A program made the translations under genes and the position numbers. Positions 1 through 64,000 of a stretch of DNA of 64,000 nt are shown here, in pieces. Position 1 is the first letter of the stretch. Each line of letters begins with the position of its first letter. The DNA comes from a bacterium (GTDB lineage: Bacteria; SAR324; XYD2-FULL-50-16), in assembly GCA_032250835.1 (NCBI GenBank), contig JAVVEA010000017.1, positions 9,556 to 73,555 on the forward strand, in the 5' to 3' direction. Under the pieces are notes generated by a model. That model saw only the letters and a program-made list of their open reading frames with translations. It had not been told where the DNA came from and made no database searches.

Positions 1-2055
1 GAACTGGCCGAAGACAAAGTAGCCTACCTAGCCGAGGCCAAGACCCAGCTCAAGCGCGAGAACCTGGACCAGATCTTTAAGAACCTGACCGAGATGGTTC
101 GCCTAGGGGAAGAGCAGTTGATCCCCGCGATCCGCTCAGGTAAAACCTCTGGTGCCACCTTTGACCGGCTCGACAACCTCTTTGACGTCCTCAAAGATTC
201 CAATGCGCGGCTCTTAGAGGAGATCAGCAAAGAGGCTTTGTCCGAAGTGGTGAAGGCCAAAGAGGCGGACGCCACCAGCATCGGCCGGGCTAAAACCACC
301 ATGACCACCCTCCTGATCTTCGGCTTGATCCTAACGGCCTTGGCCCAGTATATCTTAGGTCGGCAGATTTTAGGCCCCTTAGGCATTGTTACGGGCATGC
401 TCAAAGAAATCGCCTCCGGTGATGCTGACCTGGGCAAACGCTTGCCGGTGCATTCCAAAGACGAATTGGCCGAGATGGCCAACTGGTTTAACCAGTTTAT
501 CGAAAAGCTCCAAGGTACTATCAACGAGGTCATCGGCAGCACCGAAACGGCCGTCAGTTTGGTCAATGCCTTAGAACGCAACTCAGGCATCATCAAAGAA
601 GCCACCACCGAGATGACCGGTATGTCCGGGACCATCAGCGCGGCCACCGAAGAGATCAACGCCAACACGGCGAGCATGGCCTCGGCCAGCGAACAGGCCA
701 GCGCAAACGTCAATAGCTTAACGGCGGTAGTCGAGGAGTTAAGCTCCAACATGAACACCATCGCCGCCGCCGCCGAAGAAGCCAGCGTCAACATGTCTGG
801 CATCAGCGACAACGTGGGCCTGATCAGCCGCGACATCGAGACGGTGATCACCAAAAGTGTCGAGGAGATGTCCAGTTCTTTGTCGGACATCAACGAGCGC
901 ACCGGTCGGGCGAGCCAAATTTCGCTAGAGGCCAACAAAGGTGCCGAAGACAACTGGAAGGCCATGACCGAATTGGCCGAAGTAACCCAGCAGATTGGGC
1001 AAATCCTCCAACTGGTCAACAACATAGCTAGCCAGACCAACATGCTGGCATTAAACGCCACCATCGAGGCCGCCAGCGCGGGACAGGCCGGCAAGGGCTT
1101 TGCGGTGGTCGCCGGTGAGGTCAAGGAACTGGCCAAGCAAACCGCCGACGCCAACAACGACATTGCCCTACAGATCGATCAGGTCCAAGAACTGGTACAA
1201 CGCTGTTTAGACCGCACCAAGGTTGTTTCGCGTGTGATCTTGCAGGTCTCCGAAATCAACCAGGGCATTTCCTCGCTGATCGAAGAGCAAACCAAAAACA
1301 GCCGGTCTTTGGTCACCACCATCGAAGGCGTGTCTAAAGCAGTCCGCGATTCGGCGATCAACGTCGAAGAAGCGGCTAGCGGGATCAAAGAGATCACGCG
1401 GAGCACTTCCGAAGCCAGTGCTGCCGCCAAGGAAGCCGCCAAGACCGTGGCCGAAGCCGCCACCGGGGCCAACGAAATTGCCCGCAGTTCTGCCGAGATC
1501 AGCACAGGCCTCAAAGAAATCACCAGCAATATCCAGCGGATGGATCGGGTGATCGGGGACAACGCGGGCCGCAACGACCGCAACATCGAGAACATCAGCC
1601 GCTTCGGTAGTTTGACCCGAGGCCTTAAAGATGCCATCAGTGTCTTCACCAAAACCAGCGACACCTTCTTTTACTGGACCGATCAGTTGCTGATCGGGCA
1701 CTCGACTATCGACAGCCAACACAAACAAATCGTTGACGGGATCAACCTTTTGTACCGCCTACGTGAAGCGGGTGCGCCACGCGAAGAAATCGTTAAATCT
1801 TTAAGCGAGTTGGTTCAGGTTTCCATTGGGCACTTTGGCGATGAAGAAACGATCTTCACCAACTCCGAGTATCCTCAGGTAGAGGACCACTTGGCACGGC
1901 ACGTGAAGATTATCGAGCAACTCAAGGAACATGCCCACAGCATCCAAATGGGTCAGTCCGAAGTAGATGCCGAGTTGCTGACCTTCTTAAAAGATTGGCT
2001 GCAATCACACATCATGATCGTAGACAAAGGTTACGTCCGCTATCTTAAACACTAG
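1..2055 (+). CDS. Methyl-accepting chemotaxis protein with HAMP and MCP signalling domains and a C-terminal bacteriohemerythrin domain (DcrH-like); 5' end truncated by the window start
   Basis: The frame is open from nt 1 with no upstream stop. A TM/HAMP segment is followed by an Ala/Ser/Glu/Asn-rich methyl-accepting coiled coil. The C-terminus carries HxxxE/HxxxH/HxxxD hemerythrin ligand motifs (IDSQHKQIV...HFGDEE...HV..H...D). Confidence 0.85.
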
Positions 2056-2296
2056 GCTAGTCATAGCTGGGGCCGCCTTGGGGCTGCCCCGGAAAATTTC
2101 CGGCTTGACAGCCGGGCTTTAAGGGTGGATTTTTTGGGTCTCAACCTACACCCCCAACCGGTTTCTTATAATTGGTCATGAAACACTTGGTATCTCAATT
2201 GAAGCGCCTCCTCTGGTCCCTACCGGTCCAGGCGCGCTCCTTTGCGCCCAACCTTTCATGGCCCTCTCAACTTTAAGAACGACCCTTTGGGAATCT

Positions 2297-2340
2297 TAAA
2301 AAGCCGTAAGGAGCCATGCTTCTTACGGCTTTTTTTTTGT
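2297..2340. terminator. Rho-independent terminator hairpin (GCCGTAAGGAG / CTTCTTACGGC) flanked by an A-run and a T9-run; possibly bidirectional
   Basis: The sequence has an 11-bp stem with one G-U pair and a short loop, followed by TTTTTTTTT, and lies downstream of the MCP stop. Confidence 0.6.
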
Positions 2341-2449
2341 CCAAAATCCAAACAGGAGACCCTATGAAAGCTACCGTAACCCTTTCTCGTTCTGTCCTCA
2401 TGCGCCACCTCATCTGGATTCAAGCACCACCAGACCGGAGTGAACAGCC

Positions 2450-3628
2450 ATGACCCCCAGGAAAAATCCAACCCTCTATTTATTGACGGGCTGTTTCACC
2501 TTGGCCTTTATGGGCAACGTGATGATCTTCTCGGTAGCCAGCTTGGCTGGTTTGCGCTTGGCCCCCAGCACCGGGCTGGCGACTTTGCCGTTGGTGTTGC
2601 ACTTTGTTTCCGGAACGACTTTCAGCTACCCCATGTCCCTTTGGATGCGCCATTTCGGGCGCAAAAGTGGCTTTGCCCTGGGTCTGGTCAGCTGGGGTCT
2701 GGGCGGCTTGATTTCGGCTGGGGCCCTTTATTTATCCAGTTTTTGGCTGCTTTGTTTGGGCGGTGTCGCCACCGGGTTTTTTAACGCTACCATCCCTTAC
2801 TACCGGTTTGCGGCCATGGAAGTGGCCCCGGTTCAGTCCAAGGCGCGGGCCTTGGCGTTGGTGATGAGCGGCGGCGTGGTCAGTTCCCTTTTGGGCCCAG
2901 AAATAGCCAAAGCTACCCGCGCCATCGCTGAGATCGAGTTCACCGGAACCTATTTGAGCCTAACGGGCTTGGCGTTGCTGGGTCTGCTGTTTGCCTCCTT
3001 TATGCGCCTATCCCCCTTACCCAAAGGCCACTACACCGGACGGAGTCTAGGTGAGATTTTTGGGCAGCCCCGCTTTTTAGTGGCCTTAAGCGCGGGCATG
3101 GTCGGGTACGGTGTCATGACCTTTTTGATGGTCACCAGCCCGGTCGCCATGCGTCAAGGCGGATGCACCTTTGACCATGTTGCCTGGGTCATAGAGTGGC
3201 ACATGTTGGGTATGTTTTTACCCAGCTTCTTTACAGGCCGCCTGATTGGTAAATTTGGGCTTTATAAGGTGCTTTCGGCGGGGATTGCCTTCAACTTAAC
3301 GGCGATTGCCTTCGGACTGGCCGGAACCGAGTTGGAGCATTTTTGGCTCGGCATGGCTTGTTTGGGGATTGGCTGGAATTTCCTTTACCTAGGCTCTAGC
3401 GCTTTGTTGACCGAAACCTACCGGCCTGAAGAAACCGCCAGGGTGCAAGGAATCAACGAGACCTTAATCTTGGCTTCCTCGGCGGTCGCCTCGCTCAGTT
3501 CGGGATTGATTTATGAAGTTTTGGGATGGAAAGGCGTCAACTGGGCCGCCTTCCCCTTGGTGTTAACCGTTGCGCTGCTGATTGTCTGGCAGCAGCGCCT
3601 TGAACGCCGAGTTCGGCTGGTTGATTAG
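2450..3628 (+). CDS. MFS-family transporter
   Basis: The 392-aa product has about 12 predicted hydrophobic helices and MFS-like loop motifs. Confidence 0.75.
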   Translation: MTPRKNPTLYLLTGCFTLAFMGNVMIFSVASLAGLRLAPSTGLATLPLVLHFVSGTTFSYPMSLWMRHFGRKSGFALGLVSWGLGGLISAGALYLSSFWLLCLGGVATGFFNATIPYYRFAAMEVAPVQSKARALALVMSGGVVSSLLGPEIAKATRAIAEIEFTGTYLSLTGLALLGLLFASFMRLSPLPKGHYTGRSLGEIFGQPRFLVALSAGMVGYGVMTFLMVTSPVAMRQGGCTFDHVAWVIEWHMLGMFLPSFFTGRLIGKFGLYKVLSAGIAFNLTAIAFGLAGTELEHFWLGMACLGIGWNFLYLGSSALLTETYRPEETARVQGINETLILASSAVASLSSGLIYEVLGWKGVNWAAFPLVLTVALLIVWQQRLERRVRLVD

Positions 3629-4497
3629 CGGTTGGGCACGGCGGCGCAGTCGTAAGGCTGGCCGTCGTCGCTCAAGGTGACCGCGCGGCGGTTTTGAGAA
3701 TAATCCGCCTCGTCTTCACCTAGAGCCAAAGGTTGCTCTTCGCCGCAACTCATGGCGGTTACCTGGGACCGGGGCAACCCAACGACACGCACCAAATAGT
3801 CTTTGACCGACTGGGCACGGCGCTGGCCTAAGGCTAGGTTATAGGCATTGGAGCCGCGCTGATCGCAGTGACCCACCACCAGTAACTTGATTCCGGCGAG
3901 GTCACGCCCGGCGAAGGCTTGGTCCAGCATGCTCCGGTCGGCAGCCGAGACGGCGGATTGGTCGAAATCGAAGTGGACCGAATCGACCTCTAGCGCACCT
4001 AACCCCATGACTTGGTCTTCTGCTAAGGGCTGGTTTGAGTTTTTAACCCCACTAACCAAATCGCGGACTCTAGTAGACTTACCGGTGTAGACCGTATTTT
4101 TTGCGGTGCCATCGGTGATGTAGAGCAACAAGAAGTCGTCCTTTTTGGGGCTGTTTTGGGGGATCTTAAGGAGCGGATTGGAGCGGAACTGGGCAAAGGG
4201 CACTTCCCCTAACAACTCCCCTTTATCGGCTTCGCCCATGCTTTTGGCCCAATATACCTGATAGGCGGTAAATCCAGTGGGGCTTTTCACACCCGATAAG
4301 ACAACATCGCCAGAGATTTGACCAGCGTCTGGGTCTTGGTCTTCAAAGCCAAATTCAACTTGGGTGCCGAAAGCATCTTTCCAGGGCTCGGCTGGCGGGG
4401 CCCCGCCGCAAGAGGAAAGTATCAGGCTGGAAGAGGCTAATAAAAGCAATACCGCCAAAGACGCGGAGAAGTTGGGTCGCATAGAATTATTCTCCAT
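3625..4497 (-). CDS. OmpA-family lipoprotein (C-terminal peptidoglycan-binding OmpA-like domain)
   Basis: It has a signal peptide with lipobox LSSC. The C-terminal motif is VVGHCDQRGSNAYNLALGQRRAQSVKDYL. Confidence 0.8.
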   Translation of the reverse strand: MENNSMRPNFSASLAVLLLLASSSLILSSCGGAPPAEPWKDAFGTQVEFGFEDQDPDAGQISGDVVLSGVKSPTGFTAYQVYWAKSMGEADKGELLGEVPFAQFRSNPLLKIPQNSPKKDDFLLLYITDGTAKNTVYTGKSTRVRDLVSGVKNSNQPLAEDQVMGLGALEVDSVHFDFDQSAVSAADRSMLDQAFAGRDLAGIKLLVVGHCDQRGSNAYNLALGQRRAQSVKDYLVRVVGLPRSQVTAMSCGEEQPLALGEDEADYSQNRRAVTLSDDGQPYDCAAVPNR

Positions 4498-4655
4498 GGG
4501 TTGTGCGATTCAGTCGCCCGCTAAATCATATAACATGTTAGAGCCCTGTCCGGTCCTTTGTCAATTTGTCCTAGGGCTTACGCCGAATCTTTACAACAAA
4601 CCCCTGCCTCGGATATAAAGAAATAGGAAATAGCCCCACTTTTCGGAGAATCCAA

Positions 4656-4871
4656 ATGTTGGACCTTTTTATTCGTATCTACAAAAGCCCCGGCTTTAAG
4701 CTTACGCTTCGGCTTTTTGCGTCCTTGGCCAGTGCGGTCTTCGTGGTGACGGGCTTTGTCTTCTTGCAAGGTAAGCGACAAGCCCCTAGCATCAAGCCCG
4801 CAGAAGAAGAGGAGGACGACGACAATCAAGACCCGCCTAACCCTAAGGTCCACTTCCTCTATAAGAACTAA
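4656..4871 (+). CDS. Hypothetical small membrane protein (one TM helix plus acidic C-terminal tail)
   Basis: A GGAG RBS lies 9 nt upstream of the ATG. The product has a hydrophobic helix followed by an EEEEDDD tail. I recognise no homology. Confidence 0.35.
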   Translation: MLDLFIRIYKSPGFKLTLRLFASLASAVFVVTGFVFLQGKRQAPSIKPAEEEEDDDNQDPPNPKVHFLYKN

Positions 4872-5482
4872 GCGGTGAGCGCTTTCCAGCGGTAACTACG
4901 ACGATAAAAGGGGGGTAGGTTGCCTTCGGTTTTTTGGTGCCACTGCACAAAGGCCAGGGTCTTCAGATTGGCATAGCCCCCTCCCCGGACCTCCCCAAAG
5001 GCTTTTTTGTAAGGCTCTACCAACTGGTCTAGCAGCCGATCCCTTAGGTCTTTCGCCAAAATCGAGGCCGCCGCCACCTCCAAATGGGTGGCATCGGCTT
5101 TGTCTAGCGCGGTAATGCCCGGCTCTTCTAATTCCTTAAACAGATTGTGGCCATCCAAACAAGCTGGCCGGGCGGGCAAAGCGCCCAGGATACGCCGGGC
5201 CAAGCTGCGTTCAAGGGCGTTGAGTCCTTCGCCTAGAACCCATAGATCCACCTCAGCGGCATCGGCCACCTCGATCCGGTGGCGGAACCGGCTACTAAGC
5301 CAGACGGCCAGTTCCTTGCGGCGTTGTTGGGCTTTTGTACTGGAGCCATAAAGCTTTGAGTCGGCGACGCCCTGGCGCTCTAAGTCCTTAAAAGCCGACT
5401 GGGGAATCTCGATACCCGCCATCACCATAGGACCTAAAACCGGGCCCCGACCGGCCTCATCAATGCCCAGCAGGCTAGTCAT
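4868..5482 (-). CDS. rnhB: Ribonuclease HII
   Basis: The N-terminus is MTSLLGIDEAGRGPVLGPMV, and the DEAGRG motif is characteristic of RNase HII. The start is placed at the internal Met, overlapping the def stop by 8 nt. Confidence 0.85.
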   Translation of the reverse strand: MTSLLGIDEAGRGPVLGPMVMAGIEIPQSAFKDLERQGVADSKLYGSSTKAQQRRKELAVWLSSRFRHRIEVADAAEVDLWVLGEGLNALERSLARRILGALPARPACLDGHNLFKELEEPGITALDKADATHLEVAAASILAKDLRDRLLDQLVEPYKKAFGEVRGGGYANLKTLAFVQWHQKTEGNLPPFYRRSYRWKALTA

Positions 5483-5996
5483 GGGCGCGGGCCAATTTCT
5501 TGAGGCGGTTTTTGACCATCTTACGCCGAAGAGGTGGCAGGAAGTCGATGAACAACTTGCCTTCAAGATGGTCGGTTTCGTGTTGGATACAAAGCGCAAA
5601 GAGGCCTTCGGCCTCCACTTGGTGGGGATTTCCGTCTAGGTCTTGGTAGTCAAGGGTCAGGGTTTCAAATCGGTCGAGGGTGGCGCGCACCTCGGGAACC
5701 GAGAGGCAGCCTTCTTCCATCTCTAAATGCCCCTGGCCGTTACTGATCACCGGATTGATGTAGGCCTCCCATTGGTGGTCGTCATCCTCTTCGGAGCCGC
5801 CATAATTGCAGTCGGCCACAAAAAGGCGCAAACTTACCCCCACTTGGGGAGCCGCCAAACCAACGCCGCTTTCGGCGTACATCGCTTCTGCCATGTCCGC
5901 CGCCAATTGGCGCAGTGGGTCGTTAAACTCAGTGACCTGAGCGGCCACTTGTTTGAGCCGGGGGTCGGGGTAGGTGAGTACCTGAAGTAAAGCCAT
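5475..5996 (-). CDS. def: Peptide deformylase
   Basis: The product carries GVGLAAPQVG, EGCLSVPE and HETDHLEG, the three PDF signature motifs. Confidence 0.9.
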   Translation of the reverse strand: MALLQVLTYPDPRLKQVAAQVTEFNDPLRQLAADMAEAMYAESGVGLAAPQVGVSLRLFVADCNYGGSEEDDDHQWEAYINPVISNGQGHLEMEEGCLSVPEVRATLDRFETLTLDYQDLDGNPHQVEAEGLFALCIQHETDHLEGKLFIDFLPPLRRKMVKNRLKKLARAHD

Positions 5997-6062
5997 GTGT
6001 ATCCCGGTAGATTCGTTCTAGTAGGACTTATATACTAGTTCGAAGCGAGCTAATTTGGCAAG

Positions 6063-6986
6063 TCAGGCAGTAGGCACCAAGTGGTAATTTTGACGGATAT
6101 TGTGGGCCACCCGACGAACTGAGGCCGAAACCACCGAGTCCGGCGCATGCAGAATCACCGGCTGGCGCGCCCGGATCGATTGCAAGGCCATGTTGTCAAA
6201 TTCCACAAAGCCCACGTAGTCAAGGTTGATCCCGAAATACTTCAAACAGGCTTGCTTCATGCTGAACCCCACCCGGACATCCGAAGGGGTACGCACCTGA
6301 TTGAGTACCAGTTTGGGTTTAAAGGCGGCGATTTCGTACTTTAAGGTTTCACCGGCCTGTGCATTAATCCCGCTAATCTTATTGATCAGTTCAGCAGGAG
6401 TGCGGGGGTTGTCTTCATGTTTGCTTTCGGTGATCTGCTCTAAAAAGGCGCGGACCCCAGAGTGGACCATCACGTTCTTGAGCTTGCGGTAAAAAGCCGA
6501 TTTGATGAACCGGTAGGTATTTTCGACGCTCGTCGGCTCCGGCGCGGTGACCAGAATGCCTGAGTTGGACATCAAAAACAGATCCAACGTATGCGGCGCA
6601 ATGCCCGCTCCTAAGTCGATCACCACATAATCCACCCGCATGTTGTAGATGGATTTGATCAGTTTGGCCTGCTGCATTTGTTTGGGGCTGGCCATGCCGA
6701 TCACGTCATGGGCCCCGCTGGCCAGCTTGAGACCTTGAACCCCGGTGGGGATCATGATGTCTTCAATACTGAGCTGGTTAGACTTGATAAAGTCCGAGAT
6801 ACTGACCTTAGAGTGCCCAACGCCAAAGAAGGTATGCAGGTTAGCCCCGCCGAAGTCGGCGTCAATTAAGGCCACTTCGTTGCCCTTTTGGGCCAAGTCG
6901 ATGGATAGGTTGGTAGAGAGGAAGCTTTTGCCCACTCCTCCTTTTCCGCCGGCGATTGCCCAAATTCTTTTTTTGGCCGTATTCAT
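6063..6986 (-). CDS. MinD/ParA/FlhG-family P-loop ATPase
   Basis: It has the deviant Walker A AIAGGKGGVGKS and MinD-like switch regions, and is 307 aa long. Confidence 0.75.
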   Translation of the reverse strand: MNTAKKRIWAIAGGKGGVGKSFLSTNLSIDLAQKGNEVALIDADFGGANLHTFFGVGHSKVSISDFIKSNQLSIEDIMIPTGVQGLKLASGAHDVIGMASPKQMQQAKLIKSIYNMRVDYVVIDLGAGIAPHTLDLFLMSNSGILVTAPEPTSVENTYRFIKSAFYRKLKNVMVHSGVRAFLEQITESKHEDNPRTPAELINKISGINAQAGETLKYEIAAFKPKLVLNQVRTPSDVRVGFSMKQACLKYFGINLDYVGFVEFDNMALQSIRARQPVILHAPDSVVSASVRRVAHNIRQNYHLVPTA

Positions 6987-7100
6987 TGCCTTCCGTGGTA
7001 TTGATGGCTCTTTAGAGCCCCCCCGTGGAGCCCAAGTGCCCTTGGCTGTGCAATTTAAAAACCAATTCCCGTTACCTACCCTCTTTTTTTAAATCTCCCG

Positions 7101-9407
7101 CTAGCGGATGGCCCGCTCAATCAGTTCTGCCGGGAGAATTTCAGAGGGTACGCGGTAGTTCAGCAGCCACAACTGATGGGCCGCTCGGGTGGCACCGATA
7201 TGCAGTAAGTACCTTGAATAGCTGTTGTCTGGATAGTTTATAACATCCACATCCATCAAGATCACATAATCAAACTCTAAGCCCTTTACCTGCCGGAGGT
7301 CCGTAACGTCGATCCCGGCAGTGAAGCTAAAGTTCTGGTCGTCCACCAAGCGCAGATTGGGGATCTCCATCTTCTCTAAGGTCTGGTAATAGTCCTTAGC
7401 CGCCTTGGCGTCGGCGCAAATCAGCGCAATCGAGGCATTGGGCTCTTCTAGACTGAGGTCGTTGAGGCTTTGGGCCAGGTTGCGGCACAGCTCCCCTTGG
7501 TGAGCGAATTGGAACAGGTCCACCCCCGGGCCCTCCTTGACGGCCTTGAAGTCTTTGGTGCTGGCGAGGTCGCCTAAGACCTGCATCGCAAATTCCATGA
7601 TCTGGTGGGTGGCGCGGTAGCTGACCCGTAGATTGCTGACCTCCTGCCCAGGCAAGCCCAAGCTTTCAAAGAGGTACTTCCAGCCCTTAAAGCTATTGTT
7701 TTGGATCATCTGCTGGTTGACATCGCCTGCATAGGTCAGGCTGGTCGGCTCGGCGGCCGCCGAAAGCAAGACCCGGTGTTCGATCAGCGAAAGGTCTTGG
7801 GCCTCGTCCACAAAGAGGTGGTTAAAGGCCAAAGGACCGCGTTCAGGGGCCTCCAAGGGCCCCGCCAAATGGGCCCAGAAATAAAGCAAGATGCTGTCGT
7901 CTTCTAAGTCTAAGTCGGCCTCACCAGCCTCGGCCTTGCCCTGTTCTTTGGCACCCCACCAGTTGTGCCGGGCAATGTATTGCCCCCGCAGCCAGCTGAT
8001 CGCCTCGTCTAGTTGGGCGGGGCTGAATTCATCGGCGGCGTCACGCTCAAAGGCCTTACGCAGCCGTTCAAAATCAGAAAAGAACTCATCCCAAAGCTGC
8101 ACCACCAAGCGCCGTTTATTGCCAAAAAGATCCCCCACCATCGGCTCAACCAGATTCCAGACCATGGCCTTAACTTCGCCTGAATAAGGGAACGTAGCGG
8201 TCTGTTTGGGTTCGGGCCCACAGGCATCGCGCAGCCAGATTAGCTGGTCCACGAAGCTTTTGCTTTCCAAGATTTGGCTAAGCTGCTCGTCTAGATTTTT
8301 GGTCACCGTGATTTGGCTAAGTCCTTCTTCTAAAGCTAGCTTCTTTTCGATCAGGTACCGATCAATCAAATTCAATAAAGCCGGATGTTTTTTAAAGCGG
8401 ATCGCCACCGCCGGGGTTTCTTCGGAGACTTCTTTAGGCAGCAAGTTGCCATAAAGTTTGCGCTTGATGTCCGCCGCCCAAGTTTCAAAGACCGCGATTT
8501 CCACCCCCTTGACCCCCAAGGAGGGCAACACCAAAGAGATGTAATAGGCCAGCGCGCGGTTGAAGACCACGACCATCATCTTATCGGCAGCGAAGCGTTT
8601 GGGGTCCTTGCGGTGCAGCCAAGCGACCCGGTGCAACGCCACGGTGGTCTTGCCGGACCCGGCGGTACCCTGGATTGCCAAGATTCCCGTCGAAGGCTTG
8701 GTGATCAGGTCAAATTGGTCGGGATCGATCAGCGCTGTGATTTCGGGCAACAATTTGTGCCCAGCGCCCATCCCGCTTTTGGCAGTGCGGGCACGTTCGG
8801 CGCGGGTTGCTTGGCCCGAGCCGCCTTTGAGCAGATAGTGGCGGTGGTGGCCCTGCTGCCAGCCCTCTAGCGGGTCTTTGAAGAGATGGACTTGGTGGTC
8901 CTCAATGCGGACCAACTCGCCTTCTTCGACTTTCAACATCCGCTTGACGGCTACCACCCCTTCAGAAAGCCGCCCACCGATCTCTTCTTCATACTCGTCA
9001 CCTTGGAGGTAACGAAAATAGATCACGGCTATGGGCGAGGCCTTCCAGTCGATGATTTGCACGCCCGCTTCTTTGTTACTAAAAACCTGGGTGCCGATGT
9101 AAAGATCTCGGGTCCGCTCTTCTTCTAAGACCAACCGCGCAAAATAGGGGTTTAGTGGATTAAAACCATAGGCATCGGCCAGTTCAGACTGGTTGACCAA
9201 TTGGATCAAAGTGTTGATCTGTTCAGTCAAGTGGGCCACGTCGTCACTCTTGGCCTCGTCTAAAGCCTCTCTTAGCTCAATGATCTGGGCCAGATACTTT
9301 TCCCTGGCATCATCGAAGCGGTCCGCCGAAGAGAGCGTCAACAGGCGCTTCAGGTTAGCTTCTTCTTCACGGATAATGGCGACTTCTTCGGGCGTAAGCT
9401 GGTCCAT
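7101..9407 (-). CDS. UvrD/Rep-superfamily DNA helicase, HelD-like (helicase IV family)
   Basis: It has the Walker A GTAGSGKTTVALHRVAWL, UvrD-like ATP-binding and C-terminal domains, and a HelD-type N-terminal region. The product is 768 aa. Confidence 0.7.
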   Translation of the reverse strand: MDQLTPEEVAIIREEEANLKRLLTLSSADRFDDAREKYLAQIIELREALDEAKSDDVAHLTEQINTLIQLVNQSELADAYGFNPLNPYFARLVLEEERTRDLYIGTQVFSNKEAGVQIIDWKASPIAVIYFRYLQGDEYEEEIGGRLSEGVVAVKRMLKVEEGELVRIEDHQVHLFKDPLEGWQQGHHRHYLLKGGSGQATRAERARTAKSGMGAGHKLLPEITALIDPDQFDLITKPSTGILAIQGTAGSGKTTVALHRVAWLHRKDPKRFAADKMMVVVFNRALAYYISLVLPSLGVKGVEIAVFETWAADIKRKLYGNLLPKEVSEETPAVAIRFKKHPALLNLIDRYLIEKKLALEEGLSQITVTKNLDEQLSQILESKSFVDQLIWLRDACGPEPKQTATFPYSGEVKAMVWNLVEPMVGDLFGNKRRLVVQLWDEFFSDFERLRKAFERDAADEFSPAQLDEAISWLRGQYIARHNWWGAKEQGKAEAGEADLDLEDDSILLYFWAHLAGPLEAPERGPLAFNHLFVDEAQDLSLIEHRVLLSAAAEPTSLTYAGDVNQQMIQNNSFKGWKYLFESLGLPGQEVSNLRVSYRATHQIMEFAMQVLGDLASTKDFKAVKEGPGVDLFQFAHQGELCRNLAQSLNDLSLEEPNASIALICADAKAAKDYYQTLEKMEIPNLRLVDDQNFSFTAGIDVTDLRQVKGLEFDYVILMDVDVINYPDNSYSRYLLHIGATRAAHQLWLLNYRVPSEILPAELIERAIR

Positions 9408-9413
9408 AGACTC

Positions 9414-10205
9414 CTAAAATCTACTGGGCGCACCGGCACCCGGGGGAATAAAAAAAATAGCATGCTTGCGCCGTAGGCGCATCAACTGATCGGACTGGTA
9501 TTGGTCGTTCAAGCGGTGCGCTGAATTGAGCGCAACGTAGATGTTTCCGCCGTAAAAGGCCAGACCAAAGCCGCCCAAAAGCGCACCCAACCCCGCTTGC
9601 CCGTCCTGATAGCTTTCACGGCTGGCCACCGCAAACAGGCCGGTCAACAAAAAGGCATAGGCCCCTTCGCGCCAACGGCCCAGGTAAAAGCTCCCTGAGC
9701 CGGGCAGCAGGGCCGAAAGGCTGCCTGCCAGAGCCGGTGAATAGGGGGCTTCTTGGTCTCGGTCGCGCCATTCACGGGCAAAATCTTGAACATAAACCGC
9801 CTTGGGTTCTTCTGGCGCGACGGCCTCAAAGGCCAAGACCGCTTCTTCGACCCTTTGGGCGCGCATCCCATAAGGCGCATTGGCTTGGCTGTCTAGCTTA
9901 GCTAGCCCAAAAAGGATCAGGTAATCTGCCAAAGGGCGATCTACCTTGAGCAAGGATTCTAAGTAAGTAGCTGCCTGTTCTGGCTGCCCCCCTGCTAAAT
10001 ATGCGCGGGCGGTCATCGCTTGCGCCCTTTGGGCTTCGGCGCTGGTCGGAAAGTGGAAACGGAGGCGTTCGAATTCGGTGATGGCGCGGAAGTATTCGCC
10101 TTGGCTATAGAGGTGCTGGCCAAAATCAAATAGTTGGCGGGGTCCTTCGGCTGCAACGAGCAACCAGGGCCAAAATAATAAAAAGAGCAACAGGGCGCTT
10201 CGCAA
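9414..10205 (-). CDS. Hypothetical exported or membrane protein (signal peptide, TPR-like helical N-half, Gly-rich hydrophobic C-half)
   Basis: It is a clean ORF with a signal peptide; no family is recognised. Confidence 0.45.
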   Translation of the reverse strand: MRSALLLFLLFWPWLLVAAEGPRQLFDFGQHLYSQGEYFRAITEFERLRFHFPTSAEAQRAQAMTARAYLAGGQPEQAATYLESLLKVDRPLADYLILFGLAKLDSQANAPYGMRAQRVEEAVLAFEAVAPEEPKAVYVQDFAREWRDRDQEAPYSPALAGSLSALLPGSGSFYLGRWREGAYAFLLTGLFAVASRESYQDGQAGLGALLGGFGLAFYGGNIYVALNSAHRLNDQYQSDQLMRLRRKHAIFFIPPGAGAPSRF

Positions 10206-10290
10206 GGAACCTCTTGTAGAGTCAAAATCCAGGCGAAAATTGCAACACGGCCCAGGCTCTTTGGCAAGGGGCAGGTAGGCTCAGGGCACA

Positions 10291-10335
10291 AAAAAAGGGA
10301 GAGTCCTCATCATTTGAGTCCTCTCCCTTGGAGCC
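10291..10335 (-). terminator. Rho-independent terminator on the minus strand after sORF G
   Basis: On the minus strand the hairpin AAGGGAGAG...CTCTCCCTT is followed by TTTTTTT. Confidence 0.6.
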
Positions 10336-10405
10336 ACCGGTTCGGGCGATTTCGCGCCCGATGATCCCGATGGATGCTTTGGCTTATAACCCGACATAAA
10401 GCACC

Positions 10406-10498
10406 TCAAGCAAAGAGGTTCAGTACGCCGAGGGCCATCAGGGCATAAAGGCCCCATTTGATGGCTTGGATCTTTTGGCTCGATACATAATTAGTCAT
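10406..10498 (-). CDS. sORF G: 30-aa single-TM peptide MTNYVSSQKIQAIKWGLYALMALGVLNLFA (KIQ family)
   Basis: A GGAG RBS lies 8 nt upstream of the ATG. The product has a polar N-terminus and an 18-aa hydrophobic C-terminus. It is a member of the repeated family described in the findings. Confidence 0.6.
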   Translation of the reverse strand: MTNYVSSQKIQAIKWGLYALMALGVLNLFA

Positions 10499-10526
10499 GG
10501 CTGATCTCCTGTTAAACAAGGTTTGG

Positions 10527-10607
10527 TTAAGCTACGTAAGCGACCATCAAGGTCGTGGCCAGAGCGACAAATGCTACGATGGCCTGGGGGATTTTTGCGG
10601 TATCCAT
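10527..10607 (-). CDS. sORF F: 26-aa peptide MDTAKIPQAIVAFVALATTLMVAYVA
   Basis: An AAGGAGA RBS precedes the ATG. The peptide is identical to sORF E, and the DNA differs from E at 3 synonymous sites only. Confidence 0.65.
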   Translation of the reverse strand: MDTAKIPQAIVAFVALATTLMVAYVA

Positions 10608-10643
10608 GTTGGTTCTCCTTAAAGGGTTTAAGTTCGGTGAATT

Positions 10644-10724
10644 TTAAGCTACGTAAGCGACCATCAAGGTCGTGGCCAGGGCGACAAAAGCTACAATGGC
10701 CTGGGGGATTTTTGCGGTATCCAT
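10644..10724 (-). CDS. sORF E: 26-aa peptide MDTAKIPQAIVAFVALATTLMVAYVA
   Basis: An AGGAGA RBS precedes the ATG. It is a paralogue of sORF F. Confidence 0.65.
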   Translation of the reverse strand: MDTAKIPQAIVAFVALATTLMVAYVA

Positions 10725-10792
10725 TTTGGTTCTCCTAGTTAAGTTTAAGTTTAAAGTGGCTTGATTGCCGGTGAGGTTTTTTTGCACCTCAT

Positions 10793-10820
10793 GGGTATAT
10801 CTATTTCACGTGTCGTGCCA
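10793..10820 (-). promoter_or_regulatory. Candidate sigma-54-type promoter (minus-strand TGGCACG-ACAC-GTGAAATAGATATACCC) about 70 nt upstream of sORF E
   Basis: The -24 TGGCACG element is perfect. The -12 position reads GTGA instead of TTGC. The 28-nt block is conserved with 12032..12059. Confidence 0.4.
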
Positions 10821-10882
10821 CGATTAATTAGTGCAATATTATCAACAAGATACAAAAACTCCCTTCCAACCAGAAGATTAAA

Positions 10883-10906
10883 TTCGGAACTAATAATTCC
10901 GACATG
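10883..10906. promoter_or_regulatory. Inverted repeat TCGGAA-N7-TTCCGA (candidate enhancer/UAS for the adjacent EBP)
   Basis: A perfect 6-bp palindrome sits about 80 bp upstream of the 10793..10820 promoter, and the half-site recurs four more times in the region. Confidence 0.4.
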
Positions 10907-10998
10907 AACATCTCTTCAGAATCCCCTGAGCCCAATAGGCACTGATTAACATTTTAAAAACTTTATTTTCAGTAAGTTGCAAAATTTAAAGAACTAGT

Positions 10999-11040
10999 AG
11001 TTCCGTAAATACAAAATCAGAACTTTTAGTTCGGAACGCC
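10999..11040. promoter_or_regulatory. GTTCCG ... GAAC-TTTTA-GTTC-GGAAC palindromic half-sites (second candidate UAS, about 200 bp upstream of the promoter)
   Basis: CGGAAC half-sites in inverted orientation lie in an AT-rich spacer. Confidence 0.35.
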
Positions 11041-11081
11041 CTAAAGCACTTACCATAAGCCCTCGGCACCCCATAAACAAA

Positions 11082-11118
11082 AAAATCCCGTGGAGGCACC
11101 CGAAGGCAACTTCACGGG
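11082..11118 (-). terminator. Rho-independent terminator on the minus strand after sORF D
   Basis: On the minus strand the hairpin CCCGTG...CACGGG is followed by TTTTTTT. Confidence 0.55.
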
Positions 11119-11256
11119 ATCTTTAAGGGGAGTCCATCATCCACATTAAATGCCCGGGGGGACAGACAACGGATTGATGAACTAATAATAAGAGGCCGCA
11201 CCGGGGAACGACCGGCTAGCCTCTTGGGGCCCGCAAAAGCCCCTCCCCAAAAAAGC

Positions 11257-11439
11257 TCAGTATTGCAGGTAACCGATCAACATAGCCCCTAGCAATGTTA
11301 GATAAAAAAACCAAAGAGGCCCATGGCCCCGCTTGCGCCTAAAGATGCGCCGTTGGCCCAATCCTGAAGACCGCTCGAAGGTTTGCGGTGCTTCTTTCAC
11401 TTCCGGTTGGCGCAGCAAGTTGGCCGATTGGATTTTCAT
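11257..11439 (-). CDS. sORF D: 60-aa family member with an Arg-rich insert (MKIQSANLLRQ...RRIFRRKRGHGP...LTLLGAMLIGYLQY)
   Basis: A GGAGAG RBS precedes the ATG. It shares the MKIQ N-terminus and the C-terminal hydrophobic helix with the shorter paralogues. Confidence 0.5.
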   Translation of the reverse strand: MKIQSANLLRQPEVKEAPQTFERSSGLGQRRIFRRKRGHGPLWFFYLTLLGAMLIGYLQY

Positions 11440-11678
11440 AATCTACTCTCCTTTGGGGTGGTTGACCGATGCCCCTCAAAAACATTCGGCTCGACAAGCG
11501 CCCGTAGACGCACAAATGGGGGCTCAAGCCCCCTTGGTTATGTTTCGCCCCCAAGACCTATGCAACACAGGCCAGCAGCCAAGCTCCCGATAGAGAGCCC
11601 AGGACTACCCAATCTATGGGGGTTCTGTTTGTTTTTAATCGATTCACACTAACTCCTTGTGTATGGGTTCGCCCGTCC

Positions 11679-11765
11679 TTAGGCGAAGTAAGCCAAGACG
11701 CCGATGCCGAACAAAGCGTTCAGGGCGACGAAGTATTGCATGATCTTTTCTGCTTGGATTTTCAT
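11679..11765 (-). CDS. sORF C: 28-aa peptide MKIQAEKIMQYFVALNALFGIGVLAYFA
   Basis: A CAGGAGA RBS precedes the ATG. It is identical in protein to sORF B, and the DNA differs at 2 synonymous sites. Confidence 0.65.
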   Translation of the reverse strand: MKIQAEKIMQYFVALNALFGIGVLAYFA

Positions 11766-11796
11766 GTCGGTCTCCTGTTTAGGTCTAAGTTAAGTT

Positions 11797-11883
11797 TTAG
11801 GCGAAGTAAGCCAAAACGCCGATGCCGAACAAAGCGTTCAGAGCGACGAAGTATTGCATGATCTTTTCTGCTTGGATTTTCAT
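11797..11883 (-). CDS. sORF B: 28-aa peptide MKIQAEKIMQYFVALNALFGIGVLAYFA
   Basis: A GGAG RBS lies 7 nt upstream of the ATG. It is a paralogue of sORF C. Confidence 0.65.
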   Translation of the reverse strand: MKIQAEKIMQYFVALNALFGIGVLAYFA

Positions 11884-11908
11884 GTCGGACTCCAGAGGAA
11901 GTTTGTGT

Positions 11909-11995
11909 TTATGAGAACAGGGTCAATACCCCGAGACCTAAGAGTACGTTCAAGACGATCAGGTACTGGGGGAGTTTTTTAAATTCGATCTTCAT
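11909..11995 (-). CDS. sORF A: 28-aa peptide MKIEFKKLPQYLIVLNVLLGLGVLTLFS
   Basis: It has the same architecture as the other family members and is the first gene of the A-B-C cluster, but its RBS (AAGAG) is weak. Confidence 0.5.
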   Translation of the reverse strand: MKIEFKKLPQYLIVLNVLLGLGVLTLFS

Positions 11996-12031
11996 GACTT
12001 AGCTCTTAAAGAGTTTTATTTTTGCGTTCTT

Positions 12032-12059
12032 GGTTCTATCTGTTTCACAAGCTGTGCCA
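12032..12059 (-). promoter_or_regulatory. Candidate sigma-54-type promoter (minus-strand TGGCACA-GCTT-GTGAAACAGATAGAACC) about 40 nt upstream of sORF A
   Basis: It matches the 10793..10820 motif at 20 of 28 positions, with a perfect TGGCAC -24 element and a non-canonical -12. Confidence 0.4.
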
Positions 12060-12127
12060 AGCAGTTTATATAACTGTTTTTATTTGATATAATAAATTTG
12101 CTACCCAGAACACAGGGCTATAATCAG

Positions 12128-12152
12128 AATTTTTGATTCCGAAAAATAATGA
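12128..12152. promoter_or_regulatory. TTCCGAA-AAATAAT half-site (candidate UAS, about 80 bp upstream of the promoter)
   Basis: It has the same TTCCGAA/TAATAA elements as 10883..10906. Confidence 0.3.
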
Positions 12153-12224
12153 AATCCCCGGCGCGCCCCGAAAGAGACGCCTGGATTAATCAAAATAATT
12201 TAATATATTCAGGTAGTTGTAAGT

Positions 12225-12265
12225 TTTACGGAACTGAAAGGTCCGTTTAAGGCTGGTCGGAACTG
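12225..12265. promoter_or_regulatory. ACGGAAC-N6-GTCCGT imperfect palindrome plus a TCGGAAC half-site (candidate UAS, about 190 bp upstream of the promoter)
   Basis: CGGAAC-type half-sites recur here, and the spacing relative to the promoter mirrors the E-F-G locus. Confidence 0.35.
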
Positions 12266-13702
12266 TTAATTCTCATCGTACTCAGATGAGTACTTAAACT
12301 CCTCTTTTTTAATATGATATTTAGTGAGGAGTTTGTGTAGTTGGCGGGTGGTGATCCCGGCGGTGGCGGCTGAATCGTTGATCTTGCCCTTGTGTCGAGT
12401 CAACAACTGGATCAGGTAGGCCTGCTCCACCTGTTCCACCGCCAGCTGGCGTACCTCAGCCAAAGGCGAGTTAGCGTCCACCACCAGCCCGCCGCGCCCT
12501 TTGTCTTGGGCCAAGAAATCGCCGGGGAGGCTGCTAGGCAGCAGGCAGTTGGTTTTCTCTAAGATATAAGCACGCTCTAAGATATTCTCTAATTCCCGGA
12601 TGTTGCCGGGGAAGCTGTACTTTTGTAGGGCCTTGAAGCTATCGGGGTGGATACTAGTGATCCGGCGGCCATATTCGCCTTCTAGATATTTTAAGAAGTT
12701 GTTGGCCAACAGCGGGATGTCTTCGGCCCGTTCGCGTAAGGGGGGAACGGTGATCGGGAAGACGTTGAGGCGGTAATAGAGGTCTTCGCGGAATTCGCCG
12801 GATTTGGAGCGTTCTAAAAGGTCTTCGTTGGTGGCGGCAATCACCCGCACGTCGGTGTCGAGCATACTTTCACCGCCGACGCGCTGCATCACATGGTCTT
12901 GCAAAACCTGCAACAGCTTGGTCTGGGCGGCGGGGCTGATGGTGCCGATCTCGTCTAAGAAGATAGTCCCGCCTTTGGCGATCTCAAAACGACCCAATTT
13001 GCGCTTTACCGCGCCGGTAAAGGAGCCCTTCTCATGCCCGAATAACTCGGATTCGATTAAGTTGTCGGGGATCGCCCCGCAGTGGACGTGCACGAAGGGC
13101 CCGCCGCGCCGCGCCGAGTTGCGGTGGATCAAACGCGCCAAGACCCCCTTACCCACGCCGGTTTCGCCTAAGAGCAACACCGAAGAGTCCGTCGGGGCCA
13201 CCGAATGGGCCTGTTCGAACATGCTGATCATCACCTGCGAGTTGGTCTTGGTGACCCCCTGCTTGTCGTCATCCCAGACCGACATGCGCAGCATCTCTAA
13301 CTCAGACTGCACCTGGGTGTTGGTCTCTAAGTCTTCGAGAGTGTGCAGCAGGGCCTGCGGGTCGATGGGCATAACCAAATAATGGTTGGCCCCGGACTTG
13401 ACCGCTTGGATCAGGTTGCGGATCTGGTCTTGGGTACTGATCACCACCAGCGAGGCGGTCAGGTAGATTTCGCGGAATTTTTCAAAAACTTTCTGGAACG
13501 CCGCTGTAGAGGTGGTGGCGGCGAATCCGTCTTCCACCAAATAGACCAAGTCGATGAACGTGACCTCATAGCGGTGTTTTTTGAACCGATCGAGGCACTC
13601 ATCTAAGCTCAGCACCGAATCGATCCGGTAGCGGTCGCCGATGGTGAAGGTGATGGCGTCGATGGCGTCTTTCGACGGTGTTAAAGTCAGTACAGAACGC
13701 AT
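12266..13702 (-). CDS. Sigma-54-dependent transcriptional activator (bEBP, NtrC/Fis family) with a degenerate receiver-like N-domain
   Basis: It has an AAA+ sigma-54 interaction domain (GETGVGKG Walker A, GSFTGA = GAFTGA motif) and a C-terminal Fis-type HTH. The N-domain lacks the canonical acidic pocket. Confidence 0.85.
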   Translation of the reverse strand: MRSVLTLTPSKDAIDAITFTIGDRYRIDSVLSLDECLDRFKKHRYEVTFIDLVYLVEDGFAATTSTAAFQKVFEKFREIYLTASLVVISTQDQIRNLIQAVKSGANHYLVMPIDPQALLHTLEDLETNTQVQSELEMLRMSVWDDDKQGVTKTNSQVMISMFEQAHSVAPTDSSVLLLGETGVGKGVLARLIHRNSARRGGPFVHVHCGAIPDNLIESELFGHEKGSFTGAVKRKLGRFEIAKGGTIFLDEIGTISPAAQTKLLQVLQDHVMQRVGGESMLDTDVRVIAATNEDLLERSKSGEFREDLYYRLNVFPITVPPLRERAEDIPLLANNFLKYLEGEYGRRITSIHPDSFKALQKYSFPGNIRELENILERAYILEKTNCLLPSSLPGDFLAQDKGRGGLVVDANSPLAEVRQLAVEQVEQAYLIQLLTRHKGKINDSAATAGITTRQLHKLLTKYHIKKEEFKYSSEYDEN

Positions 13703-13729
13703 AGGCTTTTAGTGGTTTTGCTGGGCATT

Positions 13730-14701
13730 TTAGGCCCTTGAAGCCTGCCTGTCCATCTCAACTGGCAATCCCGTCCCAAAAGCAAAAACCGGCATCCCCG
13801 CGAAAACCACCGCAGAGTCGGCGTGGCCTAGCAATACGCCTGCTTTTTCGGCCTTGAGTAGCGCCAAGCTGCGCCCCAAAGGATCGTAAATCCGCGCCAA
13901 GGGTTGGCGGGCTTTGACCCAAGCGCCGGGGGCGACGAGGTAACGGATGATCCCGCTGGCCGGGGCCCAGGGGCGGTTCGAGTAGACCAACCTGCGGTCT
14001 AGCTCGCCAATCGGCAAAGCCTCGGCGGCCTTTTGGGGCACCACCATCTCCATTTGCGCCATCAGGGCCCAAATCCTCTCAAGACCCAACCGCACCCACT
14101 GCTCGTTGACCAAATGAGACTCACCTAATTCCAAGGTCAAGGCAGGCACACCGGCATCCAAAAGCGCCGGGGCCAACGCCCCTTCGATCAGTTCAATGTC
14201 TTCGACCGCCAACAAGCCGGTGGCCGCCAGATAGTCGCGGGCCTTTTGGTGGGCCGGCGTTTCGCCGGGCTCGGTTAAGCCGTAGGGGATGCTCCGGTTC
14301 CAGTCGTTGTGCAGGTCTAAAACGAGTTCGGGCTTGCTTTTCATGATCCAATCAAAGACCGCAAAGGCATGCCGACGGCCCAGACTAGCCGCCGGGTTGC
14401 CGGGGAAACAGCGGTTGAGGTCCTCGCCGGTATAAGGCAACTCGCGGCGACGCGCCTCAAAACCCACCGGGTTGACCATCGGCAAGGCCATCACCTTACC
14501 GCAGAGCAGACCCCAGCGCTTGAGTGCTTTAAATAGTTCATGCACCACCGCCATCCCGCCGACCTCGTCGCCATGCATGCAGGCAGTCAGCCAGATGGTC
14601 GGACCAGGCCGCTCGGCGCGGGCCTCCAACAGAGGCAAACGGCGCGATTCAGGCCCCAAACCAGGCAAGCTACGCAGGTGAGAAGCGGCAAAACCGGTCA
14701 T
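13730..14701 (-). CDS. Succinylglutamate desuccinylase/aspartoacylase (AstE/AspA) family zinc hydrolase
   Basis: It carries the Zn-binding motif IWLTACMHGDEVGG and is 323 aa. Confidence 0.7.
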   Translation of the reverse strand: MTGFAASHLRSLPGLGPESRRLPLLEARAERPGPTIWLTACMHGDEVGGMAVVHELFKALKRWGLLCGKVMALPMVNPVGFEARRRELPYTGEDLNRCFPGNPAASLGRRHAFAVFDWIMKSKPELVLDLHNDWNRSIPYGLTEPGETPAHQKARDYLAATGLLAVEDIELIEGALAPALLDAGVPALTLELGESHLVNEQWVRLGLERIWALMAQMEMVVPQKAAEALPIGELDRRLVYSNRPWAPASGIIRYLVAPGAWVKARQPLARIYDPLGRSLALLKAEKAGVLLGHADSAVVFAGMPVFAFGTGLPVEMDRQASRA

Positions 14702-14805
14702 AATCCTCCAAAGATTCAGCTATCGGTGGCCCAATTTGCGCCGACCGGTTGATCTCGTCAAGCCTGAGCTTGCCTGCTTCTTCTGAAATAGGATAGCCTG
14801 ACTTT

Positions 14806-15537
14806 ATGAACGATTCCAAGGTACTTCTAGACATCCCCCTCGATATCTCGGGCACAAAGGCTCAGGTCTTACGTTGGGGCACCCTCATCCTGGGTATCCA
14901 AGCCCTACCCACTGGCTTGTACCTTTGGCCCCGGTGGGGTAGCGAGGTCCATCAGGGTTCGGTCTCGCCCGTTGCTTGCGCCCTTGAAGGCCTCTGTGAA
15001 CGGCATCTCTTACCAACTGACACCCAAGCACTATCCGCCGAAGCCATCATGGGCCCCCAGAGTCTGCTGTTGCGGTTTCTTCCGCCCATTCAATTAGGAG
15101 CCGATACCCAGAGCCAAATGCCTCTGGTGATCCCGCTTTGGGTGAGGCTGCGTGCCGGTAACCGGGTATTAAGCCAATGGCCTGGCTACCGGCTTAGCCG
15201 CGCCTGGATCGGACCCGACCACACCCGAGGTGAGATGGGCTTTGCCTTAACCGAGCCCCTGCCGCCCGGTTCACCGCTCTGTGCGGCTGGTGAGTTTTCG
15301 GTCGCCAATCATTCTAAAGAAACCTTGCTTCTGGAATCTTTGGCCTATCCTCTTGCCCGGCTGGGTCTTTACCAGCGTACGGGGCAATGGGTTTCACCTA
15401 AGTTAAATTGGATCTTTGAGGCGCACCGCCATGAACCCAAGGTAACGATCGAAGCCCCCGCCAACGCCGAATTATTACAAAAGCCCCAACAAATCGAAGG
15501 TCCTTATTGGAGCCTGCTTCCCTCGATCCTCAAATGA
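14806..15537 (+). CDS. Hypothetical protein
   Basis: It is a 243-aa ORF with no recognised motifs. Confidence 0.4.
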   Translation: MNDSKVLLDIPLDISGTKAQVLRWGTLILGIQALPTGLYLWPRWGSEVHQGSVSPVACALEGLCERHLLPTDTQALSAEAIMGPQSLLLRFLPPIQLGADTQSQMPLVIPLWVRLRAGNRVLSQWPGYRLSRAWIGPDHTRGEMGFALTEPLPPGSPLCAAGEFSVANHSKETLLLESLAYPLARLGLYQRTGQWVSPKLNWIFEAHRHEPKVTIEAPANAELLQKPQQIEGPYWSLLPSILK

Positions 15538-16394
15538 ACCTTAGCGTACTAGACAACTTGCTCCCCCCCGAGATGGCCGGGTTGGTTTCGGCAGAAAGGC
15601 TGCTCTCAATCTTTTCAGCCTTTTTGATTTTGGTCATCGGCTGGGTTTTAGCGCGCCTAGCTCGTAAGCTGATCCGCAGTCTACCTGAGACGGCCTTGGT
15701 GCAACCCTACCGCTTATTGGTCCAGCGGAGCCTCTTTTGGGGACTTTTCAGCCTCTTTTTGATGGCAGCGATGCACCAATTAGGCTTGAATTTGGGCGTC
15801 TTGCTGGGGGCGGCAGGGGTCTTTTCGCTGGCCATCGGCTTTGCCGCACAGACCAGCGTATCAAACCTGATCAGCGGCCTGTTTTTGATGGGTGAACGTA
15901 GCTTCATCATCGGGGATCTGATCAAACAGGGGGACCACATGGGCGAGGTGGTAGCCATCGACCTCTTTTCGGTCAAGCTAAAGACCTTTGACAACCTACT
16001 AGTCCGCATCCCCAACGAAACGCTGATCAAGTCTTCGTTCACCAACTATTCGGCCCTACCGATCCGGCGCTATGATATGGACCTGGGCATTGCCTATAAA
16101 GAAGACACCCAAAAGACGGTGGAGCTATTGCATCAAGTAGCCGAAAACAACGTCTTTTGTCTGGCCCAGCCCAAGCCGATTGTGATCTTCATCGGCTTCG
16201 GGAGCAGTTCGGTGGACCTGCGCTACTGCGTATGGGGCGCTTCGTCGGACTATCTCGACCTACGCAACAGTTTTGCGTTAGAAGTCAAAGCGGCCCTAGA
16301 CGCCGCCGGGATCGAGATCCCCTACCCGCACCTCTCACTTTATGCCGGTGAGGCCACCCAGCCTATGCCGGTCAAGCTCAGTAGAGAAGACTAA
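15507..16394 (+). CDS. Mechanosensitive ion channel, MscS family
   Basis: It has three TM helices followed by an MscS beta-domain (GDLIKQGDHMGEVVAIDLFSVKLKTFDN). Confidence 0.8.
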   Translation: MEPASLDPQMNLSVLDNLLPPEMAGLVSAERLLSIFSAFLILVIGWVLARLARKLIRSLPETALVQPYRLLVQRSLFWGLFSLFLMAAMHQLGLNLGVLLGAAGVFSLAIGFAAQTSVSNLISGLFLMGERSFIIGDLIKQGDHMGEVVAIDLFSVKLKTFDNLLVRIPNETLIKSSFTNYSALPIRRYDMDLGIAYKEDTQKTVELLHQVAENNVFCLAQPKPIVIFIGFGSSSVDLRYCVWGASSDYLDLRNSFALEVKAALDAAGIEIPYPHLSLYAGEATQPMPVKLSRED

Positions 16395-17623
16395 AGCCCG
16401 CCCGCCCCGGCGGGACCGGCCTCGCGTAAGTCGCGGCCCGAGGGAGCCTGAAAGACCGAAAGCTCGAAGCGCGGCAACATGGCTAAAATCTCTTCAATCA
16501 GTTCGGCCTGAACCTGCTCATAAATCACCCATTGGACTTCGTTTACAAAGACGTAAATCTCCAAGGGCAGGCCCTGGGGAGTCGGTTGGAGCTGGCGGAC
16601 CATAAAGGTCATGTCGTCGGCAATCTTAGGATGGCTCCTTAAATAACCTTCCAGATATTTGCGAAAGACCCGCAAATTAGTCAGCGAGCCCGCCTCGGCC
16701 CGCTGGAGTAACTCTTCTTTTTCAGCCTCCAAGGCGGTCGCGATGCGCGGGTCTTGAAGCAAGCTCACCAAATAGCTGGGCGGCTCAAAGCGCATGCTTT
16801 GTTGGTCCAAGAATATAGACCGCTTGATCCGCCGCCCGCCCGAATCGGTCATGCCGCGCCAGTTTTTAAAGGGCGTCTCTAGGATTTTATAAGTAGGGAT
16901 CACCGAGATGGTTTTATCCCAGTTCTGGATCTTCAGGGTGTACAGCGCCAACTCGATCACCGTCCCGTCGGCCTGATACTGGGGCACTTCAAGCCAGTCG
17001 TCTTGTTGGATGAGGTCGTTAGCGGCAATGTGGATAGAAGCCAAGACCGACAAAATCAAGTCTTTAAACACCAAGATCAGGACCGCCGTCATGGCCCCAA
17101 ACCCGCTGAGCAGAACCAGCGGTGAAACGCCCATCAGGACCGAAATGGCCATCAACCCGCCGACCAAGTAGGCCAAAATCTTAAAGAGCTGCAAAAAGCC
17201 CTTGATCGGCCTTCTTGAGGCTATCGGGTGGGCTAGATAAAGCTTGCCCCCTGCCGACAAAGCACGGTCTATCACCTTAGACATCTGCAAGGGGATCAAG
17301 GCCCCAATCACCCGCTGTCCCCAGAAAGTCAGACTGGGTAGGAATTCAAAGGCCCAAAAAAGCACCGCCAACAGGACCAACGTAAGGGTGCCGCGCACCA
17401 CTTTAAACTCGATCAGTGCGTCGTCCCATTCAAAGGGACTTTTAGCGGCCAAGTCGATCATCCAGCGCAAAACCCAACGCCTTGCCGCCCAACGCGCTAC
17501 CCACAGACTCAAGAGGATGAGAAAGAAAACGCCTAGCTCATTGATCACACTACCTTGAGCGGCCGCTAGGTTGGCGTGGAACCAGTGCTCGAAGCCTTTA
17601 ACATAGTCGAATAGCTGTTTCAT
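16391..17623 (-). CDS. Mechanosensitive channel, MscS family (YbdG/MscM-like)
   Basis: It has multiple TM helices followed by a conserved MscS core (TISVIPTYKILETPFKNW). Confidence 0.7.
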   Translation of the reverse strand: MKQLFDYVKGFEHWFHANLAAAQGSVINELGVFFLILLSLWVARWAARRWVLRWMIDLAAKSPFEWDDALIEFKVVRGTLTLVLLAVLFWAFEFLPSLTFWGQRVIGALIPLQMSKVIDRALSAGGKLYLAHPIASRRPIKGFLQLFKILAYLVGGLMAISVLMGVSPLVLLSGFGAMTAVLILVFKDLILSVLASIHIAANDLIQQDDWLEVPQYQADGTVIELALYTLKIQNWDKTISVIPTYKILETPFKNWRGMTDSGGRRIKRSIFLDQQSMRFEPPSYLVSLLQDPRIATALEAEKEELLQRAEAGSLTNLRVFRKYLEGYLRSHPKIADDMTFMVRQLQPTPQGLPLEIYVFVNEVQWVIYEQVQAELIEEILAMLPRFELSVFQAPSGRDLREAGPAGAGGL

Positions 17624-17745
17624 TGCTTTGAAAAGGGTTGTTTAGGTTCTGAGTCTAGTGAGCCCGAACCTAGTTGTCCAACGCCACTTGCGCAGTGCGG
17701 CGTAGCCTGTCAAGCTGGACTTAACCCAAACTGGAGAGATTACCT

Positions 17746-18147
17746 ATGCCCCAAATTGTCTCGCCCTTATTACAGGGAACCCGGCCCTTGGTGGAGTGGG
17801 AATTGTGTTGGTTGCGGATGTTAGAAGACCCTCAATTACCTTGGGTTTTATTGATCCCCAAGCGCGACGACCTAACCGAATGGTATCAGTTAAGCCCCGC
17901 CGACCAAGCTCAATTGTCCCTGGAAATGGGTCAGGTAGCTAAGCTGCTGAGCGAAGAATTTGGCCCCGACAAAATCAATTTGGGGGCGTTGGGAAACTTA
18001 GTGCCCCAATTACATGTGCATGTGATCGGGCGCTACCGAGACGACCGGGCATGGCCGGGACCGATCTGGGGCGTAGAGGCCCCCCGAGACGCGAAAGCCG
18101 TCGAAACCCGATACCAGCAGATGAAAAAGCTCTTTGCAGCACCCTAA
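17746..18147 (+). CDS. HIT-family hydrolase
   Basis: It carries the histidine-triad motif PQLHVHVIGR. Confidence 0.75.
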   Translation: MPQIVSPLLQGTRPLVEWELCWLRMLEDPQLPWVLLIPKRDDLTEWYQLSPADQAQLSLEMGQVAKLLSEEFGPDKINLGALGNLVPQLHVHVIGRYRDDRAWPGPIWGVEAPRDAKAVETRYQQMKKLFAAP

Positions 18148-18295
18148 AGTCAGCACCCCCCCCAAGGGCAGGATTCCAGGAAAGGGGACTGACCCCATTC
18201 CTTGAGTTAACTGAAAGAGCCCCCAAAACAACCGCCCGAACCCACTAACCGGATCACCACCAGCCAGTCAAAGCCCCGGTCAAAGGCCCAAATCC

Positions 18296-19195
18296 CTAGC
18301 TAATTTTGTGCCCTTTGGGCCCCGTCAATAGCTCTTGCAGGCGGCGTAAGCTCGAATCCTTCAGTCCCGTCAGGTCCGGGAATTTAGCGTTATCGCGGGG
18401 CACTGCCCAAAAACTTGAGGACAACAACTCAGCAGATTCGGGGAACTGGCTTGTTAAAGAAGCCAAGGCAACGGACCAACCGGCCGGAGGATTTTTGGGC
18501 CACTGGTAACAACGAGCCAATTGGCGCAGTTCCTTTGCCAGCTTTTGTTTTTCCTTTAATCCCTGCAATGGTTGGCTGCGTTGCAGCAACTCTTTTAACT
18601 CACCAATAAACCGCCCCAGTCCCTCTGAGGTCATCGGCGCTTCTACTTTAAGGTAGCTCTCCCGCATCAACTCCTCCGAACGCCTGCGCAAATTTTCCGC
18701 TTGGCCCTGTAATAAGGCCAAATAGCCTTTGGCTCGGCTAGCCCCCGGCAAGTCGCAGGCCGCGCCCAGCATAGAGGAATTATGGTCCCACCCACAGTCC
18801 GGGCAAAAGCTCGCCTCCGCAGCGGTAGCCGAAACCTTGCCACATTGGTCACAAAGCTTAGGGTTCCAGGGGGGCTCACAATGGCCCATCACGGAACCGG
18901 GGTTGAGTAAGACTTGCATCAGGCTGAGGTCCCTGGTGCTGCGGGGGATGGAGCCGTTAAGACAGCGTAACAGCTCATCTAATTGGGGCTCACTCCAAAA
19001 ATCCGCTTCTTGGCCGAACCAGCCGCAATAGGGACAGATCCGATTCCGGTCCAAGTTCAAGGGGATCAAAGGTTGTACCTGAAAGTGCTGGCGGCAGGTA
19101 AGACTGGGGCATTGGCGGCCGATCAATCCAGCCGGGCTGACGGCGAATTGGAGTTGTATGGAAGCTTTTTCTGCGGGAGTTGTTGGGATTGGCAT
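18296..19195 (-). CDS. Hypothetical protein with tandem zinc-ribbon (CxxC...CxxC) motifs
   Basis: It has CPYCGW...CDQCG...CPDCGW motifs. The start is reassigned to MPIPTT, which is preceded by an AAGAGGAA RBS. Confidence 0.45.
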   Translation of the reverse strand: MPIPTTPAEKASIQLQFAVSPAGLIGRQCPSLTCRQHFQVQPLIPLNLDRNRICPYCGWFGQEADFWSEPQLDELLRCLNGSIPRSTRDLSLMQVLLNPGSVMGHCEPPWNPKLCDQCGKVSATAAEASFCPDCGWDHNSSMLGAACDLPGASRAKGYLALLQGQAENLRRRSEELMRESYLKVEAPMTSEGLGRFIGELKELLQRSQPLQGLKEKQKLAKELRQLARCYQWPKNPPAGWSVALASLTSQFPESAELLSSSFWAVPRDNAKFPDLTGLKDSSLRRLQELLTGPKGHKIS

Positions 19196-19557
19196 CAAAT
19201 TCCTCTTAAAAAGTGGAGTTCCCCGCTGGCGCAAGAAACACCGAATAAAAATGGCAAACAAAATTCATTTAAGTAAAACTACCCTAACACAACTAGGCTA
19301 AAAAGCTATGTTATCTTAGCCCCCTCCCAGCTGATCGGGTGGGAAAATTTTAGCGATGCCTTTGAAAACCTAAATTTTCCGGACCTGTTTTTTATGGAAG
19401 CACCCGGTCTTTCACTGGGTTCATTGGGCATTGTAGGGGAGCCAGCCCCCGCTGCGGACCGCTCGCTGCTGAAATCCCCTTGGCAGGGAGTATAAAAGGT
19501 CCTATCTTTCAAATAGGATTGGGAATCTTTTTTTCACCTCTTTAGGTGGTTCTTACC

Positions 19558-20274
19558 ATGGCCTTTGCGACCCGACCTCGATTGATCAATCTTCGGATTG
19601 CCCGTCAACCCGACGACATCAGCTGCGGCCCGACCTGCCTGCACAGCATCTACAACTGGTTCGGCGACGACATCCCGCTTTCCGAGGTGATCCGCCAAAC
19701 ACCCATGCTGCGCGGCGGCGGGACCCTAGCGGCCAACTTGGGTTACCACGCCTTGACCCGCGGCTACCAAGCGACCATCTACAGCTACAACCCCATCCTC
19801 TTCGACCCCAGCTGGAACGGGTTAGAAGCTGAGGAAATGATCAACAAGCTAGAACGCCAGCAGCGCCTAAAAGAGGGTTCACAGTTGGCCAGTTCGACCA
19901 AGGCCAATATCCGCTTCCTGCGCGCTGGTGGCTTGGTGCGCTTTGATGACCTGACCCCGCAACTGCTGCTCAGCCACTTATCGGAGCCGGTGCCCATCTT
20001 GGCGGGCCTTTCGGCGACTTACCTTTACAAAAGCAAGCGCGAAAACCCGGTAACCAATGAATACGACGACATCAAAGGCGAGCCCGCCGGGCATTTTGTG
20101 GTCTTAAGTGGCTTCGACCGCGAGCGCGGCAGCCTACAGATCACCGATCCCTACTCCCCCAATCCGGTCTCCGAAACCCATGAATATGAGGTGAGCCTTG
20201 AGCATTTGGTTTGCTCGATCCTGTTGGGCGTGATCACCTACGATGCAAATTTACTGATTCTGCGTAAACCATGA
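19558..20274 (+). CDS. Papain-like (C39-like) cysteine peptidase domain protein
   Basis: It has Q-x5-C (QPDDISCGPTCL) followed by a downstream His (AGHFVV). An AGGTGG RBS precedes the ATG. Confidence 0.55.
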   Translation: MAFATRPRLINLRIARQPDDISCGPTCLHSIYNWFGDDIPLSEVIRQTPMLRGGGTLAANLGYHALTRGYQATIYSYNPILFDPSWNGLEAEEMINKLERQQRLKEGSQLASSTKANIRFLRAGGLVRFDDLTPQLLLSHLSEPVPILAGLSATYLYKSKRENPVTNEYDDIKGEPAGHFVVLSGFDRERGSLQITDPYSPNPVSETHEYEVSLEHLVCSILLGVITYDANLLILRKP

Positions 20275-21722
20275 GAAACCTGATCATCGTTGAATCCCCC
20301 AAGGACTGGCCCAACAAGGGAAATTCCTTTGAAGTGATCCATTACCGAGACTACCTAAGTGGCGAAGAGTTCCAAAAGGACAAAAACATAAGGGTTTTTA
20401 ACCTCTGTGACTCTTACCGCTACCATAGCTACGGATATTACGTTTCCCTCTTGGCCGATGCCCGTGGCCACCGCCCCACGCCGTCGGTGGCTACCTTGCA
20501 AGAAATGAAGTCCCGCCCCTTCTTGCGGCTCGCTTCCGAGCCGCTAGACGGCTTGATCCAAAAAGCATTGGGTTACCTGAAGTCCGATCACTTCGAGTTG
20601 AGTATTTATTTCGGCCAAAACCTAGCCAAACACCACCAGGAACTGGCCGACGAACTTTCGCGTAGCTTTGCGGTCCCCATGATCCGCGCCAAGTTCGTTA
20701 AAAAAGACCGCTGGCAGCTCACCTCGGTGGGGCCTATCGCCCTCAAAGAGGTTTCGGACGAACACTTTGACTCCTTGGTCGCCTTTGCCCAAGCCTATTT
20801 TAAACGCCGCCAGCGCAAGGCTGAAGCACCGGTACGCTTCTCCTTAGCGATTTTGGTCAACCCCGAAGAAACCTTTCCGCCTTCCAACGAGCGGGCCTTA
20901 AAAAAGTTTTCCGCTGCGGGCCAAGAGTTGGGCTTGGAGGTGGACCGGATCACCGCCAAGGACCTGCGCCGCTTGGGCGAATATGACGCCCTTTTCATCC
21001 GCGAAACCACGGCGGTCAACCACCATACCTTCCGCTTTGCTATAAAGGCCCAATCCCTGGGCATGGTAGTGATCGACGACCCGAACTCGATCATCCGCTG
21101 CACCAATAAGGTCTATCTCGCCGAACTGCTGCACCAGCACCACATCCCCACCCCCGCCAGCCAGGTGCTTTCGCGCGAAGACTTGGCCAAGCGTGGCCTA
21201 AAAATCCCCTTCCCGGCGATCCTCAAGCAGCCCGATGGTTCCTTTTCCCAGGGCGTGGTGAAGGTGCAAAACCCGGCAGAACTGGAAGAGAAGGCCCTGA
21301 GCTTCTTCGGTGATTCGGACCTGATTTTAGCCCAAGAATTTTTCCCCACCGCCTTTGATTGGCGGGTGGGGATGATCAACGGGCAGGTGTTATATGTTTG
21401 CCGCTACCACATGGCCAGAGGCCATTGGCAGATCATCAAAACCACCGCCGGGGGCAAACAACTAGACGGCAAGGTGGACGTAATCCCCTTAGACCAGACC
21501 CCGCCCGCCTTGCTCAAGCTGGCCCAAGAGGCGGCCCAGTTGATCGGCAAAGGGTTTTATGGCTTGGACATCAAGGAACGAAGCGGCAAGTTTTACGTCA
21601 TCGAAATCAACGACAACCCCAGCGTTGATGCGGGATTTGAAGACCAATTACTGAAAGACGAGCTTTACCTAAAGATCATGAACGTCTTTTTAGAACGACT
21701 GCTTAAGAAGGTAAACCGATGA
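20271..21722 (+). CDS. RimK-family ATP-grasp ligase with an about 180-aa N-terminal extension
   Basis: It has a C-terminal ATP-grasp fold with RimK-like motifs, and its start overlaps the upstream gene stop by 4 nt. Confidence 0.7.
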   Translation: MRNLIIVESPKDWPNKGNSFEVIHYRDYLSGEEFQKDKNIRVFNLCDSYRYHSYGYYVSLLADARGHRPTPSVATLQEMKSRPFLRLASEPLDGLIQKALGYLKSDHFELSIYFGQNLAKHHQELADELSRSFAVPMIRAKFVKKDRWQLTSVGPIALKEVSDEHFDSLVAFAQAYFKRRQRKAEAPVRFSLAILVNPEETFPPSNERALKKFSAAGQELGLEVDRITAKDLRRLGEYDALFIRETTAVNHHTFRFAIKAQSLGMVVIDDPNSIIRCTNKVYLAELLHQHHIPTPASQVLSREDLAKRGLKIPFPAILKQPDGSFSQGVVKVQNPAELEEKALSFFGDSDLILAQEFFPTAFDWRVGMINGQVLYVCRYHMARGHWQIIKTTAGGKQLDGKVDVIPLDQTPPALLKLAQEAAQLIGKGFYGLDIKERSGKFYVIEINDNPSVDAGFEDQLLKDELYLKIMNVFLERLLKKVNR

Positions 21723-22936
21723 CCTTAGGTTGGTTTGAGGGCTTCGGCATTGAAGCCGAATACATGATTGTAGACCAAAAAACTCTAGCGGTGCGCCCCA
21801 TCGCCGATGAGGTTTTGGCCCAGATGGCCGGAGGTCCGGCGGACGAAGTGGAGTTGGGGCTCGTCGCTTGGTCTAATGAGTTGGTTTTACATGTATTAGA
21901 GCTTAAGGCCAACGGGCCGCAAAGGGAGCTCAAGGCGCTGCATCTGGCCTTTGTCGAGGCCCTACGCCAGATGAACCAGCGACTTAAGGCCTGGGGCGCT
22001 AAGCTTTTGCCCACAGCCATGCACCCGCTCTTTGATCCCCAGACCGAAACCAAACTCTGGCCCCATGGCAACCGCGAGATTTATCAGGCCTATGACCGCA
22101 TCTTTGACTGCCGAGGGCATGGCTGGTCGAATCTGCAAAGCCTGCACATCAATTTCCCCTTTGAGGGAGACCGGCAATTTGTCCGGCTGCACGACGCCAT
22201 CCGGCTGGTCTTGCCGCTGCTGCCCGCGCTCGCCGCCAGTTCGCCGCTCGAAGAAGGTAAAGCCACCGGGCAGGTGGACAGCCGCCTGTTCCACTACCGC
22301 CGCAACCAAGCCAAGATTCCGGCCATCGCCGGACAGGTGGTGCCCGAGCGGGTGTCCAGCAGCGCTGATTACCAAGAAAAAATCTTAAAACCCATCTACC
22401 AAGCCATCGCGCCCTTAGACCCCCAGGGCATCTTGGCCGAAGAATGGCTCAACTCGCGCGGGGCCATTGCCCGCTTCGACCGCTCAGCCATCGAAATCCG
22501 CCTCTTGGACTTGCAGGAGTGCGCCGTAGCCGACTTTGCCTTGGCCGCTTTGGTGATCTCTTTGGTGCAAGAACTGGCCACCGGGCCCGACGCCTTGCCG
22601 GTGATCCCCGAGCAGCGCTTGGCGGCTCAACTTTGGGGCGCCGCTGAACAGGGTAGGCGCTGGGTGATTGAAGACCCAGAAATTCTGGGCGCTTTGGGCC
22701 TGGAAGCAAACCCCACTGCGGTGGGCGACCTCTGGCGCAGCTTGGTGGACCGGCTGACTGGCCAGGGCTTGCCGCTCGATAACTTTTTGCCCCAGGTCTA
22801 CCGATTGGTACAAAAAGACAGCTTAGCGAGGCGCATTTTGCGGGGCTGCGGAGAAGGACAGGCTGGGATTTTAAAGGTTTACGGCGAATTGGCCCAATGT
22901 CTGGAAGAGGACTGGCCCTATGAACCTACTGCTTAG
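21719..22936 (+). CDS. Carboxylate-amine ligase, GCS2/YbdK family (glutamate-cysteine-ligase-like)
   Basis: The N-terminus FGIEAEYMIVD is typical of GCS2. It is translationally coupled to the upstream gene. Confidence 0.7.
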   Translation: MTLGWFEGFGIEAEYMIVDQKTLAVRPIADEVLAQMAGGPADEVELGLVAWSNELVLHVLELKANGPQRELKALHLAFVEALRQMNQRLKAWGAKLLPTAMHPLFDPQTETKLWPHGNREIYQAYDRIFDCRGHGWSNLQSLHINFPFEGDRQFVRLHDAIRLVLPLLPALAASSPLEEGKATGQVDSRLFHYRRNQAKIPAIAGQVVPERVSSSADYQEKILKPIYQAIAPLDPQGILAEEWLNSRGAIARFDRSAIEIRLLDLQECAVADFALAALVISLVQELATGPDALPVIPEQRLAAQLWGAAEQGRRWVIEDPEILGALGLEANPTAVGDLWRSLVDRLTGQGLPLDNFLPQVYRLVQKDSLARRILRGCGEGQAGILKVYGELAQCLEEDWPYEPTA

Positions 22937-23606
22937 CTGCGAACATGGCGGGAACCAGCTCCCGCCCGAGTATGCCGCCGATTTAGGGCCCCTTACCAGA
23001 GACTTGCTGGATTCGCACCGAGGCTGGGACCCCGGAGCCTTGGCCGTGGCGCGCCAACTGTCCAAGGCCCTAAAGCGCCCCTTGGTTTTTTCTGAGACCA
23101 GCCGCTTACTGGTGGATTTAAACCGCAGCCTGGGCCACCGGAACCTATTCGGCCCCGAGGCCAAACTTTGGCCCCAGGAAAAGCGCCACGCCTTGCTGGC
23201 GCGTTATTACCACCCCTACCGTCAGGCCTTTGAACAGCGGGTCGAAGAAGCCTTAGCCCAGGGTCCACTTTGGCATGTGGCGGTGCATTCCTTCAGCCCC
23301 ATTTGGGAAGGCCAACCCCGCCGGACGCAGATCGGGCTGCTTTATGACCCCCAAAGGGACGCCGAGAAGGAGTTGGCGCTGTCCTGGCAAAGGGACCTGC
23401 AAGCGCGGTTCCCGGACTGGTCGATCCGCCGCAATGCACCCTACCGCGGCCAAGCCGACGGTCTAACCACCTACCTACGCCGCCGCTTTGGCCCCGCATA
23501 CCGGGGCTTTGAACTCGAATTACGCCAAGACCTATTGGCCTTGCCCGAAGACCGGGGTCGGCTGGCGGAACGCTTGACCGCGTCGATCCGCACCGTCCTG
23601 GGCTGA
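22920..23606 (+). CDS. N-formylglutamate amidohydrolase (FGase) family protein
   Basis: It carries the SCEHGGN motif and is 228 aa. Confidence 0.65.
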   Translation: MNLLLSCEHGGNQLPPEYAADLGPLTRDLLDSHRGWDPGALAVARQLSKALKRPLVFSETSRLLVDLNRSLGHRNLFGPEAKLWPQEKRHALLARYYHPYRQAFEQRVEEALAQGPLWHVAVHSFSPIWEGQPRRTQIGLLYDPQRDAEKELALSWQRDLQARFPDWSIRRNAPYRGQADGLTTYLRRRFGPAYRGFELELRQDLLALPEDRGRLAERLTASIRTVLG

Positions 23607-23610
23607 AAAC

Positions 23611-23648
23611 AAAAAGCCCCGGTAGCTTTGCGCCTACCGGGGCTTTGG
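23611..23648. terminator. Bidirectional rho-independent terminator (GCCCCGGTAG / CTACCGGGGC) between convergent genes
   Basis: A perfect 10-bp stem is flanked by AAAAA and TTT. Confidence 0.6.
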
Positions 23649-23676
23649 ATAACCTAAACTTTGGCCCCGCCCTGCC

Positions 23677-24117
23677 CTACATCCCAAAGAGATTGGTTTG
23701 GGTGCCTTTGCGTTCGGCCCGTTGGATCGCTTTGAGGATCTTCGGCGTCGGGCCTTGGCTCATCACCTCATATTGGGTGTGGCGCAGCCGGAAGAACTCG
23801 GGCCATTCTAAGGGGCCCAGGTAGAGGTCTTCGATAAAAAAGCCCACAATCCCGCGCCCTTCCATCTCGGCGGCGGCCATCTCAAAATTAACCCAAACAT
23901 TGTCTTTGGTGGCTTCGGAAACCACACAGACCGCCACACTGGCTTGGGCCAAGGAGGCTTCGATCGCCGCCTTGATTTCGTCGGTCGGCGGCGTCTCGCC
24001 CGGTAAGGCCTCGGGCCGTTCGACTAAGATCACTTGGCTGTCTGCTTGCGTCAACTTGCGCCCAAAGGCTTGGGCTTGGTCCCGGTCGGCGGGGTCATAG
24101 GAGAGATAGAGGCGCAT
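23677..24117 (-). CDS. Small TIR-like (DUF1863/MTH538-type) domain protein, hypothetical
   Basis: It shows a flavodoxin-like beta-alpha pattern: LYLSYDPADRD ... VAVCVVSEATKDNVWVNFE ... GIVGFFIED. Confidence 0.4.
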   Translation of the reverse strand: MRLYLSYDPADRDQAQAFGRKLTQADSQVILVERPEALPGETPPTDEIKAAIEASLAQASVAVCVVSEATKDNVWVNFEMAAAEMEGRGIVGFFIEDLYLGPLEWPEFFRLRHTQYEVMSQGPTPKILKAIQRAERKGTQTNLFGM

Positions 24118-24564
24118 GTCTTTGGTCCAGTAGGGTTAGCGGGCGGGCCGGTGGATCAATTATTCATATACTTTTATATACTAAACTAAGGTTTCCGTAG
24201 AAAGCAAGGGTTGCCGGAAAGGGGGGCTTCATTTATTTTGCTGCCCGCCGGTTTCACCTTCTCGTAATTTCCGCTATATTCCGCGCTAGATAGACCCGAC
24301 GGAGGCCATAAAACGCATTGGGCATTGGGCGCAAAGGGCTTGCTAGCTGGGGACCGCAGATCAACTGGGGGCCCCTGAATGCGCTACGACCTGCGAGCGG
24401 AGAGCATAGAGAAAGGATATTGCGCCGAAAGATTCGAGGGCCGAGAAAACTGTGAGCGCGAGATGAGCGACGGGCAGGGAGCGGGGAGAACAGGTTGTAC
24501 TCCGCAAATCGACCGAGAATAGAGACGGCTAAGAGAAAGAACTAAGATATAAACAGGAGCCCCG

Positions 24565-24861
24565 ATGCAAAGCCATTATTTTATGCTCACCTACGACTTC
24601 GACCCCGCCCACCGGACCGAAGAAAATTTCCGCTTTATGGACGAAGGCTTAAAAAATGAGGACTGGCTCCCCCTAGGCCCCCGCCATAGCTTCACCCTAG
24701 AAGTAGAAGCCGACAACCCCACCAAAGCCCACCGCATCGCCGTACACTCCGTTGAGCATGCCTATAAAGACCACGGAGCCCAAGGAGTCTTGAGCGTAGC
24801 CCTACAATTTGGCCCCGAACCGTTGGTGGAGTTGGAGTTAAGGGAGGTGGCGGGGGGATAG
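24565..24861 (+). CDS. Hypothetical protein (98 aa)
   Basis: An AGGAG RBS lies 7 nt upstream. It is convergent with Cap3, and I recognise no homology. Confidence 0.4.
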   Translation: MQSHYFMLTYDFDPAHRTEENFRFMDEGLKNEDWLPLGPRHSFTLEVEADNPTKAHRIAVHSVEHAYKDHGAQGVLSVALQFGPEPLVELELREVAGG

Positions 24862-25116
24862 GGGTTCTTTAATGGCATGGGTAAACAACGGGGCGCTGGG
24901 CACTCACTTAGCTACCTAGCGAAGCCTTTAGCCGCCCTGAGCGTAAAAGCGGGCGGGTTCGCATGTTGCAGTCAAGGCTATGCCAATGGATGTCACTGTA
25001 TTTTTGCACCTTCCCTGAATGCCCTCTACCTGAAGCGGCTCTGCAAGAGTTTCTGGTACAGTGGAATGTACCATTTCAACTTCCGGCATTGGGGCGGCAG
25101 CAGGGACTATTCCACG

Positions 25117-25572
25117 TTAAGTGCATGGACTCAAAGTCCCACTCTGAAATGCCCCCACGTACCTTCCGCTTGTGCCCTGAATAACCAAAAGCAGAAACTC
25201 TACAGTTAGCTGTCCATTTTCAAATTGATCCTTGATCATCATTCGGTCTCTACTTGAGGGTGTAGGCTTACTTTCAGCATGGGTGTGCCATTCGCCCAAA
25301 TATATGGTCCTCTGCCCACTATTAAGATACTCATAATCGATGATCACCTGAGCAGGAAAAACTGCACGAACAAATCCATACCGCTTGCGTTTGTCTTTTG
25401 AGTTTGGGGTAGTTATTTTTGAAACCACCACTTTATTCAACTCTGGGTACACCTCTCCCAGCAGTATCCCCCCCGCTTCTTTCGACGAATGGGCGTTTTG
25501 ACGAAAACTCTCCATGACAACAACAACCGAATCTTCAATTTGGATTTTCCATTCCTGAAATCTGGTCTTCAA
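25117..25572 (-). CDS. cap3: CBASS Cap3, a JAB/JAMM (MPN+) isopeptidase
   Basis: It carries the JAMM motif EWHTHAESKPTPSSRD (HxH-x7-S-xxD) and lies last in the operon. Confidence 0.75.
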   Translation of the reverse strand: MKTRFQEWKIQIEDSVVVVMESFRQNAHSSKEAGGILLGEVYPELNKVVVSKITTPNSKDKRKRYGFVRAVFPAQVIIDYEYLNSGQRTIYLGEWHTHAESKPTPSSRDRMMIKDQFENGQLTVEFLLLVIQGTSGRYVGAFQSGTLSPCT

Positions 25573-27289
25573 AATCTATCCTCTCCAATGTACCTTCGCT
25601 ATAATATTGTTGAACCCTTGAAGCTTCAAAAGCCCTGTTCCCGCTAGGCGAACCAGCCCACTTCCAACAAATCAACTGCTCCTTTTGGCCGTGGCAACAA
25701 TCCATAATACGAGAAAACACCTTGCTTAAAAAGGCATTGATGTCTCTACCGCTGAACGGGGCGAAAGTTCCTTGGCACCCTCCTTCATTCAAGCGATAGC
25801 GGCTTTCTTCTTGAATGTACTCCTCAGGTGGAATCGTATTCCCAAAATAGAAGCCTTGTTTATCATGTAATTTTTCAAAAAGGATTAGGTCTGGTTTTGA
25901 AAAGCACAAACAGTGAGCCCCTAAAAGAAAGGGTTCGACAAACAAAATCACAACAGGACATTTGATTCCATGCTGTTCCATCTGTGAAAGTACAAATTTT
26001 GTAATAGCCCGTTCGCCTGTTGCTAGAACACAGGCTGTTGCCCCAGAAAACGCCTCCGGATTCTTGCCTAAAAATTCTCCTATACACCCGGATATTGCTT
26101 CGACCTTAGTATGAGGCATGGTCGAGCGTACAAAGTCAGCCATTGCTGTTGCCTTATTCTGCCCGCACTGAGCAATTCCCAAAATATGGCGAGGTACATT
26201 TTCAGGTTTAAGCCTGTCTTTATCGACCAATGTTACACTCTGAATAGGCATGAACCTTAGCAGCCCAAGCAAATTGGAGCCGATACTCCCAAGACCAATT
26301 ATTGCCAGTTTTTCGATTCGATTAGACCGATGAACGCCTTCTGTCCGTTTCTCAAGCCTTGAGAGACCAATATCTCTGGCCAATACTCTTACAGCGTCTA
26401 TCTTGAGTAAAGGCAGGCCAAATGCATTTCGTTTTCCCATACTTCCATGAAGCCGCTTTTGCGGAGGCGTTACCCTCCAGCCCAACAGGTAGTCAGTACC
26501 TTTGAACCTCTGAGAAAACAGCAAATAAAAAGGCTCTGGAGCCAAATTTAACTTCAGATCAAGCCAATCAATCAAATCAAGATTCCGAACCATAACGGCA
26601 GGTAAAATCTCTTCCGCTGGAAAATGATACGGGGGAAGCTTCTTAGGGGTGAAACGTATTAGTTGGGCTGGATATTCAGCGAGTGGCTGTCCCCAAACCG
26701 CTTCAATATTTTCCACTATTGGGGTCTGAGTTGAGGGCAAAATAAAGCTAAGTATACGATTATCTTTGCGGTATGCCTTCACCGAAATCAAAGTGCCCCT
26801 TTGCATACAGGGCAAGGCAAAATATAAACCTTCGTCTACAATGTCCGTCGAGCTATATAATTGCCGCCAGTAGTCAACAAATTCCCTTGAAAACTCCTCG
26901 TAATTTTCACCCCTTACGCCTGTCTCAACGACTTCTAAAGCTTTATGAACAGTATCTATTATTAGTTCATGTGGCTGCAATATAGAGCCATCTATCAGTT
27001 CATCCTCCCAAGGACAAACAAGACAATTCTCGTCAACATGAGGAATATATCCCACTTGAGCTTTAAGCTCTCGTGACAGATAGACCTTGGGCGGTTTGAA
27101 GGAAAATAATCGTGTGATCTGCAGATAGGCTACGCCGCATAGAATACCTCCGTCTTTGCGAAGAATATTCAGCTCAACAGATATACAACAACCGAGGCTG
27201 TGTTCACCTTCATCTTCATCAGGAGAAGGAATTTTGGCTTTAAACGACTTCGGTAATTGTTTTACAAGGTTGGCTAAGTCTTGCCTCAT
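25535..27289 (-). CDS. cap2: CBASS Cap2, an E2-like/E1-like (ThiF/MoeB) fusion
   Basis: The C-terminal half has a Rossmann motif IIGLGSIGSNLLG and a ThiF-like fold. The N-terminal half is UBC-like. It overlaps the cyclase stop by 4 nt. Confidence 0.75.
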   Translation of the reverse strand: MRQDLANLVKQLPKSFKAKIPSPDEDEGEHSLGCCISVELNILRKDGGILCGVAYLQITRLFSFKPPKVYLSRELKAQVGYIPHVDENCLVCPWEDELIDGSILQPHELIIDTVHKALEVVETGVRGENYEEFSREFVDYWRQLYSSTDIVDEGLYFALPCMQRGTLISVKAYRKDNRILSFILPSTQTPIVENIEAVWGQPLAEYPAQLIRFTPKKLPPYHFPAEEILPAVMVRNLDLIDWLDLKLNLAPEPFYLLFSQRFKGTDYLLGWRVTPPQKRLHGSMGKRNAFGLPLLKIDAVRVLARDIGLSRLEKRTEGVHRSNRIEKLAIIGLGSIGSNLLGLLRFMPIQSVTLVDKDRLKPENVPRHILGIAQCGQNKATAMADFVRSTMPHTKVEAISGCIGEFLGKNPEAFSGATACVLATGERAITKFVLSQMEQHGIKCPVVILFVEPFLLGAHCLCFSKPDLILFEKLHDKQGFYFGNTIPPEEYIQEESRYRLNEGGCQGTFAPFSGRDINAFLSKVFSRIMDCCHGQKEQLICWKWAGSPSGNRAFEASRVQQYYSEGTLERIDFEDQISGMENPN

Positions 27290-28278
27290 TGCTTGGCGCT
27301 AGAGGCGTTACCCGGCAAGCTTGTTGCTTTTGCATGTTTTTTTGCTCTTTCAAACCTCTTTGATTTGAGGTCATCGCACTTAAATCGGGGCCCTAGGTAT
27401 TTCGCCCAAATTTTACAGGCTTCATATTCGTCCTCATCCTCGAGTGCAATTTTTCCATCCTCTAAAAGCAGTTCAAGCTCCCCTAAAAAGAACTCCTTTT
27501 GCTCGTCGGAAAAGTCTTCAAACAGGTCCTCCCGCTTAGGCGTTGGTCGCGTACAAGTAAACTGCCCCCACTTAAGATGCCTATCATCGATCACGTTCTG
27601 TATCGCCTGAAGGGTAGCAACTAGCGATTGGTCATCCCTGGCAGCAGGTCGATAGTGGTTCACCGTCAAAATCGTTAAGCAAAACCCACTAGGTAACTCA
27701 TATTTTTTTGAACGAACTTCCCGCCAGACTTTCAAATATCTTATCAGTCTAATAAGCTGTGAGTTGTTACCTGTTTTTTCCCGAAACCACTCTATAAACG
27801 CACGAGGGTCACTTTCAACCCAACCTAGTTTCTTATGGGCTAAGTCAGGAGAATCCGTTGCTGTAAGTGAAAACTTTTCAGTTAATTTTTCGAGGAAGTA
27901 TATTGGCATGTCGATATGCCTATCATCTTGGTATTTCACTCGGACGCATGTCGGTTTATCCTCTACCGTTCGTTTCCTACGCTGAACGGCACTTACCACA
28001 ATAGAATGAGCATCTTTTACGGACGGCCTGTTTTCCATAGCACAAGAAAAATAGACCCCATCATCAATGTCGTACTCTCCGTTTTCTGGCTCCACTATTG
28101 TGTTCAAAACATACGACCCCTGCCCAGCAAATTTGACTGAGATATCCGACTGGTCTTTCAATTCAGCACGAATATCTTTCCTCAAAGCGTTCCTAGATTC
28201 TCTTAAGCTTTGCTTTTTCGATTCACTCAGCTTGATCTTTTCGTTAAATGATTTAAATTGCTTAGCTAAATCAGCCAT
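27286..28278 (-). CDS. cdnX: CD-NTase (cGAS/DncV-like nucleotidyltransferase)
   Basis: It carries the GS...[DE]h[DE]h motif GQGSYVLNTIVEPENGEYDIDDGVYF. The start is reassigned to MADLAKQ, which has a GAGG RBS. Confidence 0.75.
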   Translation of the reverse strand: MADLAKQFKSFNEKIKLSESKKQSLRESRNALRKDIRAELKDQSDISVKFAGQGSYVLNTIVEPENGEYDIDDGVYFSCAMENRPSVKDAHSIVVSAVQRRKRTVEDKPTCVRVKYQDDRHIDMPIYFLEKLTEKFSLTATDSPDLAHKKLGWVESDPRAFIEWFREKTGNNSQLIRLIRYLKVWREVRSKKYELPSGFCLTILTVNHYRPAARDDQSLVATLQAIQNVIDDRHLKWGQFTCTRPTPKREDLFEDFSDEQKEFFLGELELLLEDGKIALEDEDEYEACKIWAKYLGPRFKCDDLKSKRFERAKKHAKATSLPGNASSAKQ

Positions 28279-28291
28279 CTCAGCCTCGTAT

Positions 28292-28927
28292 TTAGAATTT
28301 TCGTTTAAGCTTACCTGAAACCAACTTGACCCCCATTCCCCCGCACGAGGGAGGAATGCGTACATTTACATATTCACCAGTTAAGACCCTTGACGATTCA
28401 TCTTGGACAACCTCTAAAACATTAAACCCTCTGTGCATATCTAATGACCCCTTCACTCCCCCGCCCGAATTTACATACTGAAAGGACACCTCGAAATTGC
28501 CATTTTTCTTTCTATAGACTGTTGCCTCTTCACTGGTTGAGGCAGTTGGCTCCGTCCCATCATCCTTCTCGAACCAGCAACACACAGATAAACTTGAGGC
28601 CGATTGTTCGATTTCCAGAGTACATCTCTTCGGAATCCCTTGTTCGGAAGTAGGCTCAATACGCCCTTCATACCGACCCGATATATTGGGAACTTCAACC
28701 AAAACATTAAACACCGGTATTTTCCATAACCAGCTTTCGTACAACCAAAACAATAGCGTAATTACGGTAATGTCCGTTATAAACATGAAGTCATGGGTGT
28801 CAAATCCAAACTTTTCTTGAATGACCTTAGCTAGTGCTGGCCGCATCAACTGCAGCAAGTAGGCGAGACCTAGGATTGCAAGAATGAGCGGTGTAAATTT
28901 GTAGTTTCCTAGCTTGGGAGGGGTCAT
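28292..28927 (-). CDS. CBASS effector, 2-TM plus C-terminal beta-rich domain (Cap15-like)
   Basis: It has two N-terminal TM helices and an about 130-aa C-terminal domain. It is the first gene of the operon, as in capV-dncV-cap2-cap3 arrangements. Confidence 0.5.
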   Translation of the reverse strand: MTPPKLGNYKFTPLILAILGLAYLLQLMRPALAKVIQEKFGFDTHDFMFITDITVITLLFWLYESWLWKIPVFNVLVEVPNISGRYEGRIEPTSEQGIPKRCTLEIEQSASSLSVCCWFEKDDGTEPTASTSEEATVYRKKNGNFEVSFQYVNSGGGVKGSLDMHRGFNVLEVVQDESSRVLTGEYVNVRIPPSCGGMGVKLVSGKLKRKF

Positions 28928-29381
28928 ATTTCAATCTTAGATTTCAGTAGAGAGTTATATCATCAACTTGCTAACTAGCGTGTCCCACTAAAAATCCTCA
29001 TCGTCAAGCATATCGAATGATAAAAAGTTAGCCCCTCGCTATAGGTTTTTAAAATCTGTCTTCGATCTATTCAAACTGGTACAGTTCCTGGTACAATAAG
29101 CACATCTCAGAACTGAGATAAATTTATCATATCAGCATATTAGCACATCTGGCGTTCGACTCCTGGCACCTCCACCAAATCACTCGACCGTGGGCCGTAA
29201 CGATTAGGCCCCTTTCGACGGGAGAATATAGGGCCCAGATTTCCTGTATTGACACTCAAGGCCCGTTACAGCCACTTCTTTCTTCTCCCCCACTCACCCC
29301 GCTTTACATTTCTGCCCAAGCCAGCTAGAAGGGTGATTGGAAAGTTAGTTTCCCCCCGATGACGCTGGTCGCGGCATTTGG

Positions 29382-29468
29382 GCCCAGGTGGCGGAATAGG
29401 TAGACGCCCGGGACTTAAAATCCCGTGCCCGCAAGGGCGTGCCGGTTCGATTCCGGCCCTGGGTACCA
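29382..29468 (+). tRNA. tRNA-Leu (anticodon UAA)
   Basis: The acceptor stem is GCCCAGG/CCTGGGT. The anticodon arm is CGGGA-CUUAAAA-UCCCG. It has a long variable arm, the T-arm GCCGG-TTCGATT-CCGGC, and a CCA end. Confidence 0.85.
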
Positions 29469-29528
29469 ATAGCTTTAGCTAAAGTAATCCCAACTTTTTT
29501 TAATGCTCCCACCGGAGGCCCCCAGCTG

Positions 29529-30677
29529 ATGCGCAGTTTTAACGAACGGGCCCAGTTGCTGGGCGAGTCGATTTTTACGACCCTCAGCGCCCAAGCCAAA
29601 GCCGCCGGGGCGATCAATCTTTCCCAGGGCTTTCCGGATTTTGAGGGGCCCCAGTGGGTCCGCGACTTGGCCAAGTCGGCCTTGGACCGGGCCGGAAAAA
29701 ACCAATATGCCCCCGCTTACGGCGCGCCGGGCTTTCTGGCCGCCCTCTCGGCTTCTTACCAAAAGCACTACCACCTGAGCTACGACCCCCAAGGGGAAGT
29801 ATTGGTCACCAATGGGGCCACCGAGGCGCTCTACTGCGCGCTGACGGCGTTGCTGAACCCCGGCGACGAGGTGGTGGTCTTTGAGCCCTATTACGACTCT
29901 TACCTCGCTTCGGTCCAACTAGCCGGGGCCCGGCTCAAACCGGTGACGCTGAACCTGCCTGATTTGAGCTTTGATTTAGAAGACCTGCGGGCCCAGGTCA
30001 GCGAAAAGACCAAGCTGCTGGTCCTCAACAACCCGCACAACCCCACCGGAAAAGTCTTCAGCCCCGAGGAGCTGGAAGCCATCGCCCAATTGGCGGTGGA
30101 GTTTGACCTTTGGGTGCTTTCGGACGAAGTATACGAGTTCTTGACCTTCGAGGCTCCCCACCAACCTATTGCCCAGCTACCGGGCATGCGGGAACGGACC
30201 TTAACCATCTCTTCGGTGGGCAAGACCCTGAGCCTGACGGGCTGGAAGATCGGCTGGGTCTGCGGGCCCCGTGAATTGATTGCCGAAGTAAACCGCATCC
30301 ACCAGTACGTAAGCTTCTGCGTCGCCCACCCGCTGCAAGAAGCGCTAGCCGAGGCTTGGCCCCAGATGGACGGCTACCTAGCCGAATTCCGCGCCACCTA
30401 CCTAAACCGACGCAACCTCTTAGTCTCCGGGCTCAAGGACTGCGGCCTAGAGGTCTTATCGCCCCAGGGCACCTACTTTGCGCTGGCCCGCACGCCCGAA
30501 GGCACCGACGACCTTAACTATTGCCAAGAGCTGATCACCCTTAAAAAAGTGGCCACCATCCCCCTTTCGCCCTTTTATGGCCGCAGCGACCAGGGCCGCC
30601 GTTGGGTCCGCTTCTGCTTCGCCAAGCGCGAAGAAACACTGCTCAACGCTTTGGTCAACCTTAGGGGCCCGGCATGA
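29529..30677 (+). CDS. Class I/II PLP-dependent aminotransferase (probable methionine-salvage transaminase)
   Basis: It has an aminotransferase fold with the lysine motif SVGKT. The start is reassigned to MRSFNE so that it no longer overlaps the tRNA. Confidence 0.7.
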   Translation: MRSFNERAQLLGESIFTTLSAQAKAAGAINLSQGFPDFEGPQWVRDLAKSALDRAGKNQYAPAYGAPGFLAALSASYQKHYHLSYDPQGEVLVTNGATEALYCALTALLNPGDEVVVFEPYYDSYLASVQLAGARLKPVTLNLPDLSFDLEDLRAQVSEKTKLLVLNNPHNPTGKVFSPEELEAIAQLAVEFDLWVLSDEVYEFLTFEAPHQPIAQLPGMRERTLTISSVGKTLSLTGWKIGWVCGPRELIAEVNRIHQYVSFCVAHPLQEALAEAWPQMDGYLAEFRATYLNRRNLLVSGLKDCGLEVLSPQGTYFALARTPEGTDDLNYCQELITLKKVATIPLSPFYGRSDQGRRWVRFCFAKREETLLNALVNLRGPA

Positions 30678-31306
30678 TCACCCCACCCAAACAAGAGGCC
30701 GAAGCGCTGGCCGCTTTGGTGCGCCAACTCAACCAAGGGGGCCACAACCCCGCGACCAGCGGCAACTATTCGCTACGCCAGACCGACCAAGCCCCCTGGG
30801 CCTGGATTTCTGAATCAGGCATCGACAAAAGCACCTTTTCCGCCGAGAACCTCTTGCCCGTGGACTGCGCCACCGGCCAGCTGCACCCCGACTTTGCCGG
30901 GCGGCGCTCTAGCGACGAAACGGAATTACATCTGGCCATCTACCGAGCGACCAACGCCGGGGCGGTGCTGCACAGCCACTTTTTAGAAGGCCTGCTCTTT
31001 GCCGACCAATTCCCCGGCCAAGACAATATCCGCTTGGGCGGCCTGGAATTGCTCAAGGGCTTTGCGGGGGTCAAGACCCACGAAGCCGAGGTCCTATTGC
31101 CCTGTTTCGAAAATTCCCAAGATGTGCCTAAACTGGCCGAAGCGGTGACCTTACGCTTAAAAGCGCCGGACGAGCACTTTGGCTTCTTGTTGCGCGGGCA
31201 TGGGCTCTACGTTTGGGGCCGGGACGTAAAGGAAGCGAAGCGGCACCTGGAAGTCTTTGAATACATCATCAAATATTACGTTTTATCTCAGAGGAACCTA
31301 AGATGA
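30674..31306 (+). CDS. mtnB: Methylthioribulose-1-phosphate dehydratase (class II aldolase/adducin family)
   Basis: It carries the class II aldolase motifs HSH...HG and sits in the mtn gene context. Confidence 0.65.
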   Translation: MITPPKQEAEALAALVRQLNQGGHNPATSGNYSLRQTDQAPWAWISESGIDKSTFSAENLLPVDCATGQLHPDFAGRRSSDETELHLAIYRATNAGAVLHSHFLEGLLFADQFPGQDNIRLGGLELLKGFAGVKTHEAEVLLPCFENSQDVPKLAEAVTLRLKAPDEHFGFLLRGHGLYVWGRDVKEAKRHLEVFEYIIKYYVLSQRNLR

Positions 31307-31824
31307 CGCTCTTGACCTTCCCTGATTCGGGTGTCCGGATCGACCAGTTCGAAGCCATCCAGGCTGCTTTAGCCGAGCGCGGCGTGCCCCTTTCGCGTTG
31401 GGAAGCGGCCCAACCGCTCCAAGACGATGACGACCAAGCGACCATCTTGGCGGCCTATGAACACGAGCTTAAGCCCTTCATGTCCGCCGGGGGCTACCAA
31501 AGTTGCGACGTGATCAACGTGCATGCCGAGACGCCCAACTTGGAGACGATCCGCGAAAAGTTCTTGAGCGAGCATACCCACAGCGAAGACGAGGTCCGCT
31601 TCTTTGTAGACGGTCAGGGGGAATTTTGGTTCCACTTTGAAGACGGTGTGGTGGCTAGCCTGATGTGCCAGCGCGGTGATTTTTTATCGGTGCCCAAGGG
31701 GACCAAACACTGGTTTGAGCTGGCCCCGGCTTACCACGTTAAGGCCATCCGCATCTTCACCAACCCAGACGGCTGGGTGGCGCAGTACACCGATTCCGGA
31801 ACGGACCTGAGGTACCGGCAGTGA
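31303..31824 (+). CDS. mtnD: Acireductone dioxygenase (ARD, cupin)
   Basis: It has the ARD cupin motifs HxH...E...H and is 173 aa. Confidence 0.7.
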   Translation: MTLLTFPDSGVRIDQFEAIQAALAERGVPLSRWEAAQPLQDDDDQATILAAYEHELKPFMSAGGYQSCDVINVHAETPNLETIREKFLSEHTHSEDEVRFFVDGQGEFWFHFEDGVVASLMCQRGDFLSVPKGTKHWFELAPAYHVKAIRIFTNPDGWVAQYTDSGTDLRYRQ

Positions 31825-32483
31825 AGGTGATCCTTTTAGACATCGAGGGGACCACCACGGACATAAACTTTGTCCACCAGGAGTTGTTCCCCTACGCCGC
31901 CCAGCGGATGGGCCCGTTCTTGAGCGAACAAGCAGAAACCCCCGCAGTAGCCCAAGCGCTAGCCCAGGTGGCTGAAGAAACCGGGGCCCAGGGCCTTGAA
32001 GCCTTGACCCAGGTCCTCTTGGACTGGACCCAACAAGACCGCAAGGCCGGGCCCTTAAAGCAGTTGCAGGGTCTGATCTGGGAGCAAGGCTACCAAAAGG
32101 GTGAACTGAAGGGCCATGTCTACGCTGATGTCCGGCCCGCCTTTGAGCGCTGGAGTGCCCAAGGCTTGAGGCTGGCTATCTATTCTTCGGGCTCTGTGCT
32201 GGCCCAAAAGTTGATCTTCGGCCACTCGAGCGCCGGGGACCTCTGCCCCTACCTCTCGGCCTACTTTGACACCGCCGTGGGCGGCAAGAAAGAGGCGGCC
32301 TCTTATACCCAAATCGCTTTGCAGTTAAACCAGCCCCCAGCGGAGATCCTCTTCCTCTCGGACATCCCCGCCGAACTGGCTGCCGCCCAAGCAGCAGGCC
32401 TGCAAGTCACCGAACTCCGGCGCGACGGGGCCGAGCCCGACGGAGCATACCCCTGGGCGGCAGATTTTACGGGATTGGGCTAG
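31821..32483 (+). CDS. mtnC: Enolase-phosphatase E1 (HAD superfamily)
   Basis: It carries the HAD motif I LLDIEGTTT. Confidence 0.7.
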   Translation: MKVILLDIEGTTTDINFVHQELFPYAAQRMGPFLSEQAETPAVAQALAQVAEETGAQGLEALTQVLLDWTQQDRKAGPLKQLQGLIWEQGYQKGELKGHVYADVRPAFERWSAQGLRLAIYSSGSVLAQKLIFGHSSAGDLCPYLSAYFDTAVGGKKEAASYTQIALQLNQPPAEILFLSDIPAELAAAQAAGLQVTELRRDGAEPDGAYPWAADFTGLG

Positions 32484-32566
32484 CCGGTCCCGCCTCCTTT
32501 CGGGGCTTGACCCAACCTCAAGGGCCCTTTAGATTTCTCTAAGTAACCCCTAACTTAGAAAAAAAA

Positions 32567-33175
32567 ATGCGGCGCGCTGAGTTTAAGATTGAAGACCCCC
32601 AATTAATTCAGGAATTTTTGGACCAGGCCGAAAGCCTACATCTAGGGACCCTGGACGCCTCGGGGGCACCTTACGTGACGGCGGTGAATTTTGTTTCTTT
32701 TGGAGGGGACCTTTATTTCCATTCGGGACCGGCGGGGACCAAGATGGCCAACCTACGGCGCGACGCCCGGGTGTTTTTAAGTCTCGCCGAAGAATTTGCC
32801 TTCATCCCCTCTTACGCCACCCAGGACGAAGAAGCCTGTGCGGCAACCCAGTTTTTTCGCTCGGTGCACCTCAAGGGATTGGCCGAAGAGGTGGCCGATT
32901 TAGCGCAGAAGGCTCAGGTCCTCAGCGCCTTGATGGCCAAGATGCAGCCCGAGGGACGGCACCGACCCCTGCTTAGCGACGATCCCTTTTACCAAAAGGC
33001 TTTAAAGGGGACCGCCTTGGTTAAGGTGGTGGCCCAAGAGGTGAGTGCAAAATTCAAGTTCGGTCAGCACCTAAACCCCGAAACTCGCGCGCGGCTGATC
33101 AAATCTTTAGAAAGCTCCAAAGACCGCCGGGCACAATCCACCCTAGCTTGGATGCGGGCGTTGCCGGGGCGTTAA
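32567..33175 (+). CDS. Pyridoxamine-5'-phosphate-oxidase-like FMN-binding split-barrel protein
   Basis: It has a PNPOx-like N-terminal fold pattern. Confidence 0.5.
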   Translation: MRRAEFKIEDPQLIQEFLDQAESLHLGTLDASGAPYVTAVNFVSFGGDLYFHSGPAGTKMANLRRDARVFLSLAEEFAFIPSYATQDEEACAATQFFRSVHLKGLAEEVADLAQKAQVLSALMAKMQPEGRHRPLLSDDPFYQKALKGTALVKVVAQEVSAKFKFGQHLNPETRARLIKSLESSKDRRAQSTLAWMRALPGR

Positions 33176-33232
33176 AGACTGGCCAGAGCGGGGGACTTTT
33201 GGTATCTTTTAGGTAACCTAATAAAGGAACTC

Positions 33233-33898
33233 ATGCCAACTATCCTCCTGCTCTTTTTTGTTTTTGTTACCGGATTTTCCAGTAACGCCCAAGCACAGTT
33301 GAACTTAGACCAACTCGGCCCCGAGGGCGTCGATCTGTCCAAGGTGGTCATCAACAAAGAACTATTTTTGGATTTTGTGGGCCGGGAGGTAGCGCAGAAA
33401 AAACCGGGCTTGGGCACCTATGGTAAGGTGGAGTTGGATCTTTGTAGTTTCCCGGTGAACGGGCGGCCCTTAAAAGAACTCAAGACCCTGCAAGGCAAAT
33501 CGATCCGGCTCTTTTCAAACCCCTCTTGTGAGCAGTGGGTTTTGCGCCAGTTGTTGGACCGTTCTTACGGTTTTTCGGACCAGCCCCTGTCTACCTATCA
33601 AATGCGCCGCTGCATCTCCGAGACCACCAAGGCCTTCAGCCCGATGATGGAGTATTACACGGTACTTTACGAAGTGCCGGTCTTAAGCGACTGCGCCTTT
33701 TGTGAGATACAAAAAAAGCGGCGGCTCAGCCAGATTCAAGATGCAAACGAGAAGGTAAAAAGCTACTGCGAGGAAGCGGTACCAGAGGTCCAGCGTTTTT
33801 TGCAGGACCTTTCAGGCCGCCTCGACCAAGCCTTTAAGCTCAAGGCCGAGGGGCTGAAAGCTCAGGCCGATCTAAAAGACGTAACCGACCTTAAATAA
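33233..33898 (+). CDS. Hypothetical secreted protein
   Basis: It has a signal peptide ending in AQA. Confidence 0.45.
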   Translation: MPTILLLFFVFVTGFSSNAQAQLNLDQLGPEGVDLSKVVINKELFLDFVGREVAQKKPGLGTYGKVELDLCSFPVNGRPLKELKTLQGKSIRLFSNPSCEQWVLRQLLDRSYGFSDQPLSTYQMRRCISETTKAFSPMMEYYTVLYEVPVLSDCAFCEIQKKRRLSQIQDANEKVKSYCEEAVPEVQRFLQDLSGRLDQAFKLKAEGLKAQADLKDVTDLK

Positions 33899-34423
33899 GA
33901 TGCGGTTGTTGTTAACGTTGGTGCGGTCCACTTCTTGGGTGAACTGCTCGCGGTACTCCAAACCAGCCTGGATCGGACCAGAGCGGTACGAAGCACTGCC
34001 GCCGACGGCCAAAGCCAAATAGCTGTTAGAGTTGCCACCGGTCACGCTGGTTTGCACCAAGCCCAAGCCCGGACCGAAGCCCGCAAAGAACCCATCGGAC
34101 AACTCGGTCATCCAGTGGGGGTTCAGCTCGATGTTGGTGATCTTCACGTTATTTTTGTCGTAGGTAGTGTAGCTAACTTGCTGGCGTACCTGTCCCTTAG
34201 AAGGCTGGAACAAGGGGCAGTCTAAAGAAAGTTCGACACCGACCACTGAGCCGCCGTCTCCTTCTTTCGGGTTCATGCTACCACCGACCAACGAAAGTAC
34301 AGGGTTGGCTTGGTAGCTGGAATCGACCACCGGGAACAACTGGTTGCCCGAAGCGCTTGTTTCGGCAAAAGCACCGGTAGCAGCCAGGATTCCCGCAAGG
34401 GTCATCACGATCTTTTTGGTCAT
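33872..34423 (-). CDS. Small outer-membrane beta-barrel protein (OmpW/OmpA-like porin family)
   Basis: It has a signal peptide, alternating-hydrophobic beta strands and a C-terminal Phe. Confidence 0.55.
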   Translation of the reverse strand: MTKKIVMTLAGILAATGAFAETSASGNQLFPVVDSSYQANPVLSLVGGSMNPKEGDGGSVVGVELSLDCPLFQPSKGQVRQQVSYTTYDKNNVKITNIELNPHWMTELSDGFFAGFGPGLGLVQTSVTGGNSNSYLALAVGGSASYRSGPIQAGLEYREQFTQEVDRTNVNNNRILFKVGYVF

Positions 34424-34521
34424 ATTTCCTTCCAAGGAGATTGGTTGTTGTATTCGAATAATCGAATATTTTGACTTTAGACCTTTGTTTAATTACTGTA
34501 AAGGGCCCCGGTAAAGCGGCT

Positions 34522-35253
34522 ATGAGCATACATTCCCACTACCAAGAATTTCTTGGCCCACACTACGACTGGATCCAAGGCGGCTTCGAGGCGCTAGCGG
34601 CCCGGAGTGCCCAGCTTTTTGAAGAGATTGAGCTTCCGCCCGGTGGCGGCCAAGTCGCTCTGGATCTAGGTTGCGGCACCGGGGCTCAGGCGTTGGCCTT
34701 GGCCCGGCGGGGTTACCGGGTCCGGGCTTTGGACCTCTCTGCGGCTATGTTGAGCCAGCTAGAGGCGCGCAAAGCTCAGCTCGCCGTTGAGTGTTTTGAA
34801 GCCGACATGATGGACCTGGACCGCTATGCCCCCGAAGAGGGGGCCACCTTGATCAGTTGTTTGGGAGACAGCCTGTTGCATTTACCTAATCTGGTGGCGG
34901 TCAAGTCACTTTTAAGCTTGGCGGCAAAACATTTAGCCCCCGGCGGTTCGCTGTTACTGGGCTGGCGCGAGAACGAAAAAAACCTGGAAGGGACAGCGCG
35001 GGTTTTCCCACTGGCTCAAGATGAAGAACGGATTTTCACCAGCTTTTTGGAGTTTGAGACCGAACGGCTTTGGGTTAATGACCTGCTTTACCGCAAAGTC
35101 GAAGGCCGCTGGGAGTTGGAGGTGAGGCGCTACCCTAAGGTACGGTTAAAAAGCCGGTGGGTAGAGGCTAGCCTAGAACGTTTTGGGCTAAGAATAGAGC
35201 GCGCCGAAACCCAACGAGGGTTTCGGTTGCTGTGGGCGGTTCAGCGCGGCTAG
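34522..35253 (+). CDS. Class I SAM-dependent methyltransferase
   Basis: It carries motif I LDLGCGTG. Confidence 0.7.
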   Translation: MSIHSHYQEFLGPHYDWIQGGFEALAARSAQLFEEIELPPGGGQVALDLGCGTGAQALALARRGYRVRALDLSAAMLSQLEARKAQLAVECFEADMMDLDRYAPEEGATLISCLGDSLLHLPNLVAVKSLLSLAAKHLAPGGSLLLGWRENEKNLEGTARVFPLAQDEERIFTSFLEFETERLWVNDLLYRKVEGRWELEVRRYPKVRLKSRWVEASLERFGLRIERAETQRGFRLLWAVQRG

Positions 35254-35348
35254 AGTGGCTAAACCCCTTTGATTTTCCTGAATTTCTTGAATTATCCCCC
35301 AAATTACTTTAGAGTGTTTCCCTTTAGGACACCCTGACTTTCTGGATC

Positions 35349-35921
35349 ATGACAAAGTCGATTTCTGGCCTGATGGGGCTGATTTACGAGGTAGAGGAGT
35401 TAGATCGGTTGACGACTTGCAGCGGCGACTGGGACCGGTTTGCTCAGGAAAACGGCTGGTTCAGTGGCTCCTGGGGCAACCTAACATCCAGCACCCTCTG
35501 GGACCACATCACCGATCTGACTACCCAGAAATTATACCGGCGCCTGATGGCCCAGGTACGCCAAGAAAATAAAGAACTCACCTTTGATTTACGCTGCGAT
35601 TCCCCTTGGCTACAGCGCTACCTGCGGATGACCTTAGAGCCCGGCTCGGGCACCGACTGGGTGCGGTTTTGTTCGCGGCCCGTCCGCCTACAACCGCACA
35701 ACCTCCCCTACCGGTTCAACTTCCTCAAAGAGCCACAGCCCGGCGCACACAGCTTTTGCTCTTTCTGCAACCAAGTAGAGTTTGGAGGCCTTTGGAAACA
35801 GATAAGTAACCCCACCAGCCGCCTAAAAGTCCCCCAAAGCAGTTTAACTTTAGTCGCACAGACTTGCCCCAGCTGCGCCCAGCGGTTGGGGGTTTTAGTC
35901 GGCCAACCGCCCCCGCTTTAA
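35349..35921 (+). CDS. Hypothetical protein
   Basis: It is a 190-aa ORF with no recognised motifs. Confidence 0.35.
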   Translation: MTKSISGLMGLIYEVEELDRLTTCSGDWDRFAQENGWFSGSWGNLTSSTLWDHITDLTTQKLYRRLMAQVRQENKELTFDLRCDSPWLQRYLRMTLEPGSGTDWVRFCSRPVRLQPHNLPYRFNFLKEPQPGAHSFCSFCNQVEFGGLWKQISNPTSRLKVPQSSLTLVAQTCPSCAQRLGVLVGQPPPL

Positions 35922-37591
35922 GCGCTAGGCGGAGCGGGGCGCAAGGCACGGCGCAGAATCTTACCCACGTTGGTCTTGGGTAATTCATCGATAAATTCGA
36001 TCTGCTTGGGCCGTTTGTAACCCGTTAAGTTCTTGCGGCAATAGTCCATTACCTCCGCTTCGGTTAACTTGGGGTCCTTTTTGACCACAAAAATTTTGAC
36101 CACTTCGCCGGATTTTTCGTCCGGCACCCCGATGGCCGCCAGTTCCAAAATCCCCTCGTGTAGGCTGATCACATCTTCAATTTCGTTCGGGTAGACGTTA
36201 AAGCCCGAGACCAAGATCATGTCTTTCTTGCGGTCGATCAAGCGCACAAAACCCCGCTCGTCCATAATCGCCACATCGCCCGTTTTCAGCCAGCCATCGG
36301 GGCTGAAAAGCCGCTCGGTCTCTTCGGGCTTTTGCCAGTAGCCTTGGGTTACCTGCGGCCCCTTGATCCCTAATTCACCGGGCTGCCCCAAGGCGACGGG
36401 CTGGTCGGACTCGTCTAAAATCGCCACCAAGGTGCTGCTGATCGGCAGGCCAATAGCGCCATTGTATTCGGGCAAGTTGGTCGGGTTGATGCATGCCGCC
36501 GGGCTGGTTTCGGTCAGGCCGTAGGCCTCTAACAAGACATGCCCGGTCGTTTCTGCCCAGCGCTGGGCAACCCCACGAGTCACCGCCATGCCCCCGGCCA
36601 GACTGATCTTCAGGTGGCTAAAATCCAGGTTTTTAAATTCAGGATGGTTCAGCAGGGCCAAATAAAGAGTGTTCACCCCGGTGATAAAGGTCCATTTCCA
36701 CTGCTTCAATTCTTTGATAAAGGCGGGGATGTCCCTTGGGTTGGTGATCAAAACATTCAACCCGCCTAACTTGGTCATAAACAGGCAGTTCGCCGTCAGA
36801 CTGAAGATATGGTACAAAGGCAGCGGCGCAAAGGCGATCTCCTCGCCCATTTCAAAGGTTCCCCCTATCCAAGATTCGGCCTGAAGTACGTTGGCCACCA
36901 TGTTGCGGTGGGTCAAGACCGCACCTTTAGAAACGCCCGTCGTCCCGCCGGTGTACTGCAAAAAGGCAATGTCGCCGGACTCCACCTTGACGTCCGGCAG
37001 ACTCAATCCTTTACCGCGCTCTAATGCATCCAGCAGAGGCTCTGAACCGGGGATTTCAAATTCAGGCACCATACGTTTGACGTACTTGACCACAAAGTTA
37101 ACCAGCGGCTTTTTGAAGCCATGCAACAGGTCTCCAAGTTGGGTCACCAACACCTTCTCAACGGCGGTGATCCCTTCCATCGCCTCAAAGGTATGGGCAA
37201 AGTTGGCCAAGATGACCAAAACTTTTGAACCCGAATCCTTGAGCTGGTATTCTAATTCCCTAGGCGTATAAAGGGGGTTCACGTTCACCGCAATCAACCC
37301 GGCCCGCAAAATCCCGTATAACACTACGGGATATTGGAGCACGTTGGGCATCATGACCGCCACCCGGTCGCCTTTGGTCAGATTCAAAGTGCCTAAAAGA
37401 TACCCCGCGAAAGCTGCCGAAAGCCGGTCTAGCTCTTTAAAGGTGATGGAAGTCCCCATATTATGGAAGGCTGGGCGATCCGAAAAGCGTACAAAACTCT
37501 CTTCGATCATCGCCACCAAGGACGAATAACTGTCAGCGTCGATTTCGGCGGGAACGCCGTCGAGATATTCCTTTAGCCAAGGTTTTTCCAT
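35918..37591 (-). CDS. fadD: Long-chain fatty-acid--CoA ligase (AMP-binding)
   Basis: It has the AMP-binding motif YTGGTTGVSKG and C-terminal ANL motifs. An AAGGAG RBS precedes MEKPW. Confidence 0.8.
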   Translation of the reverse strand: MEKPWLKEYLDGVPAEIDADSYSSLVAMIEESFVRFSDRPAFHNMGTSITFKELDRLSAAFAGYLLGTLNLTKGDRVAVMMPNVLQYPVVLYGILRAGLIAVNVNPLYTPRELEYQLKDSGSKVLVILANFAHTFEAMEGITAVEKVLVTQLGDLLHGFKKPLVNFVVKYVKRMVPEFEIPGSEPLLDALERGKGLSLPDVKVESGDIAFLQYTGGTTGVSKGAVLTHRNMVANVLQAESWIGGTFEMGEEIAFAPLPLYHIFSLTANCLFMTKLGGLNVLITNPRDIPAFIKELKQWKWTFITGVNTLYLALLNHPEFKNLDFSHLKISLAGGMAVTRGVAQRWAETTGHVLLEAYGLTETSPAACINPTNLPEYNGAIGLPISSTLVAILDESDQPVALGQPGELGIKGPQVTQGYWQKPEETERLFSPDGWLKTGDVAIMDERGFVRLIDRKKDMILVSGFNVYPNEIEDVISLHEGILELAAIGVPDEKSGEVVKIFVVKKDPKLTEAEVMDYCRKNLTGYKRPKQIEFIDELPKTNVGKILRRALRPAPPSA

Positions 37592-37707
37592 ATGAGACTC
37601 CTTAGTAGGGCGTAGTGGCACAATAGGCCGGGTGTTGGCCTTTAGAGACTAACAGGAATGGCTTTGATTTTCAAGAAAACAAACGCTTTAGGGCGCAAAG
37701 CGTTAGC

Positions 37708-38502
37708 CTATCGAGGCCGCTTGGGTGAGGTTGCGGGCATAATCCGGTTGTTGAGGCGGGCCGCCTTTGCCTCTAGATAAAAATTGAGGCTCGCTAGATT
37801 TTCGACAATGGTCACGTCTGATTCAAAGGCCCGGTAATAGATGCGGTCCCGTTCGTCCTGTGGGATGTCCTTATATAAGGACAACAAATCTTTAACCAAA
37901 CGGCGGTCCACCATCACATCAAAATGGTTTTGCAGCACCGCGTTAAATACGATCTGCTTCACCTCGGGCTTGATCCGGTAGTAGGGGGATTCGGCGGCGG
38001 CACCCAAATAGCTAAGGAATTCGTCGACGTTGAGAATCGGCGCGTCCCAGGTTTCTTGTTGCCAAGCGACCTCAACACGCTGGTCGCCGCTCGGTTGGGG
38101 CTTAAACTTAAGCTCCGTAAAGTTGACGGGGATCTCAAAGTAGGTAACGCGGCCCAAACGCTGCCGCTCTAGGCGGATTTGGTCGACTCGGCAGCGGGTA
38201 ATCAAAGGAGCCCCGGCCGGACAGCCCAGCACTTCGGCGCGGATGTGATATTTGGCGCGTTCGGGGTTGCCCTTGAGCTCGACGATACCCAAAAAGAGAA
38301 TCTCGACCAACTCAGGGCGGGTCAAAAAGAAGTTTTGTTGGTCTTCGAAAAAGCGCTTATACTCAATCCGTTGTGCCTCCGCAGCGATCTCGCGCGGGCT
38401 CATCAACGGGCCATCAGCCAGCGCAAGACCCGGCATCCACAGGAGCCCTGCACACAAAGAAAGACCAATAAGTTGACGGAGTTTGTGCAATTTTACTTTC
38501 AT
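37708..38502 (-). CDS. Hypothetical secreted protein
   Basis: It has a signal peptide. Confidence 0.4.
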   Translation of the reverse strand: MKVKLHKLRQLIGLSLCAGLLWMPGLALADGPLMSPREIAAEAQRIEYKRFFEDQQNFFLTRPELVEILFLGIVELKGNPERAKYHIRAEVLGCPAGAPLITRCRVDQIRLERQRLGRVTYFEIPVNFTELKFKPQPSGDQRVEVAWQQETWDAPILNVDEFLSYLGAAAESPYYRIKPEVKQIVFNAVLQNHFDVMVDRRLVKDLLSLYKDIPQDERDRIYYRAFESDVTIVENLASLNFYLEAKAARLNNRIMPATSPKRPR

Positions 38503-38595
38503 TTGACGTCAAAAACTTGCGAGCGCCTAGAAAAGCGTTTAGGCTCAACCTAGACGAGTTCCAATATTGTTTCAAGCTTCTTTGGGAACCCAACG

Positions 38596-38862
38596 ATGAA
38601 ACTAATTTCGCGTATCCTGTCCATACTGTTCTTCTTCGCCTCTTTCGGCGCGGCCCTATATCTGGGCTACCGCCTCTTTAAAGGCAAAGAAGACGACTCC
38701 GGCTATTTGTTCGGAGACTCTTTATACCGCGAAGGCGATCAGGTAGACCTTTACCAGAGCGCTGAGGAAGAGGGGATTGAGGAGGAATCAACAGAGGAGC
38801 AAGCCGAGGCTCAGGGCCCCCCGCTCGAACGAGCAGAAGGGCTGAGCTCGATGATCCACTAG
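38596..38862 (+). CDS. Hypothetical small membrane protein with an acidic tail
   Basis: It has an N-terminal TM helix and a Glu-rich C-terminus. Confidence 0.3.
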   Translation: MKLISRILSILFFFASFGAALYLGYRLFKGKEDDSGYLFGDSLYREGDQVDLYQSAEEEGIEEESTEEQAEAQGPPLERAEGLSSMIH

Positions 38863-38870
38863 CCTAGAGC

Positions 38871-39767
38871 CTACTTGCGCAGGCTGCGCACGAAGTTGTT
38901 GACCCCTTCGCGCTTTAAGGAACTAGAAATCCGTGCGGCATCGTCGCGGGCATCGTAGGGCCCGGCGAGTACGTAAAAGCTGCCTTCTTTACGGTCCACC
39001 ATGAAAGGGATCGAGCCATATCGTTGGCTTAGGCTGCGGCGGTAGCTTTGGGCTTTATCCAATTCATTAAATACCGCCAACTGTACCACCACTTGCTTGT
39101 AGGGCTTTAATCCAGCCGCATGGTCATAACCTTTGGGGTAGCGCACAACCTCTAGCTTGACCGGTGCGGTGCCGTCTTTAACAAAGCCCAATTTGGTGGC
39201 CGCCGTTTCGGTTAGGTCGATGATCCGGTCGTTTTTGTAGGGCCCTCGGTCATTGATCCGCACCACAATAGACTCCCCGTTTTTCTGATTGGTCACCCGC
39301 ACCCAGGTGCCCATGGGCAATATTTTGTGTGCGGCGGTCATGCCCCGCTGATTATAGCGTTCACCGTTGGCGGTAGCCTTGCCGTGGAAGCCGGGGCCGT
39401 ACCAACTCGCATAACCTTTCATCTGTTCGCCTTGGCCCGCTTGGCCTACTTTGGGGCTGTTCTCGAAGTCCGGCGCAAAGCCGTACTGCGCATCCGCGCT
39501 GGCCGGAGATGCTGCGGTTTCTTGCTGGCCCCGGAAATTGGGGTTGAAGCCGTTGCTCGCTTGCATCGGCTCAATGGGGTCAACCTTGGGGCTGTTACCA
39601 TAATTGTTGTTGCTCGGGAAAAAACTGCCCGAAGGTTCCGCCTGGCCCGCTTCGATCGGTTTCTTCCAATCTTGGGGGGTGTAAAAGGCCTGCTCGGCAT
39701 TGCGGTGGCTTGAGCAACCGGCTAGGACCAGCCATCCAAGGGAAATGAGTAGTGCGTTGCGCTTCAT
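38871..39767 (-). CDS. rlpA: Septal ring lytic transglycosylase RlpA (DPBB domain) with a C-terminal SPOR domain
   Basis: It has the DPBB motif GYASWYGPGFHGKATANGERY and is a lipoprotein. Confidence 0.8.
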   Translation of the reverse strand: MKRNALLISLGWLVLAGCSSHRNAEQAFYTPQDWKKPIEAGQAEPSGSFFPSNNNYGNSPKVDPIEPMQASNGFNPNFRGQQETAASPASADAQYGFAPDFENSPKVGQAGQGEQMKGYASWYGPGFHGKATANGERYNQRGMTAAHKILPMGTWVRVTNQKNGESIVVRINDRGPYKNDRIIDLTETAATKLGFVKDGTAPVKLEVVRYPKGYDHAAGLKPYKQVVVQLAVFNELDKAQSYRRSLSQRYGSIPFMVDRKEGSFYVLAGPYDARDDAARISSSLKREGVNNFVRSLRK

Positions 39768-39938
39768 GACGTCTACTGGCTAAGATTCAACAATCAAGGG
39801 GTCGTTTTTTTCCAACTGCCTCTTCAATGCGATTTCTTTGCCAAAGTTACTGCTTTGGCCCTTCTATATTTTGGTGCCTTTGGTTGCCAAAGAGACTTGG
39901 CTGCATTACACCAAAGGAAAACCTAGCCCCCTGACCTG

Positions 39939-41054
39939 ATGAAAGTAGAGCTCAAGCCCTGTACCTTAAGCGTAGTGGTCCCCTGTTACAACGAGGAAGC
40001 TACGCTAGAAGTCGCCATTGGCCGCGTCTTAGAGATCGAGCGGCCAGACGTAGGTCTGGAGCTAATCCTGGTGGACGACTGCTCTACCGATGCCAGCCGG
40101 AGCGTCGCTGAAGGGTTGGCGAAGCGCTACCCCCAGATCAAACTGGTCTTCCACCAAGTCAACCAAGGCAAAGGGGCCGCACTGCGCACCGGCTTTCAAG
40201 AAGCAACCGGCGACTTTGTGGCGGTTCAGGATGCCGACCTGGAATATGACCCAAACGAACTTTTGGAGCTGATCAAGCCCTTGCGGCGCGGTGAGGCCGA
40301 CGTGGTGCTGGGTTCGCGCTACCTAACCGGCAAGGCCAAGCGGGTGTTGTACTTCTGGCACACCATGGGCAATAAATTGCTGACGCTGCTCAGCAACATG
40401 TTCACCGACCTTTTCCTGACCGACATGGAGACCTGTTATAAGGTCTTTCGGCGTGAAGTGATCCAGGCGATTGAGATCGAAGAAAACCGCTTTGGTTTTG
40501 AGCCCGAGATTGTCGCCAAGGTTTCCCAAATGGGCCTACGGGTCTATGAAATCGGGATCAGCTACAATGGCCGCACCTTCGAAGAAGGCAAGAAGATCGG
40601 CTTGAAAGACGCCTTCCGTGCCTTGTATTGCATCTTCCACTACAACGCGCCTTACGCCCCGCTGCCCATGCAGTTGGCTATCTATTTCGTGATCGGCTCG
40701 CTCTCGGCGCTTTTTAACCTTGGCTTCTTTTGGGGCTTGGATCATTTCACCGAGTTAAGTCTCGCCGCAGCCGCGGGCAGCGCCTATTTCCTGGCCAGTT
40801 TGGTCAACTATTGGCTGAGCATACAGATCCTTTTTAAGCACCAAGCCCGCTGGAGTTCGGGGCTGGAGTTCTTTATTTATCTGGGGGTGGTCTTGGTGGG
40901 TGGTTTCTTAGACGTCGCGGCGACCAGTTGGCTGATCCAACTGGGTGCCACCAGCTTAGTCGCCAAGGCCTGCGCCAGTTTCATCCTCTTTTTGATCAAC
41001 TTCGTGATGCGTAAGCTGATCGTCTTCCCCCAGAAGCCGATCCAACGCTTTTAA
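39939..41054 (+). CDS. Family-2 glycosyltransferase fused to a GtrA-like membrane domain
   Basis: It has a GT2 DXD motif region and four C-terminal TM helices. Confidence 0.7.
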   Translation: MKVELKPCTLSVVVPCYNEEATLEVAIGRVLEIERPDVGLELILVDDCSTDASRSVAEGLAKRYPQIKLVFHQVNQGKGAALRTGFQEATGDFVAVQDADLEYDPNELLELIKPLRRGEADVVLGSRYLTGKAKRVLYFWHTMGNKLLTLLSNMFTDLFLTDMETCYKVFRREVIQAIEIEENRFGFEPEIVAKVSQMGLRVYEIGISYNGRTFEEGKKIGLKDAFRALYCIFHYNAPYAPLPMQLAIYFVIGSLSALFNLGFFWGLDHFTELSLAAAAGSAYFLASLVNYWLSIQILFKHQARWSSGLEFFIYLGVVLVGGFLDVAATSWLIQLGATSLVAKACASFILFLINFVMRKLIVFPQKPIQRF

Positions 41055-41058
41055 GGCT

Positions 41059-42048
41059 ATGGCCGAAAAGATCCTGGTCCGTACGCCCAACTGGTTGGGC
41101 GACCTGATGATGTCCACCGCCTTTATCCGGCGGCTGCTCAAGCAGTTCCCCGAGGCGCAGGTGGATTTAGTGGTGCGCCAGGGTTTTGAGTCCATCCCCC
41201 TGCCCCACCGAGGCGAGGTCATTCCCTTTGACCGCAGCCAGGGGATTTATTCTTTTGCCCAGGACCTGCGCCAACGAGGTTATGACCGGGCCTATGTGCT
41301 CCCGCCCAGCTATTCGGCGGCGGCTATGGTTTTCTTGAGCGGGATCAAAGAGCGGTATGGGCTAAGCGGCCAATGGGGCAGGCGGGTGTTCCTCAACCGC
41401 CTAGTGACCAATCCGCTGCCGCCTAGAGGCCAACATATTGCCGCTGAGTACCAGCTCTTAATCAGCGATTTGGACGGATTCAAGCCGGGACTGCCCGGCT
41501 TAGCGCTGCCCAAAGGTTGGGCCGATGGGGTCTTGTCGGGAGCTTTGGATATCGAGCCAGGCTTTGTGGCCATCGCGCCGGGGGCCATCTATGGCGAGGC
41601 GAAACGCTGGCCCTATGAGCGCTGGACCGAACTAATCCACCGGCTACAGCTAGCGGGCAAAAGGGTGGTGATCTTGGGCCAAGAAGGAGACTTTCCGCTG
41701 GTTTCTACCGAAGCCAAGGATTTGACCGGCCAAACCAACCTATTGGAGTTGATCGCCCTGCTCTCAAAGGCCCAACTCCTAGTGAGCAACGACTCGGGGG
41801 CCATGCATATCATGGCGGCGCTACGCCGCCCTCAGGTGGCGGTCTTTGGGTCCACCTCAACCCTTTGGACCGCGCCGATGAACCCCAAGGCGCGGATCGT
41901 CTCGCTGCACCTGGACTGTTCCCCCTGCTTTAAGCGCAACTGCCCCTATGGACACTACAACTGCCTGCGCGGCATCAGCGGCGAATTGGTCTTTGAAGCC
42001 TGTGAAGACGCTCTATCGAAGCCGCCCAAGCCTAGCCCCGCTGATTGA
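41059..42048 (+). CDS. ADP-heptose:LPS heptosyltransferase (GT9 family)
   Basis: It has a GT9 fold and the N-terminal motif ILVRTPNWLGD. Confidence 0.7.
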   Translation: MAEKILVRTPNWLGDLMMSTAFIRRLLKQFPEAQVDLVVRQGFESIPLPHRGEVIPFDRSQGIYSFAQDLRQRGYDRAYVLPPSYSAAAMVFLSGIKERYGLSGQWGRRVFLNRLVTNPLPPRGQHIAAEYQLLISDLDGFKPGLPGLALPKGWADGVLSGALDIEPGFVAIAPGAIYGEAKRWPYERWTELIHRLQLAGKRVVILGQEGDFPLVSTEAKDLTGQTNLLELIALLSKAQLLVSNDSGAMHIMAALRRPQVAVFGSTSTLWTAPMNPKARIVSLHLDCSPCFKRNCPYGHYNCLRGISGELVFEACEDALSKPPKPSPAD

Positions 42049-42123
42049 CAAGGGGGGGTGTGGCGCGGTAGAAAGCGAATATTTATCCGCTTTGTTGACC
42101 TAACCTCCAAAACCGGTGTGGAC

Positions 42124-43245
42124 ATGTGGCGTCGTTGGTTCCTCCCGCTTTGTTTGACCCTCTTTCTGAGCTTGGCCGCCCTTGAGGTCCAAGCAGACCT
42201 CAAGATCGGCGTGGCCGGTGCCCACTCCGGCGACTTAGCCCCCTACGGCATCCCGGCGCGCGATGCGCTAGCGCTAGCGGCCGAGAAATTGAACGCAGCA
42301 GGGGGTCTACTGGGGCAAAAGGTCCAGTTGGTGGTTTTGGACGACGTCTGCAAACCCGGCGTGGCCGCCGACGTAGCCAATAAGATGGTCGCCGAAAGGG
42401 TAGTCGCCGTGATCGGGCACATCTGCTCCGGGGCCACCAAGGCCGCTCTGCCGATCTACCAAGCCGCCAAAATCCCGGTCATCTCCCCTTCAGCCACCAG
42501 CCCCGAGTTGACCCTTGAGGGACGCTACCCGCTCTTCTTCCGCAGCATCCCCCACGACGCCAAGCAGGCGATGGTGCAGGCGGACTTTATTGTCCAAAAA
42601 CTAAAGGCCAAAACCGCCGTTATCGTCCACGACAAGGGGGACTACGGAAAAGCCTTAGCCCTGTTGGTGGAACAGGAGCTTAAAAAACGGGGCGTGAAAA
42701 TCTTGATGGTCGAAGGGGTCACCCCCGGTGCGGTCAACTACTCGGCCTTAGTGCGCAAGATCGGCCGTGAAGCGCCCGACGTGGTCGCCTTCGGCGGATA
42801 CCATCCCGAAGCCACCAAGATCGTCACCCAGGCCCGCAAACGGCGCATCAAGTCCGCCTTCATCAGCGGCGACGGCGTCAAGGACCCCAGCTTCATCAAG
42901 ATTGGCCGCCACTACGTTGAAGGCTACTACGCCACCAGCCCGGCGGACATCTCCGGCCTACCCCAGACCCAGCAGGTCAACCAAGAGCTAGCGGACCGCG
43001 GACAAAGCTCCGGCAACTTCGGTTTGCAAGCCCACGCCGCCTTTACGGCCTTAGTTCAAGCGATCAAAAGGGCGGGCAGTACCGACCCCGAAGCCATCAA
43101 AAAGCAACTGCACGCCCAAACCGTAGATACGGTTTTAGGCAAGATCCACTTCGACCCTCAAGGCGATATTGTGGGGGCTGGGATTTCGCTGTATCAGGTA
43201 AAAGACGCTCAGTTTGTGGACCTAAATTTCCAACCGGAACCTTGA
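42124..43245 (+). CDS. Branched-chain amino-acid ABC transporter substrate-binding protein
   Basis: It has a signal peptide and a LivK/LivJ-like type I periplasmic-binding fold. Confidence 0.75.
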   Translation: MWRRWFLPLCLTLFLSLAALEVQADLKIGVAGAHSGDLAPYGIPARDALALAAEKLNAAGGLLGQKVQLVVLDDVCKPGVAADVANKMVAERVVAVIGHICSGATKAALPIYQAAKIPVISPSATSPELTLEGRYPLFFRSIPHDAKQAMVQADFIVQKLKAKTAVIVHDKGDYGKALALLVEQELKKRGVKILMVEGVTPGAVNYSALVRKIGREAPDVVAFGGYHPEATKIVTQARKRRIKSAFISGDGVKDPSFIKIGRHYVEGYYATSPADISGLPQTQQVNQELADRGQSSGNFGLQAHAAFTALVQAIKRAGSTDPEAIKKQLHAQTVDTVLGKIHFDPQGDIVGAGISLYQVKDAQFVDLNFQPEP

Positions 43246-43246
43246 G

Positions 43247-44161
43247 ATGTCCGAGGGATTTTATTACCTCTCGGAAATCTTCTTTGCCGGCCTGACCCGA
43301 GGCAGCATCTACGCGCTTTTGGCCTTGGGGTATACCATGGTCTACGGTATCTTGGGGCTGATCAACTTCGCCCATGGTGAGGTGTATATGATCGGGGCCT
43401 TTGTGGGCTTGGTCTTCGCTAGTCTGTTTTCGATCATGGGCTACAGCCATTTGGCCCTCTTCGCGGTGGCTCTGGCGGCGGCAGTAATCTGGGCCGGGGC
43501 CTACGGCTTCACCATCGAGCGGATCGCTTACCGCCCGCTACGAAAGGCACCCCGGCTGGCCCCCCTGATCAGCGCCATCGGCATGAGCATCTTCCTGCGC
43601 GAATATGTGATCTTAGCCCAAACTTCTGACTTCGTGGCCTTTCCAGCACTCTTCGAAGGCCTACCGGACCTGGGTCCGTTGCGCGACTTCATCCAACCTG
43701 GTGAATTGGTGATCACCCTGGTGACGCTGGGGGTCTTAGGGTTGCTTTTTGTGCTGATCAAATTCACCAAGCTGGGCTTGGCCATGCGCGCCATTGCCCA
43801 GGACCGCGAAATGGCCATGTTGCTGGGCGTGGACTCAGACCGGGTGATTTCTTATACCTTCGTCTTAGGCAGCATGCTGGCCGCCGTGGGGGCCATCTTG
43901 ATTGCCGCCCATGTAGGGCAAATCAATTACCACATCGGCTTTATCGTGGGCATTAAGGCCTTTACCGCCGCCGTCTTAGGCGGGATCGGTTCGATCCCCG
44001 GCGCGGCTTTAGGCGGGTTGATCTTAGGGCTAACCGAATCCTTCGCCACCGGCTACATCAGCAGCGATTACGAAGACGTCTTCGCCTTCGCCATTTTGGT
44101 TTTGATCCTGATCTTCAAACCGGCAGGCCTCTTGGGCAAGAACCGGCAGGAGAAGGTATGA
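43247..44161 (+). CDS. livH: Branched-chain amino-acid ABC transporter permease
   Basis: It is LivH-like and 304 aa. Confidence 0.75.
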   Translation: MSEGFYYLSEIFFAGLTRGSIYALLALGYTMVYGILGLINFAHGEVYMIGAFVGLVFASLFSIMGYSHLALFAVALAAAVIWAGAYGFTIERIAYRPLRKAPRLAPLISAIGMSIFLREYVILAQTSDFVAFPALFEGLPDLGPLRDFIQPGELVITLVTLGVLGLLFVLIKFTKLGLAMRAIAQDREMAMLLGVDSDRVISYTFVLGSMLAAVGAILIAAHVGQINYHIGFIVGIKAFTAAVLGGIGSIPGAALGGLILGLTESFATGYISSDYEDVFAFAILVLILIFKPAGLLGKNRQEKV

Positions 44162-45363
44162 ACCTTTTAGAAGAGCTTAAGAAAAGCCTGCTGGTGGGCT
44201 GTTGGTTTGTTTTCCTCACGCTACCCTTAGTGGGCCTGCAAACCGACTACCTAGAGGGCACCTGGGAATTTAAGGGGCTTAACCTTTTGGCGGTCTTTGG
44301 GCTGTCTATCCTCTTCTCTTGGGCTTGGCGTTGGTTGGCGGCGCGCCGGGGCAAAGTTCAGTTCGAGCCGAATTCGGTGCCCTGGGCGCCTTTGAGCCTT
44401 GCCCAGTTGAGCGACACCCGCTTTCTGTTGGCACTTTCGGCCCTGCTCTTGACCCTGCCCATGGTAGCCAGCAGCTACCAAACCGGGATCTTGAGCACCG
44501 CCATGATCTACATTGTATTGGGCTTGGGCCTGAACATTGTGGTGGGCATGGCGGGACTGTTGGACTTGGGTTACGTGGCCTTTTACGCCGTGGGGGCCTA
44601 TGCTTACGGCCTCTTGAACCTACACTTTGGGCTGGGCTTTTGGGCCCTCTTGCCCATTGCCGGGATGCTGGCGGCGGTTTTTGGGGTGATGTTAGGGATC
44701 CCCGTGCTCCGGCTGCGCGGCGACTATCTGGCCATCGTCACCTTGGGCTTTGGCGAAATCATCCGGTTGGTTTTAGAAAACTGGGGCGAAGTGACCGAAG
44801 GCCCCTCGGGCATTGCGGGCATCCCCAAGCCCCAGATTCCCGGCGTGGAACTGGACTTTGACGCCCAGGCTGCCTTTATCTATTACCTCCTGTTCCTCTT
44901 GGTGCTCCTGGCCATTGGTGTCAACCGCCGGTTGCAGCATTCGCGCATGGGCCGCGCGTGGTTGGCGCTGCGCGAAGACGAAATCGCAGCCCAAGCCATG
45001 GGGATCGACCTAACCCGCACCAAGCTCACCGCCTTTGGCCTCGGGGCCTTTTGGGCGGGCATTGTGGGGGTCGTTTTTGCCGCTAAGTCCAGCTTCATCA
45101 ACCCAGCGAGCTTCACCTTCCACGAATCGGCCATCATTCTTTCCATTGTGGTCTTAGGCGGCATGGGCTCGATCTTAGGCGTGGTTTTGGCGGCGCTGGT
45201 GTTGATCCTGTTGCCCGAATACCTGCGCTTTTTAGCAGATTACCGGATGTTGATCTTCGGTGCGGTGATGGTCTTGACCATGGTCTTTAAGCCCGAAGGA
45301 TTGATCACTAACCCCCGCCCGACCTTTGAACGGCCCGATGACGCTGAAAGGGAGGAACCATGA
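44158..45363 (+). CDS. livM: Branched-chain amino-acid ABC transporter permease
   Basis: It is LivM-like. Confidence 0.75.
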   Translation: MNLLEELKKSLLVGCWFVFLTLPLVGLQTDYLEGTWEFKGLNLLAVFGLSILFSWAWRWLAARRGKVQFEPNSVPWAPLSLAQLSDTRFLLALSALLLTLPMVASSYQTGILSTAMIYIVLGLGLNIVVGMAGLLDLGYVAFYAVGAYAYGLLNLHFGLGFWALLPIAGMLAAVFGVMLGIPVLRLRGDYLAIVTLGFGEIIRLVLENWGEVTEGPSGIAGIPKPQIPGVELDFDAQAAFIYYLLFLLVLLAIGVNRRLQHSRMGRAWLALREDEIAAQAMGIDLTRTKLTAFGLGAFWAGIVGVVFAAKSSFINPASFTFHESAIILSIVVLGGMGSILGVVLAALVLILLPEYLRFLADYRMLIFGAVMVLTMVFKPEGLITNPRPTFERPDDAEREEP

Positions 45364-46142
45364 GCCTCCTTAAAGTCGAGCAGCTAACCAAACACTTCGG
45401 CGGCATCCAGGCCCTTAAAGGGATGGGTCTAAGCATTGAGCCGCACCAGATTGTGGGGCTGATCGGGCCCAACGGGGCAGGCAAGACCACCTTCTTTAAC
45501 TGCCTGACCGGAGTCTACCGGCCCGACCAGGGAGGCGTGGAGTTGAGTACTAAAGCCGGGACACGCAGCCTAGTGGGCCTGCGGCCCGACCAAGTGAACC
45601 GCGCCGGGTTGGCCCGCACCTTCCAAAATATCCGCCTCTTCGGCCAGATGCGGGTGGTGGAAAACGTCTTGGTTGGCCGCCACGGGGTGACCCAAACAGG
45701 CTTTTTAGGTGCCCTGCTGCGCACCCGTGCCTTTGTGGCCGAAGAACGGGCGAACCTCCAACGGGCCTATGAATTGTTGGAGCTGGTGGGTATGGCGGAT
45801 CAAGCGAACCGGCTGGCCAACAACCTCTCCTACGCCGACCAGCGCCGCCTAGAGATCGCCCGCGCCTTAGCCACCGAGCCCCGATTGCTGCTGCTCGACG
45901 AACCGGCAGCGGGCATGAACCCCACCGAAACCGCCTTGCTCGACCGACTGATCCTCAAGTTACGCGACGAACTGGGACTGTCCATTTTGTTGATCGAACA
46001 TGACATGAAGCTGGTGATGAACCTTTGTGACCGGGTGTTGGTGATGGATCAGGGGCGCGACATCGCCTTTGGCACCCCCGCCGAGGTGCAGAGCAATCCG
46101 GCGGTAGTGGCCGCCTATCTGGGCGAGGAGAGCCATGCTTGA
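45360..46142 (+). CDS. livG: ABC transporter ATP-binding protein
   Basis: It has Walker A GPNGAGKTT and the signature LSYADQ. Confidence 0.8.
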   Translation: MSLLKVEQLTKHFGGIQALKGMGLSIEPHQIVGLIGPNGAGKTTFFNCLTGVYRPDQGGVELSTKAGTRSLVGLRPDQVNRAGLARTFQNIRLFGQMRVVENVLVGRHGVTQTGFLGALLRTRAFVAEERANLQRAYELLELVGMADQANRLANNLSYADQRRLEIARALATEPRLLLLDEPAAGMNPTETALLDRLILKLRDELGLSILLIEHDMKLVMNLCDRVLVMDQGRDIAFGTPAEVQSNPAVVAAYLGEESHA

Positions 46143-46848
46143 ATTAAAGGGGGTTAAGGCCTACTACGGAAAGATCGAGGCCCTCAAGGGCATTGATCTT
46201 CAAATCAACCAAGGCGAGATCGTCACCCTGATCGGCGGCAACGGGGCAGGCAAGAGCACCTGCCTGATGACCATCTGCGGATTGGTGGAGGCCGGGGCGG
46301 GGGAAATATTATTCGAAGGCGAGCCGATCCACCAGCTCAAACCAGCCCAAATCGTCGCCCGAGGCATCAGCCAAGTACCCGAGGGACGCCGCATTTTTGC
46401 CGATTTTTCGGTTGCCGAAAACCTAGAAATGGGGGCCTATCTGCGGAGGGACCCAGCCCAGGTGAAAGAAGACTTAAATTATCTGTACGACCAGTTCAAC
46501 ATCCTGGCCGAGCGCCGGTCCCAGCGGGCCGGGACCCTGTCGGGAGGGGAGCAGCAGATGCTGGCCATTGCCCGGGCTTTGATGGCCCGTCCTCGACTTT
46601 TATTGCTTGATGAGCCATCTTTAGGTCTTGCCCCCTTGATCATCAGGCAAATCTTCGACATGATCACCCAAATCAACCAGACCCAAGGAACCACCATTTT
46701 CCTGGTCGAACAAAACGCCCATCTGGCGTTGCAGACTGCCCACCGTGCTTATGTGCTGGAAAATGGGTCCATCGGTCTGGGCGGAGATGCGAAGGATCTT
46801 CGCGGAAACGAGTCGATCAAAAAGGCCTATCTTGGAATTGCCGATTAA
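46135..46848 (+). CDS. livF: ABC transporter ATP-binding protein
   Basis: It has Walker A GGNGAGKST and the signature LSGGEQQ. Confidence 0.8.
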   Translation: MLELKGVKAYYGKIEALKGIDLQINQGEIVTLIGGNGAGKSTCLMTICGLVEAGAGEILFEGEPIHQLKPAQIVARGISQVPEGRRIFADFSVAENLEMGAYLRRDPAQVKEDLNYLYDQFNILAERRSQRAGTLSGGEQQMLAIARALMARPRLLLLDEPSLGLAPLIIRQIFDMITQINQTQGTTIFLVEQNAHLALQTAHRAYVLENGSIGLGGDAKDLRGNESIKKAYLGIAD

Positions 46849-46875
46849 ACCCCGGCGCGGCATGTTGAGAGTCCA

Positions 46876-48495
46876 ATGCCCCAATCTTTGAGCTATGAAC
46901 AGGAAATCCGAGAGGGCATCGACATCCTTTCGCGCAAGTTTTTTGTCGGTCCTGGCGACGACGAACGTTTCAAGAAGTGGGGCGAACAGGCCATCGAGTT
47001 GGCCCTGGACTGGCTCAAGAACCCCGAAAAGCGCAAAATCCACGCCGACGTGTCGCTTACCGACCTAGCCGAGTTGTTTAGCAATACCGACTTGCCTATG
47101 GAGGGCATGCAGATCGAAGAGGTTTTCAACGACTGCAAAACCCAGATTTTAGACAATTCGGTCCGCATCAATAACCCCCGCTACATCGGCCACATGACCA
47201 CCGTGACCCCTTGGTTTTCGGTGGTGGTGGATATTTTGATCTCAGCGATCAACCAAAACCAAGTCAAGATCGAGACCGCCTTAGCCTCTAGCTTTGTGGA
47301 GCGCCAGACCATTGCCTGGATGCATTCGCTGACCTTTAAAAAGCCCGAGGCCTACTACAAACAGGTGATCCAAGAGCGCGGGGCGACGCTGGGCAACATG
47401 ACCAGCGGCGGCACCTTAGGCAACTTGACCGCCCTCGCGGTGGCCCGCGAAGCCCGCCTACCGGGCATCCGGCAGAAGGGTTTTTACCGGGTCTTTGCCG
47501 AGTCGGGCTACAAGGACGTGAAGATCCTGGCTAGCAAGCGGGTCCATTATTCCATCGCCAAATCGGCGGCCATTTTGGGCCTCGGCGAAGAAGCCGTGGT
47601 GACCGTCGACGTGGACGAAAACAACCGGATGGACCTGGCGCAACTGCAAGTCAAAATCGACCAATTCAAGGCCGAGAAAGTGTTGGTGCTAGCCGTCGTG
47701 GGGATCGCGGGGACCACCGAAACGGGCAACCTGGACCCCTTGCCCGAATTGGCGGATATTTGCCAACGCGAAGGCATCTGGTACCATGTTGACGCTGCCT
47801 GGGCCGGAGCGCTGTTGCTTTCAGAGGAATTGAGCCAGAAGTTAAAGGGCATCGAACGGGCTGATTCGGTGGTTTTAGACGGGCACAAGCTTTTTTATCT
47901 ACCCATGAACCATTCCATGGTCCTCTTCCGTGAAGAAGGCAGCCTAGACCTTTGGCGGCACAACGCCCAATACATCATCCGCAAAGGCTCAGTGGACATC
48001 GGCCAGACCAGCTTCGAAGGCAGCCGCCGCTTCAATGCACTCAAACTCTGGTTCAGCCTGAAGATGTTGGGCCGTAAGGGGTACCACATCCTGCTCAAAC
48101 AGTCTTTACACCTGACCGAACTGTTGCGCGTCCTGCTGGACCAAGACCCTGACTTTGAGCGCTGCTCTACTCCGGAAATCTGCATCCTCACCTATCGTTT
48201 TGTGCCCCAGGCGCTCAAAAGGCAGCTCGAAGCGGCCCAAAGGGCAGGCGATCTTGAAGGGCTCAACCGCCTCAACACCAAGCTCAACGAAATCAACGTC
48301 GAGCTACAAAAGCGCCAGCGCGAGCGGGGCGAAAGCTTTATCAGCCGGACCACTTTAGAATCCGTCCCCTACCCCGAGCCGATTGTGGTGCTGCGCGCCG
48401 TCTTGACCAACCTACTGACCAAATCAGAGTTCTTAGCAGAAATCTTGGAAGAACAACGAACTCTGGGCTACGAAATCCTTCAGGGAAGACCCTAG
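46876..48495 (+). CDS. PLP-dependent group II decarboxylase (aromatic-L-amino-acid/glutamate decarboxylase family)
   Basis: It carries the PLP-lysine motif DGHKLFY. Confidence 0.7.
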   Translation: MPQSLSYEQEIREGIDILSRKFFVGPGDDERFKKWGEQAIELALDWLKNPEKRKIHADVSLTDLAELFSNTDLPMEGMQIEEVFNDCKTQILDNSVRINNPRYIGHMTTVTPWFSVVVDILISAINQNQVKIETALASSFVERQTIAWMHSLTFKKPEAYYKQVIQERGATLGNMTSGGTLGNLTALAVAREARLPGIRQKGFYRVFAESGYKDVKILASKRVHYSIAKSAAILGLGEEAVVTVDVDENNRMDLAQLQVKIDQFKAEKVLVLAVVGIAGTTETGNLDPLPELADICQREGIWYHVDAAWAGALLLSEELSQKLKGIERADSVVLDGHKLFYLPMNHSMVLFREEGSLDLWRHNAQYIIRKGSVDIGQTSFEGSRRFNALKLWFSLKMLGRKGYHILLKQSLHLTELLRVLLDQDPDFERCSTPEICILTYRFVPQALKRQLEAAQRAGDLEGLNRLNTKLNEINVELQKRQRERGESFISRTTLESVPYPEPIVVLRAVLTNLLTKSEFLAEILEEQRTLGYEILQGRP

Positions 48496-48546
48496 CTAAC
48501 TTGCCAGAATGACCGACTTAGGCTAAGCTACCCCTTTGCCTAAGCC

Positions 48547-49296
48547 TTGATCCAAACTTCCAAGAGTTTTTCTTTGAACCGCAACGCAATCGAGCCCTTA
48601 CCCCGGCACATCGGCATCATCATGGATGGCAATGGCCGCTGGGCCAACCAACAGGCCCAAGCCCGCGTCTTTGGCCACAAAAACGCCACCAACGCCGTGC
48701 GCGAAGCGGTGGAAGGCTGCGCCGAAGCGGGTATCGAGGTATTGACCCTCTACGCCTTTTCGACCGAAAACTGGAAGCGCCCCCAGGCTGAAATCGATGC
48801 ACTGATGATGCTTTTTGAGGAATACCTCAAAGCAGAGTTAGAGGGCTTAATGAAAAACGACATCCGCTTGGTCACCATCGGGCAGCGTGAGCGTCTACCC
48901 CAAAGCGTCTTGGCCCCGCTCGACGCGGCGGTCCAAAAAACGGCCCAAAACCGCCGCATGACCCTTTGCCTAGCGGTAGACTACGGCTCCCGCGACGAGC
49001 TGACCCGCGCCATGCGCCAGTTGGCCCTTGAGGTACAATCAGGCCAGCTCGACCCCGCACAGATCACTGAAGCCAGCATCGAAGCCCGACTAGACACAGC
49101 CGGCTTCCCGGACCCGGATTTGATCATCCGCACCTCAGGCGAGTTGCGGCTGTCTAACTTCATGATGTGGCAGTCGGCCTACGCAGAATATTACTTTACC
49201 GATCTACTCTGGCCGGATTTCACCCGTGCCGAATTAGAACGGGCGCTGTTGGATTTCTCCAAGCGCAGCCGCCGAATCGGTGCAGTTCATGGCTAA
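48547..49296 (+). CDS. uppS: Undecaprenyl-diphosphate synthase
   Basis: It carries the motif IMDGNGRWA. Confidence 0.85.
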   Translation: MIQTSKSFSLNRNAIEPLPRHIGIIMDGNGRWANQQAQARVFGHKNATNAVREAVEGCAEAGIEVLTLYAFSTENWKRPQAEIDALMMLFEEYLKAELEGLMKNDIRLVTIGQRERLPQSVLAPLDAAVQKTAQNRRMTLCLAVDYGSRDELTRAMRQLALEVQSGQLDPAQITEASIEARLDTAGFPDPDLIIRTSGELRLSNFMMWQSAYAEYYFTDLLWPDFTRAELERALLDFSKRSRRIGAVHG

Positions 49297-50125
49297 AACA
49301 GAAACCCAAAAAAGGATTCTCACCGGCATTTTGCTGGGCTTCTTCTGCCTAGCTTGGGTCTTTTTGGCCCCCGAGCCGGTCTACCTGGGCTTGAGCCTGC
49401 TTTTTTTAATGATCTCGGTCGGCGAGTATAAGGCAGCCTTACTAAACAAAGGCATAACCCTGCGCGCGCCGGTTCTGTATGGCAGTGTGATCTTGGCCTT
49501 TACGGCCGGCTGGTGTTACTGGAAGGGCATGACTTTCCAGGGCAACTTGGCCATGACCTTTGCCCTCTGCAACCCCATCTTTTTTGCGCTGATGCGGATC
49601 AAGAAAGGTAAAAAGCTGGTGGCCGGTTTTTTGCTGTTGCCGCTCATCTGGTTGGTGGCTCCCTATTTCATGTTGGTTTACCTGCGCTACCTACCGCCTG
49701 CCCCTTACGGAGCGGGTTTGGTTTTCTGGTTGGCCATGGTGGTCGCTGCGAACGATATTTTTGCCTACTTTGGCGGGCGTCGGTTCGGCAAAACCCTGCT
49801 GGCTCCGGTCATCAGCCCCAAGAAGACCCGTGAAGGCAGTGCTTTTGGTCTTTTAGGAGGCTTGGTTACCGGTTACTCGACCCAACCTCTGTTGATGCCC
49901 TTTGCCGAGCCTTGGCAGATTGCGGCATTGGCCATTCCTTTGGTGGTCGCCGCCCAGGCGGGTGATCTGGCCGAAAGCCGCTTTAAGCGTTATTGCGGGG
50001 TGAAGGATTCGGGCAGTATCCTGCCCGGTCATGGTGGCTTACTAGACCGCTTTGATGCGCTGCTGACTACGCTGCCCCTTTATTTTATTTTGATTTACCT
50101 TACGGGACTGCACCACCAATGGTAA
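49280..50125 (+). CDS. cdsA: Phosphatidate cytidylyltransferase
   Basis: It has a CTP-transferase fold and is polytopic. Confidence 0.8.
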   Translation: MQFMAKTETQKRILTGILLGFFCLAWVFLAPEPVYLGLSLLFLMISVGEYKAALLNKGITLRAPVLYGSVILAFTAGWCYWKGMTFQGNLAMTFALCNPIFFALMRIKKGKKLVAGFLLLPLIWLVAPYFMLVYLRYLPPAPYGAGLVFWLAMVVAANDIFAYFGGRRFGKTLLAPVISPKKTREGSAFGLLGGLVTGYSTQPLLMPFAEPWQIAALAIPLVVAAQAGDLAESRFKRYCGVKDSGSILPGHGGLLDRFDALLTTLPLYFILIYLTGLHHQW

Positions 50126-51300
50126 CCCATGGGCTTCTGATCCTTGGCTCTACGGGCTCTATCGGGACCTCCACCTTAGAGGTAGTCCGCCAGAACCCCG
50201 GACGCTTTGACGTGGTTGGCCTGGGCTGTGGGGCCAATTTGGACCTCTTGCTCCAGCAAATTGCCGAATTCAAGCCCCAGGTAGTCGCCGTGGGTGAAGG
50301 CCGGGGCCAGGAATTGGCCGAACGGCTGCCCCAAGGCACCGGGCCGGTAATCTTAGAGGGCCTCAAAGGCCAATGCCAGTTGGCCCAATTTGAAGGCGGG
50401 CAGACGTTGGTCGCCGCCATGGTGGGAGCCGCCGGAATCGAGCCGGTCTTAGCCGGGATCGAAGCAGGCAAAACCATCGCGCTGGCCAACAAAGAGACCA
50501 TCGTCCTCGCCGGGGAGTTGATCATGGCCCGCGCCGCCGCCAAGGGCGTGTCCATTTTGCCGGTAGACAGCGAGCACAACGCCATCTACCAATCGCTGGC
50601 CGGAAGCCGCCGAGAAGACCTCTCCCACATCACCCTGACCGCTTCGGGGGGCCCCTTCCGCGATTGGCCACTTGAGGACTTTACTAAGATCACCCGGACC
50701 GATGCGCTGAACCATCCCAACTGGGCCATGGGGCCCAAGATCACCATCGATTCAGCGACGATGATGAACAAAGGGTTAGAAGTGATCGAAGCCAAATGGC
50801 TCTTTGATCTACACCCAGAACAGATCGAGGTGGTGATCCACCCTGAATCGATCTTGCACAGCATGGTCACCTTTAAAGACGGCAGCAGCATCGGCCAATT
50901 GGGCCAACCGGATATGCGGGTGCCTATCGCCTATTGCTTAGGCCAAGGCGAACGCCTCCCTTCGGGCGTAGGGGCTTTGAAGCTGGCCCAGATCGGGCAA
51001 CTCCGGTTCTTTGAGCCGGACTTGCGCAAATTTGGTTGCCTCAGCTTGGCCTTTAAGGCCCTCAAGCTAGGCGGTGGTGCCACCGCCGCACTCAATGGCG
51101 CTAACGAAGAATTAGTGGGCCTGATGCTGGCCGAGAAGATACACTTTACGGACATTGCCCGCCGTTTGGGCGATATGATGGGGCAATTGACGCAAATGAA
51201 GTCCCAGGGCAAATTCGAAACGCCGCTGGCCCCCTGCCACAGCCTTGCCGATGCACTCAAAGCGGACGCTTGGGGACGGGAAACCATTTTACAAAAATAA
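50119..51300 (+). CDS. dxr: 1-deoxy-D-xylulose-5-phosphate reductoisomerase
   Basis: It carries the N-terminal motif ILGSTGSIG. Confidence 0.85.
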   Translation: MVTHGLLILGSTGSIGTSTLEVVRQNPGRFDVVGLGCGANLDLLLQQIAEFKPQVVAVGEGRGQELAERLPQGTGPVILEGLKGQCQLAQFEGGQTLVAAMVGAAGIEPVLAGIEAGKTIALANKETIVLAGELIMARAAAKGVSILPVDSEHNAIYQSLAGSRREDLSHITLTASGGPFRDWPLEDFTKITRTDALNHPNWAMGPKITIDSATMMNKGLEVIEAKWLFDLHPEQIEVVIHPESILHSMVTFKDGSSIGQLGQPDMRVPIAYCLGQGERLPSGVGALKLAQIGQLRFFEPDLRKFGCLSLAFKALKLGGGATAALNGANEELVGLMLAEKIHFTDIARRLGDMMGQLTQMKSQGKFETPLAPCHSLADALKADAWGRETILQK

Positions 51301-51303
51301 CGA

Positions 51304-52590
51304 ATGTTTACGTTGATCACCTTCATCATCGCCATCAGTATCTTGGTCTTTGTCCACGAGTTGGGCCATTACCTAGCCGCACGTGCTGTGGGCGTCAAAG
51401 TGTTGGAATTCTCGATTGGATTTCCGCCCCGAGCCTGGGGCAAAAAGATCGGCGATACAGAATATATCCTTTCTTGGATTCCTGTCGGTGGTTACGTCCG
51501 CCTCTTGGGCCAAGACCCGGAAGACGAAAATCCCGACGAAGAGGGCAACTACGCCTCCAAGACGGCGCTGCAACGGCTTTTCATTTTAGTCGCTGGCGCG
51601 GCGATGAACCTGCTCTTCGCTTGGATCTTTTTTGTTATGCTCTTCATGAGCGGATTTGAGCGCCCCGCCTATCTGGAAAGCGCCCCGATCCTGGCCGCGG
51701 CTACGCCGGGCAGTGCCGCCGAGGAAGCCGGGTTGACCGAAGGGGACCGCATCTTAAGCGTAGACGGCCTCCCGACCCAAAATTGGCGGGAAGTGACCGA
51801 CCGCATGGCAGCGGCGATTGACGGGAAAGTAGAACTAAAGATTGGCCGCCAGGGTCAAGCCTTTTTGGCCCGTTTGGAGCCCGCCACAGGCGCGGAATCT
51901 GGTTTAGGATTAGAACCTTGGGTAGACCCGGTGATCGGAAAGGTCACCGAAGAGGCTCCGGCCGAACGAGCGGGCTTGATGTCTGGCGACGAATTAAAAG
52001 CCATCGACGACCAACCGGTCCACCATTGGGGCCAGATCACCCCGTTGATTCAGGAAAAGAAAGGCCAGCCCTTTAAGCTACATTACCTGCGCGATGGGCG
52101 GTTGTTAGAAACCCAGATCGCGCCGGAGTTTAACCAGCAATTGGGTTATTGGATCATCGGCCTCAGCCAGCGAACGATCCACCAAAGCTACGGAGCGGGC
52201 GAGGCGGTAAGCCGTGGTTATGACCGGGCTATCTTCTTAACCGAACAAACCTTTGGCTTTTTAGGTCAGTTGTTTAGCGGTCAAGCCAACAAAGACGCCC
52301 TGGGCGGACCGATCATGATCGCCCAGATGGTGGGCAAAGCGGCGAAAAATTCTCTAGGCGATCTTCTTGCCTTGATGGGCTTTATCAGTCTACAATTGGG
52401 TATTTTTAACCTCTTCCCCTTCCCGGCCCTTGACGGGGGCCATGTCCTGTTACTGGCCATCGAGAAGCTAAAAGGCGGGCCCTTGTCACGCCCGGTTAGA
52501 GAAAAACTGCAACGAGTTGGATTTTCGGTTTTAATGCTGCTGATCCTCTACATTTCTATCCAAGACGGACTGCGATTGTTTGCGCAATAA
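51304..52590 (+). CDS. rseP: RIP zinc metalloprotease RseP (S2P, with PDZ domains)
   Basis: It carries the HELGH motif and PDZ domains. Confidence 0.8.
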   Translation: MFTLITFIIAISILVFVHELGHYLAARAVGVKVLEFSIGFPPRAWGKKIGDTEYILSWIPVGGYVRLLGQDPEDENPDEEGNYASKTALQRLFILVAGAAMNLLFAWIFFVMLFMSGFERPAYLESAPILAAATPGSAAEEAGLTEGDRILSVDGLPTQNWREVTDRMAAAIDGKVELKIGRQGQAFLARLEPATGAESGLGLEPWVDPVIGKVTEEAPAERAGLMSGDELKAIDDQPVHHWGQITPLIQEKKGQPFKLHYLRDGRLLETQIAPEFNQQLGYWIIGLSQRTIHQSYGAGEAVSRGYDRAIFLTEQTFGFLGQLFSGQANKDALGGPIMIAQMVGKAAKNSLGDLLALMGFISLQLGIFNLFPFPALDGGHVLLLAIEKLKGGPLSRPVREKLQRVGFSVLMLLILYISIQDGLRLFAQ

Positions 52591-52596
52591 GAACCT

Positions 52597-53529
52597 ATGG
52601 AAAACGCGCGGATTTTAATTTATGGCACTGGTACCGTAGGTATCCATTTCGGCGGCAAGCTGGCCAAGGCTGGCTATAATGTCACCTTTGTGGACCGCGA
52701 AGAACGCGCCGAACTGCTCAACCAAAGCGGCCTGGAATTGGTCGGCTTGGAAGGAAGCCACCAATGGGAGCCGACCGTATATTCGGCGGTAGACCAATTA
52801 GACCCACAAGACCTGATCCTGATTTGCGTCAAGGCGATCCATACCTACGACATCGCCCTCAATCTCTTGCCGGTAATCAAGCCCAGCACCGCGATCTTGA
52901 GCTTCCAGAATGGCCTTGAGAACGAAGCCATCTTGGCCGACTTACTGGGCAAAAACCTAATCTTAGGGACGGTGCTTCAGTTCCACGGACATTTAGAAAA
53001 CAATTGCCGCAGCATCCAAGAAGCCCCGGCCCAGGTGATCTACGGAGAACTAGACCACCAGCCCAGCGGGCGCGAAGAATGGCTGTCCGAGATCTTTTCT
53101 AAAGCCGACATCGACCATGTAATCAGCCACAACATAAACCAAAAGAGCTGGGAACATTTCTTGTGGAACAGCGCCTACAACAGCATTGGCGCACTGACCG
53201 CGACCACCTTGCAGGACATGATCGAGCACGAACCCCTGCGCCCGACCATTGAGCAGATGATCCAAGAAGGCGTGGGCGTAGCCAACGCCGAAGGGGTGGA
53301 AGTCAGTACCGCCGCCATTGAGGAAATCAGCAAGATTCAGGTCCGCTTCAGCCACATCCGCCCGGCTATGTTGCAAGACATCGAGGCAGGCCGCCGCCCT
53401 GAGCTAGAGCCTCTTTTGGGGGTCTTACTGAAAAAGGCCAAGCGCGGCGGGATCAGCATGCCAGTGACCAGCACCATCTACAATCTTTTGCAGTTGGTTT
53501 GCTCTAAGTTTGACAGCGAAGAGGCTTAA
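52597..53529 (+). CDS. panE: 2-dehydropantoate 2-reductase (ApbA/PanE family)
   Basis: It has the Rossmann motif GTGTVG at the N-terminus. Confidence 0.55.
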   Translation: MENARILIYGTGTVGIHFGGKLAKAGYNVTFVDREERAELLNQSGLELVGLEGSHQWEPTVYSAVDQLDPQDLILICVKAIHTYDIALNLLPVIKPSTAILSFQNGLENEAILADLLGKNLILGTVLQFHGHLENNCRSIQEAPAQVIYGELDHQPSGREEWLSEIFSKADIDHVISHNINQKSWEHFLWNSAYNSIGALTATTLQDMIEHEPLRPTIEQMIQEGVGVANAEGVEVSTAAIEEISKIQVRFSHIRPAMLQDIEAGRRPELEPLLGVLLKKAKRGGISMPVTSTIYNLLQLVCSKFDSEEA

Positions 53530-53535
53530 AAATCC

Positions 53536-54321
53536 ATGGGCAACCCCTTAGCCTTAGACCAATATTTCTCTCACATCCCGCAGAACGCCTTTTTTGAGGC
53601 ACTCTTGGGCGGCGCCCAGCGCCCCTTCGACGCGATGCGCAACCTGACCCCTGCTTTAGAAGCCCTGGTAGCGGGCCTAAAGCCCCAAGGCCAGCTCCCG
53701 GCCCACCGCCGCACCGCCGCACCGGAGCCGGGCCTACAACTGCGCGAAAGCATCTATTTAGAGTCCGACTTCTTTGACGCCGAGTTGAAGATATTTGTCG
53801 GCAAAGGCAGCTTGCTTGAGGCCGGGGCGACCCTCAAGCCCTTGACCTATTTAGAACCGGGCGTGCAAGTACGCCAAGGGGCCTACATCCGGGGCGGTTT
53901 TTACGCCTGCCGGGGCAGCGTGATCGGGCACACCACGGAAGTAAAAAATTCCGTCTTCTTCTCGCACGTCGAGGCCGGACACTTCACCTACGTGGGCGAT
54001 AGCTTGATTGGAGCCCATTCTAATTTGGGTGCCGGGACCAAGGTGAGCAACTTGGAGTTCCGCAGCGCCGAACAAAAGCGGGACGAAATCTTCCCAGAGC
54101 TAAACTACCGCCTGGGCGGCCAAAACCACCCCTCGGGCTTAAGCAAATTTGGCGCGGTCTTGGGCGACGGCACCGAAGCAGGCTGCAACTCGGTGATCAG
54201 CCCCATGGTCTTGCTGGGCAAAGACTCCTGGGTGCTGCCCAACCTCTGCCTCCCCAAAGGCGTCTACCCCCCCCAAAGCCGCCTGTTTAACCTAGAAGAC
54301 TGCCGCAAAGCCCGGCTTTAG
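53536..54321 (+). CDS. Hexapeptide-repeat (left-handed beta-helix) acyltransferase-like protein
   Basis: It contains LbH repeats. Confidence 0.5.
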   Translation: MGNPLALDQYFSHIPQNAFFEALLGGAQRPFDAMRNLTPALEALVAGLKPQGQLPAHRRTAAPEPGLQLRESIYLESDFFDAELKIFVGKGSLLEAGATLKPLTYLEPGVQVRQGAYIRGGFYACRGSVIGHTTEVKNSVFFSHVEAGHFTYVGDSLIGAHSNLGAGTKVSNLEFRSAEQKRDEIFPELNYRLGGQNHPSGLSKFGAVLGDGTEAGCNSVISPMVLLGKDSWVLPNLCLPKGVYPPQSRLFNLEDCRKARL

Positions 54322-54570
54322 CGCCCCCGCCTTCGTCTGGCTAATCCCTCAGAATTCGCCCACCGGGCAATACCCTGGCACTAGAATAGTTCATCCATGG
54401 GTTGATGCTCCGGCCCAGGCCGCCCTATAAAAAGCTAACCGGCCACTACCAGCGGTTAAATTCTACTGTCCCTTATTTTCAAAGGAATCATAGGCTATAA
54501 CGAGGCACTCTACCTTGACTTTCGGACTAAAAAAAAACTAAACTAAGACCGAACCTGAAAGCGAGGCCCC

Positions 54571-54843
54571 ATGAAACTCAGCGAAGATATCAGACCCATC
54601 AGTTACGTCAAGGCACATGCCGCCGAGCTACTTAAAGATTTAATCGAGCATCCCCGCACCTTGGTGATCACCCAAAAAGGGGAGGCCAAGGCCGTGCTGC
54701 AAGATGTGGCGAGTTATGAGCGGACCCAAGCGAGCTTGGCACTGCTGAGACGGCTGGCCGAAGGGCAAAAGGAGTTGGAGGCTGGAAACCACCGCCCGGC
54801 GGACGAGGTCTTTAGTGACCTAAGGCGCGACTTAGGGCTGTAA
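54571..54843 (+). CDS. Type II toxin-antitoxin system antitoxin, Phd/YefM family
   Basis: The N-terminus has a YefM fold. Confidence 0.7.
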   Translation: MKLSEDIRPISYVKAHAAELLKDLIEHPRTLVITQKGEAKAVLQDVASYERTQASLALLRRLAEGQKELEAGNHRPADEVFSDLRRDLGL

Positions 54844-54844
54844 G

Positions 54845-55183
54845 TTGAGCGAAGGCCCCTTCTTTACGGTCCGCTTTCTGGCTTCAGCAGAGCAGGACTT
54901 GCGTTCCCTAGGCACCTATGTGGCCCAAGACTCTAAAGCTAAAGCCAGCAAACTGATCAGTCAGTTGGTTGATGCCTGCCAAAGCCTAGCCCAATTCCCT
55001 CACCGGGGCCATATCCCCCTTGAGCTATCGGGCCTGAGCGACCATTACCTACAAATCTACCAGGGCCCCTACCGCCTGATCTACCAAATCAAACCCCCAC
55101 AGGTCGTAATCTTCGCCATCCTCGACGGCCGCCGCGACCTCACCGAGCTACTCCCCACCCGCTTCGGAGAGGACGCCCCTTAG
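54845..55183 (+). CDS. Type II toxin, RelE/ParE family
   Basis: It has a RelE/ParE fold and is coupled to the antitoxin with a 1-nt gap. Confidence 0.7.
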   Translation: MSEGPFFTVRFLASAEQDLRSLGTYVAQDSKAKASKLISQLVDACQSLAQFPHRGHIPLELSGLSDHYLQIYQGPYRLIYQIKPPQVVIFAILDGRRDLTELLPTRFGEDAP

Positions 55184-55409
55184 AAACAATCAAAAAGCCC
55201 CGTTACAAGGAAGGAAACTAGAGTTGAAAGGGGTCCAAAGATCAAGGGAACACCAATTGATTTAGCTTAGCTTTGCAAACCGCCCAACTCAAATAGAGAT
55301 TCCCTGCTTTTTGACAGCTCAATCTTTGGGGATATTTCAGCTACCGTTGAACATTCCAGCCGCAAGGTGCAAGGCGCGCTAACTTGATGGGGAGAACACA
55401 AAGCCCCGC

Positions 55410-55628
55410 TCACTTAGAAAACTGGCGGTGGGCCTTTTGGATGAGGCGTTCGAAGTAGCCGCGGTTGGCGTTGTAGGCTTTTAGAGCCTCGGCCAGGGCT
55501 TCTTCGGGGTTGTCAAAGTCGCTGATCATCAGGCCGCCAGCCAGCAGGGTAACCACGCCTTCGGGGTCGGCCAGGAGGCGCGTCAGCTCTTCCTTGATTC
55601 TGGTTTTTGAGGCCCGTTGGCTTGGCAT
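55410..55628 (-). CDS. Hypothetical small protein
   Basis: It is a 72-aa ORF with a weak RBS. Confidence 0.25.
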   Translation of the reverse strand: MPSQRASKTRIKEELTRLLADPEGVVTLLAGGLMISDFDNPEEALAEALKAYNANRGYFERLIQKAHRQFSK

Positions 55629-55775
55629 TTGCTCTGGTGGCGGCTCGGTTGGGGCGGGCTTTTTTTAGGTTTCCTTCGCCTACTAATTCGGCTAGGCTAG
55701 CCCAAGCCTGAAAGTTAGAAGTACTCTAAAGGCCCAAGCTTCGTCAAAGCAAGAACAACATATCCCCCCTCCCGA

Positions 55776-56729
55776 ATGCACCTGCTGCTCGACATCGCTT
55801 TGATCGTTCTCTCGATCGGACTATTATGGAAGGGCTCTGACCTATTGGTCGAGTCTGCCGGAAAGATTGCCGTTTCGTTGGGCATTTCGGATTTGGTCAT
55901 TGGCTTGACCGTCGTGGCTATCGGCACCAGCGCCCCGGAGTTCGCAGTCACCATCAGCGCCGTCTTGGCCGGTAAAACGGACATCTCGGTGTCTAACGTG
56001 GTGGGTAGCAACATCTTCAACCTGGGCTTCATCTTAGGCGGCACCGCCTGGATCCACTCGGTCGCCACCTCGCCGAAGCTGGTCTACCGTGACGGCATGT
56101 TCTTGATTTTTGTTACCCTCTTGCTCTCTTTCTTCCTCTTCAACCCCAGCAGCCACGGCGGGTTTAGCCTGGACCGGTGGGAAGGGGCGGTCTTGATGGG
56201 TCTGTTGATCGCCTATCTGCTCTTTTTGTTCATCAAAAAAGAAAAGCTTGAAGAGGACGCCATCATCCATGAGCCCGTCAAGGTCATGGACTGGGTCTTA
56301 CTGCTACTAGGCTTCGCCGGAGTGGTCGGCGGTGGGGAGTTGCTGGTCGAGAATGCCTCTTCGGTAGCCCGCGCCTTTGGGGTGAGTGAATGGGTGATTG
56401 GCGTGACCATTGTCGCCGCCGGAACCAGCGCCCCCGAATTGGCCACCAGCCTAACGGCAGCCCTGAAGCAGCGCCATGGGATGGCGGTGGGCAACTTGAT
56501 CGGTTCAGACCTCTTTAACCTCTTGGGCGTTTTGGGTCTAGCAGGCATGCTCAAAGAATCGCTGCCTGTTTCTCAAGCCGCCGAAAGCAGCATGGTCATG
56601 CTGGTGGTGATGGTCCTGATCGTGGTGTTTTTCATGCGCACCGGGTGGCGCGTTTCGCGGCTCGAAGGGGCCTTTTTGGTCTTAGTGAACTTGGTTCGCT
56701 GGATCTTCGACTTTATGAGTAAAACCTGA
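55776..56729 (+). CDS. Ca2+/Na+ antiporter (CaCA family)
   Basis: It carries the alpha repeats GTSAPEF and GTSAPEL. Confidence 0.8.
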   Translation: MHLLLDIALIVLSIGLLWKGSDLLVESAGKIAVSLGISDLVIGLTVVAIGTSAPEFAVTISAVLAGKTDISVSNVVGSNIFNLGFILGGTAWIHSVATSPKLVYRDGMFLIFVTLLLSFFLFNPSSHGGFSLDRWEGAVLMGLLIAYLLFLFIKKEKLEEDAIIHEPVKVMDWVLLLLGFAGVVGGGELLVENASSVARAFGVSEWVIGVTIVAAGTSAPELATSLTAALKQRHGMAVGNLIGSDLFNLLGVLGLAGMLKESLPVSQAAESSMVMLVVMVLIVVFFMRTGWRVSRLEGAFLVLVNLVRWIFDFMSKT

Positions 56730-56733
56730 GGCC

Positions 56734-57630
56734 ATGTCCTTTCTGCTAGAGCGCACGCCCCCGAAAAACCCCCTGCGCCGCCACCCGGTGGCCCTTCCTC
56801 TGATCATTTTCTTCCTGCTCTTGGCCCTCTTGGGACTGATCGGCAAAAAAGCCCAGGGGCCCCAGATTGGCCTGCTGAAAGTAGAGGGGATGATCCTCGA
56901 CTCTTCCAAACTACTGACCCAAATCCGCTTTTTAGAAAAACAAGAATCGGTGCGCGGCGTTTTGCTGCGGGTCGATAGCCCCGGTGGCGTGGTCGCGCCG
57001 AGCCAGGAGATTTATTCCGCGCTCAAGCGCTTGGGGCAAAAAAAGCCGCTCTATGTATCTATGGGGTCCGTGGCCGCGTCGGGCGGCTATTATGTTTCCT
57101 TAGCAGGCAAACAAATCTTCGCTAATCAAGGCACCTTGACCGGCAGCATCGGTGTCATCTTACAAAGCCTCAACGCTAAGGAATTGTTGGATAAATTGGG
57201 ACTGAAGATGCAGGTGGTTAAGTCTGGCCGCAACAAAGATGCAGGCAGCTTATTCCGTCCTATGGAGCCCGAGGAACGCAAATTGCTAGAATCGGTCATT
57301 ATGGATAGCCACGATCAATTTGTATCCGCTATCGCCGAGAACCGCCCCATCAAACGGGCCGAGTTAGAGCTTCTGGCCGACGGACGTATTTTTACGGGAA
57401 GGCAGGCCCAGGCTTTGGGCCTGGTGGACCAAGTGGGCGGCATTGAAGAAGCCTTAGAGGCGCTGAAGAAGACTTTAAGCCTAGACAAAGAAGAGGTGGA
57501 GTTGATCGAACCGCCGGACCCCAAGGAAAGCTTTTGGAGTCCCTTAGACCTAGAACAGGTCAGCCAGATCGGACAGTTGTTAGGCCAAGGCGGCCTATTG
57601 TTTATGGACCCCAAACTGGGACCCCGCTAG
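56734..57630 (+). CDS. sppA: Signal peptide peptidase SppA (36K type)
   Basis: It has the catalytic Ser motif MGSVAASGGYY and is a ClpP-fold peptidase. Confidence 0.8.
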   Translation: MSFLLERTPPKNPLRRHPVALPLIIFFLLLALLGLIGKKAQGPQIGLLKVEGMILDSSKLLTQIRFLEKQESVRGVLLRVDSPGGVVAPSQEIYSALKRLGQKKPLYVSMGSVAASGGYYVSLAGKQIFANQGTLTGSIGVILQSLNAKELLDKLGLKMQVVKSGRNKDAGSLFRPMEPEERKLLESVIMDSHDQFVSAIAENRPIKRAELELLADGRIFTGRQAQALGLVDQVGGIEEALEALKKTLSLDKEEVELIEPPDPKESFWSPLDLEQVSQIGQLLGQGGLLFMDPKLGPR

Positions 57631-57634
57631 GGGC

Positions 57635-58423
57635 GTGATGACGCAAGAGAGACCTCAACTTAAAGTCCAATTTTTGGGCTGCACCAAAGATCCCGTTGCG
57701 GTGATCTATTCGTCCTTTCGGATTTGTTACTCCAAAGACGACGCCGCCGAGACTTGGGCCAAAATCTCTTCGGGCGAGATCACCCGTGAGTCCATGGAAG
57801 AATTTGTGGCCGATAAGTTGGGCACTGGCCACACCAGCCCGCTGCGGCAAGCGCAGTTTGTTTTTGTGGTGGACCACATTTCGCGCGCCTGCACCGCCCA
57901 ATTTAACCGGCACCATATCGGCATCGAACGCGAAGAGATGTCCCAACGTTATGTAAACTTCAACAAGGGCATCGGTGCCTTCGTGACGCCGCCCGCCTTT
58001 TTAGAAGACCCCGAGGTTTTGACCCGCTGGGATGGCTTGCAAAGCGACATTGTGGACTTTTACAACTTCGCCCACAGCCGGGGGATCAAACAAGAAGACG
58101 CGCGCTTTGCCCTACCCATGGGCACGGTGAGCCGCGAACAGTTCGCCATGGGATTCCAGGCGATGCAACAGTTTCTCGACGTGCGCATGTGCGAGCGGGC
58201 CCAGTGGGAAATCCGCGAGATGGCCTGGCAGATATTTAAGATCATGCGCCGTGAGTTCCCCACCTTGGCCAAACGATTGGGCATTAAATGCTGGGAAAAC
58301 CGAAACCTATATTGTGATGAAGACTATAAAGCCTACGAAGTATGCAAATGGAGCCGTTCACGGCCCCACAAGGAGGACCTAAGGTCGATTTGGAAAGAGG
58401 CCAGGAGGGAAGGGCCTAAATAA
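57635..58423 (+). CDS. thyX: Flavin-dependent thymidylate synthase ThyX family (variant RHH motif)
   Basis: The N-terminal region and the xESQRY motif are ThyX-like. The signature reads RHH rather than RHR. Confidence 0.55.
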   Translation: MMTQERPQLKVQFLGCTKDPVAVIYSSFRICYSKDDAAETWAKISSGEITRESMEEFVADKLGTGHTSPLRQAQFVFVVDHISRACTAQFNRHHIGIEREEMSQRYVNFNKGIGAFVTPPAFLEDPEVLTRWDGLQSDIVDFYNFAHSRGIKQEDARFALPMGTVSREQFAMGFQAMQQFLDVRMCERAQWEIREMAWQIFKIMRREFPTLAKRLGIKCWENRNLYCDEDYKAYEVCKWSRSRPHKEDLRSIWKEARREGPK

Positions 58424-58647
58424 CGCTTAAAGGATCAACTCGCCAGGGAAGGGGAAGTTTGATCCTGCCAACCTCAATCATTTAAATCAGTTAAGGACTC
58501 ACCTCCCGGATTTCTGCGGAGGCCGGACTGCTTTTTGCCCAAAAAAAGCGTTTTCGGCCAAAAATGCCGCAAAAAATTCCAGGGATCGGTCTGCCCACTT
58601 CAGGTATCAATCAGTTATCTCGTTGATATATAACTACGTCTAAAGTT

Positions 58648-58675
58648 TGGCACGGCTCTTGAAATACTAAGAGCA
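58648..58675 (+). promoter_or_regulatory. Candidate sigma-54-type promoter TGGCACG-GCTC-TTGAAAT
   Basis: The -24 element is perfect and the -12 reads TTGA. It lies about 80 nt upstream of the 58741 ORF and is preceded by phased A-tracts. Confidence 0.4.
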
Positions 58676-58740
58676 TAGATTGTCAAACCGGTTCTCACGG
58701 CACAGCCAAAGAACAACTAAAAAGACACCTGGAGAAAGTC

Positions 58741-58989
58741 ATGATCGAAAAAACCTTGAAGAAAATCTCAGCTCAATTGGAACTGTTTGCAAAAAACGGC
58801 ATCAGCATCCTGCGCGCCCTGGACATTTTGGAAGCCTCTACCCAAGACGTAGAAGAAATCATCTGTTTGAATACGCTGCGCGAATCTCTGGTTGAAGTAG
58901 CCAGCAGCGACAAGAAGAAAACCAGCAAGAGCTTGGTCAACTTTGCAAAACCCCGGCACGAAGGGCTGCAAGCAGTTGGTATGGCTTAA
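58741..58989 (+). CDS. Hypothetical protein (82 aa)
   Basis: A GGAGAAAG RBS precedes the ATG. Confidence 0.4.
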   Translation: MIEKTLKKISAQLELFAKNGISILRALDILEASTQDVEEIICLNTLRESLVEVASSDKKKTSKSLVNFAKPRHEGLQAVGMA

Positions 58990-59291
58990 TCAGCTTGTTT
59001 CTTGGATTGTTTTAGAGAACCACAGATCGGTTAGGTATCATTGAATACGACCCTGTTAAAAAATGCGGGGGTTTGACGCATCGGACGCTCAAACCTCCGT
59101 TTTTTTTTGCCCGCTAATTTTCCCCCTCCCGCCCCTGAACGCCCCCAACCCCGCCGCTCGAATTTTACAATTTTGACAAAATCGCCCGGTTCTTGACCGC
59201 TAGCTTCCAGCTTTAAGGTAGCCCAGGCTTGATGGTGGCAAATATCTTGCTTAATAGAAGGTAAGGCCCTAGGCGTATCCCCTAAGCGCGC

Positions 59292-60416
59292 TTGGTCATT
59301 GTTGAAAAAAACCATATACTTAACCCAGGTATACCTTTGAACCGACTAGCACGATTGCTGTTGGGCCTCGCCATTTTTGTTCCTTCGCTTACCCAAGCGG
59401 CGGATCAAAGTGCCTTAGAGCGCCCCTTTCTGGTCGGTCCCCACTACCCTTTGGCCTACCGCACCACTACCTTTGAGCCCGACCGTGCGTTCAACTTAAA
59501 GCCCGGCCAGGACTTCCTTCAACTCTCCTACACCCGGCTTAACTCTTACGTCTATTCGGCCAACAGCGACAAAGCCGATAACCCCGGCGGTGACCCCAGC
59601 GTCTTTAACGCCACCGATTCACAGGGTTATTCGGTCTATTTTGACGGAGAGATCGACCGGCGGTTTTTCCGGTGGTACCACGGTTTTAGCGAAGGGATCG
59701 AAATCCAGCTCACCTACCGGGACCTGCGTTTTATCCCCGGTGACCTGGACGCCACCATCGAGAGCTTCCACAAAACCCTAGGCATCGGCAACCAAGGGCG
59801 CGATCAGACCGACCGGGACCAACTCGCGGTCTATCTTTACGACAACCAAACGGGCCAGTTGGTTTTTGCCGTAACCGAAGGCAGTTCCAAATTCCAGCGC
59901 GAGTCGATGACCTTAGGCCTCAAATTCGCCCTGCGCAAAACGGCCACCGAGGCCCTTGCTTTCACCATCAGCAGCAACTTCAACGACCAATTTATTGAAA
60001 ACAATATCAACGAGCTATCCAGCGGGTCCGTAGAACACAAGAACTTTAACGACTTCAACTATTCATTGCTCTATACCAGCGTATTTTCCGACTGGGCCCT
60101 ACATGGTGGCGTTTCGCTGGCCCAGATCTCCGATTCGACCCTAGCCAACGGCCCCAAGGAGATGTATTATTTCTTCTTAGGAACCGACTGGACCCTGAGC
60201 GAACACTGGCATGCCTTGATTCAAGCGCTCGAATACACCTCCCCCTTTCCTGAGGATAACTCCTCTACCATCAGCGCCGACGTGCGCGAGGTTACCTTGG
60301 GGTTGAGGTTGCTCATGGGACCCACGGCCCTTGAGTTTGGAGCTATCGAGAACCAGAGCCAAGGCCCCCAGAACATTGACATTGCTTTTTTTAGCAACTT
60401 CATGTTTTCCTTTTAG
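59292..60416 (+). CDS. Hypothetical exported/outer-membrane protein (ends in F-S-F)
   Basis: It has a signal peptide and a beta-rich C-terminus. Confidence 0.45.
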   Translation: MVIVEKNHILNPGIPLNRLARLLLGLAIFVPSLTQAADQSALERPFLVGPHYPLAYRTTTFEPDRAFNLKPGQDFLQLSYTRLNSYVYSANSDKADNPGGDPSVFNATDSQGYSVYFDGEIDRRFFRWYHGFSEGIEIQLTYRDLRFIPGDLDATIESFHKTLGIGNQGRDQTDRDQLAVYLYDNQTGQLVFAVTEGSSKFQRESMTLGLKFALRKTATEALAFTISSNFNDQFIENNINELSSGSVEHKNFNDFNYSLLYTSVFSDWALHGGVSLAQISDSTLANGPKEMYYFFLGTDWTLSEHWHALIQALEYTSPFPEDNSSTISADVREVTLGLRLLMGPTALEFGAIENQSQGPQNIDIAFFSNFMFSF

Positions 60417-60476
60417 AAGAAGCCGGGAAATCCCGGTTCCGCCTGACTTCAAACCACCCAAACCAATAGCCCCTCT

Positions 60477-61859
60477 ATGGACCTGCTGGTACAAAAATAC
60501 GGCGGAACCTCCGTCGGCACCGCCGATCGTCTCTTAAACGTCGCTAAGATCGTTGCCCAATCCAAAGAAGCCGGAAACCGCGTGGCCGTGGTTTTGAGCG
60601 CCATGAGCAGTCACGTCAAGGCCGAAGGGACCACCTCTCGCCTGTTAGAAGCCTCACAGGCGGCAATCGACGGTGGAGCTTACTATAAAATCATCGACCT
60701 GATCGAAGCGCGCCACTTAGAAGCCATCGAAGGAGCCATCAAGAGCCGTGAGATCCGCGCCGAGGTGGTTGACGACGTGGAAGGACAGTTCCACCGCCTC
60801 AAGTCCTTCTTAGATGCCATCAACGTGATCGGCGAGATCAGCCCGCGCAGTAATGACGTGATCATCGGCACCGGGGAAAAGCTATCGGCCCGGATCTTCA
60901 CCGGCGTCTTGCAAGACCAAGGAATCGACGCGGTCTACTGCAACTTAGAAAGCTTGATCGACGAGCCCTTCACGGAAGTAAACAACGAGTTTTGCGCCTC
61001 CATGCAGGCCAAACTAGCCCAGATTGTACAAGACGCAGGCCCGAAGGTGCCGGTTTTCACTGGTTATTTCGGCTTTGCTCCGGGCGGTATTTTGCGCTCT
61101 GTGGGCCGAGGTTATACCGACTTTACCGCCGCCTTAGTTGCCGCCGGTACCCGCGCCAAAGAATTACAGATATGGAAGGAAGTGGACGGCATCTACAGCA
61201 CCGACCCACGCAAGGTGCCCCAAGCCAAAGTATTGGAGTCGATCACCCCCGAAGAGGCGATGGAACTAACCTACTACGGCTCTGAAGTGATCCATCCTTT
61301 CACGATGGAACAGGTCACCAAAGTGGGCGTGCCGGTGCGGATCAAGAACACCTTCGACGCCAGCGTGCCCGGTACCTTGGTAGACCCCAACGCCGAGGTC
61401 AACCTGACCGGGAAATCGGCCACGGCGGTTACCGTCAAAGGCGGGGTCACGATCCTCAACGTCTACTCAAACCGGATGCTGATGGCCTATGGCTTCATGA
61501 ACCGGGTCTTCGAAATCTTGGGGCGTTATGAGATCATCATCGACTTAATCGCCACCAGCGAAGTCAACATCAGCATGACCATCGACGACACCCGCAACCT
61601 AGACAAAGCCATTGTGGATTTAGAGCGGCTCGGCAAAGTGCAGGTGAAGAAGAACATGGCTATTTTGTCCCTAGTGGGCCACCGGATGCGCCAGACGCCG
61701 GGCATCGCCGGTGATATGTTCAGCCGCCTAGGGGATGCCGGGGTTAACATCGAGCTGATCAGCCAAGGGGCCAGCGAGATCAATATTTCTTGTGCTATCG
61801 CCGACGAGCAGGCCGACAAAGCCCTCAAAGCGGTGCACAAGATTTTAGAAGACGAGTGA
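60477..61859 (+). CDS. lysC: Aspartate kinase
   Basis: It carries the motif KYGGTSVG and C-terminal ACT domains. Confidence 0.85.
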   Translation: MDLLVQKYGGTSVGTADRLLNVAKIVAQSKEAGNRVAVVLSAMSSHVKAEGTTSRLLEASQAAIDGGAYYKIIDLIEARHLEAIEGAIKSREIRAEVVDDVEGQFHRLKSFLDAINVIGEISPRSNDVIIGTGEKLSARIFTGVLQDQGIDAVYCNLESLIDEPFTEVNNEFCASMQAKLAQIVQDAGPKVPVFTGYFGFAPGGILRSVGRGYTDFTAALVAAGTRAKELQIWKEVDGIYSTDPRKVPQAKVLESITPEEAMELTYYGSEVIHPFTMEQVTKVGVPVRIKNTFDASVPGTLVDPNAEVNLTGKSATAVTVKGGVTILNVYSNRMLMAYGFMNRVFEILGRYEIIIDLIATSEVNISMTIDDTRNLDKAIVDLERLGKVQVKKNMAILSLVGHRMRQTPGIAGDMFSRLGDAGVNIELISQGASEINISCAIADEQADKALKAVHKILEDE

Positions 61860-61873
61860 CCCGTACCTAGCCC

Positions 61874-62275
61874 ATGAATCTTTACCGACCTTTACATGCC
61901 ACCACGGCGGTCCTGTTGGGTCTCTTTGGCGCCGCTCATATCGGCTATGGGGAGACCTTATTGGTGGAGCAAATCACCGCTACCGGTGCGGGTGAATCTT
62001 TAGTCGGGTCCCTGCGGGTTATGTCCCTACAAGGGGGCTTGATGCTCTGGTTGGCTGCGGGGATGCACCTCAACGCCGCCCTGGGCCGTTGTAAACTAGT
62101 CGGTGCGCTGGGGCGAATCCCTATCGCAATCATGGGCTTTCAGTTGCTGGGTTTTTTAGTGATCGCCAGCTTGGCCCACCCCGCCCTCTTTGGCATCGCC
62201 GCCCCGCAACTGGGTTTCTTTGCCCTGTTGATGGGCCTGCAATTTTACCTGACCCGACTCCATCCACCTGCCTGA
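61874..62275 (+). CDS. Hypothetical membrane protein
   Basis: The product has four hydrophobic helices. Confidence 0.4.
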   Translation: MNLYRPLHATTAVLLGLFGAAHIGYGETLLVEQITATGAGESLVGSLRVMSLQGGLMLWLAAGMHLNAALGRCKLVGALGRIPIAIMGFQLLGFLVIASLAHPALFGIAAPQLGFFALLMGLQFYLTRLHPPA

Positions 62276-62931
62276 TGAACCTCGCCGACCGGGAAGCGAC
62301 CTTTAAGGCGCTGGCCCTTGCGCACCCGAACCCGGTCAGCGAACTGACCTACCGCAATCCTTTTGAACTGCTGGTGGCGGTGATTTTAAGCGCCCAGGCG
62401 ACGGATATTTCGGTCAATAAGGTCACCCCCAAGCTCTTCGAACAAGCGCCGAACCCGCAAGCCATGAAGGCCCTGGGCGTCGAAGGGGTCAAGCCCTTGA
62501 TCAAGACCATCGGGCTATTTAACAACAAGGCCAAAAATATTGTCTTATGTGCCGCGCAGTTGATCGAGCGGCATGGCGCGGAGGTGCCTGAGGACCGCAA
62601 GGCCCTAGAGGCCCTGGCCGGAGTGGGGGTAAAAACGGCGGGGGTGGTGATGAATGTCGCCTTTGGGGCCCCGGTGATCCCGGTGGACACCCATGTTTTT
62701 CGGGTTTCAAACCGCTTAGGACTGGTCAAGACCGACCAGCCCGAGGCCACCGAAGCCAAGTTGCTCAAGGTGGTGCCCAAGTGGGCCTTGGTGCAGGCGC
62801 ACCACCTGTTGATCCTTCAGGGGCGCTACATCTGCAAGGCCCGCAAGCCCCTATGCGGCGACTGCCAAGTGACTGCCTACTGTGCCTACTTTAAAAAGGA
62901 ACAGAAAAGGGCGGCTAAAAGCGGAAGCTGA
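62275..62931 (+). CDS. nth: Endonuclease III
   Basis: It has an HhH-GPD motif and a C-x6-C-x2-C-x5-C [4Fe-4S] cluster. Confidence 0.85.
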   Translation: MNLADREATFKALALAHPNPVSELTYRNPFELLVAVILSAQATDISVNKVTPKLFEQAPNPQAMKALGVEGVKPLIKTIGLFNNKAKNIVLCAAQLIERHGAEVPEDRKALEALAGVGVKTAGVVMNVAFGAPVIPVDTHVFRVSNRLGLVKTDQPEATEAKLLKVVPKWALVQAHHLLILQGRYICKARKPLCGDCQVTAYCAYFKKEQKRAAKSGS

Positions 62932-63895
62932 TGGTGGCGACCGGGATTTCCACTTTGGACTGTCCTTCAAAAAATTCGGCGTTATTAAAATAGGCATAAG
63001 AAATCAGAATATCCCACCAAGCGTGCAGCGCAATCACCCGCGCCATTTCTCGCTGGTTCACCTCGGGCATGTAGGCGTAGCCCAGATAGACCCCCGAAGC
63101 GAAGGCCGAGAGGCTATTGGCCGAAAGCCCCTGACCATTGTGGGCCAAGCCAAAGACGGCCGCTGAGCCAAAGATCGACAGGTGCCTAGAAGCATTGGGC
63201 GAAAACTCCCAGGCTCTGAAAGAGTCATTAAAGCCTTCAAGCACCAGCCCCCGAAAAAACATTTCTTCACCAAAACCCACCAAATAATATTGTTTCCAGG
63301 CATCATTGTAGAGGTCTGATTTGGTCAGGCCATTGCCCAGGTGGTATTGCACCAATTCGGTTTGAGAGAGCTGAGATAGGCTTAGACTCAACCCTAAGAT
63401 CGGGAAGATAAACCAAGGGTCCTTATAAAGTTGGTCGAAGCGGACTGGTGCGGCGGCGTACTCGAACAACTTGTTGTTGGGCTCGCATCCGTGCAGGTAC
63501 AAATCCCCCCAGGTGATCAGCAACAGGTCACTACCGATGGAGCCATAATATTGGGCTTGGTAGGTTTCTTGGTTCAGGTAGACCCTAGTTTCCTGTTTGC
63601 CTGAAGCGGAATTGTTCGCATCGGTGATCTGATAGACCTATCCGTAATCCTCTTGGTAATCTTCCGACTGGATGGCTTTGAAATATTGTCGGTCCACTGC
63701 CCAGCGGGTTCCGCCGATCAGGCCCATCTTGGCATATTCGCCGTTGATGCCGTAACCCAAACCGGGCATCATCCACTCCAACATTCCTTTGCTAAAACAG
63801 CCCCAGTTTGCGGCCAACGCCGCCTGGGGATGGACAAAGAGGGTAAAAGCTACAAGAATAGCGGCCAAGCCCCTCATGGGATGTTTTAAAGGCAT
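62915..63895 (-). pseudogene. CPBP-family (CAAX) intramembrane protease gene interrupted by a single in-frame TAG at 63638..63640
   Basis: The two ORFs (63638..63967 and 62915..63523) share one frame. The EExxxR, FxxxH and HxxxD CPBP motifs are in the downstream part, and the signal peptide is in the upstream part. Confidence 0.5.
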
Positions 63896-64000
63896 CGGTT
63901 CGGCTCCATGGTGTTTTTTTCTGCTGCCTCTGTTTAGCAAAACGCGCCCCTCAGAGCAATCGGGCAAACCTGCAACCTCCGCTCACATGACCCACAGCCT

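Follow-up and report, generated by a model that had tools for sequence, protein, structure and literature searches.

An apparently intact type II CBASS locus with a Cap15-type membrane effector

Four genes at 25117-28927 on the minus strand of the window (the whole 64,000-nt stretch of DNA that was analysed) very probably constitute a complete type II CBASS abortive-infection system, apparently intact and equipped with a Cap15-type membrane effector, as read from a MAG sequence. The preliminary description had read the locus as type II CBASS with a Cap15-like effector, a CD-NTase, Cap2, and Cap3, and profiles, alignments, and structure predictions agree on that reading. Gene content, domain architecture, catalytic and motif residues, and fold similarity were established with profile searches and family alignments together with two AF2 models, one of the effector and one of Cap2. 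The PADLOC E-values are 1e-26 for the 2TM effector, 1.9e-102 for the cyclase, 1.7e-90 for the E1-E2 protein, and 4.3e-43 for the JAB protein, so that all four matches are far above chance. Each of the four assignments is backed by profile matches from PADLOC and Pfam, and that of the cyclase also by NCBIfam, with two scores under their cutoffs: Prok-E2_B from Pfam is slightly below (24.3 bits, cutoff 25.4), and the NCBIfam Cap3 equivalog score (79.3 bits, cutoff 200) marks Cap3 as a divergent member. Measured against its own family, each of the four proteins is full length, and no other sequence in the searched databases exceeds 43% identity to any of them. The locus is a fairly ordinary addition to the well-known CBASS family, and, to judge from characterised homologues, the four-gene system would be expected to act against phage.

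Table 1. Features of the CBASS cassette and its edges (window coordinates)
Feature	Position	Strand	Description	Basis or placement
Effector	28292..28927	-	Cap15-family (S-2TM-beta) effector, 211 aa	Pfam, PADLOC, hydropathy, AF2, Foldseek, family profile
CD-NTase	27286..28278	-	cGAS/DncV-like, 330 aa, CdnB-like "CBASS cGAMP synthase" type	PADLOC, NCBIfam, PDB, alignment, RBS
Cap2	25535..27289	-	E2-linker-E1 fusion, 584 aa	PADLOC, Pfam, invariant columns, AF2 model
Cap3	25117..25572	-	JAMM/JAB metallopeptidase, 151 aa, TTG start	PADLOC, Pfam, PDB, alignment
Low-GC block	25100..29150	.	Four CBASS genes and upstream region, nothing else	Composition profiles, per-gene GC3
Operon upstream region	28928..29150	-	AT-rich, ~38-42% GC	Composition profile, promoter scan, sequence
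tRNA-like 3' end	29154..29177	+	Orphan, 24 nt (T-loop, 3' T-stem, 3' acceptor strand, ACCA)	Sequence, GC boundary
Heptamer pair	25054..25073	.	TGGTACA-N6-TGTACCA, inverted repeat	44-63 nt downstream of cap3 stop
Heptamer pair	29077..29095	.	TGGTACA-N5-TGGTACA, direct repeat	150-168 nt upstream of effector start

The open reading frames confirm four co-directional genes, in the order effector, CD-NTase, Cap2, and Cap3, with a Shine-Dalgarno sequence before every start. All four had been described as translationally coupled, which stands for the cyclase and Cap2 genes (sharing an ATGA overlap) and for the Cap2 and Cap3 genes (overlapping by 38 nt), but the effector and cyclase genes are only close, being separated by a 13-nt spacer when the ATG at 28278 is taken as the cyclase start. 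The longest open reading frame for the CD-NTase is 27286-28365, and its upstream limit had earlier been taken as the start; the ATG at 28278 is most likely the true one, because it is preceded by a GAGG Shine-Dalgarno, because the profiles and the alignment with Bacteroides fragilis CdnB (BfCdnB) begin at that methionine, and because the public record of the identical protein has 330 residues. The TTG start of Cap3 has GGAGAGG 7 nt ahead of it.

The effector-first order had been likened to that of capV-dncV-cap2-cap3 loci, and it is indeed the order of type II CBASS in Vibrio cholerae and E. coli TW11681 and of the patatin-cyclase-cap2-cap3 loci L005, L091, and L092. Those systems also share with the window a cGAMP-synthase-type cyclase, an E2-linker-E1 Cap2 with both catalytic cysteines, a JAMM Cap3, and a conserved small-residue motif in the disordered C-terminal tail of the cyclase. 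They differ in that their effector is the patatin phospholipase CapV while that of the window is a Cap15-type two-TM beta-barrel, in that their cyclase is a clade A DncV while that of the window is CdnB-like, and in the tail, which in the window cyclase runs Lys-Gln past the conserved Ser-Ala.

The effector has the two N-terminal transmembrane helices and beta-rich C-terminal domain first described for it, the latter appearing in the AF2 model (pLDDT 93.7) as an eight-strand beta-barrel. Hydrophobic segments lie at about residues 11-33 and 45-67 (Kyte-Doolittle), and the modelled helices at 11-40 and 52-65. Its likeness to Cap15 is upheld by Pfam PF18153 (Cap15_CD_rec), matched with 34.2 bits against a gathering score of 31.2 (E 3.6e-8), by a family profile that finds the YaCap15 crystal structure 7N34 (E 1.3e-17), and by Foldseek, in which the top PDB matches of the model are YaCap15 7N34 and 7N35 (TM-score on target 0.80-0.82, rmsd ~3 A), although sequence identity to the YaCap15 beta-barrel is only ~19%. 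Membership of the two-TM protein in an unrelated family had been considered a possible objection; the effector belongs to PF18153, as do 72 of the 72 aligned effector homologues. The family-conserved segment "YFTNRxPQTxG" reads "YVNVRIPPSCGG" in this effector. By comparison with its characterised relatives, the beta-barrel is a putative cyclic-dinucleotide receptor domain.

The fold and family (TM-score ~0.8) are those of Cap15 in type I CBASS, represented by Yersinia aleksiciae CdnE-Cap15 (7N34/7N35) and Staphylococcus schleiferi CdnE03-Cap15. Type I systems of this kind are two-gene operons with clade E cyclases and have neither Cap2 nor Cap3, whereas the window locus has four genes including both. 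Because the Cap15 proteins characterised so far belong to type I systems, where the cyclase is a CdnE, and YaCap15 has been described as a sensor of dinucleotides containing uracil (PMC10419184), a match of ligand between effector and cyclase is assumed here.

The second gene had been identified as a nucleotidyltransferase from its GS...DIDD motif, and both the motif and the CD-NTase family are borne out. In an alignment of 25 family sequences, G54-S55, D70-I-D72-D73, and D123 do not vary; the catalytic acidic triad (D70, D72, and D123), the loss of which had been raised as a possible difficulty, is thus present. The protein scores 73.9 bits against Pfam DncV-like_NTFase and 230.6 bits against NCBIfam NF041078, "CBASS cGAMP synthase" (cutoff 150). 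The nearest solved structure is BfCdnB 7LJO (E 5.1e-41, with residues 1-301 of 330 aligned), compared with an E-value of 3.1e-14 for DncV. BfCdnB, of clade CdnB04, is reported to make mainly 3'3'-cGAMP by means of an acidic "lid 3" residue, Asp238 (PMC10442399), which aligns to E250-D251 of the window cyclase. The catalytic residues and the acidic lid-3 position are common to both, but lid 3 has Asp238-Asp in BfCdnB and Glu-Asp here, and overall sequence identity is modest. Given the cGAMP synthase match and BfCdnB as the closest structure, the product is likely 3'3'-cGAMP. The same architecture could instead use a dinucleotide that contains a pyrimidine or has a non-canonical linkage, or else a trinucleotide, which is unlikely but carries some weight: YaCap15 is described as sensing dinucleotides with uracil in them (PMC10419184), the cyclase shares just 42% identity with its nearest relative, and its lid-3 residue is Glu rather than Asp. 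Set against this, the NCBIfam equivalog cutoff for cGAMP synthases is exceeded by 80 bits, BfCdnB makes chiefly the canonical product, relatives pair with CapV, an effector activated by 3'3'-cGAMP (PMC12480259), and S. schleiferi CdnE03-Cap15 is a known case in which cGAMP can drive a Cap15 (PMC10686824).

The third gene, described earlier as a 584-aa E2-like/ThiF-like fusion with a GxGxxG motif, is Cap2. Its adenylation loop is GLGSIGS at 332-338 (G332-x-G334-x-x-G337, with GxGxxG invariant), its E2 motif is PH84...C92 with H84 and C92 family-invariant, and the E1 cysteine, Cys505, is invariant and lies in a flexible loop. The Pfam domains are ThiF and Prok-E2_B. The best match of the AF2 model, E. 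cloacae Cap2 (7TO3_A), spans the full length with an E-value of 2.4e-16, and the E1 domain resembles 7TSX (TM 0.80); the nearest homologue has only 29% identity. The fourth gene is a JAMM protease, as the pattern HxH-x7-S-xxD had suggested, and the motif is complete: E32, H96-T-H98, S106, and D109 do not vary when the protein is aligned with four Cap3 sequences of type II loci. Cap3 scores 34.8 bits against Pfam Prok-JAB and matches PDB 9ILD, "Peptidase," with an E-value of 4.6e-13.

The disordered tail of the cyclase ends in ...LPGNASSA-KQ, so that Lys-Gln extends two residues beyond the conserved Ser-Ala and the encoded terminus is Gln, neither Gly nor Ala. In type II systems it is a Gly or Ala at the end of the cyclase that Cap2 adenylates and conjugates. 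The Ser-Ala motif of type II systems is present in this tail and absent from type I Cap15-linked cyclases, and a tail of the form "SA plus 1-4 residues" is found in 22 of 119 cyclase homologues, the one in the type II locus L092 among them. Conjugation is abolished by mutations that place a bulky or charged residue at the terminus (PMC10097602; bioRxiv 10.1101/2023.09.29.560134). The Lys-Gln beyond Ser-Ala implies that the C-terminus needs to be trimmed ahead of Cap2 action, and, with a terminal Gln and the published mutagenesis, Cap2 priming would depend on this putative step. The trimming agent would probably be Cap3; Cap3 has been shown to cut linear fusions precisely behind the last cyclase residue (bioRxiv 10.1101/2022.03.31.486616; PMC10097602).

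A scheme for the whole system can be proposed in which the nucleotide, the trimming, the conjugation target, and the polarity of effector activation are modelled on characterised homologues. The cyclase would be made with its disordered tail, ...SSA-KQ, and the two extra residues would be cut off, most plausibly by Cap3, to bare the conserved terminal Ala. The E1 domain of Cap2 would then adenylate the cyclase C-terminus, and the cyclase would pass via thioesters on Cys505 (E1) and Cys92 (E2) before being ligated to a target lysine, which would leave it primed; Cap3 would also undo this conjugation. On phage infection the primed cyclase would make a cyclic dinucleotide, most likely 3'3'-cGAMP, that could bind the beta-barrel on the cytoplasmic side of the effector, a two-pass protein of the inner membrane. 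With ligand bound, the effector would oligomerise and disrupt the membrane, and the cell would die before the phage could finish its cycle.

The cassette is of horizontal origin, as a low-GC block within higher-GC DNA: its ~4 kb have ~44% GC (GC3 0.39-0.45), while the surroundings have 55-63% GC (GC3 0.60-0.76). The flanks in the MAG are housekeeping genes, with RimK/GCS2/FGase to the left and a methionine-salvage operon to the right. The cassette is also a module chimera, since the closest relatives examined for the cyclase and for Cap2 all adjoin patatin (CapV), while those closest to the effector lie in two-gene Cap15-cyclase loci. The patatin-type loci supply relatives with 41-42% identity for the cyclase and 28-29% for Cap2. 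Among partial matches to the effector the best is P0127, with 43% identity across residues 54-204; in L086 it adjoins a DAC-domain synthase rather than a CD-NTase.

An acquired cassette of this kind might be a stranded passenger, unexpressed or nonfunctional in its host, for example with the cyclase C-terminus left unprocessed or with an effector and product mismatched after a module swap. The lone 4-kb low-GC cassette contains no mobility genes, neither a promoter nor a terminator could be recognised in scans of the operon, the cyclase has Gln as its last residue, and the nearest neighbours differ between modules. This reading is nevertheless improbable, as the four full-length open reading frames keep every catalytic or invariant residue, the tight operon layout and ribosome-binding sites are preserved, the extended tail recurs among the homologues, L092 included, in the manner of a maintained feature and not of decay, and cyclases of the same clade occur with both Cap15 and patatin. 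The AT-rich region upstream of the effector presumably holds the promoter of the operon; the promoter scan gave no convincing sigma-70 match on its minus strand.

Polarity is not uniform within the S-2TM-beta family: OptE, for one, has the opposite polarity, Panoptes effectors being turned off by ligand (PMC12657218). Panoptes OptS-OptE (mCpol with an S-2TM-beta effector) and DAC-based Panoptes-like systems thus have the effector family in common with the window but use an mCpol or DAC synthase, where the window has a CD-NTase with Cap2 and Cap3. A corresponding arrangement here, with a constitutive nucleotide holding the effector off until a phage sponge or nuclease depletes it, as a guard against anti-CBASS factors, is very improbable. 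In its favour, OptE is closely related to Cap15 and responds to ligand in the opposite way, sequence does not yet separate the two polarities (PMC12657218), and P0127 beside its DAC synthase resembles the DAC-based systems (bioRxiv 10.64898/2026.08.10.743927). Against it, a CD-NTase with type II Cap2/Cap3 priming and a conjugation-type tail is a trait of infection-induced signalling, no mCpol or DAC gene was found among the window genes scanned with Pfam, and three other near effector relatives lie in standard Cap15-CD-NTase pairs with cyclases of the same clade as that of the window. Activation of the effector by its ligand, as in Cap15, would be the polarity favoured by the genomic context of CD-NTase, Cap2, and Cap3.

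Two heptamer pairs, one inverted and one direct, flank the CBASS cassette.

The tRNA-like 24-nt fragment borders the low-GC block on its right, coinciding with the GC boundary, and occurs once in the window with 0 occurrences expected by chance. Neither ARAGORN nor Rfam calls a gene at this position. The fragment may be left over from an integration site. In metagenomes it has one exact match, where it forms the 3' end of a tRNA-like element of 82 nt.

All four minus-strand open reading frames that the preliminary description had claimed for the CBASS operon are present, and the operon reads from the effector through the cyclase and Cap2 to Cap3.

Open reading frames of the CBASS operon in the window
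Feature	Position	Strand	Length and start
Effector ORF	28292-28927	minus	211 aa
Cyclase, longest ORF	27286-28365	minus	359 aa
Cap2 ORF	25535-27289	minus	584 aa
Cap3 ORF	25117-25572	minus	151 aa, TTG start

The longest cyclase reading frame was dropped in favor of the ATG at 28278, because this codon is preceded by GAGG, every profile and structure alignment starts at that methionine, and the public protein has the resulting length of 330 aa. Public records name this protein "CBASS cGAMP synthase" and Cap2 "ThiF family adenylyltransferase," and carry the effector as a hypothetical protein (RRB13_14260). The genes had been described as translationally coupled, which holds for the cyclase and cap2 (ATGA overlap) and for cap2 and cap3 (38-nt overlap, with GGAGAGG 7 nt ahead of the Cap3 start codon), but the effector stop and cyclase start are 13 nt apart. 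A search for promoters and terminators around the operon gave no signal above background; the hairpin past cap3 is without a U-tract and has a folding z-score of -1.6.

The effector is a member of the Cap15/S-2TM-beta family, because sequence, profile, and structure comparisons all lead there. Residues 77-199 match Pfam Cap15_CD_rec (34.2 bits, cutoff 31.2), and 13 PADLOC "2TM" CBASS effector models match the protein, the best at 1e-26. Apart from the record of this same MAG protein (P0001, 100%), none of the 312 relatives (E<=0.001) that exhaustive HMMER searching gave from 1.84 billion representatives is more than 43% identical, and their length is about 200 aa in nearly every case. [quoted passage not shown] Hydropathy gives two membrane-spanning segments (approximately 11-33 and 45-67), and in the AlphaFold2 model (pLDDT 93.7, pTM 0.87) eight strands follow two long helices. 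The three best PDB matches to the model are YaCap15 chains (target TM-score 0.80-0.82, rmsd ~3 A), with lipocalin-like barrels far below. The Pfam and fold matches thus bear out the two-TM, Cap15-like protein with a beta-rich C-domain that had been proposed from the sequence and speak against an unrelated family.

The second gene had been read as a nucleotidyltransferase with a GS...DIDD motif, and the catalytic acidic residues are indeed kept: an alignment of 25 sequences shows G54-S55, D70, D72, D73, and D123 as invariant. The protein matches PADLOC cyclase models (best 1.9e-102) and Pfam DncV-like_NTFase, SMODS, and DncV_C, and scores 230.6 bits against a cutoff of 150 for NCBIfam NF041078, "CBASS cGAMP synthase." The nearest solved structure is 7LJO (E 5.1e-41), with DncV at only 3e-14. 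The former is Bacteroides fragilis CdnB (BfCdnB), of clade CdnB04, whose main product is 3'3'-cGAMP and whose Asp238 ("lid 3") selects the guanine donor (PMC10442399). In HMMER alignment Asp238 corresponds to E250 of the window cyclase; the next residue is D251, and conservation of E250 across the family is at least 90%. By this comparison 3'3'-cGAMP is the likely product, and a different signal, which would change a detail only, is rather unlikely.

Cap2 is very divergent, the best of its 26 relatives in 5.8 billion clusters being 29% identical. It had been described as an E2-like/ThiF-like fusion with a GxGxxG motif, and this agrees with its match to PADLOC E1-E2 (1.7e-90), with the invariance of G332, G334, and G337, and with the AlphaFold2 model (pLDDT 76), whose best match, over the full length, is the Enterobacter cloacae Cap2 structure 7TO3_A (E 2.4e-16). 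Pfam ThiF matches at 54.5 bits and Prok-E2_B at 24.3 bits, just below its cutoff of 25.4; the E1 domain of the model superposes on 7TSX with a TM-score of 0.80. Sequence alignment to E. cloacae Cap2 covers the adenylation region only, so the catalytic cysteines were assigned by family invariance and the structure match. P83-H84 and C92 are invariant in the E2 domain, as are D356, R367, and K379 in the adenylation domain, and also C505, whose loop has low model confidence, as expected of a mobile E1 catalytic loop. The JAMM protease assignment of Cap3 likewise stands, with E32, H96-T-H98, S106, and D109 invariant when it is aligned to four Cap3 sequences of type II loci and a PADLOC JAB match of 4.3e-43, alongside matches to Pfam Prok-JAB and PDB 9ILD. 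Cap3 scores 79 bits against the NCBIfam Cap3 equivalog cutoff of 200 and is therefore a divergent member of its family.

The relatives of the cyclase and Cap2 and those of the effector occur in different kinds of neighborhood. The cyclases nearest to the window enzyme (41-42% identity) and the nearest Cap2s belong to patatin-cyclase-cap2-cap3 operons or truncated contigs of such operons, with patatin neighborhoods in every case examined (loci L002-L005 and L091-L093). The closest effectors are in two-gene Cap15-cyclase arrangements (loci L001, L088, and L089/L090), and for one close effector relative, in locus L086, the neighbor is a DAC-domain protein, with a patatin type II CBASS adjoining. 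From these neighborhoods, the window operon looks like a type II cGAMP-type module with Cap15 in the usual CapV position, an arrangement that is an expected outcome of CBASS modularity. The cyclases beside the Cap15 proteins of the relatives match the family profile of the window cyclase at 1e-90 to 1e-113 (31-37% identical) and belong to the same broad clade; this pairing of Cap15 with cyclases of the window clade argues that effector and signal are compatible. Searches for co-occurrence of Cap15 with Cap2/Cap3 gave one weak archaeal match by tblastn of plasmids, and two chance matches and no Cap15 with a degenerate DNA pattern in viral contigs.

Two of these arrangements have further features. 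In L086 (6001-12618), a gene for a 502-aa DAC-domain (diadenylate cyclase) protein comes directly after the Cap15-family gene, with a complete patatin-cyclase-cap2-cap3 type II CBASS immediately behind it and then a further SMODS gene; this compact cluster of nucleotide-signaling defense modules resembles the recently described DAC-based Panoptes-like systems. Ahead of the Cap15-cyclase pairs of L089 (5118-8897) and L090 (649-4485) lies a gene for a LexA-like S24 peptidase/HTH protein; after them come a SEC-C-motif protein and, on the other strand, a second and divergent member of the Cap15 family, an arrangement that hints at DNA-damage-linked regulation and duplicated effectors.

The locus is very probably a conventional type II CBASS, in which a cyclase would signal through a nucleotide to a Cap15-type effector and abort the infection. 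Upon infection the cyclase, its priming regulated by Cap2 and Cap3, would synthesize a cyclic dinucleotide; this would bind the Cap15-type beta-barrel, and the effector would then oligomerize and disrupt the membrane. That the cassette is an inactive passenger is improbable. The main conceptual rival is an inverse polarity as in Panoptes, whose effector OptE is a close relative of Cap15 that is switched off by its own ligand (PMC12657218), but this reading is highly improbable in the present context, where the synthase is a CD-NTase accompanied by Cap2 and Cap3 and the window lacks mCpol and DAC genes.

The most interesting loose end of the locus is an extension of the cyclase tail. Cap2 adenylates and conjugates a C-terminal Gly or Ala of the cyclase, a larger or charged residue at that terminus gives neither conjugation nor defense, and Cap3 cuts linear fusions exactly past the last cyclase residue (bioRxiv 10.1101/2022.03.31.486616; PMC10097602; bioRxiv 10.1101/2023.09.29.560134). 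The window cyclase ends in ...LPGNASSAKQ. Among its 119 closest homologues (P0004-P0122), 57 have a small terminal residue, typically ...[KR]S[AS], and 22 have Ser-Ala plus one to four extra residues (KK, QK, LND, I, and others). A "...(S/K)PW + 1-6 residues" tail is found in 33, and the remaining seven fit none of these three classes. The cyclase of a type II patatin operon (L092) ends in ...SRSAQ, and the cyclases of type I Cap15 loci are without the Ser-Ala motif. Taken together, these comparisons indicate that the tail of the window cyclase is probably of the type II conjugation kind, extended by two residues, and the simplest reading is that the cyclase would be a pro-form, trimmed (probably by Cap3) before use by Cap2. 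More broadly, it is proposed tentatively that cyclases with Ser-Ala plus one to four residues, in this operon and about one in five relatives, could be pro-forms that cannot be adenylated until Cap3 trims them, that Cap3, besides being an antagonist, could act as an obligatory maturation protease, much as deubiquitinases do for ubiquitin precursors, and that the cassette could be a natural replacement of CapV by Cap15 behind a cGAMP-type cyclase. If true, this extended-tail subclass of type II CBASS would need Cap3 as a positive component, which could partly explain published cases where full defense needs Cap3 activity. The practical interest of the locus lies in this two-residue extension and its trimming by Cap3, which Cap2 priming may require.

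Neither the system type, the four families, nor the effector class is new, and the public record has a name for the cyclase; the locus leaves the current understanding of CBASS as it is. Its contribution to a much-studied immune family is a divergent member, every CBASS protein of the window being at most 43% identical to anything else in 5.8 billion clusters, and the locus comes from a poorly sampled host lineage whose flanking genes are most like those of Bacteriovoracaceae MAGs. The experimentally studied Cap15 systems found in the literature all belong to type I and have a clade E cyclase (PMC10442399, PMC10686824, PMC10419184). No characterized operon with Cap15, Cap2, and Cap3 together was found in the literature searched. 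In bioinformatic censuses, type II operons with 2TM effectors reportedly already occur. The locus offers a clean natural effector swap, with Cap15 behind a Cap2/Cap3-regulated cGAMP-type cyclase and a patatin phospholipase in that place in all examined relatives.

The four genes and about 220 bp upstream have approximately 44% GC and GC3 of 0.39-0.45; their surroundings have 55-63% GC and GC3 of 0.60-0.76. The flanking genes are housekeeping genes, with a cluster of RimK-like, GCS2, and N-formylglutamate amidohydrolase genes on the left and tRNA-Leu(UAA) and a methionine-salvage operon on the right, and the remaining window is ordinary chromosome of a diderm bacterium. Elsewhere the window lacks integrases, transposases, and further defense systems, apart from an orphan TIR gene of native composition. 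The nearest genomes with the flanking aminotransferase are Bacteriovorax and Bacteriovoracaceae MAGs (55-58% identity), which show no synteny with the tRNA, and the tRNA-Leu sequence had no exact match in the metagenomes scanned. No empty insertion site was found, and horizontal acquisition of the cassette is therefore read from its composition. The island boundaries have no att-like direct repeat.

Exactly at the right edge of the low-GC block is an orphan 24-nt fragment, GTTCGACTCCTGGCACCTCCACCA (29154-29177, plus strand), which resembles a tRNA 3' end with T-loop, 3' T-stem, 3' acceptor strand, and ACCA. The fragment occurs only once in the window, has no gene call, and is without an exact match in the viral collection. 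Among JGI metagenomes it matches exactly at a single place, the 3' end of a tRNA-like element of 82 nt in locus L094 (522-603, minus strand), whose 5' end, GGGGGTGAGTTGGCTTCGA, would form a G3:U70 pair and give a tmRNA- or tRNA-Ala-like look; ARAGORN did not recognize this element. The fragment may be a relic of ssrA- or tRNA-targeted integration brought in with the cassette. The heptamer TGGTACA occurs nine times in the 64-kb window (about three expected), and four of these are in two tight pairs that bracket the cassette: TGGTACA-N6-TGTACCA at 25054-25073, 44-63 nt past the cap3 stop, and TGGTACA-N5-TGGTACA at 29077-29095, 150-168 nt ahead of the effector start. Aligning the two flanks locally over a wider stretch gives only a marginal result, with 14 of 300 shuffles reaching the same score. 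The motif is absent from the 94 related loci, and the pairs could be recombination sites, operators, or chance.

The TIR gene (23677-24117, minus strand) encodes a stand-alone TIR-domain protein of 146 aa (Pfam TIR_2 1.6e-9; PADLOC ThsB-like 1.8e-8) with GC3 of 0.72, and no ThsA-like or other partner gene is near it. It was rejected as a part of the CBASS for its native composition, its position 1 kb from the cassette past a convergent reading frame, and the lack of any need for it in CBASS. That reading frame (24565-24861, plus strand), convergent with cap3, encodes 98 aa with a good ribosome-binding site and native composition, and has no Pfam, NCBIfam, or PADLOC match; the 450 nt of purine-rich intergenic DNA ahead of it (24118-24564) match no Rfam family. 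A second stretch of lower GC (47-49%), 2 kb without a long ORF at 10206-12265, adjoins a sigma-54 activator gene (12266-13702, minus strand). It contains tandem units of about 100 nt, at 10527-10634 and 10644-10751 (91% identity) and at 11679-11775 and 11797-11893 (97%), for which Rfam gave no family. Each unit has on its minus strand a Shine-Dalgarno sequence and a hydrophobic peptide of 26-28 aa, such as MKIQAEKIMQYFVALNALFGIGVLAYFA.
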